Shown: positions 1 through 64,000 of the stretch, piece after piece
How positions within the stretch are numbered: position 1 is the first letter of the stretch
Layout: every line of letters starts with the position of its first letter
Assembly: GCA_944380925.1 (NCBI GenBank)
Contig: CALWJD010000006.1
Location: forward strand, 8,395-72,394
Reading direction: 5' to 3'
Length of the DNA: 64,000 nucleotides
From: an uncultured Clostridia bacterium
GTDB lineage: Bacteria; Bacillota; Clostridia; Oscillospirales; Acutalibacteraceae
Position numbers and translations under genes: made by a program
Notes under the pieces: model-generated
What the model was told of the DNA's origin: nothing
The model's database searches: none
Seen by the model: the letters and a program-made list of their open reading frames with translations, nothing else

Positions 1-183
1 ACGTTTTTCTTCCGGCGATAGTGTTGCAGATTCTCCCGTTGTGCCACATGAAATAATGGCATCGGTACCATTTTTTATTTGGAATTCAATTAGATTTTCT
101 AAAGTTTCATAGTTAACGCTACCGTCAGAATTCATTGGAGTTATAAGAGCAACTCCCGCACCTTTAAAAATAACCTTTTTCAC
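1..183 (-). CDS. dapA: 4-hydroxy-tetrahydrodipicolinate synthase, N-terminal part (gene runs off the left edge)
   Basis: Reverse-strand translation from GTG at 183 reads [61 protein letters not shown]. This is the typical DapA N-terminus with the GTTGE motif. It lies directly downstream of asd. Confidence 0.8.
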
Positions 184-203
184 TGATAAAATACCTCCGA
201 ATT

Positions 204-1283
204 TTAAAAAATATATCCTTCACGGCAAAGCATTTCGGCAAGTAGGATTGCTCCTCCCGCCGCACCTCTTACCGTGTTGTGAGACATACAAACAAATTTT
301 ATATCATATTGGGAATCTTCCCTCATTCTACCGACGGAAATTGCCATTCCTCGTTCCAAATCTCTATCAAGCCTTACTTGAGGCCTTTCGGGTTCTTCAA
401 AGTAATGCATAAATTTTTTCGGCGAGCTTGGTAAATCTAAACTTTTTGAGTCGCCTTTAAAATTTTTTATATGGTCAATTGCTTTTTGTGGTGAAATTTT
501 ATTTTTAAATGTTGCAAATACCGCTGCGGTGTGTCCGTCACTTACAGGAACTCTTAAGCACTGTGAAGTTATATTGATAGTTTTATTTGAAACTATTTTT
601 CCGTTTTCAATTTTCCCCCATATCTTAAGGGGTTCTGTTTCCGATTTTTCTTCTTCACCCGGTATAAACGGAATAATATTATCAACCATTTCGGGCCATA
701 AATCAAAATTTTTTCCGGCGCCCGAGATTGCTTGATATGTGCAAACCAATATTTTTTCTATATTGTTTTTAAAAAACGGATGCAAAGCCGGTACATAGCA
801 TTGAATTGAGCAATTTGATTTTACTGCTATAAAGCCCCTTTTTGTTTTTAAACGTTTTCTTTGAAAAGGAATGACTTCCATATGGTTTGCATTAATTTCG
901 GGTATTATCATTGGGACATCTGTTGCCATTCTGTTGGCACTATTGTTTGATATAACAGGGCATTCCATTTTTGCGTAGTCTTCTTCGAGTTTTTTAAGTT
1001 CTTGCTTTGGCATATTAACGGCGCAAAACACGAAATCGACTTTGGAAACTATGTTTTCGATATCTTTTTGTACGTCCATAATAATTTTGTTTTCAAGCGA
1101 TTTTGGAATGCTTTTATCCATATGCCGACGATTTTTTACGGCCTCTTTAAAAGGTTTTCCGGCAGATCTTTCGCTCGCTGCCAATACTTCTATATCAAAC
1201 CACGGGTGATTTTGGAGTAAAGTAATAAACTTTTGTCCGACCATACCGGTGGCACCTAAAATACCTACTTTAAATTTTTTCAT
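204..1283 (-). CDS. asd: aspartate-semialdehyde dehydrogenase
   Basis: [19 protein letters not shown] is a Rossmann N-terminus, and an active-site-like SNCSIQC segment is present. The likely start is the internal ATG at 1283 rather than the ORF-track start at 1328. The gene is adjacent to dapA. Confidence 0.9.
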
Positions 1284-1477
1284 ATATATTATGGGCATAA
1301 ACACCTTTAAAAATTTAGCCCACTTCACCGCCTCTTTTTATCAACTTCATGATTCGGACATAACTATCATATCACTATCTTAAAAAATATGTCAATTGAT
1401 ATTGCCCAAAGGATTTTCATAAACTTTAAAAGTTTGCTATAATGGTTCTATTATATAATATTTGGAGGAAATAAATT

Positions 1478-2527
1478 TTGCCAGTGGATTTAAATCAAAA
1501 GAGTTCATACTATTATAAATTACCCGAGGAGCTTATTGCGCAAGTTCCGATAGAACCAAGAGATGCTTCCAGGCTTATGGTTGTAAACAGAAAAAACGGT
1601 AAAATTAATCACGATATTTTTAAAAATATAATAGATTATTTAAATCCGGGTGACTGCCTTATTTTAAACGACTCAAAAGTTTTGCCTGCAAGAATTTTTG
1701 GAAATAATAAAGAAACAGGTGCTAAAGTTGAATTTTTATTACTAAAAGAAAAATCATCGGGGATTTGGGAAACACTCGTAAAACCGGGCAAAAAAGCAAA
1801 ATCAGGCTTTGAATTTTCGTTTGGCGTAGATGATAATATTTTTCTAAATGCAAAAATAATCGATATTCTTCCCGACGGAAACAGGATTATTGAATTTGAT
1901 GATAAAACAAACTTTTTAAGTAAACTCGATAAAATAGGGCAAATGCCTTTGCCGCCATACATAAAAGAAAAACTTCGTGATAAAAATAGGTATCAAACCG
2001 TATATGCAAGAGATTTGGGCTCCTCTGCAGCCCCTACGGCGGGGCTCCATTTTACTCCTTCGTTACTTGAAAAAGTTAAGAGCCATGGAATTAACGTAGG
2101 TTTTGTAACGCTTCATGTGGGGCTTGGCACTTTTAGACCCGTTAAAGAAGAGAATATAGCAAACCACAAAATGCATTCGGAATACTTTATTATGCCGGAA
2201 GATACAGCAAAACTCATAAATGAAACGAAAGAAAATGGGGGAAGAGTATTTTCCGTCGGGACTACAAGTTGCCGTGTTTTGGAATCTGTTTATCAAAAAT
2301 TTGGCATAGCCGAACGCTGCGAGGGTTCAACCGATATATTTATAAAACCGGGATATAAATTTGGAATAATCGATGGGCTTATAACTAATTTTCATTTGCC
2401 TGAAAGCACTTTGATTATGCTGGTCTCCGCTTTTGCGGGATATGAAAACACAATGGAAGCCTACAAAGTGGCGGTAGATGAAAGGTATAGATTTTTTTCT
2501 TTTGGCGATGCTATGCTGATAATTTAA
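1478..2527 (+). CDS. queA: S-adenosylmethionine:tRNA ribosyltransferase-isomerase
   Basis: Full-length QueA-like sequence ([25 protein letters not shown] ... [10 protein letters not shown]). TTG start, with GGAGGA 8 nt upstream. Confidence 0.95.
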
Positions 2528-2570
2528 TTAAATCGAAAATGTTGTGTTTTTTTAGATTAGTGATATAAAA

Positions 2571-2601
2571 AGCCAACCTTTTTTAGGTTGGCTTTTGTTT
2601 T
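2571..2601 (+). terminator. intrinsic terminator after queA
   Basis: 9-bp stem agccaacct / aggttggct with a 5-nt loop, followed by tttgtttt. Confidence 0.8.
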
Positions 2602-2649
2602 ATATGTGTTTAAATAGCTGTTATTATCTTATAAAAATTAAAAAACATG

Positions 2650-2680
2650 TTGACAAATTATATATATATATATATATAAT
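2650..2680 (+). promoter_or_regulatory. sigma-A type promoter, with the spacer and -10 region built from a TA repeat
   Basis: TTGACA at 2650-2655 and TATAAT at 2675-2680 (19-nt spacer). Alternative TATATA -10 registers exist inside the repeat. The promoter lies 50 nt upstream of the 2741 CDS. Confidence 0.6.
2659..2678. repeat. (TA)10 dinucleotide microsatellite
   Basis: Read directly from the sequence: ta x10 between the -35 hexamer and the end of the -10 hexamer. Confidence 0.95.
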
Positions 2681-2740
2681 TTGCTTGAACATTGAGTTCA
2701 AAATTTAGTATTTTTTTATATTTAGAAAGGAATGATTATT

Positions 2741-3286
2741 ATGGGAAAAGGTAAATTTCCGGTTGATATTGATCCAAAGTATCTTCCGAATGGCAAAAAA
2801 TCATTTGATGAATTAACACCAGAAGAACAAGAAATGGCTATGCGTAATTTTGTAAGTGCACTTTCTCAGGATATGTCTAAGAAAATTGAACAAATTCGAA
2901 AATCTAAGAAGCTTCCAAGTCCGGAATTTAACAAGCTTTATAGCAGTACTCAAGAAGGTATGAAACGTTGTGCAAAGCTTCTTTTGGGTGACGATGCATT
3001 TGAGCCGGATGTTGAAAAACCAACAGATAATACAACAGCGGTGCGAAGGAAAGCCGTAGCGTGCGGCTATTTAATGGGCTCGATTCGAGGATTTTCTGAA
3101 GGCCTTACGAAGATTCCAAGTAACAAAGTTTGGCTAGGAAAGATTGTAAAAACATTGATTCAAACTTTAAAGGGTGAGGTACAGAAAATTTTTAATGATT
3201 TATCTAGAATGCTTAGTGAAAATCCAAATGATGAGGAGTTAAAAGAATTAGTTTCTGCAATAGGTAGTCGCATGAAAAACTTGTGA
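2741..3286 (+). CDS. hypothetical protein, no signal peptide, no family recognised
   Basis: Long ORF (track start 2732). The ATG at 2741 has better spacing to GAAAGGA at 2725-2731. The protein is hydrophilic and helical-looking (MGKGKFPVDIDPKYLPNGKKSFDELTPEEQE...). Confidence 0.6.
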   Translation: MGKGKFPVDIDPKYLPNGKKSFDELTPEEQEMAMRNFVSALSQDMSKKIEQIRKSKKLPSPEFNKLYSSTQEGMKRCAKLLLGDDAFEPDVEKPTDNTTAVRRKAVACGYLMGSIRGFSEGLTKIPSNKVWLGKIVKTLIQTLKGEVQKIFNDLSRMLSENPNDEELKELVSAIGSRMKNL

Positions 3287-3405
3287 TGGAGTTTTTGTGT
3301 GTAGGCCATAACATAATTTATAAAATGAAATCAAATGATTTTCTATTAATGTGTTACTGTTTTTGTTTTATTGAGTGTACACAGCGTAGTATTGCTTTGT
3401 GAAAG

Positions 3406-3429
3406 AGCCATGCACTAAAGTGCATGGCT
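3406..3429. terminator. hairpin shared by the convergent genes (possible bidirectional terminator)
   Basis: 10-bp perfect stem agccatgcac / gtgcatggct with a taaa loop, lying between the stops at 3286 (+) and 3440 (-). There are no strong T-runs on either side. Confidence 0.55.
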
Positions 3430-3439
3430 TCCGCTATGA

Positions 3440-4363
3440 CTATTTATTGGCTAATTTATAATTTTTATTTTCAAGATTACTAAGTCTGCAACGCTTTTCA
3501 GTAATGAATCCTAATGGTATTCCGTTTGCGTTATTAACCATTCGCTTAATATCGGGATCAAAATGTTTTATATAGCTATTTATTAGTTCCGTTCTACCTT
3601 TTTCAAATGCAGGATCTTCAATATGCATTATATCGTTATCGTCAATTTTAAGTATGTTTACAAAATGGCCGGATGTTGTATGGTTGGCAAGTAAGCTAAA
3701 CGGTTTTTTGCCGATTTTTTCATATATATCTTTTATTGACGATTTTATATTATCTTCGCTAGAGTTTGGCTGTATGTATGCTACTTGGTATGTAAGTTTT
3801 CCATCTGAAACTTCTTCAATATACTTTCCTATCATACTAGGAAATATAACATTATTCGTTTTACATGTATTATGTTCTTTACTTTTCATGTTTTCTTTTG
3901 AGCTATAAATGGATAGCCCTATATTACGATCATTTTCTAAAATGGGAATAGATTTTTCATTTGATATTTTTTCGAATATTTCTTTTTGGCTTTTATTTAT
4001 TCCGTGATATTTTAAAAGACCTTGCAAGCATGCAAGCCAGCACCACATTTTTCCTTCTTGTTTTTTTGTAATTTCACAGTCCGTTAACGTTTTACCGTAT
4101 CTTTTTGAAAAATTTTGTGATGATTTATATATCTGTTTTTTATATTTAAATTCGTCATAAAATTTAAGACCCGCGGATATATCATAAAATTGAACGGCGG
4201 TATTAAAAAGGAAATCTGATGCATTAAAATCTAATTCTTGATTTAATAATATTTGAAGTTTAATTTGGCCATTTGAGCTTCCTAAATTATGTGCCGAGGT
4301 TTTTGTCGGAAGCAGCAGGCCCAGGGAAATTAAATATACTAAAGTTTTTTTGAATGTCGTCAT
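3440..4363 (-). CDS. secreted papain-fold cysteine peptidase, peptidase C39-like domain
   Basis: N-terminal signal peptide (LISLGLLLPTKTSA). The segment QEGKMWCWLACLQGLLKYHGINKSQKEI fits the Gln...Cys nucleophile pattern of C39-like domains. A downstream His candidate sits in TTSGHFVNILKID. Confidence 0.6.
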   Translation of the reverse strand: MTTFKKTLVYLISLGLLLPTKTSAHNLGSSNGQIKLQILLNQELDFNASDFLFNTAVQFYDISAGLKFYDEFKYKKQIYKSSQNFSKRYGKTLTDCEITKKQEGKMWCWLACLQGLLKYHGINKSQKEIFEKISNEKSIPILENDRNIGLSIYSSKENMKSKEHNTCKTNNVIFPSMIGKYIEEVSDGKLTYQVAYIQPNSSEDNIKSSIKDIYEKIGKKPFSLLANHTTSGHFVNILKIDDNDIMHIEDPAFEKGRTELINSYIKHFDPDIKRMVNNANGIPLGFITEKRCRLSNLENKNYKLANK

Positions 4364-4407
4364 TATTTAAAGGTATCTCCAAGATCATATTTGATTTTTA
4401 TATTCAT

Positions 4408-4436
4408 ATTATAACATAAAATTAACCAAAAATCAA
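4408..4436 (-). promoter_or_regulatory. promoter of the C39-like peptidase gene
   Basis: On the minus strand: TTGATT, 17 nt, TATAAT, with a TGn extended -10. Confidence 0.55.
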
Positions 4437-4462
4437 TATGTGTGCAATCTTAAAAATAAATC

Positions 4463-4491
4463 TTGCATTATCTTGGAATATATGATAAACT
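4463..4491 (+). promoter_or_regulatory. candidate rpsB promoter
   Basis: TTGCAT, 17 nt, TAAACT, with a TGn extended -10. It lies about 100 nt upstream of the rpsB start. Confidence 0.45.
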
Positions 4492-4592
4492 TAAACAGCT
4501 ACATTACACACGTTGAGGGAAAACAAAATACGCAGGTGGCTTTTATTAAAGCTCAGTCTCAACGGAGGAAAAACCAAGGAGGAAGATATTTA

Positions 4593-5366
4593 ATGTCAGT
4601 AGTATCAATGAAACAACTTTTGGAAGCGGGTGTTCACTTTGGACACCAAACACGTAGGTGGAATCCTAAAATGGCGGAGTATATATTTACTCAGCGCAAT
4701 GGAATCTACATTATCGATCTTCAGAAAACAGTAAAGAAACTCGATCAAGCGTTTAATTTCGTCAAAGAATTAACAGAGCAAGGCAAGTCCGTTTTGTTTG
4801 TCGGAACGAAAAAGCAAGCTCAAGAATCTGTTAAATCGGAAGCAATAAAATCAGGTTCATTTTATGTAAACGCAAGATGGCTTGGCGGAATGCTTACCAA
4901 CTTTTCAACCATTCGTACGAGAGTAAATAGGCTAAAACAGCTAAGAGCCATGGAAGAAGACGGAACATTTGATTTGTTACCTAAAAAGGAAGTTGTAAAA
5001 CTTCGTTTGGAAATTGAAAAACTCGAAAAGTTTTTGGGCGGAGTCGAAGAGATGAAAGAACTCCCGGGAGCTTTGTTCGTCGTGGACCCCAAGAAGGAAC
5101 GTATTGCCGTTGCAGAGGCACGTAAATTGGATATTCCTGTAGTTGCAATTGTAGATACAAACTGCGATCCTGATGCGGTTGACTATGTAATACCAGGAAA
5201 TGACGATGCAATAAGAGCAGTTAAACTTATTTGTGAGGCTATGTCCAGAGCTATCATAGAGGGAAAAGAGGGCGAAATAGTTGCCGAAGAAGTTCCCGTA
5301 GAAGTCTCGGAAGAAGAATTTTTGGCTTCTGAGCCTGCTGAAGAGAGCGTAGCTACTGAGGAATAA
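4593..5366 (+). CDS. rpsB: 30S ribosomal protein S2
   Basis: [27 protein letters not shown] is the conserved S2 N-terminus. AAGGAGG lies upstream of the ATG at 4593. The ORF-track start at 4440 is an upstream extension. Confidence 0.97.
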
Positions 5367-5397
5367 TTAGCAAGCAGAATTTAGATTTTTATTTTTA

Positions 5398-5429
5398 ATA
5401 TTGCTAAGCAGTTTATAGCTTAGCAATAT
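5398..5429 (+). terminator. hairpin between rpsB and tsf (possible partial terminator or processing site)
   Basis: Perfect 12-bp stem atattgctaagc / gcttagcaatat with an 8-nt loop. The downstream sequence is only moderately T-rich. Confidence 0.45.
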
Positions 5430-5461
5430 ATCTTGTATTTTAACAATAGGAGGAAATTTAC

Positions 5462-6376
5462 ATGAGCTTTACAGCTAAAGATGTTAAAGAACTTAGAGAA
5501 AAAACCGGTTGCGGAATGATGGATTGCAAAAAAGCTCTTGAATCTTCAGACGGAGATATGGCTAAAGCTATTGACTTTTTGCGTGAAAAAGGCTTGGCAG
5601 CGGCAACAAAGAAATCATCAAGGGTAGCCGCTGAAGGTTTGGCTATGGCTTATACAAACGAAGAAGGCACTGTTGGAGCTGCAATTGAAGTTAACTCTGA
5701 AACAGATTTTGTTGCAAAAAATGCGGATTTCCAAGGTTTTGTTAAGCTTTGCGGTGAAACTGTTATGAACAGTAATCCTGCAACTGTTGAAGATCTTTTG
5801 AAGATGACCGCAAGTGACGGCAAAACAATTGAAAATATTTTGCAAGAAAAGATTCTTACAATCGGAGAAAATCTTAAAATAAGACGTTTTAAACGTTTTG
5901 AAGGATTTGTTGCTTCTTACATTCATGCCGGCGGGAAAATTGGTGTTTTGGTAAACTTTGAAGTTGCAAATCCCGAAGTTGCCAAATCTGATGATTTCAA
6001 AGCGTTTTCCAAAGATATCGCTATGCAAATTGCCGCTGCAAATCCTTTGTATCTTATTCCTGAAGAAGTTCCGGCAGAAGTTGTTGACCATGAAAGAAAA
6101 ATTTTAAAAGAACAAATTGTTAACGACGGTAAGCCCGAAAATATAGCCGAAAAGATTGTTGAAGGAAGAATTGGTAAGTATTATAAAGAAATCTGCCTTT
6201 TGAACCAACCTTTCGTAAAAGACGGTAAATTAAGTGTTGAACAGTACACAAAAGATACTGCCAAAAAATTGGGAACAGATATCAAAATTTCTGCCTTCGT
6301 AAGATTTGAAAAAGGTGAAGGCCTTGAAAAAAGAGAAGATAATTTTGCCCAAGAAGTTGCAGGAATGATTAAATAA
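5462..6376 (+). CDS. tsf: translation elongation factor Ts
   Basis: The UBA-like N-terminus (VKELREKTGCGMMDCKKAL) and the position after rpsB fit EF-Ts. Confidence 0.97.
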   Translation: MSFTAKDVKELREKTGCGMMDCKKALESSDGDMAKAIDFLREKGLAAATKKSSRVAAEGLAMAYTNEEGTVGAAIEVNSETDFVAKNADFQGFVKLCGETVMNSNPATVEDLLKMTASDGKTIENILQEKILTIGENLKIRRFKRFEGFVASYIHAGGKIGVLVNFEVANPEVAKSDDFKAFSKDIAMQIAAANPLYLIPEEVPAEVVDHERKILKEQIVNDGKPENIAEKIVEGRIGKYYKEICLLNQPFVKDGKLSVEQYTKDTAKKLGTDIKISAFVRFEKGEGLEKREDNFAQEVAGMIK

Positions 6377-6452
6377 CATAAATCTATTATAAAGTATGCT
6401 TCATTCCGTATTGATAAGGTTTGTATGCATACTTTCTTTTATGAGGTTTTTT

Positions 6453-7748
6453 ATGATTAATTTAGATATTAAGCCTTTAAGTAAGTTTATATCTGCTTCG
6501 GATTTTGATTTTTTTAAAGAAAAGGTAGAGGAAGCCCATTATAAGCTCCATGATGTATTAAATATTAAAAAACCTGATGGATGGCTCAATTTACCCATTG
6601 ATTATAATCGTGAAGAATTTGAAAGAATAAAGATAACCGCAAGTAACATACGGCAAACCAGCGATGTTTTTGTAGTTATCGGTATTGGTGGTTCGTATTT
6701 GGGCGCCAGAGCTGCAATTGAGTTTTTAAATTCGGAAAACTATAATTGTTTTTCGGAAAAACGCCCTAAGATATTTTTTGTGGGCAACTGCGTAAGTAGC
6801 AAAGAGTTGCAGAAAATTCTTGATTTTTGCAAAGATAAAGATGTATCGATTAATGTGATTTCAAAATCCGGAACAACTTTAGAGCCTGCAATTGCTTTTA
6901 GAATATTTAAAGATTTTATGGAAAGCAAATACGGCAAGGAAGAAGCAACAAAAAGAATATACTGTACGACCGATAAAGCAAAAGGCGCTCTTCGTAACCT
7001 TGCAAATAAGGAAGAATATACGTGTTTTGAGATACCCGATAATATTGGTGGACGTTATTCTGTCTTGACTGCTGTCGGATTGCTGCCAATGGCGGTAAGC
7101 GGTGCTGATATAGGCGAGCTTTTACGCGGTGCTGCTGATGCGCATTTTAAGTTTCAAAATAGTGATTTAAACACAAACGACTGTTATAAATATGCTCTCT
7201 TGCGAAATATTTTGTATAAACAAGGAAAAAGCATAGAGTTAATTACCGGGTATGAACCTCGTTTGCGTACATTCTTTGAATGGTGGAAACAACTTTTTGG
7301 AGAAAGCGAGGGGAAGCAGGGCAAGGGAATTTTCCCTGCATCTGCTGTGTTTTCGACCGATTTACATTCTTTGGGACAATTTATTCAAGACGGAAGTAAA
7401 ATTTTATTCGAAACTGTTTTTAAGATTAAGGATAGTTCAAATAACATTTTCATTCCTGAAAATTCAGAAAATATAGACGGCCTTAATTATTTGGCGGGTA
7501 AATCGTTAGATTTTGTCAATAATAAAATTTTTGAGGCTACCTTGCGCGCTCATACCGAAGGTAATGTTCCGAATATTGTAATAAATTTAGAGAATGATAA
7601 AGAATATGGATTGGGATTTGCATTCTATTTTTTTGAAAAAGCTTGTGCGATTTCTGCATATTTGCTTGGCGTAAATCCTTTTGACCAGCCGGGAGTGGAA
7701 GCTTATAAAAAAAATATGTTTTCGCTTTTGGGAAAGCCCGAAAATTGA
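6453..7748 (+). CDS. pgi: glucose-6-phosphate isomerase
   Basis: PGI motifs are present ([35 protein letters not shown]). The likely start is MINLD at 6453, with GAGG upstream. Confidence 0.93.
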
Positions 7749-7796
7749 TTTTAAAAATCATATAATATTAATGTGAATAATCAGGAGTAATAAAAT

Positions 7797-8546
7797 ATGG
7801 GATTTAGAAATTCAGAAGAATCTAAAAGAGAAAAAGACGGCATAGTCTATTTTGTAAGAAAAAATGCCAAATTAAATGATTGTGAATTTGAAAGATTTGC
7901 AATACAAACTCACTTTGTCGAGCGCGGCGAATCTTATCTTGAACTTATGAATAAATATGTTGCTCCGCTTTACGAAAAAGGCGATATTCTTTCAATAAGC
8001 GAAAAAGTAATTTCTATGTGCCAAGATAATACGGTTGAAAAGAAAGATGTTAAGCTTGGATTTTGGGCAAAAACACTTTCAAAATTTGCGTCATCTAATA
8101 ATCGAGGAATTGCCATGGATGAGCCTTATAAATTACAGCTCGCAATAAATTTGGCGGGACTCCCAAGAATTTTGTGGGCATGCTTTTGTTCGGCAGTTAC
8201 AAAGCTTTTTGGTATTCGTGGTGTTTTTTATAAAATTGCAGGCCATGGCATAGATGGAATAGATGGTTTTTATATGAATTCTTCCTTTGATTTATATCAC
8301 GACCTTGCTCTTCTTAACCCAAGAGAGCCCGGAAAAGTTTGTAATGAGATTCAAAACGCTTTTGGAATAAATTCTATGATAGTTGATGCAAACGATTTTG
8401 GCGTTGAAATCTTAGGTAAATGCGATGCGCTTAAGGATTTTTCGAATGAGTTCTTATCGCTCCTTATTAAAGATAATCCCGCAGGACAATCTGATGAACT
8501 TACGCCTATAATACTTATAAAAAATGTTGGAAGTAAGCAGCAATAA
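7797..8546 (+). CDS. F420-0:gamma-glutamyl ligase-like (CofE-like) family protein
   Basis: EKGDILSISEKVISMCQDN resembles the CofE-family GDIxxISSKVVS motif, and the length of about 250 aa is typical. This is a family-level call only. Confidence 0.55.
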   Translation: MGFRNSEESKREKDGIVYFVRKNAKLNDCEFERFAIQTHFVERGESYLELMNKYVAPLYEKGDILSISEKVISMCQDNTVEKKDVKLGFWAKTLSKFASSNNRGIAMDEPYKLQLAINLAGLPRILWACFCSAVTKLFGIRGVFYKIAGHGIDGIDGFYMNSSFDLYHDLALLNPREPGKVCNEIQNAFGINSMIVDANDFGVEILGKCDALKDFSNEFLSLLIKDNPAGQSDELTPIILIKNVGSKQQ

Positions 8547-8574
8547 TTAAATATTAAAAAATCTCAATCAAATA

Positions 8575-8603
8575 TTGACAAAATAGCAAATTTATTTTAG
8601 AAT
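8575..8603 (+). promoter_or_regulatory. rpmF promoter
   Basis: TTGACA, 17 nt, TAGAAT. Confidence 0.6.
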
Positions 8604-8661
8604 ATATGTTAGCAGTTAGCAATTGATATAATTGTTATGTTTAAGAGGAGGTGCCTGTAAG

Positions 8662-8847
8662 GTGGCAATAGTACCTAAAAGAAAGCATTCTAAAGCAAGA
8701 AGAAATAAAAGACGCTCCAATGTATGGAAATTGTCGGCTCCTGCTTTAAGTAGATGTGGTAAATGTGGTGGACTTAAACTTGTTCATAGAGTATGTAAAT
8801 CTTGTGGTTATTATAAAGGTAGAGAAGTAATCAAAAAAGAAGCTTAA
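8662..8847 (+). CDS. rpmF: 50S ribosomal protein L32
   Basis: VAIVPKRKHSKARRNKRRS plus CxxC...CxxC zinc ribbon. GTG start at 8662, with AGAGGAGG upstream. Confidence 0.93.
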   Translation: MAIVPKRKHSKARRNKRRSNVWKLSAPALSRCGKCGGLKLVHRVCKSCGYYKGREVIKKEA

Positions 8848-8883
8848 TGTATAATAATTTTAGTTTATATACTGTTATCAATT

Positions 8884-8915
8884 AGAGGAGGAGTAAATTC
8901 CTTCTCTATTTTCTT
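8884..8915 (+). terminator. candidate intrinsic terminator after rpmF
   Basis: Stem agaggagg / ccttctct (one G-U pair), followed by attttcttc. Confidence 0.5.
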
Positions 8916-8960
8916 CGAGTCAAGACTCTTTTTTCTAATTTTCTAAAAGGAATGAATGAA

Positions 8961-10322
8961 ATGTCTAAACCTGTTGTTGCGTTGGTAGGTAGACCAAATG
9001 TAGGTAAATCTACTTTGTTTAATAAACTCGTAGGCGAAAGAATTTCTATAGTTGATGATACTCCCGGAGTTACACGTGATTTTATTTATGGTGAATGTGA
9101 ATGGAGAAACAAAAAAATTTCTCTTATAGATACAGGCGGAATAGAAACCGCCAAAACAGACGATTTAATAGTAAATAAAATTCGCGCGCAAGCTGAATTT
9201 GCTATGGATTTGGCAAATGTTATTGTTTTTGTGGTTGATGTAAAATCGGGAATGGTATCTTCTGATATAGAAATTGCGCATATGCTGAAAAAATCCGGTA
9301 AGCCCGTGGTTTTGTGCGTTAATAAATCAGATAGCATAGGAAGCGAAGATTATAATTTTTTTGAATTTTATAATCTTGGCCTCGGCGACCCGATAAGAGT
9401 TTCTTCTGTGCACGGACACGGTACCGGTGATCTGCTGGATGCTGTTTTTGAATATTTATCTTTTGATGAAAACGATGAAGAACAAGAGCATATATCAGTG
9501 GCCGTCATAGGTAAGCCCAATGTTGGAAAATCTTCGCTTATTAACTACATATCAGGGTATCAAAGAAGTATGGTTTCGGATATTGCAGGTACTACGCGCG
9601 ATAATATAGATACAAAAATTTCAAATAGTTTTGGAAATTACGTTTTTATAGATACAGCAGGAATAAGAAGACGCAGTAAAGTTACAGAAAAAATTGAAAA
9701 ATATAGCATAATAAGAGCAAAACTTGCAATTGATAGATCCGATGTTTGCATAATTATCATAGATGCGAAAGAAGGAGTTACCGAGCAAGATAAAAAAGTG
9801 GCAGGGCTTGCACATGAAGCCGGAAAAGCATGTTTAATTATGGTAAACAAATGGGATGCCATAGAAAAAGACGATAAAACCATGAATGAATATAAAAAGA
9901 AAATAAAACAAGAACTGTTGTTTATTTCTTATGCACCGGTGATTTTTACGTCAGTTAAAACAGGGCAAAGGGTAAATACTATTTTTGAAAATATAAACAC
10001 AGTTTTTGAAAATAATTCAATGAGGATTTCAACCGGTGTGCTAAATGATTTACTTGCAAAAGCTATTGTAAAAACGCCACTTCCCACTCACAAAGGCAAG
10101 AGGCTTAAGATATATTATATGACTGAAGTGAGTGTTAAACCGCCGACATTTGTGTTTTTTGTAAACAAGGCAGAACTCTTTCATTTTTCATATCAGCATT
10201 ATCTTGAAAATAACTTAAGGCAAGCTTTTGGCTTTGTGGGAACTCCGATAAGGTTTATTATAAGAGAAAAATCAACCGAGAATTCAAAATCTTTGGATTT
10301 TGGGGATACACTGAGAAAATAG
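8961..10322 (+). CDS. der: ribosome-associated GTPase Der/EngA (two GTPase domains plus KH-like domain)
   Basis: Two P-loops are present (GRPNVGKST and GKPNVGKSS), along with DTGG/DTAG and NKxD motifs. A start at 8961 gives better SD spacing than 8952. Confidence 0.95.
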   Translation: MSKPVVALVGRPNVGKSTLFNKLVGERISIVDDTPGVTRDFIYGECEWRNKKISLIDTGGIETAKTDDLIVNKIRAQAEFAMDLANVIVFVVDVKSGMVSSDIEIAHMLKKSGKPVVLCVNKSDSIGSEDYNFFEFYNLGLGDPIRVSSVHGHGTGDLLDAVFEYLSFDENDEEQEHISVAVIGKPNVGKSSLINYISGYQRSMVSDIAGTTRDNIDTKISNSFGNYVFIDTAGIRRRSKVTEKIEKYSIIRAKLAIDRSDVCIIIIDAKEGVTEQDKKVAGLAHEAGKACLIMVNKWDAIEKDDKTMNEYKKKIKQELLFISYAPVIFTSVKTGQRVNTIFENINTVFENNSMRISTGVLNDLLAKAIVKTPLPTHKGKRLKIYYMTEVSVKPPTFVFFVNKAELFHFSYQHYLENNLRQAFGFVGTPIRFIIREKSTENSKSLDFGDTLRK

Positions 10323-10333
10323 GGGTTGTTTTA

Positions 10334-11029
10334 ATGTTTGGTAGTATTTACTTTTTTGAATATGCCGTTCCGGTAATTTTAATTTCTGCTATTTCATATC
10401 TTATGGGATGCATAAATACTTCTATCGTAATAACAAAAATTTTTAAACGCGGTACCGACATTCGCTTTATTGGAAGCGGAAACGCAGGATTTACAAATAC
10501 ACTGCGAACACTTGGCAAAAAAATGGCAATACTTACTTTTGCGGGTGATTTTCTTAAAGGAATTTTAGCGGTACTTATTGCAATATGGATTATATCGTTT
10601 TATCCGAACATTGCAAATGACTTTGTTGTTTATAAATGTATTTTGTGGTTTGCAGGTTCCTTGTGCGTTATCGGTCATATATATCCTTGCTTTTTCGGAT
10701 TCAAAGGTGGCAAAGGCATACTTACTGCATGGTCTGTAAGTTTATTTATTGATTGGCGTGTGTTTTTAGTATTGATTTCAGTATTTTTACTTGTATTTAT
10801 ATTTAGTCGTATAGTTTCGTTAGCTTCGGTATTTGCTGCAATTTTATATCCAATATCAACTTTTTTGCTTACCTACTTTATAGATTACAAAAATTTTGGA
10901 GATATTTATTTCTGCGCTTTTCCGACAATGTGTTCTTTGCTTATATCGATGATTGTTTTATATAAGCACAGAGGAAATATAAGAAGATTATTAAGCGGAC
11001 AAGAGAGCAAAATTACTGCTCATAAATAA
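10334..11029 (+). CDS. plsY: acyl-phosphate:glycerol-3-phosphate acyltransferase
   Basis: Polytopic membrane protein with GSGNAGFTN and GFKGGKG motifs. der-plsY is the classical gene order. Confidence 0.93.
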   Translation: MFGSIYFFEYAVPVILISAISYLMGCINTSIVITKIFKRGTDIRFIGSGNAGFTNTLRTLGKKMAILTFAGDFLKGILAVLIAIWIISFYPNIANDFVVYKCILWFAGSLCVIGHIYPCFFGFKGGKGILTAWSVSLFIDWRVFLVLISVFLLVFIFSRIVSLASVFAAILYPISTFLLTYFIDYKNFGDIYFCAFPTMCSLLISMIVLYKHRGNIRRLLSGQESKITAHK

Positions 11030-11049
11030 ATTTTAAAAGGTGATATTTT

Positions 11050-11730
11050 ATGCAATCTTATGTTATACATTTAATCCGCCACGGCATGACAGACGCAAAT
11101 ATAAAGGGTCAATATGCGGGTTCTTGGGATATTCCTGTTTGTGCTCAGGGTGAAGAAAAACTAAAAAATTTGAAAAATAGTTTTAAGTATCCGCATGTAG
11201 AAAAAATCTACACCAGCCCACTTAGCAGATGTATTCAAACTTGTGGTATTATATATTCGGGTTTCGAGCCGATTATTGTGGACGGACTCAGGGAGTGTAA
11301 TTTTGGCGATTGGGAAGGAAAAACGCCTTTCGAACTTTCCGAAGATCCAACACATTCGGAGTGGATGAAAAAAGGCAATAGTGTAATCCCGCCGAACGGC
11401 GAAAGCTGGAACGATATGTTTGAAAGAGTTTCACAGAGTTTTGAAGATATTGTAAAAACCATGATGACCGAAAAAATATTTTCATCTGCCATCTTTACGC
11501 ACGGCGGCGTAATAATGTCTATCTTATATCGGTATGGACTCCCAAAAGCGGAATTTTTGGATTGGATGGTTGAAAACGGTTGCGGATATTCAGTAAGAAT
11601 AACGCCGGGACTTTGGATGCGTGATAAAGTGTTTGAAGTTTATGATAGGCTTCCGATTGGCGCTGATGTAGAGCTTAGCGGTGGTTTAAAAAATGTAATC
11701 GATCATATGAAAAAAAGTAGAGAAAACTAA
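11050..11730 (+). CDS. histidine phosphatase (phosphoglycerate mutase) family protein
   Basis: RHG catalytic motif (LIRHGMTDAN) and a later THGGV motif. Confidence 0.8.
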   Translation: MQSYVIHLIRHGMTDANIKGQYAGSWDIPVCAQGEEKLKNLKNSFKYPHVEKIYTSPLSRCIQTCGIIYSGFEPIIVDGLRECNFGDWEGKTPFELSEDPTHSEWMKKGNSVIPPNGESWNDMFERVSQSFEDIVKTMMTEKIFSSAIFTHGGVIMSILYRYGLPKAEFLDWMVENGCGYSVRITPGLWMRDKVFEVYDRLPIGADVELSGGLKNVIDHMKKSREN

Positions 11731-11756
11731 TTTTTAAAAAGAAAGGAAGATGTTTT

Positions 11757-13580
11757 ATGAGTAATTCAGAGCATTTGAGAAATATAGCAATAATTGCGCA
11801 CGTAGACCACGGAAAAACAACTTTAGTTGACCAAATGCTCAAGCAAAGTGGTATATTTCGTACAAACGAAAGCGTTGAAGAAAGGGTTATGGATTCCAAT
11901 GATTTGGAAAGAGAGCGCGGTATTACGATTCTTTCGAAAAATACTGCCGTTATGTATAAAGATATAAAGATAAATATAGTAGATACCCCCGGCCATGCTG
12001 ATTTTGGCGGAGAAGTTGAACGTATACTTATGATGGTTGATGGCGTACTACTTTTGGTTGATGCCTTTGAAGGCTGCATGCCTCAAACAAGATTTGTTCT
12101 TAAAAAAGCTCTTAAACTTGGTAAAAAACCTATTGTTGTGGTAAATAAAATAGATAGAAACGGGGCAAGACCCGAAGAAGTTATAGATGAGGTTTTAGAT
12201 TTATTTATTGAGCTTGGTGCTGATGAAAATCAGATAGAGTTTCCTGTTGTATATGCCTCTGGAAGAAATGGATATGCTTATATAAATAGTGGCGACACTC
12301 GAGAAAATTTAAAACCGCTGTTTGAAACAATAATTAATGAAGTGCCGTGCCCTAAAGGCGATGAAAACGGTCCATTACAAGTTTTAATTTCCAATATCGA
12401 TTATGATGATTACGTAGGAAGAATAGGCGTTGGAAGGGTAGAAAGAGGAAAAGTACGCAGCGGGCAAAATGCCGTGCTTTGTACTCGTGAAGGTGAATTT
12501 AAAAACGTAAAAATAGGAAAACTTTATACGTTTGAAGGCCTTAAGCGTACGGAAACAGATGAGGCGAGTTTGGGTGAAATTATATCTATATCCGGTATAA
12601 CCGGGCTTAATATAGGTGAAACTTTATGTGATTCTGAGCATGTTGAAGCCTTGCCGTTTGTAAAAATTGATGAACCGACTGTTTCTATGAATTTTATGGT
12701 TAATAACAGCCCTTTTGCGGGTAGGGAAGGAAAATTTGTAACTTCCAGAAACGTCCGTGATAGGCTTTTTAAAGAAATTGAGACGAATGTTTCCATGAGA
12801 GTTGAAGAAACGGATTCTGCCGATACTTTTAAAGTTTCCGGTCGAGGAGAACTGCATTTATCGATACTTATTGAAACCATGCGAAGAGAAGGCTACGAAT
12901 TTCAGGTTTCAAGGCCAAAAGTTATAATGAAAGAAATTGACGGTAAACTATGTGAGCCTATGGAAATACTTAGCGTAGAAGTTCCCGAAGAATATGTGGG
13001 GACGGTAATAGAAAAAATAGGCTCCAGAAAAGCCGAGATGATAAGTATGAATCCGAAAGATGGCGGCATGACACTGCTGGAGTTTAAAGTTCCCTCAAGA
13101 GCTATAATAGGATATCGATCTGAATTTTTAACCGATACTAACGGTAAAGGCATTTTAAACCAAATGTTCGATTCTTATGAGCCGTATAAAGGAGAAATCA
13201 TTCAAAGACATCATGGTTCGCTGGTTGCTCACGAAACTGGGGTATCAACGGGATATGGTTTATTTGCTTCGCAAGACAGAGGAAGGTTATTTATCGGACC
13301 CGGTGTTGATGTTTATGAAGGTATGGTTGTAGGGTCAACTCCTAAAGTTGAAGACATTACCGTCAATGTTTGCAAGAAAAAGCATGTAACCAATATGCGT
13401 GCTGCCGGTTCGGATGAAGCTTTAAAACTAACGCCTCCGAGTATTTTAAGTCTTGAACAGTCCATAGAATTTCTTGATGATGACGAACTTTTGGAAGTAA
13501 CACCGAAAAATATAAGAATACGTAAAAAGATTCTTGATAAAACAATGAGACTCCGCAGTAAAGTGCAGAAAAACTCTTAA
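11757..13580 (+). CDS. typA: translational GTPase TypA/BipA
   Basis: RNIAIIAHVDHGKTTLVD, DTPGHADFGGEVER and NKIDR motifs; 607 aa. Confidence 0.96.
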   Translation: MSNSEHLRNIAIIAHVDHGKTTLVDQMLKQSGIFRTNESVEERVMDSNDLERERGITILSKNTAVMYKDIKINIVDTPGHADFGGEVERILMMVDGVLLLVDAFEGCMPQTRFVLKKALKLGKKPIVVVNKIDRNGARPEEVIDEVLDLFIELGADENQIEFPVVYASGRNGYAYINSGDTRENLKPLFETIINEVPCPKGDENGPLQVLISNIDYDDYVGRIGVGRVERGKVRSGQNAVLCTREGEFKNVKIGKLYTFEGLKRTETDEASLGEIISISGITGLNIGETLCDSEHVEALPFVKIDEPTVSMNFMVNNSPFAGREGKFVTSRNVRDRLFKEIETNVSMRVEETDSADTFKVSGRGELHLSILIETMRREGYEFQVSRPKVIMKEIDGKLCEPMEILSVEVPEEYVGTVIEKIGSRKAEMISMNPKDGGMTLLEFKVPSRAIIGYRSEFLTDTNGKGILNQMFDSYEPYKGEIIQRHHGSLVAHETGVSTGYGLFASQDRGRLFIGPGVDVYEGMVVGSTPKVEDITVNVCKKKHVTNMRAAGSDEALKLTPPSILSLEQSIEFLDDDELLEVTPKNIRIRKKILDKTMRLRSKVQKNS

Positions 13581-13593
13581 AATTTAAAAGTAA

Positions 13594-13626
13594 TCTCCCC
13601 GAGTATTAAGCCCGGGGAGATTTTTT
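13594..13626 (+). terminator. intrinsic terminator after typA
   Basis: Stem tctccccg / cggggaga followed by tttttt. Confidence 0.85.
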
Positions 13627-13753
13627 ATGGTAAATTCACGTTTTTACACATGATTTATTATGGCATTTACACTAACATTAAAAACCATATTGCAGAAACA
13701 TATGCTATTCTATTATAATTACAAGCGAATAAAAATAATGAGGAAGATTAACC

Positions 13754-15247
13754 TTGAAAAACAAGCTAAAAGTTTTTGTTTCACTCTTTGCGTTTTTAAG
13801 TACCATTATTTTTTGCGCTTCATTCGGCAATAAGGTGCTGGCGTCTGCTTTGGATGACGAACCCGTAGACGTAATTATTAAATACATCGATCTAACAGAC
13901 AAGCATTTAAAAAGAGAAGGCGTACCTCAGATTAAAAAAGACTATGATAATGAAGAGTTACGCTACGCACTAAGATCAATCGATAAGAATATGCCTTGGG
14001 TAAGAAAGACTTTTATTGTTATGCCCAATGAAAAAGTAAGATTTTTAAAAGATAAAGATTTAATAAGCGATAAGATAGTATACGTTAAAGATAAAGATTT
14101 AGTGGGCTTTGATAGCGCATCATGCACTGTATATGAGCTTAACCTTTGGAGAATGGGCAAATTTGGATGTTCAAAAAATTTCATATACATGAATGATGAT
14201 TATTTTATAGGTAAGCCGGTTAAGAAATCGGACTTCTTCTATGAAGAAAATGGTAAAGTTGTTCCTTATGTTCTATACAATAAAGGTCTCGGAAGAGGCA
14301 AAAACGCCGAAATTCACGCACGTTTGAGAGAACTATCACAGCAAGTAAATTCTACCAATAAAAATGCTCACTCAAGTGCAGGATTTCAGTATCAAAAGCT
14401 CTCCAGCATTGAGTTCCTCTATAATATCCTTGGCAAAAATATTATAACACCTGCCGGTGATTACCATTACTTTCCACATAATGCTCAGGGAGAAAATATA
14501 GACGAACTGAAGGAAGTTCATGATTGGATTAAAAATAAATATAAATATGCCGATGATTGCCTCCAGGCTAAGTGTAGAAGACAGCATTCGTTGGTGCAAC
14601 AAACAGTTTATACTTTTTACATACTAAATAAGTACAATAGAAAAGTTAATAATTTAAGAGGTGACTATATTGATCTGCATTGGGCGAGCTCAGCTAACCT
14701 AAATGTACCTCTCTTTTGTATAAATACCGGCGGAAATATGAATTATACAGATGCGGATTACGCTAAAGCCAGGGCAGTAATGAATAAAGCTTTTCCGATA
14801 CCCACAAAGTATGAAAAACAAGATTTAGCGGATGGTGTGTATGTCATCGAGAGTGCTTTACAGAAAAATAAAGTTTTAGATATAGCAGAGGCGAGCAGTA
14901 AAGATAATGCCAATTTACAGCTCTGGGATAGAAATGGCACAAACGCTCAGAAATTTAGAGTTAGTTACGATAAAACCAAAGGATTTTACACGATCTCACC
15001 GCTTTGTTCAGGCAAAAATTTGGGAGTAAGAGGAACAAACGCCAATATTTTGCAGTGTAATAAAAATAACAACAAAACTCAAAAATGGCATTTAATTTCT
15101 GCGGGTCGTGGCTATTTCTACATATCTTCAAACAGTAATAGCCTTTTTGCAGATGTAAGTATATCTAATACGAGAAATGGTACGAACGTTCGCTGTTGGG
15201 AACCAAACGGTACCAATGCTCAGAAGTTTAGATTTATTAGGCAATAA
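13754..15247 (+). CDS. signal-peptide-bearing Stealth-family (hexose-1-phosphoryl transferase-like) protein fused to a C-terminal ricin-B (beta-trefoil) lectin domain
   Basis: TTG start with GAGGAAG upstream, and a signal peptide (FAFLSTIIFCASFGNKVLASA). Stealth conserved regions are present: VDVIIKYIDLTD (CR1), EELRYALRSIDKNMPWVRKTFIVMP (CR2), FIYMNDDYF (CR3) and YHYFPHN (CR4). The C-terminus has three QxW-type repeats (AQKFRV, TQKWHL, AQKFRF). Confidence 0.75.
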   Translation: MKNKLKVFVSLFAFLSTIIFCASFGNKVLASALDDEPVDVIIKYIDLTDKHLKREGVPQIKKDYDNEELRYALRSIDKNMPWVRKTFIVMPNEKVRFLKDKDLISDKIVYVKDKDLVGFDSASCTVYELNLWRMGKFGCSKNFIYMNDDYFIGKPVKKSDFFYEENGKVVPYVLYNKGLGRGKNAEIHARLRELSQQVNSTNKNAHSSAGFQYQKLSSIEFLYNILGKNIITPAGDYHYFPHNAQGENIDELKEVHDWIKNKYKYADDCLQAKCRRQHSLVQQTVYTFYILNKYNRKVNNLRGDYIDLHWASSANLNVPLFCINTGGNMNYTDADYAKARAVMNKAFPIPTKYEKQDLADGVYVIESALQKNKVLDIAEASSKDNANLQLWDRNGTNAQKFRVSYDKTKGFYTISPLCSGKNLGVRGTNANILQCNKNNNKTQKWHLISAGRGYFYISSNSNSLFADVSISNTRNGTNVRCWEPNGTNAQKFRFIRQ

Positions 15248-15275
15248 CAAATTATAAATTTTAGTAAAATTTAAG

Positions 15276-15318
15276 ACAAACAACCGATCTCCAAATAGCT
15301 GACGGTTGTTTGTTTTTT
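15276..15318 (+). terminator. intrinsic terminator after the Stealth-lectin gene
   Basis: 11-bp stem acaaacaaccg / cggttgtttgt followed by ttttt. Confidence 0.85.
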
Positions 15319-15524
15319 GCAATTATAAGCCTTGTAAATTTAATTAAAATTATAGATAATAAAAATGGTTAATAATAGGGGACTATGTCTTTAGCGTACG
15401 ATTTTTGCGTATGGGAAAACCACATATTTTGCCATTATTATATGTTATATAGAAAATCTTGCGTTTGTTTGATATAATTCATTTGTCTTAGCGCAACGGA
15501 TTTAAACCTAAATGGGGGATGTAA

Positions 15525-16337
15525 ATGATTAGTTATGGATTAAAAGATAAAGTGGCTATAATTACGGGGGCAAATAATCCGCAGGGGATTGGGGCAACAA
15601 CAGCTTTTGCTTTTGCACGTGAAGGAGCAAAGCCGGTTTTGATATATAAAAAAATTCCCATGCGGTTTGATGAAAATAAAATCGATAAAAATGGACCTGA
15701 TAGATACTACAAAGCAAATTCGGGAAACGCAGATGTTGTAGAAGGTAAGCTTAAAGAAATGAATGCTGATTATATTATTTTAGAAAGCGACATTTCCGAT
15801 GAAAACTCTGTAAAGGAAATCTATTCGGCGGTTATAAAAAAATACGGGAAAATTGATATTTTGGTTAATAATGCGGCGGCGGCCGATATGGACGGTATTG
15901 ATACAATCGAAAAAATCACCCAAAATGTGATTGATGATACGTTTGCAGTCAATGTTCGAGGCAGTATTTTAATGATAAGGGAATTTATCAATCATCGCAG
16001 TGCTTATGGAAGAATTATAAATATTTCTACGGATGCATCACAGGTTTTTGCAGGTCAAATTACATATGGAGCAAGTAAGGCGGCCTTGGAAGCGCTCACT
16101 CGAAGCATTGCTCTTGAGGTAGGAAAATATGGAATCACAGTGAACTGCGTTGCACCCGGACCAACTCAAACAGGGTGGATCGATAACGATTTGGAAAAAT
16201 CGGTTGTTCCGCTAATTCCAATGGGAAAATTAATCGAGCCGGAGGATATTGCCGAAACCATTTTATTTTTGGCAAGCAAGCAATCAAAAATGCTCACGGG
16301 ACAAATAATAAAAGTTTCCGGCGGACACGCACTTTAA
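15525..16337 (+). CDS. short-chain dehydrogenase/reductase (FabG-like) oxidoreductase
   Basis: TGANNPQGIG cofactor motif, NNAA, and the YGASK catalytic YxxxK. Confidence 0.85.
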   Translation: MISYGLKDKVAIITGANNPQGIGATTAFAFAREGAKPVLIYKKIPMRFDENKIDKNGPDRYYKANSGNADVVEGKLKEMNADYIILESDISDENSVKEIYSAVIKKYGKIDILVNNAAAADMDGIDTIEKITQNVIDDTFAVNVRGSILMIREFINHRSAYGRIINISTDASQVFAGQITYGASKAALEALTRSIALEVGKYGITVNCVAPGPTQTGWIDNDLEKSVVPLIPMGKLIEPEDIAETILFLASKQSKMLTGQIIKVSGGHAL

Positions 16338-16396
16338 TTTGTAATTTACCTATTATATAAATGGTATTTACCAATATTGTAAGTTCCATAAGCATG

Positions 16397-16430
16397 AAAA
16401 CTCCCTGTGCCAAAAAACACAGGGAGTAAA
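16397..16430 (-). terminator. intrinsic terminator after the lipoprotein gene (may also serve the SDR gene)
   Basis: Stem ctccctgtg / cacagggag. A T-run follows on the minus strand (aaaa on the plus strand at 16397-16400). Confidence 0.7.
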
Positions 16431-16481
16431 TTTGGTAAAAATATTTAATTAACCTTCATTTTTTATTTCATTATCCTGTCC

Positions 16482-17054
16482 TTATTCGTTTGAATTTTGT
16501 TGCTGATCTGCATTTTCGTTCGTGATAGCATCCGGATGTTCGGATTTTAGCTTATCATAAAGTTGTTGTTGATTTAAAGATTTTAACTCATCAACTGCAC
16601 TTTGATTCGATAGCATGTAAATCGTATTGTCTTGGACGTCTATGGAAACATAGTCTTTTTTAGCTTGTTCGTCATCTTTGAGGCTATCGTATGCTTTTTG
16701 TGCGGCTTCTTTACTGTCATATGTTCTTGCAACTTCTATATTTTGTAAAGTTCCGTCTTTGTAATAGTAATAAGTATCGTTTTTATATTCGCCGTTATTA
16801 TGAACTAAAGATACGCCGTCGTTTTCGTTGGTCAACATGAATTTTCCTTTTTCGAGATTGTCTACGGAAATCATGTTTTTGGTGTTCTGATCGTTATCAT
16901 CATCTGTATCTTGTTCTACCACTGCGCTGTTATCGTTTGCATCGGGTACAACAGTTCCGACATTTTCTCCGGAGGTTTCATTCTTATTTCCGCATCCGGC
17001 CAGAGCTGAAACCAACAATGCAATGATCGCCATAGATAAAAACTTCTTTTTCAT
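16482..17054 (-). CDS. hypothetical lipoprotein
   Basis: MKKKFLSMAIIALLVSALAGC lipobox. The mature part is acidic, Asp/Asn/Gln-rich. The likely start is at 17054. Confidence 0.7.
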   Translation of the reverse strand: MKKKFLSMAIIALLVSALAGCGNKNETSGENVGTVVPDANDNSAVVEQDTDDDNDQNTKNMISVDNLEKGKFMLTNENDGVSLVHNNGEYKNDTYYYYKDGTLQNIEVARTYDSKEAAQKAYDSLKDDEQAKKDYVSIDVQDNTIYMLSNQSAVDELKSLNQQQLYDKLKSEHPDAITNENADQQQNSNE

Positions 17055-17212
17055 AAAAATTCCTCCTATATAAACTACATTAGTATACATTATATATATT
17101 AATTTTGTGGTGTCAATAGTTTTATGTGTAAAAAAATTATTAAAATATTGTTTTGATGTAAAATATTAAAAATGATATAATAAAACTATTATACTATTTC
17201 ATGGGAGATTTT

Positions 17213-17857
17213 ATGACTAATACAGAAAAAGCAATGTTTGTGGTTAAGGAGTTAAAAAAAGCCTATCCAACTCCGAGATGTACCCTTAATTTTTCAAATC
17301 CGTTAGAGTTGTTAATAGCAATAAGACTTTCAGCGCAGTGTACGGATGAGCGAGTTAATAAAGTAACACCTGCCTTATTTTCAAATTATCGTACTTTGGA
17401 GGATTTTGCGAGCGCCAAACCGAAGGATATAGAAAAATACATATACTCATGTGGGTTTTATAAAACAAAATCAGAAAATATAGTTAATATGTGTAAAGAT
17501 ATAATAAATGGATTTGGCGGAAGAATTCCCGATAATATGGAGGGTCTTCTTTCTTTGCCCGGAATCGGACGAAAAACGGCAAATTTATTTTTAGGAGAAG
17601 TTTATGGTAAAGCTGCGCTTGTGGTGGACACGCACTTTACAAAGGTTACCAAGCGAGTTGGATTTCATGATACAAAAGATCCATTCAAAATTGAAATGAT
17701 CATGTTAAATTATATTCCACCGGAAGAATCACTGAATTTCTGTCACAGAGTAGTAGAACACGGAAGAAAAATTTGTACGGCACATTCTCCAGATTGTAAT
17801 TTGTGCTGTATAAAAAAAGTTTGTAATTATTTTAAAAATATGCCCAAAAGCAGTTAA
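17213..17857 (+). CDS. nth: endonuclease III (HhH-GPD DNA glycosylase with a 4Fe-4S cluster)
   Basis: The HhH motif LPGIGRKTANLFL and the C-terminal Cys cluster CTAHSPDCNLCCIKKVC are present. The alternative start is 17201. Confidence 0.9.
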   Translation: MTNTEKAMFVVKELKKAYPTPRCTLNFSNPLELLIAIRLSAQCTDERVNKVTPALFSNYRTLEDFASAKPKDIEKYIYSCGFYKTKSENIVNMCKDIINGFGGRIPDNMEGLLSLPGIGRKTANLFLGEVYGKAALVVDTHFTKVTKRVGFHDTKDPFKIEMIMLNYIPPEESLNFCHRVVEHGRKICTAHSPDCNLCCIKKVCNYFKNMPKSS

Positions 17858-17909
17858 ATTGCGCTGTGTGTTGTGATATAGATAAGTGAAACCAGATTTA
17901 ACAGAGTGT

Positions 17910-17938
17910 TTGACTTTTTGTAATGAATGTGTTACAAT
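17910..17938 (+). promoter_or_regulatory. near-consensus sigma-A promoter of the 17977 orphan gene
   Basis: TTGACT, exactly 17 nt, TACAAT, preceded by a TGn extended -10. AAGGAGGA lies 6 nt before the ATG. Confidence 0.7.
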
Positions 17939-17976
17939 AATGGTGAAAAGGCATTCAAAACAAGGAGGAAATACTT

Positions 17977-18843
17977 ATGCCAAACAAAAATAAAGCTCAG
18001 GAATGGTTACAGACAACCGTGTTAGCTATGGGTAGTGTGGCGCTTGCTACAACATCGGTAGCAATGATATATTTAACTTCGCTAGCTCATCAAGGTAAGG
18101 GGGCCTTAGCTAGGCTAGATACGGCTGTAGATCAGTTAATGGGTAATGCTCCTCATACCGAAGGTTCTGCAGTTGCGGAATTGGGTCCGACTCTTCGTGC
18201 TCTGGCGGATGTACTTAGAGAAGTACATGATAGAGAACTAATTGATCGGTTTTCGACGGTACTCGGAGATGTCCACGATGAAGAACTAGCTGCTCGATTG
18301 ACTATGTTGGTAGATCAACTAAATGGGTCCTATGTAATGATTCCTCGCCAAGATGTTGAATTTATCATTACAGGATTAAACGATGTTAAAGCGCATTACG
18401 ATCGTCTTGATGCTAGCGGAAAAGCTGCTGTGCAGCGCAATGTTTTCCAGAGCCATAGAAGTCGTGGCATAGAAGATCTTCCTACGTTTACCGATAGAAT
18501 GATGTCCGGTATATTTAATTTTGCGAGTGTATTGCAAAATTATCTGCGGTTAAACTGTGGGGTATTTGCTATCTCCAATATAACACGTGGACTTGTTGAA
18601 GCATTGAGAACATTTGAAGCAAACAGTAGCGAGGGTGGAAGTTATACCGTAGGATCGTATAGCAGTGATTTGCGTCGTGTTTTAGATTCAGCCGCACCAT
18701 TAGCTGCTTTCATGGTTGTAACCACAGACGGTAGACCTCCTCGTCTCCATAACTTGGTTAATACGGTGCCGGATACAGTGCGTAACGTGCAGACTGGATG
18801 GTTTGGTAATTTGCTCAGATGGATTGGAGTTCTACCACAGTAA
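17977..18843 (+). CDS. orphan protein with a signal peptide or membrane anchor, foreign base composition, unknown function
   Basis: Clean 288-aa ORF with a strong SD. The N-terminal hydrophobic segment is TTVLAMGSVALATTSVAMIYLTSLA. The protein is Ala/Arg/Val/Leu-rich, and I recognise no family. Confidence 0.75.
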   Translation: MPNKNKAQEWLQTTVLAMGSVALATTSVAMIYLTSLAHQGKGALARLDTAVDQLMGNAPHTEGSAVAELGPTLRALADVLREVHDRELIDRFSTVLGDVHDEELAARLTMLVDQLNGSYVMIPRQDVEFIITGLNDVKAHYDRLDASGKAAVQRNVFQSHRSRGIEDLPTFTDRMMSGIFNFASVLQNYLRLNCGVFAISNITRGLVEALRTFEANSSEGGSYTVGSYSSDLRRVLDSAAPLAAFMVVTTDGRPPRLHNLVNTVPDTVRNVQTGWFGNLLRWIGVLPQ

Positions 18844-18894
18844 GCTGTAAGATGATTAATAATTTATTGTTGCATTAAAATTAAATAAAAGACT

Positions 18895-19130
18895 ATGAGG
18901 GAAAGAGTAGTTAATGTAAGTCATTCAGAGAGAAAAACATTTGCTGAAAGTTTTTTATGGCAAGCATTAACGAAAACCATTCCGGAGTCGCAGTGCCGAA
19001 AAGTTTTAGTAAGCATTGCCGCAGGGCCTGCGTTAATGGTTAAATGAAGTTAAAAAACAAGGTGGAACCGTGCAATATAATGCACCCTTGATTTAAAGAT
19101 GGAAAACACCATCTTTTCAAGGGTGTTTTT
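18895..19130 (+). promoter_or_regulatory. T-box riboswitch leader for thrS (Thr ACC specifier) with terminator/antiterminator
   Basis: An AGAGAG (AG bay) lies at about 18917. The specifier context is gaaaACCa, with ACC at 18976-18978. The T-box sequence AACAAGGTGGAACCGTGC lies at about 19056-19073. The terminator stem is cacccttga / tcaagggtg (19083-19125) followed by ttttt. Confidence 0.85.
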
Positions 19131-19160
19131 GTCATATAAAGTCGAAAGGAGATTATATTT

Positions 19161-20924
19161 ATGAAAGTTATTTACAAAGATGGAATGGTTGCGGAGTGTC
19201 CGCAAGAAAAAGAGCTGGAGGTTTTAAGGCATTCAGCTGCCCACATTATGGCGCAAGCTATAAAAAGATTGTTTCCGAATGCCGATTTTGGCTACGGCCC
19301 TGCAACTGAGAGGGGATTTTACTACGATGTCGACTTGGGAGATACCAAATTAACAGATGAAGATCTTGAAAAAATAGAAAAAGAAATGGGTAAAATAGTA
19401 AAAGAAAATTTACCGATAAAACCCTTTATTTTGCCCCGTGACGAAGCGATAAAGTTTATGAACGAACGTGGCGCAAAATATAAAGCGGAACACATTTTGG
19501 ATTTACCGGAAGGTGCGGTCATAAGTTTCTATCAGCAAGGTGATTACGTAGATATGTGCGTTGGGCCACACATATGCTATACAAAGGCACTCAAAGCTTT
19601 TAAAATTACCGGTCAATCGGGTGCTTACTGGAAAAATGATAAAAATAATAAGATGCTTACCCGTATAAACGGAATTGCTTTTAGAACTAAAGATGAACTT
19701 GAAGAGCATCTTAAGTTTTTGGAAGAAGCAGAGCGCCGTGACCACCGTAAAATCGGTAAAGAAATGGACCTCTTTATGTTTTCGGAAGAAGCGCCCGGGT
19801 TTCCGTTCTTTTTACCAAATGGCACCATTTTAAAGAATAGTCTTATTAAGTACTGGAGAGAACTCCATGTCCGTGAAAACTATGTGGAAGTAAATACTCC
19901 CATGATAATGAACCGTCATCTGTGGGAAACAAGCGGACACTGGGAGCATTACAAAGATAATATGTATTCAACGCAGATTGACGATGAAGTTTATTGCGTA
20001 AAACCAATGAACTGTCCGGGCGGAGTTATGGTATATAAAAATAAACCCCACAGCTATCGTGAACTACCCATGAGGGTAGGAGAACTCGGCTTGGTTCACA
20101 GGCATGAATTAAAAGGGGCTCTACATGGGCTTTTCCGCGTTCGCTGTTTTACGCAAGATGATGCACATATTTTTATGCGCCGCGAACAAATTACCGATGA
20201 AATTTTAGGTGTCGTGCATTTAATAGATGAAGTATACTCAAAATTCGGGTTTGAATACTTTATAGAGCTTTCCACAAGGCCGGAAGACAGCATGGGAAGC
20301 GATGAAGATTGGGAAGATGCAACAAACGGTCTTAAGCACGCTTTGGAAAAATTAAACGTTCCTTATACAATCAATGAGGGTGACGGGGCTTTTTACGGAC
20401 CTAAAATAGACTTCCATTTAAGAGATTCTATCGGAAGAACGTGGCAATGCGGTACAGTGCAGCTTGATTTTCAAATGCCGCTTAATTTCGATTTGGAATA
20501 TATAGATAGCGAAGGCAAAAAGCAGCGTCCTATAATGGTTCATAGAGTATGCTTTGGCTCAATTGAACGTTTTATAGGTATTTTAACCGAACATTTTGCA
20601 GGTAAATTCCCTGTTTGGTTAGCGCCACTCCAAGTTAAAATTCTAACATTACCCGGAACCAATCTTAAGTTTGCCGGTGAATTACATGAAAGATTAATAA
20701 GCGAAGGAATAAGATGCAAGCTTGATGACAGAAACGAAAAAATAGGTTATAAAGTAAGAGAGGCAAGGCAGATAGACCGTGTTCCGTACATGCTTATTAT
20801 TGGTAAAAACGAAATTGAAACAAAAACACTTTCCGTAAGAGATAGAGATACCGATAAAACAACTCCTATGGAAGTCCAAGAGTTTATAGATATTGTGAAA
20901 AAACAAATTAATGAACGCTCGTAA
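19161..20924 (+). CDS. thrS: threonine--tRNA ligase (short N-terminus)
   Basis: The editing-domain motif RHSAAHIMAQAIKRL and class II catalytic core motifs are present (587 aa), and a Thr T-box precedes the gene. Confidence 0.96.
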   Translation: MKVIYKDGMVAECPQEKELEVLRHSAAHIMAQAIKRLFPNADFGYGPATERGFYYDVDLGDTKLTDEDLEKIEKEMGKIVKENLPIKPFILPRDEAIKFMNERGAKYKAEHILDLPEGAVISFYQQGDYVDMCVGPHICYTKALKAFKITGQSGAYWKNDKNNKMLTRINGIAFRTKDELEEHLKFLEEAERRDHRKIGKEMDLFMFSEEAPGFPFFLPNGTILKNSLIKYWRELHVRENYVEVNTPMIMNRHLWETSGHWEHYKDNMYSTQIDDEVYCVKPMNCPGGVMVYKNKPHSYRELPMRVGELGLVHRHELKGALHGLFRVRCFTQDDAHIFMRREQITDEILGVVHLIDEVYSKFGFEYFIELSTRPEDSMGSDEDWEDATNGLKHALEKLNVPYTINEGDGAFYGPKIDFHLRDSIGRTWQCGTVQLDFQMPLNFDLEYIDSEGKKQRPIMVHRVCFGSIERFIGILTEHFAGKFPVWLAPLQVKILTLPGTNLKFAGELHERLISEGIRCKLDDRNEKIGYKVREARQIDRVPYMLIIGKNEIETKTLSVRDRDTDKTTPMEVQEFIDIVKKQINERS

Positions 20925-21068
20925 TATAGTAAGTAAAACACATGCCAAAATAATATTTGGTGTGTGTTTTTAAGTTATAGGAGCAATTTAATATATGAGA
21001 GCCAATACTTTTTGATTTATGATATAATTTAACTATCATATTTTTCTTTTATAAGGGAGAAGTTATAT

Positions 21069-21920
21069 TTGGAAAATCTTTGTGATATTCATGTTGTAAA
21101 AGATATCTTAAAAAAATATGGATTTAATTTTTCAAAATCGCTTGGGCAAAATTTTATTATAAATTCCACGGTTTGTCCACGTATGGCTCAAAGTTGTTTG
21201 GAATCCGATGACAGTGGAGTGCTAGAAGTGGGGCCGGGAATAGGGGTGCTTACTTCCGAACTTGCAAAAAGATTTAAAAAAGTAGTCTCCGTGGAAATTG
21301 ATAAAAAACTAATTCCCATACTCAAAGAAACCGTGGGAGAGTATTCTAATATAAAGATAATTAACCAAGATATTTTAAAATTGGATTTAGAAAAACTTTT
21401 GCAAGATGAATTTAGTAATTGCAGTGAGGTAAATATTTGTGCAAATTTGCCTTACTATATAACGTCCGAAATAATAATGTATCTTTTAGAAAACAATCCC
21501 GGTTTTTCATCTCTGACCGTTATGGTACAAAAGGAAGCAGCAGAACGCATATGTGCTCTGCCCGGCACGCGAAACTCCGGCGCCATAAGTTTGGCTGTTA
21601 GATATTATGGTGACCCCCAAGTTTTGTTTGATGTAGGAAAAAATTCGTTTATTCCTAGTCCAAATGTGGATTCGAGTGTTATAAAAATAAACATAAGCAG
21701 CGCAAACGCACAAAGGGTAAATAATAAAAAAATGTTTTTTAAGGTTGTACGGGCAGCTTTTGCGCAGCGCAGAAAAAATATTTTAAATTCAATAAGTGCA
21801 AGACTTAAAATATCAAAAGAAAGCTTAAAATCAGTGCTTGAAAAATTAAATATAGATTCTACCAAAAGGGCCGAACAATTAAAAATGGAAGAATTTATTA
21901 ATATATCAAATAATTTATAA
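21069..21920 (+). CDS. rsmA: 16S rRNA (adenine1518/1519-N6)-dimethyltransferase
   Basis: KSLGQNFIIN, VLEVGPGIGVLT and NLPYYITS motifs. TTG start. Confidence 0.93.
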   Translation: MENLCDIHVVKDILKKYGFNFSKSLGQNFIINSTVCPRMAQSCLESDDSGVLEVGPGIGVLTSELAKRFKKVVSVEIDKKLIPILKETVGEYSNIKIINQDILKLDLEKLLQDEFSNCSEVNICANLPYYITSEIIMYLLENNPGFSSLTVMVQKEAAERICALPGTRNSGAISLAVRYYGDPQVLFDVGKNSFIPSPNVDSSVIKINISSANAQRVNNKKMFFKVVRAAFAQRRKNILNSISARLKISKESLKSVLEKLNIDSTKRAEQLKMEEFINISNNL

Positions 21921-21935
21921 AATTAATCCGCTAAA

Positions 21936-22412
21936 TTAATTAGCGGATGTTTTTTTGTTTCTTAATTCTTTAAAAAAATTTGTCAGTATAGCTGAACACT
22001 CGCTTTCGAGTACGCCACCGATCAGTTTGGGTTTATGATTATAAGGAAGATCAAATAAATTTATTACCGTACCGCAGGACCCCGCTTTTGGATCTTTGGT
22101 ACCATAGACAACGGTTGGTATTCTGGAATTTATTATCGCGCCAGCACACATTGGGCACGGTTCGAGCGTAACATAAAGAGTACAGTTTAAAAGCCGCCAG
22201 CTTCCAAGTTCCTCACAAGCTTTAAAAATTGCCTCTGTTTCTGCGTGTGAAAGAGCATTTTTGTGTGTTTCTCTATGATTTCTACCTCTGGCTACTATTT
22301 CGTTTTCATAGACTATTACCGCTCCGACGGGAACTTCGAGTTCATCTGCTGATTTTTTCGCTTCCTTTAGCGCTTCCAACATAAATTTTTCATCATAATC
22401 TTTTTGCATCAT
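21936..22412 (-). CDS. tadA: tRNA-specific adenosine deaminase
   Basis: HAETEAI and PCPMCAGA zinc-binding deaminase motifs. The likely start is MMQKDYDEK at 22412. Confidence 0.93.
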   Translation of the reverse strand: MMQKDYDEKFMLEALKEAKKSADELEVPVGAVIVYENEIVARGRNHRETHKNALSHAETEAIFKACEELGSWRLLNCTLYVTLEPCPMCAGAIINSRIPTVVYGTKDPKAGSCGTVINLFDLPYNHKPKLIGGVLESECSAILTNFFKELRNKKTSAN

Positions 22413-22456
22413 TTTATATACTACCTTTTTAAACAATCATTTCAGAGGTTATTATA

Positions 22457-23698
22457 CTATTTTTCAAAAAAATTGTTAAAGTCGTTTTTGGAGGTATCGT
22501 CAGTAATTTCTTGCAAATGTGATTTTCTTTTAAAAAATAAATATACAGCAGCAGATAACACTAAAATAATAAAGGTGACTATCCAATAAATCTTATTGTT
22601 TTTTAAAGATGATTGGATGATTTGACCTTCATTTTCGATTTTATTATCATCCGAGTTTTCTTCATCTTCATCAAATTTTTCTTCGTCGGTTTCTTCTTTG
22701 GAATTTTTGGATTTTGAGTGTTTATGATTTTTATATGCTTTGCTGCGATGTTTTTTAGATGTGTGTTTTGAATTTTCGGAGTCAGTATCGCTGCATGCGG
22801 ATTCGCTTTTTGCTTTATTGTGTTTGGAAACTTTATCACTGTATTCGGTTTCAGACGAATTCACACTTCTTTTTATTTCGATCAAATAGGATAAACTTTG
22901 GGTTTTGTTTTTAGCTATAATATTTATGTACGTAATCGACCCCGGTGCGCCCAGTTTGTGTTTGCTGACTTTTACTTGCGTGTTTTTACTTATAGGCACC
23001 ACATCAAAGTAAATTTCTTGTACTTCCCTTGGCACTTCCATTTTATATTTTGAAATATTTGGGTCAAACGATGGACTTAAAGCTCCGATACTTGGAATTA
23101 TAGATTTTAAACGGCAATCACAAGGTGGGCAGTTTTGAGGACGGCTTTTATTTGAATTGGAAGGGGCACTTATTTTAGTGGCATTATTTGGAGTTGGTAT
23201 GTCATTGTGTATGGTAACTTCCGTAAACTCGGATAGAAGTTGCTTTCTTGTTTTGCAATCGATTATATCCGTTTGAAAATATGATTGGCAGCAACTATCT
23301 GACTTGCAAACGAAAGAAACTTTATAAATTTCTGAAAAACTATTAGATAATAATACAACCCGTGGTTTTAGTGGATTGAATTTTATTTCTATTCCGTCGT
23401 CAAAATATTCTATGCTTACATCTTTTTCTGATATGCTTTCGCTTGGTATAATTCCTTTAAAATCAAATAGGCTGTTATTGAATTTTATTTTTAAAATAAA
23501 GTTGCCCAGTTTTGAATAATCATTACGCCTTCCCCGTAGATTTAAATCTATAGTAAACGAATCTTTATTACTAAGAGTTTGGCAGCTATGATTTATACCA
23601 AATTGGTAACGCAGCGCATCGGTATTGGAAAAGATTCCAAAAACGGACATTATAAAAACTATAACTAAACTTATCAAACTAATTTTTTTAAATTTCAT
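22457..23698 (-). CDS. type I membrane-anchored surface protein with a cadherin-like beta-sandwich domain
   Basis: A signal peptide is present. The segment LKSIIPSIGALSPSFDPNISKYKMEVPREVQEIYFDVV fits the cadherin-like beta-sandwich pattern (L..L.vs.G.LsP.F.p....Y.v.V). It is followed by a highly charged Lys/Ser/His/Glu/Asp low-complexity stalk and a C-terminal TM helix (IYWIVTFIILVLSAAVYLFF). Confidence 0.65.
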   Translation of the reverse strand: MKFKKISLISLVIVFIMSVFGIFSNTDALRYQFGINHSCQTLSNKDSFTIDLNLRGRRNDYSKLGNFILKIKFNNSLFDFKGIIPSESISEKDVSIEYFDDGIEIKFNPLKPRVVLLSNSFSEIYKVSFVCKSDSCCQSYFQTDIIDCKTRKQLLSEFTEVTIHNDIPTPNNATKISAPSNSNKSRPQNCPPCDCRLKSIIPSIGALSPSFDPNISKYKMEVPREVQEIYFDVVPISKNTQVKVSKHKLGAPGSITYINIIAKNKTQSLSYLIEIKRSVNSSETEYSDKVSKHNKAKSESACSDTDSENSKHTSKKHRSKAYKNHKHSKSKNSKEETDEEKFDEDEENSDDNKIENEGQIIQSSLKNNKIYWIVTFIILVLSAAVYLFFKRKSHLQEITDDTSKNDFNNFFEK

Positions 23699-23771
23699 AA
23701 TTATTATTCCTTAAAAATATTTTATTAAATTTGTAGGATGTGCTATAATGCAAAAAAGGGGGAATGTAAAA

Positions 23772-24557
23772 ATGAATTTTGTTCAAAATACTATTAAATA
23801 TTTCAGGGTTTTATTTGAAGAATCTTCTTCTAAATTGCTTCAAAGCGTGTTAATTTTGGTTATTGGTTGGTGGATTGTAAATAAGGTTTGCAAGATTGCC
23901 ACAATATTTTTCCAAAAAGGAATTTCGGATAAAGGCATAATTTCTTTTTTAAATTCTATAATTAAATTTTCTCTGAGGCTTGTTTTGCTTCTTATTGTCA
24001 TGGCAACTTTGGGAATGGACGTTACATCCCTTATGGCTGCGGTTGCTGCCTCGTTGGTTGCAATAGGAATTGCTCTTAAAGATAATATTTCTAATTTGGT
24101 AAGCGGTATAATACTGGTTGTAAGTAAGCCCATACACGTTGGCGATTTGATTGAATTTGACGGAGTAAAGGGTAAAGTTTTAAAAATCGAAATGATGTTT
24201 ACCACCTTAAAATCAGATGCAGACAACGAACTCGTTATTGCTCCAAACTCTAAGCTTGTTTCAAACAATATCAAACGGGTCAGCGAATACAATATGACTA
24301 AAGTTGAAAAATCCTATACGTCAAGTTCAAATTGTGATAAAATTAAAGAGATGAAACTTTTATTCCAAAAAGAGCTAATCTTAAACAAAAAAATAATGTC
24401 CATGCCTGCGCCTGAAGTTAAATTGGTACCTGAGCAAAACGGCTTTAGTTTATATGTTAGAATTTGGACTCAGAATAAGTATAAAGAGGTTATTGGGCAG
24501 GATATTGACAAAATTGTTAAAAAGATTTTTTCTAAATATAATTTGGAATTAATTTAA
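23772..24557 (+). CDS. small-conductance mechanosensitive channel (MscS family)
   Basis: Three N-terminal TM helices, followed by the conserved NLVSGIILVVSKPIHVGDLIEFDGVKGKV beta-domain motif. Confidence 0.85.
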   Translation: MNFVQNTIKYFRVLFEESSSKLLQSVLILVIGWWIVNKVCKIATIFFQKGISDKGIISFLNSIIKFSLRLVLLLIVMATLGMDVTSLMAAVAASLVAIGIALKDNISNLVSGIILVVSKPIHVGDLIEFDGVKGKVLKIEMMFTTLKSDADNELVIAPNSKLVSNNIKRVSEYNMTKVEKSYTSSSNCDKIKEMKLLFQKELILNKKIMSMPAPEVKLVPEQNGFSLYVRIWTQNKYKEVIGQDIDKIVKKIFSKYNLELI

Positions 24558-24608
24558 TTATAGCATAAAATCAATTAAAAATCAAACTGAAATTGAGAAG
24601 GAAAATTT

Positions 24609-25157
24609 ATGGGCAATGATGCATTTTCTGCCGGAGTAGTACCGGGGGGGTTGAAGGATAAACAAGAAATCAAAATTTTGATTTGTTTTCTTTTGCATAA
24701 TACAGATCATAATTTAACAAAAAACGATATTACCTCCATACTTCAAATGCAGGGTTTAGCCAATTATTTTGAGCTTAGCCAAGCGTTTGAGGAGATGGTT
24801 GCCGGCAAAAATATCACTTTGGATAAAGAAAATAATAACTATATCTTGACTCCCACGGGAAAAATGATAGTTGATGAGCTTGGATCATCGTTGCCGGTTT
24901 CCGTCAGAGAAAAAGCATTAAATAGCGCCAAGCGTTACTTTTCAAGACTTAAAAGTGAAAAAGAAAACACGGTAACAATCAGAAAAAGTCAGTTTGGATA
25001 CAGTGTTTCGTGTAAAGTTTCCGGTGGGGAGTTTAATATGATGGAACTTAAACTTTATGCACCGGATATGCATACCGCCGTTACAATAAGGGATAATTTT
25101 TATCATGATCCGAGCGCAGTTTACGAAAGCGTTATTTCTATACTAGGTAGAGATTAA
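24609..25157 (+). CDS. DUF4364 family protein
   Basis: The N-terminus FSAGVVPGGLKDKQEIKILICFLL matches my recollection of DUF4364 proteins, which often precede rlmN in Clostridia. Confidence 0.6.
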   Translation: MGNDAFSAGVVPGGLKDKQEIKILICFLLHNTDHNLTKNDITSILQMQGLANYFELSQAFEEMVAGKNITLDKENNNYILTPTGKMIVDELGSSLPVSVREKALNSAKRYFSRLKSEKENTVTIRKSQFGYSVSCKVSGGEFNMMELKLYAPDMHTAVTIRDNFYHDPSAVYESVISILGRD

Positions 25158-25259
25158 TTGCTTTTATGTACCAGACCGCGAACTTGACAGCATTCTACAA
25201 TATTATATAATATAAATATGAAACCAAAATACTTTCCGGAGGTGTGAAAGTTAGGTTTT

Positions 25260-26297
25260 ATGGTTTTAAAAGATATAAAGTCGATGTCCCTGCCGGAATT
25301 AAAGAGTGATTTCGAAGCTCTTTCCGAACCATCGTACAGAGCATCTCAAGTTTACTCGTGGCTGAGCAAAGGTGTTTACTCTTTTGACGATATGACAAAT
25401 TTGCCGGGAACTTTCAGAGAAATTTTGAAATCCAAATACTATATCACAAAGTTAAATATAAAAGATAAGAAAGTTTCTATTGACGGAACGGTAAAATATT
25501 TATTTGAATTGTCAGACGGGGAACTGATAGAGTCCGTACTTATGAACTATAAGCATGGCTATTCCATGTGCCTATCTACTCAAGCGGGATGCAAGATGGG
25601 ATGCTCGTTTTGTTCTACCGGGAAGTGCGGATTTTCAAGGAATTTGAGCTCTTCCGAAATACTTGCCCAGATAGAATCAGCGCAGTTAGACAGTGGCATT
25701 AAGATTTCTAACATAGTCCTTATGGGAATGGGGGAACCGCTTGATAATTATCCGAATGTATTAAAGTTTTTAAAGCTGGTAACATCCCCGGATGGTTTAA
25801 ATATAGGGGCAAGGCATATTTCACTTTCCACGTGTGGTTTAGTCGATAAAATATATAAGCTTGCGGAAGAGAAAATGCCCATTACTTTATCAGTTTCTTT
25901 GCACGCTCCAAATGATGAAATTCGTAATAAGATTATGAAGATAAACAGAAAATGGAATATTAAAGAGCTTATTAAAGCATGCGAAGATTATATTTCTTAT
26001 ACAAATCGGAGAATTTCCTTTGAATATGCAATGATAGATAATTTAAACGATACACCCGAATGTGCAAATGAACTTGCAGAGTTACTGAAAGGAATGCTGT
26101 GTCATGTTAATTTAATTCCGCTCAATGGCGCACATCAAGAGAGCCGCTTAAAAAAGAGCCCTAATAATAGAATTTATCAATTCAAGCAAGTTTTAGAAAA
26201 AAGAGGAATAACAACAACCATACGAAGAACGCTTGGAGAAGATATAGAGGCTTCGTGTGGGCAGCTTAAGAATAAATATTTAAAAACTTCCGAATGA
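25260..26297 (+). CDS. rlmN: 23S rRNA/tRNA (adenine-C2)-methyltransferase, radical SAM
   Basis: Radical-SAM CSFCSTG cluster motif, GMGEPLDN, and the C-terminal catalytic Cys in ASCGQL. Confidence 0.95.
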   Translation: MVLKDIKSMSLPELKSDFEALSEPSYRASQVYSWLSKGVYSFDDMTNLPGTFREILKSKYYITKLNIKDKKVSIDGTVKYLFELSDGELIESVLMNYKHGYSMCLSTQAGCKMGCSFCSTGKCGFSRNLSSSEILAQIESAQLDSGIKISNIVLMGMGEPLDNYPNVLKFLKLVTSPDGLNIGARHISLSTCGLVDKIYKLAEEKMPITLSVSLHAPNDEIRNKIMKINRKWNIKELIKACEDYISYTNRRISFEYAMIDNLNDTPECANELAELLKGMLCHVNLIPLNGAHQESRLKKSPNNRIYQFKQVLEKRGITTTIRRTLGEDIEASCGQLKNKYLKTSE

Positions 26298-26322
26298 TAT
26301 TTGTATAAAAAGGAGGAATGGT

Positions 26323-27051
26323 ATGGAGTTTTACCACAAAACAGATGTTGGCGCATTAAGAAAGGTTAATCAAGACGCTGTGGCTTCAAAAGTTCTAAGT
26401 CCAAATTTTGCGTGGTCGCTTATTTGCGACGGAATGGGTGGAGCTAACGGCGGAGATGTGGCAAGCAATTTGGCAGTAAGCGAAGTTTCAAATTACCTCG
26501 ATGAAAATTTAAGCGAAAATATGAGTTTGGAAGAAATAAAAGTTTTGATGTATAATGCGATTGAAAATGCAAATAATAAAATTTTTGAAAAATCATTAAA
26601 ACATGCAGAATTTAGCAACATGGGTACAACCATTGTACTTTGTATCGTTAAAGATAAAACTCTTAGCATAATGTATGCAGGGGATAGCAGAGTATATCTA
26701 TTATCAAAATCAGGAATTACGCAGCTTACAAAAGATCATTCCGTAGTACAAGAGATGGTAGATAGCGGAGAAATTACGCCTGAAGATGCAAAAAATCACC
26801 CTCAAAAAAATATAATAACAAGGGCGCTTGGAGTCAGGGAAAATATACAACTTGACTACGTAAAAGAAAATTTAAACTCAAATGATATTATATTACTATG
26901 TACCGATGGTTTAACTAACGAAATTTCAGACGATGATATATATAATTTCTGCATGAATAATGCAATTTCTGAAATTCCGGAAAAACTTATCAGGGCGGCA
27001 AATATATCCGGTGGGCGAGATAACATAACCGTTTCGGTGGCTCAAATTTAA
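26323..27051 (+). CDS. stp: PP2C-family Ser/Thr protein phosphatase
   Basis: NQDA, DGMGG, GDSR and TDGL motifs, in the operon position before prkC. Confidence 0.93.
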   Translation: MEFYHKTDVGALRKVNQDAVASKVLSPNFAWSLICDGMGGANGGDVASNLAVSEVSNYLDENLSENMSLEEIKVLMYNAIENANNKIFEKSLKHAEFSNMGTTIVLCIVKDKTLSIMYAGDSRVYLLSKSGITQLTKDHSVVQEMVDSGEITPEDAKNHPQKNIITRALGVRENIQLDYVKENLNSNDIILLCTDGLTNEISDDDIYNFCMNNAISEIPEKLIRAANISGGRDNITVSVAQI

Positions 27052-27060
27052 AATTATAAT

Positions 27061-29076
27061 TTGATTGGGGATAAAAAATTGGATAAATATACTGGTAAGC
27101 GATTAGATGCAAGATATGAAATACAAGAGCTTATAGGCGTTGGCGGTATGGCAGTTGTTTATAGAGCTTATGACGTTGTTGAAGATAGGATTGTCGCCGT
27201 TAAAATTTTGAAAGATGAATTTTTGGGTAACAAAGATTTTATCAGAAGATTTAAAAATGAATCAAAAGCAATTGCAGTACTTGCTCATCCCAACATAGTA
27301 AAAGTTTATGACGTAAGTTTCGGAACAAAAATACAGTATATAGTAATGGAATATATTGATGGCATAACGCTTAAGGAATATATTTCAAAGCAAAAAATAA
27401 TTGATTGGAAAGATGCCGTATATTTTACGCATCAGATTTTATCCGCTTTAAACCATGCGCATGAAAAAGGCGTTATTCACCGTGATATAAAACCACAAAA
27501 TATAATGTTGCTTGCCGATGGTACCATAAAAGTTACGGATTTTGGTATTGCAAGGTTTTCGAGTAATGAAACACAAACAATGACGGATAGAGCAATCGGT
27601 TCGGTACACTATATCTCCCCTGAACAGGCAAAGGGCGGAGTCATAGATGAAAAAGCGGACATATACTCCGTTGGAGTTATGCTTTATGAAATGATAACGG
27701 GAAAATTGCCGTTTGAAGCCGACAATGCGGTTTCAGTTGCAATAATGCAAATGCAGTCTTCCCCAAGATCCCCAAGAGAGATAAATCCTGATATACCCGA
27801 AGGCTTGGAGCAAATCACCTTGAAAGCAATGCAAAAATCGCCTTCAAATCGTTATTTGTCAGCGCAAAATATGATAAAAGATATTGAAAAATTCGAAAAT
27901 GATCCTCAAATTCATTTTGATTATCAATATTTTGTAGATGATAATCCCACCAAGTTTATGTTAGATGATGACCTCAGCAAAGGAAAATCATCATACGGCG
28001 ATAATTATAATTATAAAAACGAAAAGAAAAAGAAAGCAAAAGCCGGATTTATAATGGGTGGAATAGCAGTTGCTGTTGGAATTTTTGCTTTAATATTTGT
28101 ATTTATTACGATGTTTACATCGTGCGGTAAAGGTTATGCAAGGGACGTAGACGTACCGAACTTTATCGGATTAAAGCTTTCTGACGTCCAAAATAATCCA
28201 GATTACAAATTTGTTTGGAACGTAGAAACGGCATATGACCCAAACAAGGCAGAAGGAATTATTATTGACCAAGACCCCCTTCCAAACTCTAAAAAAGTCA
28301 AAGAAGGTTCAACAATAACTTTAACCGTAAATAGCTCCGGCGTTATTGTTACCGTTCCGGCCGTCAAAGGTTTAACCGAAGATGTTGCAAAAATGAAAAT
28401 TTCAAAAGCCGGACTGAAATGTGACGTTCTAATGATTGTAGACGAAAGCACCGCAAGCGGAATTGTATGTAACGTTGATCCGAGCGAAGGAAGTAAGGTA
28501 ACTTCAGATACAACCATACGTCTCTACGTTAGTAAAGGGCCGTCCGAAGAAAAAGTTGTTGTTCCTGACGTTTTAAATAAATCACTTGATGCCGCCAGAA
28601 GTACCATTACAGCTGCGGGACTGAGCGTATCGGATAATATAGCACGTGAAAGTAGCGACAAACCTAAAGATACTGTAATTTCTATGGATCCTCTTCCGGG
28701 AAATGAAGTAAATAAAAATTCGGCCGTCAAACTCACCTTAAGCTCAGGCGTTAAGAGAGAAAAAAAATATGAGGTGGTAGTGGATTTACCTGCCAATGTA
28801 AACCACGATGTGACAGTAACAACATATATAAACGGTGTTTTGGATAGTACAAAAAAGGTAAATCCGTCGCTTTACGGAACGTACACCTTTAACGTCAAAG
28901 GTAACGAAGGGAAAATCAATGTAAGTGTTAATTTAGATGGCGCTCAGTATAGGGTGTATGAAGTTAACTTTGATGCATCATCTAATAATGTTAAAAGAGT
29001 AAAATCTTTTTCATATTCCGATCCGGCAAAATCCAAATCCAAGTCGAGAGACGAATCCGATGAGTACGATGATTAA
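27061..29076 (+). CDS. prkC: Ser/Thr protein kinase with TM helix and PASTA repeats
   Basis: The Hanks kinase motifs are present (GVGGMAVVY, VAVK, HRDIKPQN, DFGIA, SPEQ). These are followed by a TM helix (GFIMGGIAVAVGIFALIFVFITMF) and three PASTA-like repeats. The start is uncertain: TTG at 27061 or TTG at 27079. Confidence 0.93.
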   Translation: MIGDKKLDKYTGKRLDARYEIQELIGVGGMAVVYRAYDVVEDRIVAVKILKDEFLGNKDFIRRFKNESKAIAVLAHPNIVKVYDVSFGTKIQYIVMEYIDGITLKEYISKQKIIDWKDAVYFTHQILSALNHAHEKGVIHRDIKPQNIMLLADGTIKVTDFGIARFSSNETQTMTDRAIGSVHYISPEQAKGGVIDEKADIYSVGVMLYEMITGKLPFEADNAVSVAIMQMQSSPRSPREINPDIPEGLEQITLKAMQKSPSNRYLSAQNMIKDIEKFENDPQIHFDYQYFVDDNPTKFMLDDDLSKGKSSYGDNYNYKNEKKKKAKAGFIMGGIAVAVGIFALIFVFITMFTSCGKGYARDVDVPNFIGLKLSDVQNNPDYKFVWNVETAYDPNKAEGIIIDQDPLPNSKKVKEGSTITLTVNSSGVIVTVPAVKGLTEDVAKMKISKAGLKCDVLMIVDESTASGIVCNVDPSEGSKVTSDTTIRLYVSKGPSEEKVVVPDVLNKSLDAARSTITAAGLSVSDNIARESSDKPKDTVISMDPLPGNEVNKNSAVKLTLSSGVKREKKYEVVVDLPANVNHDVTVTTYINGVLDSTKKVNPSLYGTYTFNVKGNEGKINVSVNLDGAQYRVYEVNFDASSNNVKRVKSFSYSDPAKSKSKSRDESDEYDD

Positions 29077-29113
29077 TAATTAAAATAAATTAAAAAGAAT
29101 AGAGGTGGGCGCT

Positions 29114-30403
29114 TTGGATAAAAAAATTGTTATATCCGGAGGGCAAAAATTAAGAGGAACAGTTTCGATTAGCGGAGCTAAAAATGCTGCTGTGGCAATA
29201 CTTCCGGCTGCGGTGCTCTCGGATGATGTTTGCAGAATTGAAAATATACCCAGTATAAAAGATATTACTTTGATGTGCAGAATACTTTCCGATATGGGCG
29301 CAAATATAAAACTTATAAATAAAAATACTATTGAAATAGATCCAAGGGGCATGTCGTCCACGGCAGCTCCCAGCGAACTTATGAGAAGCATGCGTGCTTC
29401 AAGTTATCTTTTAGGTGTTTTGCTTTCAAAATTTGGAGAGGCAAATGTTTATCTTCCGGGGGGATGCGATTTTGGTTTAAGGCCGATAGATCAGCACTTA
29501 AAAGGATTTGAAGCGTTGGGCGCTAATTATTCTTTAGAAAACGGTATAGTTAAAGTCAAGTGCGAAAAACTACGTGGTGCACATATATATTTAGATGTGG
29601 TTTCAGTTGGAGCTACGATTAATATTATGTTAGCTTCCGTAAAGGCGCAGGGGCTTACTATTATTGAAAATGCAGCAAAAGAGCCACATATAGTTGATTT
29701 GGCGAATTTCTTAAATTGCATGGGTGCCGATATATTTGGCGCCGGAACTGATGTTATAAAAATAAAGGGTGTGAAAAATTTAAAAGGTGTTACGTATTCC
29801 ATCATACCGGACCAAATTGAAGCCGGTACATATATGGTGGCAGCTGCCGCAACCGGCGGTGATATCGTTCTTGAAAACGTAATACCAAAGCATTTGGAAT
29901 CCATAACGGCAAAACTCGAGGAAATGGGCGTTAAGTTTGAAGAGTTTGATGACGCTTTAAGGGTATATGCTGACGAAAAACTTAAAAAATGTAATATAAA
30001 AACAATGCCACACCCGGGATTTCCTACCGATATGCAGCCCCAGATTACTGCGCTTCTTTCAATTGCGGAAGGCACAAGCATGGTAACTGAATCGGTATGG
30101 GATAATCGTTTTAGGTACATTGATGAGCTTCACCGTATGGGCGCTAAAATATCGGTAGATGGTAGGGTGGCCGTAGTGGAAGGCGTAAAGAAACTCAAAG
30201 GAGCTGTTGTTAAAGCAACAGATTTACGTGCCGGTGCGGCATTGGTTATTGCCGGCCTTGTAGCGGAAGGAACCACCACTATTGAAAATGTAAAGCATAT
30301 CGAGCGTGGATATGAAGATATAGTCGAAAAATTAAGAAAATTAGGGGCAGATATAAAAGTGGTTAGCCCCCAGTTTTGTGAGCCGATCGTATCGAGTCTT
30401 TAA
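29114..30403 (+). CDS. murA: UDP-N-acetylglucosamine 1-carboxyvinyltransferase, copy 1
   Basis: SGAKNAA N-terminal motif and the active-site loop PGGCDFGLRPIDQHL. A TTG at 29114 has better SD spacing than the GTG at 29105. Confidence 0.93.
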   Translation: MDKKIVISGGQKLRGTVSISGAKNAAVAILPAAVLSDDVCRIENIPSIKDITLMCRILSDMGANIKLINKNTIEIDPRGMSSTAAPSELMRSMRASSYLLGVLLSKFGEANVYLPGGCDFGLRPIDQHLKGFEALGANYSLENGIVKVKCEKLRGAHIYLDVVSVGATINIMLASVKAQGLTIIENAAKEPHIVDLANFLNCMGADIFGAGTDVIKIKGVKNLKGVTYSIIPDQIEAGTYMVAAAATGGDIVLENVIPKHLESITAKLEEMGVKFEEFDDALRVYADEKLKKCNIKTMPHPGFPTDMQPQITALLSIAEGTSMVTESVWDNRFRYIDELHRMGAKISVDGRVAVVEGVKKLKGAVVKATDLRAGAALVIAGLVAEGTTTIENVKHIERGYEDIVEKLRKLGADIKVVSPQFCEPIVSSL

Positions 30404-30475
30404 TAAAAACTAAATTGATTTAGCTTAATTTTAAAATACATAATATGAATTTGTTTTGGGGATACGTGTTTATAT

Positions 30476-31270
30476 ATGAGATTATGTCCTTTGTTTAGCG
30501 GCAGTAGTGGAAATTGCATTTATATTGAGTTTTCTAAGGATAATGCTATTCTGGTCGATGCCGGAAAAAGCAATAAACAACTCGAAAATTCTTTTAAAAT
30601 TAATAATATTAATCCCAGCAATATAAAAGCAATTTTCATCACTCACGAACATAGTGATCATATTGCGGGGCTAAAGGTGTTCCTTAAAAACCATGATGTT
30701 AAAGTTTATGGCTCTGGGGGAACATTATCAGCTTTGCAAGAAAAAGGAATAATTTCTAAAAATGACTCTTTTGAAGTTTTAAAGAAGGCCGAAAAGGATT
30801 TGGATTTTTTTTCGGTCAAGCCTTTTTCAATTTCGCATGACTGCAAGGAAGGGTACGGATATTCTTTTATTTCGGGAAACGGAGAAAAAGTTTCAGTTTG
30901 TACGGATCTTGGATATGTTTCTAATGAAATAAAAAACGATTTAAAAGGCTCACATGCTGTTATTTTGGAATCAAATCACGACCAAATGATGCTGCAAAAC
31001 GGCCCGTATCCATATTATTTAAAACGACGTATACTATCAGATGTAGGGCATCTTTCAAACGATTCTTGCGGAGAGTTACTGCCTTATTTAGTAAATAACG
31101 GGACTAAAAATATAGTACTGTCTCACTTAAGTGCACACAACAACTTACCTGATCTTGCTTTACAAACGTCTATTAGTTACCTTGCAAGGGAAAGTATGAC
31201 TTGCAATAAAGATTTTTATTTGTCGATAGCACCAAGAGAAAACAAAAAGGATGTTTGCGTAGAGTTTTAA
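30476..31270 (+). CDS. MBL-fold metallo-hydrolase (YycJ/WalJ-like)
   Basis: HEHSDH metal-binding motif; about 264 aa. Confidence 0.8.
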   Translation: MRLCPLFSGSSGNCIYIEFSKDNAILVDAGKSNKQLENSFKINNINPSNIKAIFITHEHSDHIAGLKVFLKNHDVKVYGSGGTLSALQEKGIISKNDSFEVLKKAEKDLDFFSVKPFSISHDCKEGYGYSFISGNGEKVSVCTDLGYVSNEIKNDLKGSHAVILESNHDQMMLQNGPYPYYLKRRILSDVGHLSNDSCGELLPYLVNNGTKNIVLSHLSAHNNLPDLALQTSISYLARESMTCNKDFYLSIAPRENKKDVCVEF

Positions 31271-31273
31271 AAA

Positions 31274-32344
31274 CTAATTTTTGAAGTTTTTGATTTTTAT
31301 TTTGTAAAATATAATTCCCGGTATCAATGCAAAATAGAAACTTATAAACCTATAAATTATCATTGCCTGAATAATTTCATTTTCATAGAAAAAAGGTTTA
31401 AATAAGGTAAGAAACATATTTTCGGCCATACCCGCAGCTCCCGGTAGCGGAGTAAAAGAAGATATTGTTGTCGATACGTTTTGCGTGTAAGTCATAGATG
31501 CTATTGGGAAGCTACTGTGATTAAAAGTTTTAAATATAAAGAATGTTATTAAAAAAGAAAATGTCAATTGTAAAAATGTAAGAATAAAAAGCTTGAGGTT
31601 AAGTTTTTTATTCTTGCTTAAATTTTTGTTATTAACCGAAAAGTATTCTAATTTTTTAATTAATCTATCCACAGTTTTATTTTTATCTTTTACTATTCTT
31701 AATTTGTAAAGTATCGCTACAATAAATTTTGATACGTTTAAAGTAAAAGCTTTACTAATTGAAAAAATTATAACTAAAAATACAATCATTCCCTGAAATA
31801 ATATTCCGGTAAGTATCAGAGGGCATAGGTAATCAACACAGTAGTTTTTTATCCGCCAATAATAAAGAAATGCCGATACCACGGAGTATATAAACAAACA
31901 AAGCTGATATATATAAAATTTACGCAAGAGCAACGAAACAGAATTTTTTTGATTTATACCATATTTTTTAAATTCTAAAATTTGCATGGGCTGCGCAGCT
32001 ATTCCAAGAGGGGTAACGATAGTGAAATATTGCCCGACCATGGTAATCTTAAAGAAAAAAATATTTTTATAATTTTGATAGCATATTTTCTTTGCAAGTT
32101 CTTTTATTATAAAACTATCAAACACCCAAGATAAAATCATACATAAAAAAGCAAACTGCAAATATATGTAATTTAAACGCGGCAGTATATACCATAAATT
32201 CAGTAAGTTGTTGTTTTGAAAACAAAAATAAAGCAAAATGCCAAAAGAAACCGCAATTAAAACTATATTTACCGCGGTTTTAATTTTTTTATTTTGTGTG
32301 CTATCTTTTATAAGTTTTTTTATATTAAAAATAAAATTTTCCAT
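31274..32344 (-). CDS. flippase-like polytopic membrane protein (lysylphosphatidylglycerol-synthase TM-region / UPF0104 family), paralogue 1
   Basis: At least 8 predicted TM helices. The segment TIVTPLGIAAQPMQILEFKK matches the family motif P..iGGqP.q. Confidence 0.6.
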   Translation of the reverse strand: MENFIFNIKKLIKDSTQNKKIKTAVNIVLIAVSFGILLYFCFQNNNLLNLWYILPRLNYIYLQFAFLCMILSWVFDSFIIKELAKKICYQNYKNIFFFKITMVGQYFTIVTPLGIAAQPMQILEFKKYGINQKNSVSLLLRKFYIYQLCLFIYSVVSAFLYYWRIKNYCVDYLCPLILTGILFQGMIVFLVIIFSISKAFTLNVSKFIVAILYKLRIVKDKNKTVDRLIKKLEYFSVNNKNLSKNKKLNLKLFILTFLQLTFSFLITFFIFKTFNHSSFPIASMTYTQNVSTTISSFTPLPGAAGMAENMFLTLFKPFFYENEIIQAMIIYRFISFYFALIPGIIFYKIKIKNFKN

Positions 32345-32380
32345 ACAAACTATTGTTAACGGAAAATTTTTTCAAATTCA

Positions 32381-33406
32381 TTATTTATTTTTTTTAACTT
32401 TAATTTTTTTATTTCTGGGGGGTGCTTTAACTAAACTTATTAAATCAGGAATGCTTTTTTCTTTATTGGGAACAAAGGAACTGCCTGAAAAATAATCTAT
32501 GGATTTTGTGGCTGACGCTATGTTTTCCCAAAATCCTTTAAAATTCATGGCATTGGCATGTAACATCAATATATAATAATAGCTTACTATTTTTACTTTT
32601 TGAGCATATACCCAAATATGGCCATTATAGTTTTTATAAACTTTTTCATTTTCTAAAAAATTTCTTATAACTCCGAGCGACTTTATAAAATCATTGATTT
32701 TCACAACGTTCATGGAATGCAGTATGCTGCTTTCACGGCTTGTGTAATTATAAAGAGCTTCTCCCAAAAACACTATTTTATCAGCATAATAAAACATTTT
32801 TGGAGATGTTGCTATATCTTCAAAATACATCTTATCAAACTTTAAATTATTATCAAAAAAAAGGCTTCGTTTAGAAAGTTTATTCCATACAAAATAATGA
32901 ACTCCTATATCAAGTATCAATTTTCTAAGCGCCTTTGTTTTGGAGTAAACCCCGGGGAACGACGTAAACGGCATAAATATTTTTAGTTTTTTGGCCGGAT
33001 AGTACATATTAAAATTGCAACAAGCAATATCCGCATCGCTATCAACCGCTGCCGTATATAGCAGTTCCAGAAACTTAGGCTCGAGATAGTCATCACTATC
33101 CATAAAACCTATATATTCTCCTCTGCTTTCCTTAATCCCCGTGTTTCTTGCAACAGAAGGGCCCTGATTTTCTTGATTTATAAGCCTAAAATTTTCATTT
33201 TCGCTACAAAACTTTTCTATAATATCAACGCTTCCATCTGTTGAGCCATCATTAACTATTATCAATTCAAAATCTTTAAATGTTTGATTTTGCACGGACC
33301 TAAGCGCTTTTTCAAGATATTTTTCAACGTTGTATACGGGCATTATTAAACTGACAACCGGTTTTTTTAATTTAAACTCTTTTTTCAAAACAAATGTTCC
33401 TTTCAA
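32381..33406 (-). CDS. family 2 glycosyltransferase
   Basis: VSLIMPVYNVEKYLEKALRSVQNQTFKDFELIIVNDGSTDGS is a GT2 N-terminus, and a DSDD (DxD) motif is present. Confidence 0.88.
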   Translation of the reverse strand: MKGTFVLKKEFKLKKPVVSLIMPVYNVEKYLEKALRSVQNQTFKDFELIIVNDGSTDGSVDIIEKFCSENENFRLINQENQGPSVARNTGIKESRGEYIGFMDSDDYLEPKFLELLYTAAVDSDADIACCNFNMYYPAKKLKIFMPFTSFPGVYSKTKALRKLILDIGVHYFVWNKLSKRSLFFDNNLKFDKMYFEDIATSPKMFYYADKIVFLGEALYNYTSRESSILHSMNVVKINDFIKSLGVIRNFLENEKVYKNYNGHIWVYAQKVKIVSYYYILMLHANAMNFKGFWENIASATKSIDYFSGSSFVPNKEKSIPDLISLVKAPPRNKKIKVKKNK

Positions 33407-33417
33407 AATCTATTTTT

Positions 33418-34479
33418 TTAAATTTCTTCAGCTTCCTCAATTTTTTCCAGTTTTTCCGCTGTTTCTGCAATATTACCAACACGTGCAAACGGAGCAAAAA
33501 CAACGATATTCATAAAGTATGTTATTATTCTCCAAACCAATATTGCCGATTTTATGGTGTTTTCTTTAAAGAAAATTTCAAAGAAAATATAAAAGCTTCC
33601 CTCGGCAGCTCCCGAACCACCCGGCAAAGGCATGAAAGAGGCAACCATTGTTACAAATGCCTGACCGGTTAACATATCAAAAAAATTAGCTCCGATAAAG
33701 TTAAACGAGCGATATATCGCATACGGTATTGCAAAAATTAAGGTAAGTTGCAAAATGGTCAAACCGAAAACAATTATAAACATTCGTTTGTTCTTGTAAA
33801 GTTTTATATTGCTTTCATGGAACTTCATAAGTTGCTGTTCTATCTTTTCGCTCTTTTCGGAAGCGTTTTTAATAATTTTGAATTTTGATAGTAACCTAAA
33901 ACATTTTTTTATTATGGACGAGGTCAGTTTTCTGTTGAATGAAAACATTAAAACAAACAATATTACCACTGCGTGAGAGATAAACCCAAACAACGAAAGT
34001 CCTATCATTGCACCGCCCAAGTGACCTTTAAATATATCCAGATTACACATTAGAGCTACAAAACTATATAAGGTTATGGTTGTTTGATATATTAAAAACT
34101 TTTGTATCAGAGAAGATGTTGCGGCACCCGTATCAATTTTTTGCTTTTTCATAGAATAAAGCTGCATGGGTTGACCGCCTATGGCTCCCGGAGTGATAAC
34201 ACTAAAAAACTGCCCGACCGCAGTGGTTTTGAGCGATTTTTTAAGAGTAAAATCTTCTGCATAATTATGCGTAATTCTAAAAAGAACATATGCATCAATA
34301 AAAACGTTTGCAAATTGACAAAAAATTGCAACCGAAATCCACCACCAGTTGAATTTTTCTATATTATTTATAAGGTCTATAAATCCGTTTTCAGATACAA
34401 AAAAATAAACCACAAATCCAATAGGAACAAGTAGCATCAATATATTTAAAATAAGTCTTTTACCAATTTTACTTTTCAA
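33418..34479 (-). CDS. flippase-like polytopic membrane protein (LPG-synthase TM-region / UPF0104 family), paralogue 2
   Basis: Polytopic membrane protein. VITPGAIGGQPMQLYSMKK and the C-terminal PLPGGSGAAEG motif are typical of the family. Confidence 0.65.
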   Translation of the reverse strand: MKSKIGKRLILNILMLLVPIGFVVYFFVSENGFIDLINNIEKFNWWWISVAIFCQFANVFIDAYVLFRITHNYAEDFTLKKSLKTTAVGQFFSVITPGAIGGQPMQLYSMKKQKIDTGAATSSLIQKFLIYQTTITLYSFVALMCNLDIFKGHLGGAMIGLSLFGFISHAVVILFVLMFSFNRKLTSSIIKKCFRLLSKFKIIKNASEKSEKIEQQLMKFHESNIKLYKNKRMFIIVFGLTILQLTLIFAIPYAIYRSFNFIGANFFDMLTGQAFVTMVASFMPLPGGSGAAEGSFYIFFEIFFKENTIKSAILVWRIITYFMNIVVFAPFARVGNIAETAEKLEKIEEAEEI

Positions 34480-34662
34480 AAGATTTTCCTCCGAAGAAGT
34501 TATTTAAATCCCCATAAACTTAGAATAACCTTATTTGGCATAAAGTCAAGTAAAACTAAGCGCAGTTGAAAAATATTGTCAGTGTACAACTTCATTTGAA
34601 TATTATGACAAATATCAAGTTTGTTTATTTTAGAATAACTTTCCAAGAGGAGTGAAGCAAGA

Positions 34663-35919
34663 GTGTCAAAATTGATTATTGAAGGTTCAAGAAGACTCCA
34701 TGGAAATATTAAAGTTCAGGGATCAAAAAATAGTATTTTGCCGATTTTGGCGGCCTCTGTTATGTGTAAAGATGAATGCATAATACACAATTGCCCCGAT
34801 ATTTTGGACGTCAAAATAACAAGGCGTATTCTGGAATATTTAGGATGCAAAACAAGTTTTGAAAACAATACTTTTATTGTTAATTCAAAAAATATTTTAA
34901 AAAATGATATACCTGACTTCTTGATGAGAGAGATGAGATCATCTATAATATTCTTAGGTTCTTTAATTTCCGGATTTGGTAGTGCAAATCTTTCCCTGCC
35001 CGGAGGGTGTGAACTGGGGCCAAGACCAATAGATATTCATTTAGATGGACTTCGTCAGCTTGGCATGAGAATTACCGAAAGCCATGGTATTTTAAAATGC
35101 GATAGCGGAAAAGGATTAATCGGTTGCAATATTGCTTTTTCTTTTCCGAGCGTTGGAGCAACGGAAAATTTGATTTTGGGTGCTGTCACTGCCAAGGGGA
35201 CAACTATTATAACCAACGCCGCAAAAGAACCGGAAATAATTGATTTAATTGATTTTCTAAATAAGTGTGGTGCGAAAATTAAGTATTCTCATGAGGGTAC
35301 AATAGTAATAACGGGAGTAACCAAGCTCCACGGCGCAGAACATACCGTAATATCGGATAGAATTGTGGCTATTACGTATATGTCGGCAGCTGCGGCTACT
35401 TCGAGCAATATTACAATAGAGAAGGTTATTGAAGAACATATAAGCTCCGTAATTCCAATTTTCGAGGAAGCGGGTTGCGTTATAATGTTTAAAGATAAGG
35501 ATATTTTAAAAATAGATTCTCCAACAAGACCATATTTTAACAGAATAATACGAACCATGCCGTATCCCGGATTTCCAACCGATGCCCAAGCACCCGTTAT
35601 GTCCATGACTGCCGTTGCGGACGGAACAAGCGTTTTTGTAGAAAATATTTTTTCAAACAGATATAAGCATGTTGGAGAACTTCTAAGACTCGGCGCAGAT
35701 ATAAAGGTTGAAGATAAAGTAGCAATTGTGGAGGGAGTAAAAAAGCTATCTGGCGCAAAAGTAACGGCAATGGATTTAAGAGGCGCAGCTTCATTGGTTG
35801 TTGCAGGGCTCAGCGCCGAAGGAATAACGGAAATCTCAGGGCTTAAACACATTGATAGAGGCTATGAACAAATAGAAAAAAATTTAAATATGTTGGGAGC
35901 TTCAGTAAAAAGAATTTAA
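34663..35919 (+). CDS. murA: UDP-N-acetylglucosamine 1-carboxyvinyltransferase, copy 2
   Basis: QGSKNSILP and the active-site loop PGGCELGPRPIDIHL. GTG start with AGAGGAG upstream. Confidence 0.92.
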   Translation: MSKLIIEGSRRLHGNIKVQGSKNSILPILAASVMCKDECIIHNCPDILDVKITRRILEYLGCKTSFENNTFIVNSKNILKNDIPDFLMREMRSSIIFLGSLISGFGSANLSLPGGCELGPRPIDIHLDGLRQLGMRITESHGILKCDSGKGLIGCNIAFSFPSVGATENLILGAVTAKGTTIITNAAKEPEIIDLIDFLNKCGAKIKYSHEGTIVITGVTKLHGAEHTVISDRIVAITYMSAAAATSSNITIEKVIEEHISSVIPIFEEAGCVIMFKDKDILKIDSPTRPYFNRIIRTMPYPGFPTDAQAPVMSMTAVADGTSVFVENIFSNRYKHVGELLRLGADIKVEDKVAIVEGVKKLSGAKVTAMDLRGAASLVVAGLSAEGITEISGLKHIDRGYEQIEKNLNMLGASVKRI

Positions 35920-35939
35920 ACATATAGGGTGAAAAATCT

Positions 35940-36770
35940 ATGAACAGGGAATTATCAAAAAAATCAAATATAAAGCGGCCAAAAAGACCTACCAAAAGGG
36001 GACTTAGAAAAAAAGTATTTTTAAAAAGGAAAAGAAGAAAACTTATATTCAGAAGGTTTTTTTTGGTTGCGATATGCCTATCCGTTGTTTTTTTGTTTTT
36101 TTTCGGTATACATTTTTCCCTTTCTAAATTTTTTACCATAAAAAATATATCGGTTCAGGGTAGCAGTAGCTATTCAGATGCCGAAGTGATCTCAGCCGGC
36201 GAACTACATACTAAACAAAATTTGCTCTTTTTAAATTCAAAGAAAGCCGAAAACAAAATTTATACATCGCTCCCAAATGTAGATGAAGTAAAAATTTCTA
36301 AAAAATTCCCGAATAATTTGATTATCTCTTTAGAAGATGCCATACCGACTTACCACTTGAAAATTGAAAACGAATATATTGTAATTAGCGCCAAAAATAA
36401 ATTTTTAGCTAAGTTTTCAGAACCTCCCGATAATACTGTCGGGCTAATTGGAATAGAGGCGGAAATTAAAGAAAACGGAAAAGTGGAGTACAGAAATCCT
36501 GAGTCTTTAAAGCTTATGGAGGAAATTTTAAATACGCTTAGAAGTAAAGAAATTGAGAACATAAATGAGGTAGACATTTCCGATTTGCAAAATATAACTT
36601 TGAAATATGAAAACAGAATAAAGATAAATATCGGGAGTCAAGATGACCTAGATTATAAAATTTTAACTTTGAAAGAAATATTAAATAATAAAATTTCTAA
36701 AACTGAAAGAGGAACTTTAAATCTAAAAGATTTAAAAACCCAAAACAGAACATACTTTACATATGAATAA
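35940..36770 (+). CDS. divIB: cell division protein DivIB/FtsQ
   Basis: A basic N-terminus and a single TM helix are followed by a POTRA-like segment (IKNISVQGSSSYSDAEV). The gene sits after murA. Confidence 0.8.
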   Translation: MNRELSKKSNIKRPKRPTKRGLRKKVFLKRKRRKLIFRRFFLVAICLSVVFLFFFGIHFSLSKFFTIKNISVQGSSSYSDAEVISAGELHTKQNLLFLNSKKAENKIYTSLPNVDEVKISKKFPNNLIISLEDAIPTYHLKIENEYIVISAKNKFLAKFSEPPDNTVGLIGIEAEIKENGKVEYRNPESLKLMEEILNTLRSKEIENINEVDISDLQNITLKYENRIKINIGSQDDLDYKILTLKEILNNKISKTERGTLNLKDLKTQNRTYFTYE

Positions 36771-36778
36771 AGTTTTTT

Positions 36779-36815
36779 GAGCCGTAAGTTTTTAAACTAC
36801 TGGCTCTTTTTTTTG
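36779..36815 (+). terminator. intrinsic terminator after divIB
   Basis: gagcc...ggctc stem followed by tttttttt. Confidence 0.7.
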
Positions 36816-36891
36816 TTTTGTGGTTTACTTAATTAGTATAAAAAGCAAAGGGGAAATTTTTATTTTTAAGTTTGATAGCAAAATTCAGAAC

Positions 36892-38106
36892 ATGGCTAAT
36901 GAGGCGCTTGCAATCTGCCAAAAAGAGTTTAATGAAATTGAAAAAATAAAAGAATATAATCAGCAAAAAGTGCTGGAATCTTTTATAAAATGCGGTATTA
37001 GCGAAAGCCATTTTGTTGCAACCACAGGTTATGGATATAACGATCGGGGTAGGGAAAAACTCGATGAAGTATTTGCCGATATATTTAAAACGGAAGATGC
37101 TTTGGTAAGGCATAACTTTGTAAGTGGTACTCATGCCATAGCAACAGTTTTGTTTGGAATTTTAAGACCAAACAATAAAGTTTTAAGCGTTACGGGCAAA
37201 CTTTATGATACATTATCGGATGTTATAAAGTCTGAGCCCGGTATGGGCTCGCTGAGTGACTATTCCATAGAATTTAGGTATATAGATTTTGATAAAAACG
37301 AGGGCGCTTATTTTAAATCGATTGAAAATGCTCTTTCGAACGAAGACTACAAAGCCGTTTATATTCAGCGTTCACGGGGATATAGTCTTAGAGATTCGCT
37401 AAATATAGAAAAAATAGAAAAAATAATTTCGCTCGTTAAAAATATGAATACCGAAATTTTAGTCATAGTAGATAACTGTTACGGCGAATTTGCCGAGAAA
37501 AAAGAACCCACAGAAGTGGGTGCAGATGTAATCGTCGGTTCGCTTATAAAAAATCCCGGCGGAGGTATTGCCCCAACAGGCGGATACATTGCCGGAAAGA
37601 AAAGAATTGTGGATATGTGTTCATATAGGCTCACCGCGCCCGGAATAGGAAAAGAAATTGGAGCAAACTTGGGAGTAAACAAAGAAATGTTTATGGGTAT
37701 TTTCAATGCGCCGTGCGTTGTAGGAGAAGCCCTTAAAACAGCAGTTTTCGCGGCAGCTCTATTTGAAAAAATGGGTTATAAAGTTTTTCCCAAATATAAT
37801 GAAAAAAGAGCAGATATTGTAGAATCCATAGTGCTTGAGGATTCGAGCGCTTTAATAAAATTTTGCAAAGGTATTCAAGAAGGTTCAGCTATCGATTCTT
37901 TTGTTTCCCCCGAGCCTTGGGATATGCCGGGCTACGAAGATAAGGTAATAATGGCGGCAGGAACCTTTATTTCGGGTTCTTCCTTGGAGCTTTCGGCCGA
38001 TGGCCCATTAAGACCGCCTTATGTTGTTTGGATGCAAGGAGGAACTAATTTCTACGCTGCAAAAATAGGAATTATGAAAGCTGCGGAAAAGATTTTAAAT
38101 TCTTAG
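36892..38106 (+). CDS. YnbB-like PLP-dependent lyase ('aluminium resistance' / Met gamma-lyase family)
   Basis: ATTGYGYNDRGREKLDEVFADIFKTEDALVRHNFVSGTHAI closely resembles B. subtilis YnbB. The likely start is MANEALA at 36892. Confidence 0.8.
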   Translation: MANEALAICQKEFNEIEKIKEYNQQKVLESFIKCGISESHFVATTGYGYNDRGREKLDEVFADIFKTEDALVRHNFVSGTHAIATVLFGILRPNNKVLSVTGKLYDTLSDVIKSEPGMGSLSDYSIEFRYIDFDKNEGAYFKSIENALSNEDYKAVYIQRSRGYSLRDSLNIEKIEKIISLVKNMNTEILVIVDNCYGEFAEKKEPTEVGADVIVGSLIKNPGGGIAPTGGYIAGKKRIVDMCSYRLTAPGIGKEIGANLGVNKEMFMGIFNAPCVVGEALKTAVFAAALFEKMGYKVFPKYNEKRADIVESIVLEDSSALIKFCKGIQEGSAIDSFVSPEPWDMPGYEDKVIMAAGTFISGSSLELSADGPLRPPYVVWMQGGTNFYAAKIGIMKAAEKILNS

Positions 38107-38177
38107 AATCGGTACTATTTTTCTTTTCTTTCGGCATAAATATTTTTAATAAGATATTTTTTAAGGGAGATAGAATT

Positions 38178-38465
38178 ATGAATAACGAAACAATTAACAA
38201 AGTACCAAAAATGCCGCATACACTGAGTCTTGACAACAGGAAAACACTCTCTTTAAATGGAATATCGGAAGTTGACAATTTTGATGATAAATCCATAACT
38301 GCGTGCACTGATATTGGCAAACTTAGTATAAGCGGTGAAAATTTAAATATAAAAAAATTAAATTTAGAAATCGGAGAACTGGAAGTAGAAGGCAAAGTTT
38401 CATCTTTAATATATAGTGACTGTAAATTAAGAAAAAGGAGAAAACTGTTTTTCAGATCTTTTTAA
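38178..38465 (+). CDS. yabP: sporulation protein YabP
   Basis: HTLSLDNRKTLSLNGISEVDNFDDKSI is the typical YabP core, and the gene is followed by yabQ. Confidence 0.85.
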   Translation: MNNETINKVPKMPHTLSLDNRKTLSLNGISEVDNFDDKSITACTDIGKLSISGENLNIKKLNLEIGELEVEGKVSSLIYSDCKLRKRRKLFFRSF

Positions 38466-38500
38466 AAAATTTACAGACTAATCGAAAAGGTGAAATATGG

Positions 38501-38902
38501 ATGGATGAAATTTATAAGACCCAATTTATGATTTTTTTGTTTTCTTGTTTACTGGGAGTTGCTCTAGGTTTGCTTTACGATATCTTTAGACTGATAAGAA
38601 TGATAATCAATCTACGAAATATTTTTATGTTTATCCAGGATGTTATATATTTTTTGGTAAGTGCACTTATTACCTTTTTGTTTGTACTTGTATTTAATAA
38701 GGGAGAATCTCGCTTTTATATTTTGGCGGGAGAGGGAATTGGATGGATTATCTATCATCTTACTTTTGGAGAGATGATTTACAAATGCTCCGGAAAAATT
38801 GTTGTTGTTTTAAAATCGTGTATTAACAAAATTTATTCAAAAACCAAGGGTGTAATATCGAAAATTCATAAAATGTTATTTTTCAAAACAACAAAAAAAT
38901 AA
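38501..38902 (+). CDS. yabQ: spore cortex biosynthesis protein YabQ
   Basis: Small 4-TM protein (GVALGLLYDIFR motif) in the conserved position after yabP. Confidence 0.8.
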   Translation: MDEIYKTQFMIFLFSCLLGVALGLLYDIFRLIRMIINLRNIFMFIQDVIYFLVSALITFLFVLVFNKGESRFYILAGEGIGWIIYHLTFGEMIYKCSGKIVVVLKSCINKIYSKTKGVISKIHKMLFFKTTKK

Positions 38903-39002
38903 TTATTTGCCAAAAACAAAAAAATAACTTGCATTTATATATTCATAAAGTGCATAATATAGACTGTAAACGTATCAGAAATTTTGTCAGAGGAAGTTTT
39001 AA

Positions 39003-39260
39003 ATGAAATTGTCTGCAAGAAAAAGCAAAAAATTTGTAATAAAATTTGTTATACTGTTTGCTATCGGATGTTGTATTTACTTTTTTATCAATCAAAGAAT
39101 AAAAATCAAAATGAAAAATGATGAACTCGATTATATAAATAAGCAAATAGCGGTAGAAAAGAAAAAAAGCGAAGAAATTCGTGAAAAAATGGAACAGGTT
39201 TCCGGTGAAAACGAAAATAAAAATTCCCGCACGAGGGTATTTGAAAATGTTGCGGAATAA
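39003..39260 (+). CDS. divIC: septum formation initiator (DivIC/FtsB family)
   Basis: Single N-terminal TM helix followed by a coiled coil, in the conserved position after yabQ. Confidence 0.75.
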   Translation: MKLSARKSKKFVIKFVILFAIGCCIYFFINQRIKIKMKNDELDYINKQIAVEKKKSEEIREKMEQVSGENENKNSRTRVFENVAE

Positions 39261-39299
39261 TGGATGTGTATATAAAATTGATAAGAAAGTTGGTTTTTT

Positions 39300-39743
39300 A
39301 TGGAATTTGAAATAGGGTCAATCGTAGAGGGAAAAGTTAAAAGCATCACCAATTTTGGCGCTTTTATTGATTTTGATGATGGTAAATCCGGTCTTGTACA
39401 CATTTCAGAAATTTCCAATACTTTTGTTAAAGATATAAAGGATCATTTAAAGGAAGGTCAAACCGTAAAAACCAAGGTGATAAGCAAGGACCCTTCAGGA
39501 AAGCTGGGGCTTTCCATTAAACGCATTCAGGAAGAGAAAAAACCTGAAAACAACAATGATTTTGGTAAATCCGGTGGTACCAAGAGTATTAAAAAGTTTG
39601 TCGATTCCAAATTGACTTCTAACAGATTTGAAGATATGATGGCCAAGTTTAAACAAATCAGTGATGAAAAAATAAGCAGTTTTACGGAAAAAACAAAACG
39701 CAGAGGAAATAGCAGAAAAGCTAATCATAGAACCGATTTTTAG
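39300..39743 (+). CDS. S1 RNA-binding domain protein (YabR-like)
   Basis: GSIVEGKVKSITNFGAFIDFDDGKSGLVHISEIS is an S1 domain. Confidence 0.88.
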   Translation: MEFEIGSIVEGKVKSITNFGAFIDFDDGKSGLVHISEISNTFVKDIKDHLKEGQTVKTKVISKDPSGKLGLSIKRIQEEKKPENNNDFGKSGGTKSIKKFVDSKLTSNRFEDMMAKFKQISDEKISSFTEKTKRRGNSRKANHRTDF

Positions 39744-39765
39744 TTTTATTTTTTAAAAATTTATG

Positions 39766-39806
39766 CCGAAGCTTTTTAATTTATTTAGAGCTTCGGATTA
39801 ATTTTT
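39766..39806 (+). terminator. intrinsic terminator after the S1-domain gene
   Basis: Stem ccgaagct / agcttcgg followed by attaattttt. Confidence 0.7.
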
Positions 39807-39899
39807 GTTCAAAATACAGGTTAATTGCAAACCGGTTGTAATTGACTAAGTTTTACTATAAAATAAAAGATTATGGATAAGTTTTTTTAGGAGGCAAAT

Positions 39900-40742
39900 A
39901 TGAAACTTAAATTTACAAAAATGCATGGTTGCGGTAATGATTACGTTTATGTAAATTGTTTTGAACAGACGATTGAAGATCCGGCAAAACTCAGTTGTTT
40001 ACTTTCGGATAGACGCCACAGTATAGGCGGAGACGGAATAATACTGATTTGCAAGTCCGAAGTAGCCGATGCCAAAATGAGAATTTTTAATAAAGACGGC
40101 AGCGAAGGAAAAATGTGCGGTAACGGCATAAGGTGCGTTGCAAAATATCTTTACGACTCCGGATTAATCAAAAACAAAGATGACATAAAAATTGAAACCT
40201 TAAGCGGTATAAAGTATCTAAAGATATTAGAAAATAAAGATAATGAAGCTTTAGTTAAAGTAAATATGGGTAAGGCAGATCTTAGTTCAAAAAGTATTCC
40301 CATGATTTTTGAAAAAGATACGGTAATAAACGAACCCATAACTCTAAATAACGAAGTTTACAATATTACTTGTGTTTCTATGGGTAACCCGCACGCAGTT
40401 ATATTTTGCGATGAAGTTTATTCGGCAAAAGTTAAGGAAATCGGTTCGAAACTATCTTCGCATAGAATTTTCCCGGAAGGTGTAAACGTTGAGTTTGTAG
40501 GAATTGTTGATAAAAATAACATTACAATGCGTGTGTGGGAACGCGGAAGCGGCGAAACACTTGCATGCGGAAGCGGAGCTTGTGCCAGCGTTGTTGCAGC
40601 GGTTGAAAATGGATTTTGCAATAAAAATGAAGATGTAACGGTACATTTGCGCGGCGGAAAATTGATTGTAAATTACTCAGATGAAAGAGTATTTTTAACG
40701 GGAAATGCAGTTAGAGTTTTTGAAGGAGAAATAACAGTATGA
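39900..40742 (+). CDS. dapF: diaminopimelate epimerase
   Basis: [10 protein letters not shown]-terminus and both catalytic Cys motifs ([16 protein letters not shown]). Confidence 0.95.
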
Positions 40743-42334
40743 CAAAATATGTTTTTGTAACAGGCGGAGTGGTTTCGGGTTTAGGAAAGGGCATAACCGC
40801 CGCTTCGCTCGGCAGGCTTTTAAAATCAAGAGGGCTAAAAGTAATGGCTCAAAAGTTAGATCCCTATATAAACGTGGACCCCGGAACCATGAGCCCTTAT
40901 CAACATGGTGAGGTTTTTGTTACGGAAGACGGAGCAGAAACGGACCTTGACCTTGGGCACTATGAAAGGTTTATAGACGAAAACCTTAATAAATATTCTA
41001 ATTTAACCACCGGTAAAGTCTATTGGAATGTTTTGCAAAAAGAAAGAAAAGGTGAATATTTGGGGGAAACAATCCAAGTTATTCCTCATATCACCAACGA
41101 AATAAAGAAATTTATATATTCGGTAGGTAAAAAGTCTAACGCCGATGTGGTTATAACAGAAATAGGCGGTACCACGGGAGATATAGAAAGCCAGCCTTTC
41201 TTGGAAGCAATAAGACAAGTTTCTCTGGAAGTTGGAAAAGAAAATTGTATTTTCATTCATGTAACTTTAATTCCCTATATAGTAAGTTCAGGTGAGTATA
41301 AATCCAAGCCCACTCAGCATTCCGTCAAAGAATTAAGGTCACTTGGAATTAACCCTGATATTATCGTAGCGCGTTGTGATAAGCCCCTTACAAAAAGTAT
41401 ACAGGATAAAATTTCCCTGTTTTGTAACGTTAAACCCGATTGCGTTATAAATAATATAACTGTTTCGTCACTTTACCACGCTCCTTCTATGCTTGAAGAA
41501 AGCAATTTTTCGGATATAGTATGCAGAGAACTTCATTTAGATTGTCCCAAGTGCAATATGTCTGAATGGAACGAAATGTTAAAAAGAATAGATAACCGCA
41601 AGCGCAAAGCAAAAATTGCGCTGGTCGGAAAATATGTTCAGCTCCATGATGCATACCTTTCTGTTGCAGAAGCCTTAAATCACGGCGGATTTGAAACAGA
41701 TACAAATGTTGAAATTAAATGGGTAGATTCTGAATTTATAACCAAGTTTACCGTTAAAGATCACCTGAGCGATTGTGATGGAATTTTAGTTCCGGGAGGT
41801 TTTGGCGGAAGAGGTATTGAAGGAAAGCTCGAAGCCGCAAAATACGCACGTGAAAACAACATTCCCTATCTTGGTATTTGCCTTGGTATGCAAGCGGCTG
41901 TCATCGAGTTTTCAAGGAATGTTTTGGGGTTGCCGGATGCCAATTCGGAAGAATTTGATCCTGAAAGTAAAAATTTAGTTATCCATCTTATGAACGACCA
42001 AAAAGATAAAGAGCAAAAAGGCGGCACCATGCGTTTGGGAGCATATCCGTGTATTATCAAGGATCAATCGCTTATGAGTAATGCTTATGGTAAACAAGAG
42101 GTTTTTGAACGCCACCGCCACAGATATGAATTTAATAATGAATATCGTGATGAAGTAGAAAAACATGGCATGAAGATTACAGGTGTTTCGCCAAACGGAG
42201 TGTTGGTTGAAGCGGTTGAAATACCAAACCATAAATTTTTCGTAGGCGTACAGTATCATCCGGAATTTAAAAGCCGCCCAAATCATGCGCACCCACTTTT
42301 CCGTGAGTTTGTAAGAGCAGCAAGCCACGCATAA
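40739..42334 (+). CDS. pyrG: CTP synthase
   Basis: [18 protein letters not shown]-terminus and the glutamine amidotransferase motif GICLGMQ. Its start overlaps the dapF stop (ATGA). Confidence 0.97.
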
Positions 42335-42359
42335 ATTTGAATCAGTGAGGAATTTACAG

Positions 42360-43544
42360 ATGATTAAAGTTAATAAAAATTTTGAAAATCTCAAAAAAAA
42401 TTATCTTTTTGTCGAAATGGAAAACCGTATAAAAGCATACCAAGAAAAAAATCCTCAAGCTAAAATAATAAGACTAGGCATTGGTGATGTTACTTTGCCG
42501 TTATGCCAAACGGTAATAAAAGCCATGCATGAAGCCGTTGATGAAATGGCAAAGAAAGAAACTTTTAAGGGATATGGCCCTTCCAATGGGTATGAATTTT
42601 TAAGGGAGGCAATTAGCAAAAGCTATTTAAAATATGATATAGAAATTGATAAAAATGACGTATATGTTTCCGACGGTGCTAAGAGTGATACGGCGAACAT
42701 TATGGATATTTTTGATGCAAGCGGAGATGTTTTAATTCCAGATCCTGCATATCCCGTTTATGTTGATTCTTCAATAATTGCCGGAAAAAATATCCATTTC
42801 GTCAAAGCTACTCAAGAAAATGGATTTCTGCCAATGCCCGATTATAAAATTTCGCCATCTTTGATTTATATCTGCTCACCGAACAATCCGACAGGTGCAG
42901 TATATGACAAGGAGCAGCTAAAAAAATGGGTTGATTATGCGCTTGATAAACAGGCAATAATAATTTTTGATGCAGCTTATGAACCTTTTATAGTAGATAA
43001 AGATTTGCCACACAGTATTTATGAAATAGAAAATGCCAAAAAATGCGCGATAGAAGTGTGTTCATTTTCAAAAGGTGCAGGCTTTACGGGAATAAGGTGT
43101 GCATATACCGTAGTGCCTTCAGAAATTAAGGTTGATGGCAAAAAAATCGGAGATATTTGGATGCGCAGGCAGTCTTGTAAATTTAACGGTGCCACCTATA
43201 TAACACAAAAAGCGGCCCTGGCTGCACTTTCCGAAAATGGCCAAAAAGAAAATAAAGAAATGGTAGATTACTACCGCCGAAATGCAAAGGTTCTCGTTGA
43301 TACAATGAAAAAACTCGGTATTTGGCATGTTGGGGGAGAAAATTCACCGTATGTTTGGATAAAATGCCCCAACAACATGAAATCATGGGATTTCTTTGAT
43401 TTGCTTTTGGAAAAAGCCAACATAGTAGGTACTCCGGGAGCAGGGTTTGGAGATAGCGGAGAAGGTTACTTTAGATTCTCGTCTTTCGGTAATTATGAGG
43501 ACGTTTTAGAAGCCGCATCAAGGCTTGAAAAATTAGATTTTTAG
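42360..43544 (+). CDS. dapL: LL-diaminopimelate aminotransferase
   Basis: N-terminus KVNKNFENLKKNYLFVEMENRI, and a PLP-lysine region in SFSKGAGFTGIRC. The ATG at 42360 is preceded by GAGGA. Confidence 0.85.
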   Translation: MIKVNKNFENLKKNYLFVEMENRIKAYQEKNPQAKIIRLGIGDVTLPLCQTVIKAMHEAVDEMAKKETFKGYGPSNGYEFLREAISKSYLKYDIEIDKNDVYVSDGAKSDTANIMDIFDASGDVLIPDPAYPVYVDSSIIAGKNIHFVKATQENGFLPMPDYKISPSLIYICSPNNPTGAVYDKEQLKKWVDYALDKQAIIIFDAAYEPFIVDKDLPHSIYEIENAKKCAIEVCSFSKGAGFTGIRCAYTVVPSEIKVDGKKIGDIWMRRQSCKFNGATYITQKAALAALSENGQKENKEMVDYYRRNAKVLVDTMKKLGIWHVGGENSPYVWIKCPNNMKSWDFFDLLLEKANIVGTPGAGFGDSGEGYFRFSSFGNYEDVLEAASRLEKLDF

Positions 43545-43571
43545 TATTATTAAATTTTTGGAGGAAAAATA

Positions 43572-44648
43572 ATGTCATTTGATAAGAACAAAGCATTGGA
43601 AACAGCACTCGGACAAATTGAAAAACAATTCGGTAAAGGCGCCGTAATGAAGCTCGGCAAAAATGAAGCTATGCATGTAGATGCAATATCTACCGGTTCG
43701 CTTTCACTGGATATCGCACTCGGAATAGGCGGTTTACCGCGCGGAAGGATAATTGAAATATATGGCCCCGAATCTTCCGGTAAAACAACATTGGCGCTTT
43801 CTTGTATTGCACAAGGTCAAAAAATGGGTGGAAACGCAGCATTTATCGATGTTGAACACGCTCTCGACCCTGTTTATGCTTCAAATTTAGGAGTAGATAT
43901 CGATTCACTCTTAGTTTCGCAGCCCGATACAGGCGAACAAGCGCTTGAAATTACAGAATCTTTAGTACGCTCAGGCGCTATCGATGTTATAGTTGTGGAC
44001 TCTGTTGCGGCGCTAGTTCCAAGAGCAGAAATAGAAGGCGAAATGGGAGATTCGCACGTAGGACTTCAGGCACGCTTGATGTCACAAGCCCTTAGAAAGT
44101 TAGCAGGCGCTATTTCAAAATCTAACTGCATTGCAATATTTATAAATCAGCTCCGTGAAAAAGTTGGTATAATGTTTGGAAATCCGGAAGTAACTCCGGG
44201 CGGAAGAGCGCTTAAGTTTTATTCATCCGTAAGAATAGACATCAGGAGAATCGAAACACTTAAATCAAATGGCGAAATGATTGGCTCACGTACAAGAGCA
44301 AAAGTGGTTAAAAATAAGATTGCTCCGCCATTTAGAGAGGCTGAATTTGACGTCATGTATGGCGAAGGAATATCACACGAAGGTGAAATTCTTGACTTGG
44401 CTGTTAAATTAGATGTTATCCAAAAAAGTGGTTCATGGTTTGCATATGGAGATAAAAAATTAGGTCAAGGAAGAGATAAAACAAAAGAGTTCTTGCGTGA
44501 TAATCCGGGAATTGCTTCCGAAATTGAAAATAAGGTACGCAAATCTTCAGAAACTATTTACGCAAAGCCCTCTATGGCTCGTAATATGGAGGCCCAGACA
44601 TCGGCGGATTTAAAAGAAGAACAATCCGAAGAACCTGAAAAAGAATAA
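43572..44648 (+). CDS. recA: recombinase RecA
   Basis: GPESSGKTT Walker A motif and overall RecA sequence. Confidence 0.98.
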
Positions 44649-44679
44649 TACGATTTTATAAAAATCCGGAGGCATATAT

Positions 44680-45294
44680 ATGATAATTACCGCTGTAAAA
44701 AAATCGAAAAAAGGTAATATTCTTATATATGCCGATGGTTCTTATTTAACCAGTGTATGCCCGGAAGTATTTTTAAAAAGCGGTTTGAAAGTCGGAAGTT
44801 ATATAGATAGTGAAACTACCGAAAAACTAAACGAACAAATAAATTTAAACAAAGCCAAAGAAAAAGCATTCAGACTTCTTTCTTTAAGAGCGCATTCCAA
44901 AAAAGAATTGGAGAACAAAATAACGCGTTCTTTAGGAGAGGAATATGCCAAGAAAACAGCATCTAAAATGGAAGAGTTAGGCCTTTTAAATGATAAAGAG
45001 TTTGCACTTTCTTACGCCAAAGAACTTATTTTTAGAAAGTTTCATGCAACAAATAGGGTAAGATATGAACTTTCAGAAAAAGGTATATCGGGCGACGTAA
45101 TAGATTTGGTTTTGGAAGAGATAGATCCTAATGAAGATGAAAACATAAAAAACATTTTAGAAAAAAAGTATATTAGTAAAGGAAAGTCCTTAAAAGACGA
45201 AAAAGAATTTAGAAAGGCTGTTTCGTATTGCCAAAGGCTTGGCTATAGTTGGACACAAATAAAAAGAGGGGTGAATTTTTTTGACAACGAGTAA
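44680..45294 (+). CDS. recX: RecA regulator RecX
   Basis: Position after recA. The helical-repeat sequence includes AFRLLSLRAHSKKELENKI. Confidence 0.85.
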   Translation: MIITAVKKSKKGNILIYADGSYLTSVCPEVFLKSGLKVGSYIDSETTEKLNEQINLNKAKEKAFRLLSLRAHSKKELENKITRSLGEEYAKKTASKMEELGLLNDKEFALSYAKELIFRKFHATNRVRYELSEKGISGDVIDLVLEEIDPNEDENIKNILEKKYISKGKSLKDEKEFRKAVSYCQRLGYSWTQIKRGVNFFDNE

Positions 45295-45871
45295 AAGTGC
45301 AGAAAATATAATGAACATAGCAAATATTCTGACTATTTTCAGAGTGTTTTTGATTTTTCCTGCAGTTTTATTTGTTGTTTGGCCCGTTCCTTTTCATCTG
45401 GTTTACGCATTTTTGATATTTATATTAGCTTCATATACCGATCATTTAGATGGTAAAATTGCGAGAAAATTTGGGTACATAACAAATTTTGGAAAAATAA
45501 TGGACCCTTTGGCAGATAAATTAATGGTAATTTCTATTCTAACTTGTTTTTGCTTCCTAGGATTTTGCTCTTGGTGGCCGGTGATACTGATTGCTTTGCG
45601 CGAAACGCTAATTACAATAGTTCGGATTTTTGCTTTGAAAAATGAAAGTAAAGTAATACCTGCAAACAATTGGGGCAAAATCAAAACGCTTAGCCAAATA
45701 TTTGCTATTTGTTTTATATTTTTACTTAAGATTCTTTGTAAGCATACTTCTTTACCGCACTACATATTAAATTTTTTAGATATTTCGGGAATTTTATTAA
45801 TATGGTTAAGTGTAGTATTTTCTTGGATATCCGGAATCATATATCTTCGCAATATTAAATTTTTTAAATAA
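45281..45871 (+). CDS. pgsA: CDP-diacylglycerol--glycerol-3-phosphate 3-phosphatidyltransferase
   Basis: CDP-alcohol phosphotransferase motif DHLDGKIARKFGYITNFGKIMDPLADK. The alternative start is MNIANILT at 45311. Confidence 0.9.
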   Translation: MTTSKSAENIMNIANILTIFRVFLIFPAVLFVVWPVPFHLVYAFLIFILASYTDHLDGKIARKFGYITNFGKIMDPLADKLMVISILTCFCFLGFCSWWPVILIALRETLITIVRIFALKNESKVIPANNWGKIKTLSQIFAICFIFLLKILCKHTSLPHYILNFLDISGILLIWLSVVFSWISGIIYLRNIKFFK

Positions 45872-45885
45872 ATGGGGGAAACAGG

Positions 45886-47289
45886 GTGAAATTATATAAC
45901 ACTTTTACGAACAAAAAAGAAGAATTTATACCGATAGAAAAAAACAAAGCTAAAATTTACGCTTGCGGTCCAACTGTTTATAATTATATTCATGTTGGTA
46001 ATTCCAGACCGATTTGTGTTTTTGACGTTCTTAGAAGATACTTAAAATATGTTGGATACGATGTTACTTTTGTTCAGAATTTTACCGATGTGGATGATAA
46101 GATAATAAAAAAAGCAATTGAAGAAAAATCAGATTTTTTAACGGTTTCAAAAAAATATATAGAAGAATATAAAAAGGATGCTAAGGGGCTTAATATCAAA
46201 GAAGCTAATTTTCACCCTAAAGCCACCGAAAACATCGATGAAATAATAAGAATAATAAAACTGTTAATAGATAAAAAGTTTGCATATTCCTTGCCAAACG
46301 GCGATGTATATTTTAGCACTCGCTCATTTAAAGATTACGGCAAGCTTTCAGGCCAAACAATAGATGATTTGCGCTCCGGTGCAAGAATCCAAATCGATGA
46401 GCTTAAAAAAGACCCGCTAGATTTTGCCCTTTGGAAAGCCGCAAAACCCGGAGAGCCCTATTGGGAAAGCCCCTGGGGAAAAGGTAGACCCGGATGGCAC
46501 ATAGAATGCTCCGCAATGGCAGGAAGGTATTTGGGTAAAACAATTGATATTCACTGCGGTGGCCAAGATTTAATTTTCCCGCATCACGAAAACGAAATTG
46601 CTCAAAGCGAGTGCGCAAATGGAGTTAAATTTGCAAATTACTGGCTACATAACGGATACATAAATGTTAATAGTCAAAAAATGTCGAAATCGCTCGGGAA
46701 TTTCTTTACCGTTCGGGAAATTGCAGAAAAGTACGGCTATGAACCAATAAGATATCTGATGATTTCTTCCCATTACAGAAGTCCAATTAATTTTAGCGAA
46801 GAAATTATAATGCAGTGCAAATCAGCGCTCGAACGCCTTTATACTTTTGAAGAAAACTTAAGTTTTGCAATTAAAAACGCAGAAGATTCAGATGATTTAC
46901 AAAATCCAATCAATTTAAAAGGTTATAAAAATAAATTTATTGAAGAAATGGATGATGATTTAAATACCGCAGACGCTTTGGGCGTTATATTTGAATACGT
47001 AAAAGAAGTTAATTTAAAAGTACTTTCAAAATCAAATACAAATAAAAAAGCTCTTGAAGAAATTCTAAGTTTATTCCATGAAATGACGGACGTACTCGGA
47101 ATTTTATATAATGCAAAATCAAATAATAATTCTTTAGATGTAAATGAAATTGAAAGTCTTATAAAAGAGCGTGAGATCGCAAGGCAGGAAAAAAATTGGA
47201 AACGTGCCGATGAAATACGCGATGAACTCAAAAGCAAAAACGTAATAATAGAGGATACTGCAAAAGGCACAAAATATAGTATAAAGTAA
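45886..47289 (+). CDS. cysS: cysteine--tRNA ligase
   Basis: A HIGN-type motif (YIHVGNSR) and KMSKS are present. GTG start with GGGGGA upstream. There is no T-box, since the gene lies only 14 nt after pgsA. Confidence 0.96.
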   Translation: MKLYNTFTNKKEEFIPIEKNKAKIYACGPTVYNYIHVGNSRPICVFDVLRRYLKYVGYDVTFVQNFTDVDDKIIKKAIEEKSDFLTVSKKYIEEYKKDAKGLNIKEANFHPKATENIDEIIRIIKLLIDKKFAYSLPNGDVYFSTRSFKDYGKLSGQTIDDLRSGARIQIDELKKDPLDFALWKAAKPGEPYWESPWGKGRPGWHIECSAMAGRYLGKTIDIHCGGQDLIFPHHENEIAQSECANGVKFANYWLHNGYINVNSQKMSKSLGNFFTVREIAEKYGYEPIRYLMISSHYRSPINFSEEIIMQCKSALERLYTFEENLSFAIKNAEDSDDLQNPINLKGYKNKFIEEMDDDLNTADALGVIFEYVKEVNLKVLSKSNTNKKALEEILSLFHEMTDVLGILYNAKSNNNSLDVNEIESLIKEREIARQEKNWKRADEIRDELKSKNVIIEDTAKGTKYSIK

Positions 47290-47311
47290 AGGTTGGTGAC
47301 AAATTCATAAA

Positions 47312-48433
47312 ATGAAATCATCAATAATAATGCTCGATAAAATAAATATTTCATTCGAAAATGAACAAATACTAAATAATCTTAGTTTAAGCATCAAAGA
47401 AGGCGAATTTGTAACATTGCTTGGGCCTTCCGGTTGCGGTAAAACTACAACGCTCAGAATTATTGCGGGATTTCTTTCTCCCGATAGCGGAAATATATTT
47501 TTTAAAGGTAAACAGATTAATAAAGTGCCTGCGCATAAACGTGCTGTTAATACAATATTTCAAAAATATGCTCTTTTCCCACATTTAAATGTTTATGAAA
47601 ACGTGGCATTTGGTCTTAGAATTCAGAAAAAACCGGAACATGAAATTAAAGAAAAAGTCCATGAAATGCTAAAAATGGTAAACCTTAGCGGATATGTCGA
47701 CCGAAACATAGACTCTCTTTCCGGCGGCCAGCAACAAAGGGTGGCCATTGCGCGCGCGCTTGCCAATAATCCTAAAATTTTGCTTTTGGACGAACCGTTG
47801 GGGGCGCTTGATTTAAAACTTAGAAAGGATATGCAGACGGAACTTAAAAATATCCACCAGCGTACGGGAATAACGTTTGTTTTGGTAACGCATGACCAAG
47901 AAGAAGCACTTTCTATGTCCGATACGGTTGTTGTTATGGATAAAGGCAGAATTCAGCAGATTGGGTCTCCAACCGATATTTACAACGAGCCTCAAAACGC
48001 TTTTGTTGCCGATTTTATAGGCGAAAGTAATATCGTTGAGGGTTTAATGATAGAGGATTTTAAAGTTAAGTTTGCCGGAAAAGAGTTTGAGTGTATAGAT
48101 AAGGGCTTTGGAAAAATGTCGCCCGTCGATGTTGTTATACGGCCTGAAGATATAAAGGTAACATCGCCCGAAGAAGGCCAGATATCGGGTACGGTAACTT
48201 CAGTTACTTTCAAAGGAGTACACAACGAAATAATAGTTGATGTTGACGGATTTAAATGGATGATACAGACCACAGAAAATCAGGAAGAAAATGATAAAAT
48301 AGGCATGCTTATAGACCCGGATGATATACACATTATGAGAAAATCTATCTATTCTTCAAAAGTTGGAGATTACAGTGCGTTTAGTGATGAGTTTTATGAA
48401 GAACAACATAGTACTAAAAACAATATCAAATAA
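47312..48433 (+). CDS. potA: spermidine/putrescine ABC transporter ATP-binding protein
   Basis: GPSGCGKTT Walker A, the [15 protein letters not shown] signature, and a PotA-type C-terminal regulatory domain. Confidence 0.9.
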
Positions 48434-48469
48434 CAAGAAATACTAAATGGGAAATGGGGGAACGCCAAA

Positions 48470-49291
48470 TTGAAAACAAAAATAAATCTAAATTTATTTC
48501 CATATTTGATATGGATGGCAATATTTGTGATAGTACCTTTGTTTTTGGTGTTCGTTTTTGCATTTACAAACCCGAGTGGTGGATTTACATTCGAAAATAT
48601 AATGTATGTGGGTAAATATTCGAGTGTTTTCTTAAGGTCTATTGTTCTTGGAATAATATCCACTGTTATATGCTTGATTCTTGGGTATCCCATGGCGTAT
48701 TGCATATCAAAAGTAAAAATCAAATATCAAAGTGTTTTGATAATGCTTATGATGATTCCTATGTGGACGAGCTTTTTGCTTCGTACATATGCTTGGATGA
48801 CGATACTCGAATATAATGGTCTTTTAAATAAGCTCCTGGTTTTTGTGGGATTTTCCAAAATGAATATGATAAACACACCGGGCGCAATAATCTTGGGCAT
48901 GGTTTATAACTTTTTGCCATACATGATACTTCCCATATATACAGTCCTTGCCAAAATAGATAAGCGAGTAATCGAAGCTGCTCAGGACTTAGGAGCAAAT
49001 GGCATAAAAGTATTTTTAAAAGTTATTTTTCCGCTTAGCATACCCGGAGTCGTTTCAGGATTTACAATGGTATTTGTGCCATCGGTAAGTACGTTTATAA
49101 TTTCCAAAATGCTTGGCGGGGGGTCTATTTTAGTTATAGGTGACTTAATAGAAATGCAGTTTTTGGGCAATGCCTATAATCCGTATTTAGGTTCTGCAAT
49201 TTCACTTGTACTGATGGTAATAATTCTAATTTGTATGGGAATTATGAACCAAATCGATAGCAATTCCAGCTCAGAAAAATTGGCGGTTTAA
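48470..49291 (+). CDS. potB: spermidine/putrescine ABC transporter permease
   Basis: Polytopic permease with an EAAQDLGA EAA-loop. Confidence 0.88.
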   Translation: MKTKINLNLFPYLIWMAIFVIVPLFLVFVFAFTNPSGGFTFENIMYVGKYSSVFLRSIVLGIISTVICLILGYPMAYCISKVKIKYQSVLIMLMMIPMWTSFLLRTYAWMTILEYNGLLNKLLVFVGFSKMNMINTPGAIILGMVYNFLPYMILPIYTVLAKIDKRVIEAAQDLGANGIKVFLKVIFPLSIPGVVSGFTMVFVPSVSTFIISKMLGGGSILVIGDLIEMQFLGNAYNPYLGSAISLVLMVIILICMGIMNQIDSNSSSEKLAV

Positions 49292-49330
49292 TTGTCACCG
49301 ACTTCTTTTAAAAGGGAGGTATAACAACTA

Positions 49331-50146
49331 TTGAAAATTTTGCATAAAGTTTACATGGCGCTAATTTTCATATTTTTATACGCACCAATATTTGTGCTTA
49401 TGGCGTTTTCTTTTAATAACTCTAAAAGCCGAATTGTTTGGTCGGGATTTACGTTTAAATGGTACTATAGATTGTTTGAAAACCAAGATATACTTTCCGC
49501 GTTCTATAACACCTTGATAGTAGCTTCGGTTTCCGCAATACTGGCAACACTGCTTGGCACGGTTGCAGCCGTTGAAATTTCCAAAATAAAAAAGTGGCCA
49601 AAACAAATAATAATGAACGTAACTAACTTGCCGATGGTAAATCCTGAAATTGTAACAGGCGTATCGCTTATGCTTTTGTTTGTATTTTTATATAATAGTT
49701 TTGGCTTACTTAAACCTGGTTTGTTCACCTTAGTATTGGCACACACAACATTTTGCTTACCATATGTTATACTTTCCGTTATGCCAAAATTTAGACAAAT
49801 GGATCCGCATATATATGAAGCGGCAATGGATCTTGGCTGTAGCCCGACAAGAGCATTTTTTAAAGTTGTTATGCCGCAAATTATGCCAGGAATAGTTACG
49901 GGAATGATAATGTCGTTTACGATGTCCATTGATGATTTTGTTATCAGTTATTTTGTAGGCGGTACAACTCAAACTCTGCCGATTGCGGTTTATTCTATGA
50001 CAAGAAAAATAGTAAGCCCCGAAATAAACGCACTTTCAAGTGTAATGTTTATAGCTGTGTTTATTCTTTTACTAATAATAAATTTGCGTCAAGAAAAAGA
50101 TAAAATTGTTACTTCTTTAAAAAAGAAAAATAAATCCGCATCTTAA
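49331..50146 (+). CDS. potC: spermidine/putrescine ABC transporter permease
   Basis: Polytopic permease with an EAAMDLG EAA-loop. Confidence 0.88.
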   Translation: MKILHKVYMALIFIFLYAPIFVLMAFSFNNSKSRIVWSGFTFKWYYRLFENQDILSAFYNTLIVASVSAILATLLGTVAAVEISKIKKWPKQIIMNVTNLPMVNPEIVTGVSLMLLFVFLYNSFGLLKPGLFTLVLAHTTFCLPYVILSVMPKFRQMDPHIYEAAMDLGCSPTRAFFKVVMPQIMPGIVTGMIMSFTMSIDDFVISYFVGGTTQTLPIAVYSMTRKIVSPEINALSSVMFIAVFILLLIINLRQEKDKIVTSLKKKNKSAS

Positions 50147-50167
50147 ATTTATAATTTGGAGAAAAAA

Positions 50168-51361
50168 GTGAAAAAAATTTTTAATTTTAGTATCAAAATT
50201 CTTTGTTTATTAATACCGTTATTTGCCATTTTTCTGTTCGGTGGCTGTGCATTTGATAAGGAAAACGAAGAAAACAGCATAAATGTTTACAGCTGGGGGG
50301 AATTTATTGCAAACGGCACTGACGGAAATATTAACGTTAACAAAGAATTTACCAAAAGAACAGGGATAAAGGTAAATTATAAAACTTTTCAGAATAATGA
50401 AGAATTGTTTGCTAAACTTGTTGGCGGCGGTGCGGATTATGACGTAATTATCCCCTCCGACTACATGATTTCACGCTTAATTGAAAATGATATGCTTGCA
50501 CCCCTTAACTTTGATAATATTCCAAGCTATAACTTAATTGACGAGAAATTCAAAAACTTAAATTTTGATCCACAAAACAAATATTCCGTACCATACATGT
50601 GGGGGCTAATTGGCATTTTTTACAACAAAAAAGAGGTAAGTATTCCCGAAAGTGAAATAAATTGGGATATACTGTGGGAAACAAAATATAAAAATAAAAT
50701 ACTTATGTTTGATAATGCCCGTGATTCTTTTGCAATTTCTTTATTAAGACTCGGTTACTCATTAAACACAACCGAACCTTCAAATTGGCGAGAAGCTGCC
50801 GATGAACTTATAAAACAAAAACCATTGGTACAAGCTTACGTTATGGATCAAATTTTTGATAAAATGGCAAATGGTGAAGCGGTTTTGGCTCCGTATTATG
50901 CAGGCGATGCAGCCACTTTGATTAAAAATAATCCTGACATAGGTTTTGTTATTCCAAAATCAGGAACAAATAAATTTGTAGATTCTATGTGCATACCCAA
51001 AAATTCAAAACATAAAGCACTTGCTGAAAAATATATAAATTTTATGTGCGAAACAGATATATCACTTGCAAATTTAAAGCAAACCGGTTATTCTACACCC
51101 CAAAAAGAAGCCTACGAAATGCTTAGCGATGACATAAAACAAAATAAAATTTTCTATCCCGATAACGATATAATGGAAAAATCCGATGTTTTTGTTAATC
51201 TTCCGGAAAATATAAATAAACTAATGGACGAACTTTGGATTGAAGTTAAATCCGGTGGTGCATATAGTCCCGAATGGATGCTGGTTATAATTTTGCTCAT
51301 GTTTGTTTTAATATATTTGGGAGTGCTTATGTATAAAAAATTTAAAATAAAAGCCAAATAA
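50168..51361 (+). CDS. potD: spermidine/putrescine-binding lipoprotein with an extra C-terminal TM helix
   Basis: Lipobox LFGGC and PotD-like body (YSWGEF, IPSDYM, PYMWG). The C-terminal segment WMLVIILLMFVLIYLGVLMYKKFKIKAK is hydrophobic. The likely start is GTG at 50168, after GGAG. Confidence 0.85.
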   Translation: MKKIFNFSIKILCLLIPLFAIFLFGGCAFDKENEENSINVYSWGEFIANGTDGNINVNKEFTKRTGIKVNYKTFQNNEELFAKLVGGGADYDVIIPSDYMISRLIENDMLAPLNFDNIPSYNLIDEKFKNLNFDPQNKYSVPYMWGLIGIFYNKKEVSIPESEINWDILWETKYKNKILMFDNARDSFAISLLRLGYSLNTTEPSNWREAADELIKQKPLVQAYVMDQIFDKMANGEAVLAPYYAGDAATLIKNNPDIGFVIPKSGTNKFVDSMCIPKNSKHKALAEKYINFMCETDISLANLKQTGYSTPQKEAYEMLSDDIKQNKIFYPDNDIMEKSDVFVNLPENINKLMDELWIEVKSGGAYSPEWMLVIILLMFVLIYLGVLMYKKFKIKAK

Positions 51362-51385
51362 AATAATACTAAAATTGGAGAGTAA

Positions 51386-52066
51386 ATGATGATCTCGATA
51401 GCTATAGACGGTCCTTCCGGTTCGGGAAAAAGCAGTATTTCAAAAGTTCTTGCAAAAAAGCTTGGATTCATAAGCCTTGACACCGGAGCACTGTACCGCA
51501 CAATTGCGTATTTTTTAAAAACCCGAAAAATAAATTACGAAGACGAAAATACGGTAGCACAAAATCTTCAAGATATAAATATGAATTTAAGGTATTTAAA
51601 TTCAAATCAGAGGGTATTTTTAAACGATAAAGATGTTACAAATGTTATACGTTCTGAAGAAATTTCAATGATTTCTTCCCGTATATCGGCAATGCCGTGC
51701 ATTAGAAATTATCTTTTGGAATTTCAGCGAAACATGGCAAAAAAACATAATATTATTATGGATGGCAGAGATATCGGAACGGTTGTTTTACCAAATGCGG
51801 ACGTCAAAATCTTTTTAACGGCTTTTCCCGAAGTTCGTGCCAAAAGAAGATATTTACAGCTAATCGAAAGTGGTGAAAAGGCTGAGTATAATGCAATAGT
51901 TGCTGACGTTATCAAGCGTGATTTTAACGATACACACCGAAAAATTTCGCCTCTTAAGCAAGCAAAAGACGCCATTTTTTTTGATAGTTCAAAATATGAT
52001 TTTGAACAAACAGTAGATAACCTTTTAAAAATTATTAAGGAGCGTATCCCCCGTGAAGCAAAATAA
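51386..52066 (+). CDS. cmk: cytidylate kinase
   Basis: IAIDGPSGSGKSS P-loop and DGRDIGT motif. Confidence 0.94.
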   Translation: MMISIAIDGPSGSGKSSISKVLAKKLGFISLDTGALYRTIAYFLKTRKINYEDENTVAQNLQDINMNLRYLNSNQRVFLNDKDVTNVIRSEEISMISSRISAMPCIRNYLLEFQRNMAKKHNIIMDGRDIGTVVLPNADVKIFLTAFPEVRAKRRYLQLIESGEKAEYNAIVADVIKRDFNDTHRKISPLKQAKDAIFFDSSKYDFEQTVDNLLKIIKERIPREAK

Positions 52067-52664
52067 GAAACTATATAAATTTGTATCATTTATTTTAAGG
52101 CCAATTATAAAAATACTGTTTCCGTGCGAAATTAAAGGATTGGAAAAGTTGGAAAAATTAAAAGGCGGATATATACTTTGCGCCAATCATTTATCAAATA
52201 TGGATCCGGTATTTTTAATTTTGTTTAATCCGAAACCAATCTGCTTTATGGCTAAACAAGAGCTTTTTAAAAACAAAATACTAGGTAGATTTTTTTCTTC
52301 TTTGGGAGCATTTGCAGTAAAACGGGGAAAAGGGGATAGAAGCGCTCTTGATAATGCCAAGCAAGTTTTAGAAAATAGCGATATATTAGGTATATTTATT
52401 GAAGGAACACGCTCTAAAACCGGAGAATTTTTAAGGCCAAAATCCGGAGCAGCGCTACTTGCATATGAAACAAAGTCAACAGTTGTAACAGCATGCATTA
52501 CGGGGGCATCTAAAGATAACAAAATTAGATTATTTAAAAAAACTACAATAGAATATAGTGATCCTATAGATTTTAAGGAACTTGGAATAAACGAAGGAAC
52601 CCGTCTGGAACTTAAATCTGCAACCAATTTAATAATGGATAAAATAAAAGAATTAAGGAGCTAA
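52053..52664 (+). CDS. plsC: 1-acyl-sn-glycerol-3-phosphate acyltransferase
   Basis: NHLSNMD (HX4D) and FIEGTRS motifs. It overlaps the cmk stop. Confidence 0.88.
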   Translation: MKQNKKLYKFVSFILRPIIKILFPCEIKGLEKLEKLKGGYILCANHLSNMDPVFLILFNPKPICFMAKQELFKNKILGRFFSSLGAFAVKRGKGDRSALDNAKQVLENSDILGIFIEGTRSKTGEFLRPKSGAALLAYETKSTVVTACITGASKDNKIRLFKKTTIEYSDPIDFKELGINEGTRLELKSATNLIMDKIKELRS

Positions 52665-52668
52665 GTTT

Positions 52669-53517
52669 ATGAACGCTGAAATATCTAAAACCTCAGGATT
52701 TTGTATGGGAGTCGGTAATGCTGTATCTTTGGTTGAAGATTTGCTTGAAAAAAACAAAAAAGTCTGCACTTTAGGGCCGATTATACATAATCCAAAAGTT
52801 ATAGAAAAATTTGCCCGCAAAGGTGTTAAAATCATTAATAAGGCCTCCGAAAGCGATTTCGAGTCAGTGGTTGTAATACGTTCTCATGGTGTTACAAAAT
52901 CTGAACTTGAATACATAAAAGAAAACAATATCAATTTTGTTGATGGAACTTGTCGGTTCGTTAAAAAAATTCATGATATAGCTGATAAATATTCCAAAGT
53001 GGCAGAATTTTTGCTTATAGCAGGAAACAGCATTCACCCGGAAGTAGTTGGCATCAGAAGTTATTTTTCAGGTGAAAGTTTTGTTTTTAAAAATTTAGAT
53101 GAATTAAAGGAAATAGTTTCAAAAAATAGCAAATTAAAAAACAGCTCTGTTTTGGTTATTGCGCAAACTACTTATAGTACCGAAGAGTGGGGTAAATGTA
53201 CCGATTTTATAAAAAGTAAGCTCCCAAATGCCAAGATTTTTAATACCATATGCCATACCACCAATTTAAGGCAACAAGAAGCAAGAGACCTTTCGAAAAA
53301 GTCTGATTTAATGATTGTTATCGGCGGAAAACAAAGTTCTAACACTTTAAAGCTTTATAATATTTGTTCGGAAAATGCGCCGACAGTATGGATAGAAGAC
53401 GCAAAGGAGCTTGAAAGTATGAATATAAAAAAATATGAGAATATAGGCATTGTGGCCGGTGCTTCAACTCCAAAAGCTGATATAGATGAGGCCTATCAAA
53501 AAATTTGTATACTGTGA
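52669..53517 (+). CDS. ispH: 4-hydroxy-3-methylbut-2-enyl diphosphate reductase
   Basis: GFCMGV, GPIIHN, RSHG and SSNT motifs, in the cmk-plsC-ispH order. Confidence 0.93.
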   Translation: MNAEISKTSGFCMGVGNAVSLVEDLLEKNKKVCTLGPIIHNPKVIEKFARKGVKIINKASESDFESVVVIRSHGVTKSELEYIKENNINFVDGTCRFVKKIHDIADKYSKVAEFLLIAGNSIHPEVVGIRSYFSGESFVFKNLDELKEIVSKNSKLKNSSVLVIAQTTYSTEEWGKCTDFIKSKLPNAKIFNTICHTTNLRQQEARDLSKKSDLMIVIGGKQSSNTLKLYNICSENAPTVWIEDAKELESMNIKKYENIGIVAGASTPKADIDEAYQKICIL

Positions 53518-53536
53518 TAGTATACAAATTTTTTTA
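53502..53536 (+). terminator. intrinsic terminator overlapping the ispH stop codon
   Basis: Perfect 12-bp stem aatttgtatact / agtatacaaatt with a 5-nt loop, followed by ttttt. Confidence 0.8.
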
Positions 53537-53640
53537 AAATAATTTGTCATGGTATTTTAATGAAAAAATTGATATTCTCTCCTAAAACATGGTAAAGTAT
53601 ATATATAATTTCAAATTATATATAAGGTGGGTAATTCACG

Positions 53641-53889
53641 ATGGAAAAACTCAATACCAAAGACCTAACCAATATTGTCGGCGGACTCGAAAATCATGTT
53701 GCGGGGATGTCACGAGATAGAGCTCTGGAGATTTTATCCAAGCTTTCAGATGATGAAAGAACATATATTGATGAGTTTAATCAACCTATGAATGCCAGTG
53801 AATTTAAAAAGTATTGGCAAGAATCTAACAACACCACTTTATTGCCTGAAAATAATAGCAACGAACAAATTAATTCAAACAACCAGTAG
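53641..53889 (+). CDS. small protein with a double-glycine (GG) type leader peptide
   Basis: MEKLNTKDLTNIVGG fits the LSxxELxxIxGG leader consensus. AAGGTGG SD lies 10 nt upstream. The candidate promoter is TTGATA (53569), 18 nt, TGgTAAAGT. Confidence 0.6.
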   Translation: MEKLNTKDLTNIVGGLENHVAGMSRDRALEILSKLSDDERTYIDEFNQPMNASEFKKYWQESNNTTLLPENNSNEQINSNNQ

Positions 53890-53891
53890 CA

Positions 53892-55088
53892 TTACTTTAT
53901 TATATACAGCTTTTTTTGCGGAGGGCATAGCGGTATGCCTCCGTTTTTTGTTACCCATATCATTTCTTCTATTGACCCGCCATTTTCAATTTGTATTCTT
54001 GGTTCTATCGTATAAACTGCGTTTTCTTGCAAAAATAAGGAAGATCGTTTATGCCCTTTTGGCGAAAAACTGGTTCCCGGGCTGTGTGCCGTTTCTCCCA
54101 CGGGGTGACCTGTTGCGTGGTTATAATCAGGGTAACCGCTTTCTGTTATTTTGCTTCTGACTATTTTATCTATTTCATAGCCTTTTTTAGTCGGCAAACA
54201 GTTTTTTATTCCCATATCTATGGCTGTTACAAGGGTATCAAATACTTTTTGTATATCTTCCGGAGGCCGCATTTCATTTTTTTGCAAAACGTATCCCATA
54301 CGCTGTATATCGCTTGAGTATTTTTTTCCATTTTTTAAAAATATTTTTACTCCAAAATCAAAATAAATGGTTTCTCCTCTGTGCAGTGAATAGTTTTCAG
54401 CACATGAATGCCCGCCCTTTTTTAAATTTGGCCCTATTAAAACCACAGGGCATAATTCCGGCTCCCAAGAAAACTCTTCTTTTATTATTCCAAACTTTTT
54501 AAAATAATACGGCTTTTGGCTAAAGATGTTATGCACCAAATTTACGATTTGTTTTTCCGTCATACCTATTCTTATTTTCTTAAATGCGGTTTCTAATATC
54601 TGAAGAGCCCTTTTAGCGGCGATTTGCATATACTTAATATCTTCATCTGTTTTTCTATCCATAAGCGTATATATGATATTATCCGCAGACAAAAAATTAG
54701 GAACCATTTTCTTGCTTTCGCTATAATAAGAGCTTATGTTATCGCGCAAAAATTTAAATATTCCGTAGCCTAAAATATCTGTTTGAGAATCTAATTTATC
54801 CGAAAAATTAAGATAAATATTTTTTGGATATTTTAATTTTTGCAAAACTTTAAAGACATTACCTATAAGGGAATTTTCTCCCGAATAAATAATAACATTC
54901 CCTTCAAAATTTTTTACGTTTTCATAATCTAGACTGTGTACTATAAGATATTTTTCATTGTTGCTTAAAATTGAAACAGCGGGTACAATGGTTTTACCGG
55001 TTATAAACTTTGCAAAATATGGGTCTTTGTTTTCTGCATCGTACATAATCCATACGCTATCGCTATTTAAAATTGAATCCAAATGCAT
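53892..55088 (-). CDS. M24-family metallopeptidase (Xaa-Pro aminopeptidase/creatinase-like)
   Basis: Pita-bread-fold metal-ligand context (YFDFGV, DIQRM, HATGHPVGETAHSPG, TIEP). Confidence 0.75.
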   Translation of the reverse strand: MHLDSILNSDSVWIMYDAENKDPYFAKFITGKTIVPAVSILSNNEKYLIVHSLDYENVKNFEGNVIIYSGENSLIGNVFKVLQKLKYPKNIYLNFSDKLDSQTDILGYGIFKFLRDNISSYYSESKKMVPNFLSADNIIYTLMDRKTDEDIKYMQIAAKRALQILETAFKKIRIGMTEKQIVNLVHNIFSQKPYYFKKFGIIKEEFSWEPELCPVVLIGPNLKKGGHSCAENYSLHRGETIYFDFGVKIFLKNGKKYSSDIQRMGYVLQKNEMRPPEDIQKVFDTLVTAIDMGIKNCLPTKKGYEIDKIVRSKITESGYPDYNHATGHPVGETAHSPGTSFSPKGHKRSSLFLQENAVYTIEPRIQIENGGSIEEMIWVTKNGGIPLCPPQKKLYIIK

Positions 55089-55196
55089 TAAATGTTCTCC
55101 TTTTTATCTGTTTTTTAGATAAAATAATTTTACCATATTATAAGAGAGATGTTTTAAATAAAGAAAGTAAAATATTTAACTGATTTATCACTTACA

Positions 55197-55718
55197 TTGG
55201 CCATATGCTTTATAATTAGCTTTTTCCCTATATTAAGGCTTCCGTTTGGTGGAGCAATAACCATAGGGAAGATGTTGCCTCTTGTTTTTTTTACGTACTT
55301 TTACGGATTAAAGTCCGGAGTGCTTGCAGGGTTTGTTTACAGCATTTTGCAAATAACTATTTTTTTTCATGTCCCGCCCGCACAGACTCCGTTTGCTTTT
55401 ATATTCGCAATTTTGCTTGACTATGTAATTCCTTATGTATTTATAGGTTTTACGGAGTTTTTTAAAAAAAATGTTTTTCATAACACAAAAAAGTATTTTG
55501 TCTTAAGTATAATTTTTTCGTATTCCGTTCGTTTTTTATGTGGTTTCCTTTCGGGAATTATAATTTGGAGCGAGTATATACCAACGCAATACAATATTTG
55601 TATATATTCTTTGGTTTATAATTTAATTTATATTGTGCCCGAAACGCTGATAGCACTTATAGTTTGCAATATTTTACTCAATTTTTTTGTAACCAAAAAT
55701 ATCAATCACACCTTATAA
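55197..55718 (+). CDS. thiT: ECF-transporter S component for thiamine (ThiT/YuaJ-like)
   Basis: The protein is alignable by eye to B. subtilis YuaJ (FGGAITIGKMLPLVFF..GLKSG, LLDYVIPYVFIG, IYSLVYNLIYIVP). The start codon is uncertain (see findings). Confidence 0.7.
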   Translation: MAICFIISFFPILRLPFGGAITIGKMLPLVFFTYFYGLKSGVLAGFVYSILQITIFFHVPPAQTPFAFIFAILLDYVIPYVFIGFTEFFKKNVFHNTKKYFVLSIIFSYSVRFLCGFLSGIIIWSEYIPTQYNICIYSLVYNLIYIVPETLIALIVCNILLNFFVTKNINHTL

Positions 55719-55760
55719 ATTAAGTTAATAGTATGCTTAATGTAAAGGGTGTGATTTTTC

Positions 55761-56324
55761 ATGGCAATTAAAATTTTTATCGATCAAGGGCACAATCCTC
55801 AGGGCATCAATGCAGGAGCAGAAGGGTTTGGACTGCGAGAGCAAGACGTTACATATAATGTTGGAATGTATCTTGCCGATTTACTTAGGAAAGACTCCAG
55901 ATTCGAAGTAAGAACTTCCCGAAACTCACCCGATGAAGTTTTGGGAACGAGTAACTCAACCAGTTTATCCGCAAGAGTAAATGCCGCAAACAGCTGGCCT
56001 GCAAATTATTTCATAAGTATACATGCAAACGCAAACACAAATCCGGTTATAAATGGGACGGAAGTGTATGTATATCAAGAATATTCACAGTCTTATTATT
56101 TGGCCGAACGAGTTTTAAGTGCGATTGTTTCAAATGTTGGTACAAAAAATAACGGCATAAGGGTAAGGCCTTCTTTATACGTTTTAAGGAAAACCAATAT
56201 GCCTGCAATTTTAATTGAGCTTGCTTATATAACAAACGCGGCAGATGCCGAAAAACTAAAAAATAATCAATATCAGTTTGCCAAAGCTATTTATAGCGGA
56301 CTACTTACTTATTTTGGATTTTGA
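55761..56324 (+). CDS. N-acetylmuramoyl-L-alanine amidase (Amidase_3 family), no signal peptide
   Basis: IFIDQGHN, SIHANA and ILIELAYITN motifs of the zinc amidase family. Confidence 0.85.
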   Translation: MAIKIFIDQGHNPQGINAGAEGFGLREQDVTYNVGMYLADLLRKDSRFEVRTSRNSPDEVLGTSNSTSLSARVNAANSWPANYFISIHANANTNPVINGTEVYVYQEYSQSYYLAERVLSAIVSNVGTKNNGIRVRPSLYVLRKTNMPAILIELAYITNAADAEKLKNNQYQFAKAIYSGLLTYFGF

Positions 56325-56393
56325 AATATAAAATAAAATCTCTCTCGGGCTATACCGAGGGTATTTTACTTATGAAATAAGAAAAGCTAAATA

Positions 56394-56422
56394 CTTCACA
56401 ATACTTAAAAATTATGTTAAAA
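56394..56422 (+). promoter_or_regulatory. candidate promoter of the 56460-57392 reading frame
   Basis: TTCACA, 17 nt, TAAAAT, with a TGn extended -10. Confidence 0.45.
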
Positions 56423-56693
56423 TAACAATAGAAAACAGTAGAAGTTTTAAAACTATTAAAAGAGGATTGGATTAAAAACGAAGAACATTAATGCAAAAGT
56501 ATGGCGCAAAAAGAATGAAAATAAGGTAGGAAAATTTCTGGCAAGCACACTTTCAATTATTTTATCTCTTAACGCCATAGCTTTAGCGCATGAGAAAAAT
56601 CAAGACCAAAGTAGGCAACCACAAAAGCAAGAAATTTCAAGTAATATTAAAAAAGATAGCAAGAAACATTCCGCAAAAAACTTAGGCACCGGT

Positions 56694-57392
56694 TTGGCTA
56701 TCGGCGGTACGGTTTGTTTGGGTATAGAACGTTTGGTCACAGGCAAATGGTTTCCCCTAATTCGTGCTTGTATTCCACATTCTCATGATAGAAATGTGTT
56801 GGTTGTAAGCAAGGATAGAGATGCCAGACGAAAGTTTACAAGAATTATGTTTGAAGGAACCGAAGGTTTGGGTTATTTTACGCGCGAATACACATATGCG
56901 CCTGAAAATAGCGCTGCGCCCCATTCGTTTCCTATAAACTATTACGTACACCCTGGTATTGATGAATTTTCGCATGCATCTCTGGATTTTGATATGCAAA
57001 ATGGATACCACATTAGGACAGGAACCAGCGAAAAGTGGAAATTTGAATGTATAGTGGTTGCAGTTGATGGGGACCAAGAACAGGAGCAAGTAGAAGCAGA
57101 TATACGCCGTATGATTGAGGTTGTTTGCGAACCGAGAGGCCAGGCTCCTTGTGAGGTAATTGTTGCAGTTTGCACTGATAGAAACAATATAACAAATGAA
57201 GATCTATTTTTTGCCTCTATTAGTAACTCCATAGGACACTTAGAGCAAGATTATCTTAGGGCGAATCGTGGATTGGGTCCTGAAAAAAATAGTCAATTTT
57301 TGCAGAGTTGTACCCTCAACTCATCCAGAGCTTTTCAGTTGAATATGGCAACAATGATTAATGAGAATTATGTAAAGACATTTGGTAATTAA
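56694..57392 (+). CDS. orphan protein of foreign base composition. The reading frame is actually open from 56460 and probably frameshifted at its 5' end.
   Basis: The ORF-track TTG at 56694 has no SD. The same frame is stop-free for 78 codons upstream and encodes a signal-peptide-like segment there. The only upstream ATG (56491) is in another frame (see findings). Confidence 0.6.
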   Translation: MAIGGTVCLGIERLVTGKWFPLIRACIPHSHDRNVLVVSKDRDARRKFTRIMFEGTEGLGYFTREYTYAPENSAAPHSFPINYYVHPGIDEFSHASLDFDMQNGYHIRTGTSEKWKFECIVVAVDGDQEQEQVEADIRRMIEVVCEPRGQAPCEVIVAVCTDRNNITNEDLFFASISNSIGHLEQDYLRANRGLGPEKNSQFLQSCTLNSSRAFQLNMATMINENYVKTFGN

Positions 57393-57646
57393 TCGAATTT
57401 CTATCTATTTAATTAACATTATACTTTACATGATAGGCCATACGTATTACTAATTTTAAATATCTCCTTTTGATGTAAATTTTAGTAGTTTTTTAATTGA
57501 CCATTATTGTTTTACATCAGAAGGATCTTTTATCTTGTTTTTACGTCTTTTAAATTTAAATTATTATGTAGCCAAAAAACCTCCGCGCGTTTTTCTGCAT
57601 AAAAAAAGCACTGCCGACTTATTTTGTAAGCAGCTGTGCCGGTTTT

Positions 57647-58276
57647 TTAGTTTTCTTCTGGAATTACATTTTCCTCCGAGATTACATTTTCCGATGTTAA
57701 TTCTTTAAGTTTTAGGTAATAATTTGCTTTTGAAGTTTCTATATAAGGTCCAACATAAATTACAGCTATTCCGAAAGTAATCATTACAAGCAAGTTCCAA
57801 AGTATAAACGATAAATCAAAAACAAATAAATCCCACTTGTGCCCGTCCATCATTTTTTCACTTTTTTTCATGGCATCTAGCGCTTTTATTTCAGGATTTT
57901 CTGCCATAATATAATGTGCCATAGCGTAGGAATACGCCTTTATAATACCGGGTACAATTAAAAGCAGTGACCAAAGAAACACGTAAAGCCCACTCCAAAA
58001 AGTAAGTAAAACCGATTGTGTCCAGCATTTTTTAAATCCAAATCCAAGCGTATCAAATTCGGGTTTTTTATCATCTGTTACAAGATCAAGATATGTACGA
58101 GATAATGAAATTCTTAGCGGAGCACCCGCAACATAAGTTAAAATAATAGTCAATATAAAGGAATTCACAAGCGTTCCGATAAAAGCGCAATTCGATATCA
58201 AATTCATTAAAAATAGGATAAATACACTGCCACTGATTTGTTTTTTGGATAACAATTTTATTTCTTTTCTTGGCAT
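57647..58276 (-). CDS. DUF975-family integral membrane protein
   Basis: The N-terminus MPRKEIKLLSKKQISG resembles DUF975 (R.ELK..AK..L.G), and the topology is polytopic. AAGGAG SD is present. Confidence 0.7.
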   Translation of the reverse strand: MPRKEIKLLSKKQISGSVFILFLMNLISNCAFIGTLVNSFILTIILTYVAGAPLRISLSRTYLDLVTDDKKPEFDTLGFGFKKCWTQSVLLTFWSGLYVFLWSLLLIVPGIIKAYSYAMAHYIMAENPEIKALDAMKKSEKMMDGHKWDLFVFDLSFILWNLLVMITFGIAVIYVGPYIETSKANYYLKLKELTSENVISEENVIPEEN

Positions 58277-58403
58277 GTTTATCAGCTCCTTAAATATAAA
58301 TTTTATAGTATTATATCATAGATTATTTTTAATAAGCAACAAATTTGGCACAGTCGCATCCGAACACTGAGCAACCGTGCCATTTTTATATCAACAAATT
58401 AAT

Positions 58404-59132
58404 TTATGCTACCACTTCAGAATCCTTTGACTTTATATTTAAATAAAAGTTTGTTTTTGCAGCTTCCATATAAGGTCCAACATAAATCATTGCTAATCCG
58501 AAAGTAATTGCCACAAGCAAATACCAGAAGAAAAACGATAAATCCAAAACAAAAAGTTCAAATTTGTGTCCATCCATTAGTTTTCTGCTCTTGGTAATAG
58601 CATCTAAGGCACTTATTTCAGGATTTTCTGCCATGATGTAGTTTGCCATTGCATAAGAATAGCTTTTGATAATTCCGGGTATAATTAAAAGCAATGTCCA
58701 AAGTCCTATAAACAAACCGGAAAGAAATTTAAGTAGAACTGATCTTAACCAGCATTTTTTAAAGCCGAACCCCAGCATACTAAACACAGGCTTACTATCG
58801 TTTGATGCAAGCTCGAGGTATGTATGCGAAAGGGAAATTCTAAGAGGCGAACCAATCGCATAATCTAAAAGCGTAACAATAAGGCTGGAACCAACCATCA
58901 TTCCAAAAAAAGAATATAAAGTGTTGTAATAATCAGCTGAAAAGGCTCCCATCTTGCTGGTAAACATTAAAGAGTTCATGTAATTCTTTAAGATACCGGA
59001 AGAATTTAAAAATGCACTTTGAAAGCTACTGTACCATATAAATACATTAGCTATCAATCCAAATAGGAACAAAATAAATACATTGCCACTGATTTGCTGT
59101 TTTGCCGAGAATTTTAGTTCTTTTCTTGACAT
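58404..59132 (-). CDS. DUF975-family integral membrane protein (tandem paralogue)
   Basis: MSRKELKFSAKQQISG. There are long identical or near-identical stretches with the neighbouring gene (for example ISLSxTYLxL, LGFGFKKCW, IPGIIKxYSYAMAxYIMAENPEI). Confidence 0.7.
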   Translation of the reverse strand: MSRKELKFSAKQQISGNVFILFLFGLIANVFIWYSSFQSAFLNSSGILKNYMNSLMFTSKMGAFSADYYNTLYSFFGMMVGSSLIVTLLDYAIGSPLRISLSHTYLELASNDSKPVFSMLGFGFKKCWLRSVLLKFLSGLFIGLWTLLLIIPGIIKSYSYAMANYIMAENPEISALDAITKSRKLMDGHKFELFVLDLSFFFWYLLVAITFGLAMIYVGPYMEAAKTNFYLNIKSKDSEVVA

Positions 59133-59201
59133 ACACATCCACCCCTTTAAATTATAATGGATCTATAAACAACGCCATTATACAAAAATAAATATTAGAT
59201 G

Positions 59202-62024
59202 TCAACAAAAAAATAATTTTTTTAAATATTTTCCTGTATAAGAATCTTTATTTTTTGAAATTTCTTCCGGAGTACCTTGCGCAACTATGGTCCCTCCGTG
59301 TTCTCCGCCTTCGGGCCCAAGATCTATAAGGTAATCACAAGTCTTTATTAGGTCCAAGTTGTGCTCAATAATTAGTATCGTGTTTCCGCTCTTTACCAAC
59401 TTTTGTAAAACATCGGAAAGCCTGTGCACATCTGCAACATGTAAACCGGTTGTGGGTTCATCTAAAATATAAAGAGTTTTTCCGGTTGATTTTTTGGAAA
59501 GTTCGGTTGCGAGTTTAACCCTTTGCGCTTCTCCGCCTGAAAGGGTGGTTGCGGATTGCCCAAGTTTTATATATCCGAGCCCGACTTGCTCGAGTGTATC
59601 GAGTTTTCTTTTAATTTTGGGTTGATTTTCAAAAAACTCACACGCTTCACTGACTGTCATATTAAGAACATCACTAATGTTTTTGCCTTTATATTTTACT
59701 GATAGAGTATCCCGATTATATCTTTTTCCTTTACATACTTCGCAGGGGACATATATATCCGAGAGAAAATGCATTTCTATCGTAACAATTCCATCGCCTT
59801 GGCAAGATTCGCATCTTCCGCCTTTAACGTTAAACGAAAATCTTCCGCTTTTATATCCCTTTGCTTTTGCGTCATTGGTGGTTGCAAACAGCTCCCTTAT
59901 ATCTGTAAAAACTCCCGTATACGTAGCAGGGTTTGACCTTGGAGTTCTGCCTATTGGCGACTGGCTTATATCAATTACTTTATCAAGATTTTCAATTCCC
60001 AGTATTTCTTTGTGTTTACCCGGAATATTTTTGGCTTTATTCAGCGCTACGGATAGTTTTTTATAGATTATTTCATTAACCAAAGTGGATTTTCCCGAAC
60101 CTGAAACACCCGTTACACCGGTTATGGTTCCAAGAGGTATGGAAATATCTATATTTTTTAGGTTGTTTTCCGCAGCTCCTATTACTTTTAAGAACTTTCC
60201 GTTTCCTTTTCTGCGTGTTTTTGGAATAGGTATCGATTTTTTGCCACTTAGATACTGACCTGTAATGGAATTTCTACAGTTTTTAATATCATCTACCGTA
60301 CCTGCGCACACTATCTGACCGCCGTGCACGCCGGAACCAGGGCCGACATCAACTATATAATCTGCGGCATACATCGTATCTTCATCATGCTCAACAACCA
60401 ATACGCTATTGCCCGCATCTCTTAAATTTTTAAGTGTTTCTAATAACTTATCATTATCCCTTTGGTGCAAACCTATGCTCGGCTCATCTAAAACATAAAG
60501 CACGCCCATAAGAGCTGAGCCTATCTGAGTTGCCAAACGTATTCTTTGACTTTCGCCGCCTGAAAGAGTGCCCGAATTTCTTGATAATGTTAGATACTCA
60601 AGTCCGACATTTTTTAAAAATCTGAGTCTGTTTTTAATTTCTTTTAAGATTGGTGCAGCTATCAAAATTTCTTTATTGCTAAGCTTTAATTTTTCAAAGA
60701 ATTCTAAAAGATGAACAACCGATTTGTCGCAAAGATCAGTTATGTTTATACCTCCGACAGTTACCGCTAAAGCAGTGGGAGAAAGCCTTTTTCCGCCACA
60801 TTCATCGCAAGGGACTTCATTCATAAAAGTTTCGATTTCTTGTTTTATCCATGCGCTGGAAGTATTTCTGAATCTGCGTTCTAGGTTTGTAATAATACCT
60901 TCGAATGAATTTCTATATTTTGAGATTCCGTAAGACGTTTTTCGGACCAAATCAAGCTGTTCGCCGTTTGTACCATAAAGAACGATATCTAATATTTCAC
61001 TAGGCAAATCTTTTATGGGAGTATCAAGAGAAAACTTATATTTTTTGGCAAGTGCTTCAAAATACATATTTGCCATGGAATTACCCTCCATAGACCAGCC
61101 GCTACCTTTTATTCCTCCTTGATTTATGGATTTATTTTTATCGGGAACAATTAAATTTGGATCAATTTTCATAAACACACCAAGTCCCGTACATTTTTTG
61201 CATGCGCCGAAAGGACTGTTAAACGAAAACATACGCGGTGCTAAATCTTCTATGGCGATATTATGAATAGGGCAAGCGTAATTTTTAGAGAAAATAATAT
61301 CTTTTTCCGTATTTAGATTTACAATTATAACCCCACCTGAAAGATTGGCAGCAGTTTCTATGGAATCCGCAATTCTTGACTTTTCGGAGGATTTTATAAC
61401 AATTCGGTCTACCACTACCTCGATATCATGTTTAAATGTTTTTTTAAGTTTAATATTTTCTGATAGATCCTCGATTTTACCATCTATTCGTGCTCTTACA
61501 AAACCATTTTTTCGGGCGGATTCAAGCTCTTTTACAAACTCGCCCTTTTTACCTTGAGCAATGGGAGCAAGAATTTGAATTTTTGCATTTTCACCAAGCT
61601 CTATTACCTTATCTACTATCTGATCTATACTTTGGTGCGATATTTCACGTCCGCATATCGGGCAGTGGGGTACACCTATTCTTGCATAAAGAAGCCTTAA
61701 ATAATCATAAATTTCGGTAACGGTTCCAACCGTTGACCTTGGATTTTTGGAAGTTGTTTTTTGGTCAATTGATATGGCGGGGGAAAGGCCCTCTATGCTT
61801 TCCACCTTAGGTTTATTCATTTGCCCAAGAAATTGCCTTGCGTATGAAGAAAGCGATTCCATATACCTTCTTTGACCTTCTGCGTATATCGTATCAAACG
61901 CAAGCGATGATTTTCCCGAGCCTGAAAGTCCCGTAAGGACAACCAATTTATTGCGCGGTATGGTTACATTTACATTTTTTAAATTATTCTCTTTAGCGCC
62001 TTTTATTACTATATTTTCATTCAT
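59202..62024 (-). CDS. uvrA: excinuclease ABC subunit A
   Basis: 940 aa, with two ABC ATPase modules ([18 protein letters not shown]) and zinc-finger Cys clusters. Confidence 0.98.
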
Positions 62025-62100
62025 TTTAAAACACCTCTCTTGATTGATAAAAGTTTATATTTCTATAAATTAATTATTTCCTTTTGCGCATACATATAAT

Positions 62101-64000
62101 TTAATTTTTAAGTTTTTTTATTTCATCACGCAAAAATGCCGCATGTTCAAATTCAAGCATTTGCGCAGCTAACTTCATTTCTTTCGTAAGCTCTCTGATT
62201 ATTCTATCTTTTTCTTTTGTACTTAATTTTTTGTAATTTCGAGAGCCTGTATCTTTATTTGAAATTTCAAGAATTTCGGAAACTTTTTTAACTATTGTTT
62301 TAGGTACAATTCCGTGTTCTTCATTGTATTTTGATTGTATTTTTCGTCTTCTTTCGGTTTCTGTTATTGCTTTTTTCATAGATGGGGTTATTTCGTCGGC
62401 ATACATTATTACTTTGCCGTTTGCATTTCTTGCCGCTCTTCCGATTGTTTGAATTAAAGACCTATCTGAACGCAAAAATCCTTCTTTATCGGCATCGAGT
62501 ATGGCAACTAAAGATACTTCCGGTATATCAAGACCTTCACGCAGAAGATTTATTCCAACCAATACATCTATAACGCCTGTCCGCAAATCCCTGACTATTC
62601 CCATTCTCTCTATTGTATCAATATCGCTATGCATATAAGTTACTTTTATACCAACATCTTTTAAATAGGTTGTTAAATCTTCCGCCATTTTTTTGGTAAG
62701 AGTCGTTATCAAAACTTTTTCGTTTTTCTTTGTTCTTTCATTTATCTCACTTATAAGATCATCAATTTGTCCATTTGTCGGCTTTACAAAAATTTCGGGG
62801 TCTAAAAGCCCTGTCGGACGTATAACTTGCTCCGCAACGACCTTACTTTTTTGAAGTTCAAAATCTCCCGGAGTTGCACTTACAAAAACAACTTGATTAA
62901 TTTTTGAATAAAATTCGTCAAATGTCATGGGGCGATTGTCATAAGAAGAAGGGAGTCTAAAGCCGTATTCTATCAGATTATCTTTTCTTGATCGGTCACC
63001 CGCATACATTGCTCTTGCCTGAGGCAATGTTACGTGGGATTCATCAATAAACATTAGAAAATCTTTAGGAAAGTAATCAAACAAAGTAAACGGCATACTG
63101 CCTGCGGGGCGACCTGAAAGCACACGCGAATAATTTTCTATTCCCTTGCAAAAGCCGATTTCGTAAAGCATTTCCGTATCGTAATTTACTCTTTCGGTTA
63201 TTCTTTGAGCTTCTATTAGCTTACCGTTATTCCTAAAATACTCGGCTCTTTCTTTTGCTTCATTTTTTATATTATCTATTGCTTCGAGTAGCTTTTCTCT
63301 CGGGACGATATAGTGCGAAGATGGATAAATCGCAGCGTGTTTTAAGGTTGATACTATATCTCCCGTAACGGGGTTTACCTCGCAAATTCTATCTATATAG
63401 TCGCCAAAAAATTCTACCCTTATAACCTTATCCGATGAAACCACGGGGAAAATTTCCACGGTATCTCCACGAACTCTGAATTTATTTCGGGTAAGGTCCA
63501 TGTCGTTGCGTTCATATTGCAGCTCCACCAATTTATTTATTAAATCATCTCTGCTTTTTTGCATTTCCGGGCGCAAAGATATTACCATATTTTTATAGTC
63601 TATCGGATTACCTAAACTATATATGCAAGAGATACTCGAAACTATAATAACATCATTTCGTTCTATCAAAGAAGAAGTTGCCGAGTGGCGAAGTTTATCT
63701 ATTTCATCGTTTATAGATGAATCTTTTTCAATGTAGGTATCCGTTGAAGCAATATAAGATTCTGGCTGATAATAATCGTAATAAGAAACAAAATATTCAA
63801 CCGCATTGTTTGGAAAGAAAGTTTTAAATTCGGAACATAGCTGCGCCGCTAAAGTTTTATTATGCGCAAGAACCAGCGTCGGTTTTTGAATTTTTTCTAT
63901 TATGTTTGCCATGGTAAATGTTTTTCCCGAACCCGTAACGCCCAAAAGTGTTTGTTCTTTGTTTCCGTTTTTTATACTTTTTACTAAAGCATCAACCGCT
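62101..64000 (-). CDS. uvrB: excinuclease ABC subunit B (N-terminus beyond the right edge)
   Basis: The helicase motif [14 protein letters not shown] and the C-terminal UVR domain ([15 protein letters not shown]) are present. The frame stays open to position 64000. Confidence 0.97.

Follow-up and report, generated by a model that had tools for sequence, protein, structure and literature searches.

The open reading frame at positions 13754..15247 (+ strand) of the window, i.e., the whole analysed stretch of 64,000 nucleotides from an uncultured Clostridia bacterium, encodes a protein of 497 amino acids in which a predicted Sec-type signal peptide is followed by a seemingly active Stealth sugar-1-phosphate transferase domain and a C-terminal ricin-type lectin domain. 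Our main reading, to which we assign a probability of roughly one half, is that the product is an exported enzyme acting inside a host cell, where it would phosphoglycosylate the glycan bound by its lectin domain using UDP-sugars of the host. When bacteria make glycans from nucleotide sugars, this is taken to happen strictly in the cytoplasm, and lipid-linked donors are used outside of the membrane. This topological rule may be broken here, as a compact genome encodes about ten Leloir-type enzymes with export signals, one of them the Stealth-lectin protein described here. If these enzymes are active at the sites to which their signals direct them, a Gram-positive intracellular parasite would be able to make or modify glycans within its host from host donors. 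A recently recognised clade of Clostridia living in protists, which is also present in human and ruminant guts, would thereby be given a concrete and testable function.

The reading frame was confirmed with TTG as start codon. The start at 13754 is backed by homologues that also open with MKNKLK (e.g., P0004), and a Shine-Dalgarno sequence, GAGGAAG, is read at 13740..13746 (+ strand), 7 nt 5' of the TTG. Further upstream, a strong predicted hairpin terminator of typA/bipA (13592..13622, + strand; ctccccgag...cccggggag plus a T run) comprises 12 pairs, seven of them G-C, with the scan reporting the palindromic stem on the - strand; as judged from this hairpin, the Stealth gene is in a transcription unit of its own. 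Its neighbours are typA, an SDR gene, a lipoprotein gene and nth, the SDR and the lipoprotein having been named correctly in the sequence-only reading of this DNA. The G+C content of the gene (35.3%) is close to that of the window (34.8%) and therefore does not indicate a recent arrival. In five genus-mates the region 3' of typA was fetched and none of the downstream genes of the window was found; synteny is thus not kept there, and the comparison does not tell an insertion from a deletion. A pattern scan of the genome contigs matched a single related species (L001). More informative was a six-frame genome search, in which only six of 24 genus-mates have a Stealth gene and two of these copies look broken; the gene is dispensable, which counts against the main reading.

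The signal peptide (residues 1-32; 13754..13849, + strand) was called heuristically from its physico-chemical pattern. The n-region MKNKLK is followed by an h-region of 18 hydrophobic residues, VFVSLFAFLSTIIFCASF, and by the c-region GNKVLASA, with cleavage predicted from the sequence pattern after A30 or A32. The N-terminal flank carries a charge of +3, small residues occupy positions -3 and -1 in an AxA site, and the residues following VLA-SA-L are acidic and net negative. This succession of a basic N-terminus, a hydrophobic core, small residues at -3/-1 and an acidic stretch is seen again in almost every full-length homologue from bacteria, with differing letters, and its recurrence bears out the signal peptide that had been proposed earlier. 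In the AlphaFold model residues 2-24 form a helix followed by a low-confidence linker (22-29), and the segment may be an uncleaved signal anchor instead of a cleaved peptide. From this pattern we infer that the protein is exported across the bacterial membrane by Sec.

The opposite topology, a cytoplasmic Stealth polymerase at the inner membrane face whose N-terminal helix is oriented N-out/C-in and was misread as a signal peptide, is very improbable. It would place the protein alongside the characterised bacterial Stealth enzymes, which act in the cytoplasm (PMC5974469), and the bacterium makes its own UDP-glucose; moreover, a GT8 glycosyltransferase encoded next to a paralogue of the gene is ambiguous in its orientation, with basic residues flanking its helix on both sides. 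However, the +3 N-flank, the net negative C-flank and the AxA site are the reverse of the requirements of an N-out anchor, and they recur across homologues. The ricin-type domain and the signal-peptide-bearing GT8, GT2 and ricin fusions point outward as well, genes for polymer export are absent near the window copy, and canonical Clostridia Stealth proteins are devoid of such an N-terminus. One of these, L015 of genome G398, lacks a signal peptide, carries CLND and is encoded between an acyltransferase-like membrane protein and an unannotated gene, in line with the contrast that the sequence-only reading drew with cytoplasmic capsule-locus enzymes.

The Stealth hexose-1-phosphate transferase domain covers residues 37-357 (13862..14824, + strand) and was assigned by the Pfam match to CR2, a profile match to GNPTAB and CpsY, the fold and an alignment with canonical Stealth proteins. 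All four conserved regions are recognisable, as had been stated before: CR2 by Pfam, and CR1, CR3 and CR4 by profile, fold and alignment, the Pfam models of these three regions giving no match to the product even at E<=10. The Pfam model Stealth_CR2 matches residues 64-168 (E 1.3e-23; 83.7 bits vs a cut-off of 39.4). For the family, an IDVVYTF or closely similar motif in CR1, a most conserved CR2 of ~100 residues (PF11380), a strictly conserved His and Arg in CR3 (GNPTAB H956 and R986) and CLND/CIND in CR4 were described (Sperisen et al., 2005; PMC1285062). CR1 (EPVDVIIKYIDLTD; 13862..13900, + strand), recognised by profile and alignment, reads VDVIIKY in the query and IDVV(I/Y)KY in the subfamily, aligns with PIDVVYTW of GNPTAB and contains D39, Y44, D46 and D49, which are invariant in the subfamily. 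CR2 (13937..14257, + strand) contains K62, E128, N147 and D148-D149, equivalent to GNPTAB R322, E389, N406 and D407-D408; by this correspondence, D148-D149 is the metal/ribose-binding pair (roles from PMC9388126). CR3 (14465..14602, + strand), found by alignments, contains H242 (GNPTAB H956, the proposed general base; PMC9388126), R275 (R986) and Q282/Q283 (Q992), with a spacing from the histidine to the arginine of 33 residues compared to 30 in GNPTAB. CR4 (14711..14815, + strand; FCINTGG and FPIPTKYE) was assigned by profile and alignment. Here the Mg-binding asparagine is kept (N324, equivalent to GNPTAB N1151), whereas the following aspartate is replaced throughout the subfamily, including its ciliate members; the tetrapeptide is CINT in this protein and CINK in the paralogue vs CLND/CIND in the family. 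This departure of CINT from a near-universal motif speaks against the main reading.

Similarity to the family is low, with only 122 of 2327 Stealth representatives falling below E 1e-30 against the product. With a profile built from 20 homologues, GNPTAB and CpsY are matched across CR1 and CR2 and weakly across CR4. A MAFFT alignment with canonical Stealth proteins that have no signal peptide brings VDVIIKY (CR1), NDD, H242, R275 and C-I-N324-T into register with IDxV, NDD, H, R and CLND. D148, D149, H242, R275 and N324 correspond to GNPTAB D407, D408, H956, R986 and N1151, mutants of which lose activity 200-fold or more (PMC9388126). All five are (near-)invariant in the 20 homologues, H242 and R275 being strictly so, and the same applies to the counterparts of the GlcNAc-contacting residues of GNPTAB. 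The AlphaFold model (pLDDT 89.4, pTM 0.86) has as top PDB fold matches CpsY of Mycobacterium tuberculosis (8j2n; TM 0.81 on target, E 6e-17) and the GNPTAB entries 9bgf, 7s6n and 7s05. The conservation of the five catalytic and metal-binding residues together with the fold match suggests that the domain is seemingly active; a loss of catalytic residues, which the sequence-only reading had considered, is not seen, and the non-catalytic role that it had offered is unlikely.

The ricin-type beta-trefoil lectin domain (residues 358-497; 14825..15244, + strand) was assigned by Pfam, by a profile match to ThreeFoil, by fold and by column counts. RicinB_lectin_2 (PF14200) matches in three stretches within residues 359-492 (E 2.4e-22, 79.9 bits) and Ricin_B_lectin (PF00652) matches residues 365-492 (E 7e-11, 42.8 bits), while NCBIfam gives weak matches to lectin subfamilies only, far under the cut-offs. 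In the PDB, ThreeFoil is matched by profile (E 1e-30) and the fold matches comprise HA33, the CBM13 of 1,3Gal43A and fungal agglutinins. By Pfam and fold, the beta-trefoil itself is as expected from the earlier reading, but its repeat is not a strict (QxW)3, reading QKF, QKW and QKF in the three subdomains. Judged from column counts, the predicted sugar sites alpha (D376/W391) and gamma (D467/W482) look intact and the beta site appears degenerate, having G424 and L433 at positions that are aspartate and an aromatic residue (tryptophan) in most relatives. Ricin-type domains in bacteria are usually extracellular.

The order of signal peptide, four Stealth regions and ricin lectin is thus as it had been read, and in metagenomes it is fairly common, with about 30 clusters at 90% identity. 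Its function is not characterised, and the objection that the architecture might prove both common and already characterised therefore fails. One relative bears the public name "RICIN domain-containing protein." A secreted enzyme with a CBM13 is also the usual layout of polysaccharide degraders, and xylanase, galactanase and arabinofuranosidase modules are among the PDB matches of the lectin domain. The protein might accordingly be degradative or purely binding, its Stealth domain being inactive or acting as a phosphodiesterase on sugar-phosphate polymers such as teichoic acids, phosphomannan or protist phosphoglycans for foraging. We regard this as quite improbable: all transferase residues are strongly conserved, including the aspartate pair for nucleotide and metal binding, and the partners of the protein are transferases and not hydrolases. 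Furthermore, we know of no Stealth enzyme that acts as a hydrolase.

That the gene stands alone holds for the window, in which no capsule genes are found near this copy, but not for the genome, in which ten Leloir-type GT-A enzymes carry a signal peptide or anchor, namely two Stealth-ricin proteins, two GT8 and six GT2 enzymes encoded in tandem. The Stealth paralogue (C1:334157-335662) begins 31 bp 3' of the gene for the GT8 with a signal anchor mentioned above, and the gene order HtrA-GT8-Stealth-IF3 recurs in another genome. The second GT8 of the genome has a signal peptide, and the GT8 partners in genus-mates have predicted cleavable ones. The six tandem GT2 genes with signal peptide or anchor keep DSDD motifs; four further GT2 genes have no signal. 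Relatives show fusions of the same modules, i.e., signal peptide-Stealth-GT8 (P0034, P0041), signal peptide-GT2-GT8 adjoining signal peptide-Stealth, and signal peptide-GT8-ricin. The family of signal-peptide-bearing GT2 enzymes is present in 21 of 24 genus-mates and in none of 16 genomes of other families, and C-terminal tails rich in lysine occur on several GT2 and GT8 enzymes of this exported set.

The genome (G000) is 1.33 Mb in size at 99% completeness, and those of its genus-mates are mostly 0.8-1.4 Mb. It encodes an ATP/ADP translocase (TLC/NTT, PF03219; E 7e-141) that is 58% identical to that of Ca. Paraimprobicoccus trichonymphae; such a translocase is present in 24/24 sampled genus-mates, 0/16 outside genomes and 0/14 controls. 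A small-genome clade of Acutalibacteraceae was described as intracellular energy parasites of gut protists, with a conserved ATP/ADP translocase, genomes of ~1.0-1.4 Mb and low G+C (PMC10579323), and eukaryote-like genes of this protist-parasite clade often carry Sec signals (PMC10579323; PMC10579272; bioRxiv 10.1101/2025.07.29.667580). The presumed placement of the present genome in this clade rests on its translocase, its size and the low G+C content of the window (34.8%) together with one homologue labelled Acutalibacteraceae. From translocase, genome size and relatives we infer that the species lives inside a protist host. Hosts with no known protist partner account for many clade members, which counts against this reading.

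The predicted location outside of the bacterial cytoplasm raises the question of the donor substrate, and the sequence-only reading was correct to ask it. According to the main reading, the Sec signal peptide would carry a catalytically competent sugar-1-phosphate transferase over the bacterial membrane and the C-terminal lectin would tether it to a glycan. The donor would most likely be a UDP-HexNAc, used with Mg or Mn, and in a one-step reaction a hydroxyl of the acceptor would attack the beta-phosphate, with release of UMP. The outside of the bacterium would most likely be the host cytoplasm or a symbiont vacuole with host nucleotide sugars at hand; with these within reach, the donor paradox would be resolved. 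A bacterium in a vacuole would need a host transporter for nucleotide sugars, which is a point against this reading. Together with the exported GT8 and GT2 enzymes, the Stealth-ricin protein might add sugar-phosphate and sugars to a surface glycan, the acceptor being either the wall of the bacterium itself or a host glycoconjugate, and the product might be a phosphoglycan like the one presumably made by homologous enzymes of ciliates. The about ten exported glycosyltransferases probably run on activated sugars of the host cell. In the genome, galU (UDP-glucose) and a glmU-like reading frame, which is short (UDP-GlcNAc probable), are present, and no clear copy of galE was found; the presence of the first two means that gene content does not force a reliance on host donors.

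Two further explanations share the export of the enzyme. One is that a free-living or surface-attached bacterium modifies a wall polymer, the enzyme transferring sugar-1-phosphate from an undecaprenyl-PP-sugar to a wall glycan in an LCP-like manner. Signal peptide and lectin would place the enzyme at the wall, no host has to be assumed, the lipid-linked donor resembles a UDP-sugar at the pyrophosphate, and the chemistry would not differ, as in both cases the pyrophosphate is attacked at its sugar-proximal phosphate (PMC9388126). We consider this explanation unlikely, as the position of D148 for ribose and second-metal binding and those of I41 and Y127, which sandwich the base, are kept, pointing to a nucleotide donor, and as the GT8 and GT2 enzymes exported alongside belong to the classical users of nucleotide sugars and have an intact DxD. 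To our knowledge, there is no GT-A or Stealth enzyme with a polyprenyl-linked donor. Moreover, the translocase and the homologues in ciliates would be left unexplained.

The other one, to which we give a similarly small chance, is that the protein is a secreted effector whose lectin binds host glycans and whose enzyme tags these with sugar-1-phosphate, possibly diverting trafficking or blocking digestion of the symbiont compartment, comparable to the tag that GNPTAB places on lysosomal enzymes. It draws on the same evidence for export and life in a host cell as the main reading, and the clade was reported to secrete eukaryote-like regulators via Sec (PMC10579323); the large ciliate family of homologous membrane-bound enzymes and the lysine-rich tails of the co-exported enzymes would fit as well. 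However, glycans are scarce in the host cytoplasm, which would require a vacuolar or endomembrane site, no host target can be named, and being tightly linked or fused to GT8 and GT2 suits the building of a polymer better than the tagging of single sites.

The closest non-bacterial relatives belong to a large gene family of rumen ciliates on telomere-capped nanochromosomes. As an example, L004 is a chromosome of 2443 bp capped by CCCCAAT repeats, the rumen-ciliate telomere, and its product P0066 combines a signal peptide, a beta-trefoil, a Stealth domain, a coiled coil and a transmembrane segment; proteins of this type are about 46-48% identical over the Stealth domain. This tie to ciliates is one of the arguments for the main reading. 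The ciliate proteins are 45-50% identical to the product over the whole Stealth domain and share its CINT motif; they also have a signal peptide and are likewise combined with a beta-trefoil (hhalign probability 96.7%). In contrast, their trefoil is N-terminal and missed by Pfam, they additionally contain a coiled coil and are anchored in the membrane at the C-terminus, they are about 700 amino acids long and their family is greatly expanded. A quick ML tree shows three eukaryote-like clades nested in a bacterial-like grade, with its root placed on a very long branch to the outgroup; when all 41 eukaryote-like rows are constrained to a single clade, the cost is only 1.1 lnL (AU p 0.49). Because this cost is so small and the outgroup branch so long, neither a direction nor a number of transfers is claimed.

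A more far-reaching version of the main reading, an "outsourced glycocalyx," is put forward tentatively and is clearly less likely. An intracellular Gram-positive parasite of gut ciliates might export a toolkit of Stealth, GT8 and GT2 enzymes, several of them bearing lectin domains or lysine-rich tails, and use it to build a host-like phosphoglycan coat from host nucleotide sugars, without lipid carriers, flippases and capsule exporters, the Stealth-lectin module having been exchanged with its ciliate hosts. Apart from this version, the family appears to represent an exchange of genes among bacteria and protists living in the same gut. It also ties these bacteria to a large and unstudied ciliate family of presumed phosphoglycosylation enzymes of the cell surface or secretory pathway, and a compact soluble enzyme could serve as a model or tool for sugar-1-phosphate transfer.

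[quoted passage not shown] Unlike the present protein, they are cytoplasmic, have no signal peptide and belong to capsule or EPS loci, whereas here the predicted exported enzyme has a lectin domain, carries CINT for CLND and is encoded among housekeeping genes. CslB of N. meningitidis was considered as a precedent for a polymerase combining Stealth and GT domains and was dropped, as it has no similarity to Stealth (PMC5974469). In GNPTAB (7s05, 7s6n, 9bgf) the catalytic domain likewise faces away from the cytoplasm and enters by a secretory route, and its contacts to UDP-GlcNAc have counterparts here (E128, N147, D148, D149, H242, R275, Q282/283, N324). Furthermore, the MRH domain of the GNPT gamma subunit, for which a role in directing glycans towards the active site was proposed, parallels the ricin-type domain. 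However, GNPTAB contains large Notch, DMAP1 and EF-hand inserts, spans the membrane with two helices and is activated by a protease, while the Stealth domain described here is compact (about 320 amino acids) and bacterial-like, with a glycine in place of the acceptor-side N1153. The animal polypeptide GalNAc-transferases (GT27) join a GT-A domain to a C-terminal ricin-type lectin that steers them to glycosylated acceptors in a non-cytoplasmic compartment. Only this layout is similar, as GT27 enzymes are an unrelated catalytic family, eukaryotic and Golgi-resident, and move a sugar and not a sugar phosphate. Finally, in Chlamydia trachomatis the glycogen synthase GlgA is reportedly secreted into the inclusion lumen, where it is said to use UDP-glucose imported from the host. 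GlgA differs in being a GT5 enzyme of GT-B fold, in its type III secretion, in belonging to another phylum and in its product, glycogen; as a Leloir-type enzyme that is released from the bacterium and makes its glycan within a host-derived compartment, it is nevertheless the best precedent for the proposed solution to the donor question.

The most plausible view of the Stealth-ricin protein is that it belongs to a set of exported glycosylation enzymes in a bacterium that probably lives as an endosymbiont of protists. Its gene is real and intact. The ORF (13754-15247, forward strand, 497 residues) begins 130 nt downstream of the typA/bipA hairpin terminator (13592-13622) and starts with a TTG codon, which lies seven bases 3' of GAGGAAG and is supported by the identical MKNKLK N-terminus of close homologues. 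In G+C content the gene (35.3%) does not differ from the window (34.8%), and the surrounding genes serve housekeeping functions, with der, plsY, a gene for a histidine phosphatase and typA upstream, and downstream, next to the SDR (Pfam adh_short_C2) and lipoprotein genes already recognized by the sequence-only reading, nth and thrS. The order plsY-phosphatase-typA-Stealth...nth-thrS is retained in a related species, the Stealth protein of which (P0002) is 77% identical. A 288-aa ORF between nth and thrS (17977-18843, forward strand) is without Pfam match.

The sequence-only reading had claimed that all four Stealth conserved regions (CR1-CR4) are present, and this was borne out, although of the Pfam models only Stealth_CR2 matches (residues 64-168) and those for CR1, CR3 and CR4 gave no match on the protein. 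In an alignment of 20 homologues D39, Y44, D46 and D49 of CR1, a long run of residues in CR2, H242-N-A and R275 of CR3, and N324 and F347-P-x-x-T-x-Y-E of CR4 are invariant. The profile of this alignment matches the eukaryotic GlcNAc-1-phosphotransferase GNPTAB and CpsY of M. tuberculosis over CR1 and CR2 and weakly over CR4, and in a MAFFT alignment with canonical Stealth proteins lacking a signal peptide the NDD motif, the histidine, the arginine and the asparagine of CLND all line up. In the GNPTAB structure D408 and N1151 bind Mg1, D407 binds the ribose and Mg2, R986 contacts the phosphates and H956 is the assigned general base, and mutating these residues costs 200-fold or more in activity (PMC9388126); the counterparts are D149, N324, D148, R275 and H242, respectively. 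Moreover, the GlcNAc-contacting residues E389, N406, Q992 and S385 correspond to E128, N147, Q282/283 and S123/C124, which hints at UDP-HexNAc as the putative donor. AlphaFold modelled the protein with high confidence (pLDDT 89.4, pTM 0.86), and the best PDB matches of the N-terminal domain are CpsY (TM 0.81 on target) and GNPTAB. The C-terminal domain matches the Pfam ricin-type beta-trefoil (residues 359-492), and its model is closest to ThreeFoil, HA33, CBM13 modules and fungal agglutinins. Of the proposed (QxW)3 beta-trefoil the fold stands; the repeat reads QKF/QKW/QKF, with the alpha and gamma sites apparently intact and the beta site degenerate. This lectin domain would also suit a degradative or binding role, a rival explanation that is unlikely given the conserved catalytic residues.

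Signal peptides (SP, Sec-type) were assigned by rule throughout. In residues 1-32 a basic n-region leads into 18 hydrophobic residues and VLA-SA; acidic residues come next. In the homologues the letters vary freely up to the conserved L-E-x-E-P-I-D-V-V while the pattern is kept, the mode in which cleaved signal peptides evolve. The cleavable-looking signal peptide noticed earlier persists across homologues as a predicted SP or anchor, and the positive-inside rule predicts an outside location of the catalytic domain. The rival reading, a cytoplasmic enzyme with an anchor misread as a signal peptide, is unlikely. A paralogue (C1:334157-335662) repeats the SP-Stealth-ricin architecture and shares 46% identity with the protein across the Stealth domain; a gene for a GT8 glycosyltransferase having an N-terminal hydrophobic helix lies 31 bp upstream of it. 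The pair (C1:334157-336660) is located between htrA and infC, and the order HtrA-GT8-Stealth/ricin-IF3 is also kept in another genome (L005). In genus-mates the GT8 adjoining Stealth carries, by rule, a textbook cleavable SP (L008, L010) or an anchor (L011). Furthermore, fusions of SP-Stealth-GT8 (P0034, P0041), SP-GT8-ricin (P0371, P0376) and SP-GT2-GT8 (P0260, directly 5' of an SP-Stealth gene) join these domains, placing Stealth, GT8, GT2 and ricin on one side of the membrane. A phmmer sweep over all ORFs of the genome identified a second SP-GT8 (C5:110384-111448) with a cleavable-looking SP (…TVNA-ANQ) and a Lys-rich C-terminal tail, and six tandem GT2 genes between lepA and pnp (C12:6035-13041), each with an SP or anchor. 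In the latter the N-end is basic, a hydrophobic core follows, and acidic or small residues form the junction to VSVI(I/M)PVYN, which opens the GT2 fold; DSDD is intact in all six and three have long Lys-rich tails, such tails occurring on several of the exported enzymes. Four other GT2 genes of the genome have no signal and begin directly at the fold. The SP-GT2 family is present in 21/24 genus-mates; the 16 genomes sampled from other families gave no match at E<=1e-40. Hence the gene does not stand alone, as had been supposed; it is one of ten nucleotide-sugar enzymes with export signals in 1.33 Mb (with the paralogue and GT8 pair, the SP-GT8 and the six GT2), too many to be put down to a single mispredicted signal peptide.

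The genome (1.33 Mb, 99% complete) encodes a full-length ATP/ADP translocase of the TLC/NTT family (C2:105961-107412, E 7e-141), 58% identical to that of Ca. Paraimprobicoccus trichonymphae, and a second, divergent TLC-like gene (C4:66661-67917). The translocase occurs in 24/24 genus-mates, the genomes of which are mostly 0.8-1.4 Mb, and in 0/16 representatives of other families and 0/14 control genomes. We infer that the organism belongs to the Acutalibacteraceae small-genome clade, which has a conserved ATP/ADP translocase, includes human and ruminant gut MAGs, and of which the studied members live in the cytoplasm of termite-gut flagellates (PMC10579323). Of this lineage, Ca. Vesiculincola pelomyxae (1.4 Mb, 33% G+C) inhabits vesicles of an anaerobic amoeba (PMC10579272); its GT8 (P0321) bears a type-II anchor and shares 47% identity with the GT8 of our genome. 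For a rumen MAG of the clade, enrichment in ciliate fractions has been reported (bioRxiv 10.1101/2025.07.29.667580). The word "glycosyltransferase" is found neither in PMC10579323 nor in this preprint, and "Stealth" is absent from the latter. As for sugar nucleotide genes, galU is intact, a clear galE was not found in the genome, and a glmU-like ORF (C3:33553-34548) has only 354 aa and scores under the family cut-off. A less likely rival is a free-living cell in which the exported enzyme draws on a lipid-PP-sugar donor at the wall; it leaves the translocase and the ciliate homologues unexplained. The eukaryote-like genes of the clade, about half of them with Sec signals and "most probably secreted" (PMC10579323), would accord with another less likely rival, a host-directed effector.

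The subfamily is distinct and rare in bacteria. A search with the Stealth domain against 1.84 billion cluster representatives yielded 2327 proteins at E<=1e-3 and only 122 at E<=1e-30. For relatives, a single public name turned up, [quoted passage not shown]. In species genomes, six-frame searches detected the subfamily in 6/24 other species of the genus and in none of 200 further genomes of the order; among 399 others of the class a single one matched weakly (L015), with a canonical Stealth without SP and with CLND, flanked by genes for an acyltransferase-like membrane protein and another unannotated protein. Two genus-mates carry copies split into two adjacent ORFs (L001:2282-3768; L013/L014, G214:C1:32118-33088), due to either gene decay or MAG assembly error, and the gene is accordingly accessory in the genus. 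Beside the Stealth gene of L001, a goat-gut MAG contig, an SP protein (4222-4875, reverse strand) has a C-terminal half that is ankyrin-repeat-like by eye. A metagenomic GT2-Stealth fusion of the subfamily without SP (P0161, 623 aa) may be a cytoplasmic member and offers a helpful comparison.

The majority of subfamily representatives are AT-rich, 600-700 aa long and on contigs of ~2.3 kb. One such locus, L004 (2443 bp, 21% G+C), is capped at both ends by CCCCAAT repeats. These form the telomeres of Entodinium and of every other rumen ciliate examined (PMC6211341; bioRxiv 10.1101/2022.01.05.474053), so that L004 represents an entire macronuclear chromosome of a ciliate. The protein encoded on it has an SP, then an N-terminal domain resembling the ricin trefoil (hhalign probability 96.7%, E 3e-10) and a Stealth domain with CINT, and finally a coiled coil and an anchor at the C-terminus. 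The Stealth protein P0038 (ENA contigs L016-L018, 45-52% G+C; 51% identical) adjoins SprT-like and RasGAP genes and thus belongs to a non-ciliate eukaryote; its called ORF, without SP, may be one exon. A further eukaryotic group with 18-19% G+C combines Stealth with a C-terminal ricin domain. In a quick ML tree with a weak root the eukaryotic sequences are nested inside bacterial-like ones, and a single eukaryotic clade is compatible with the data (AU p 0.49). Stealth genes were clearly exchanged, in one direction or the other, between gut protists and these bacteria.

The intact Stealth site, export signal, lectin, linkage to exported GT8/GT2, translocase-bearing reduced genome and ciliate homologues together suggest a mechanism for the exported toolkit. 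The protein would be exported into a host compartment containing UDP-sugars, where the lectin domain may bind a glycan. D148/D149, R275 and N324 would hold Mg-bound UDP-HexNAc and H242 would deprotonate an acceptor hydroxyl, which would attack the beta-phosphate with UMP leaving. Acting together with its GT8 and GT2 partners, the enzyme could produce glycans that contain sugar phosphate, either on the surface of the bacterium or on glycoconjugates of the host.

Within the Stealth family the protein represents a variant that is new in both architecture and topology. Canonical members lack an SP and have CLND; here an SP is present and the CR4 hallmark CLND/CIND (PMC1285062) reads CINT, being altered throughout the subfamily. 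The rumen-ciliate protein shares CINT, but its trefoil is N-terminal instead of C-terminal. The use of host UDP-sugars proposed here has a precedent in Chlamydia, in which a secreted bacterial glycosyltransferase reportedly acts in a vacuole fed by host UDP-glucose.
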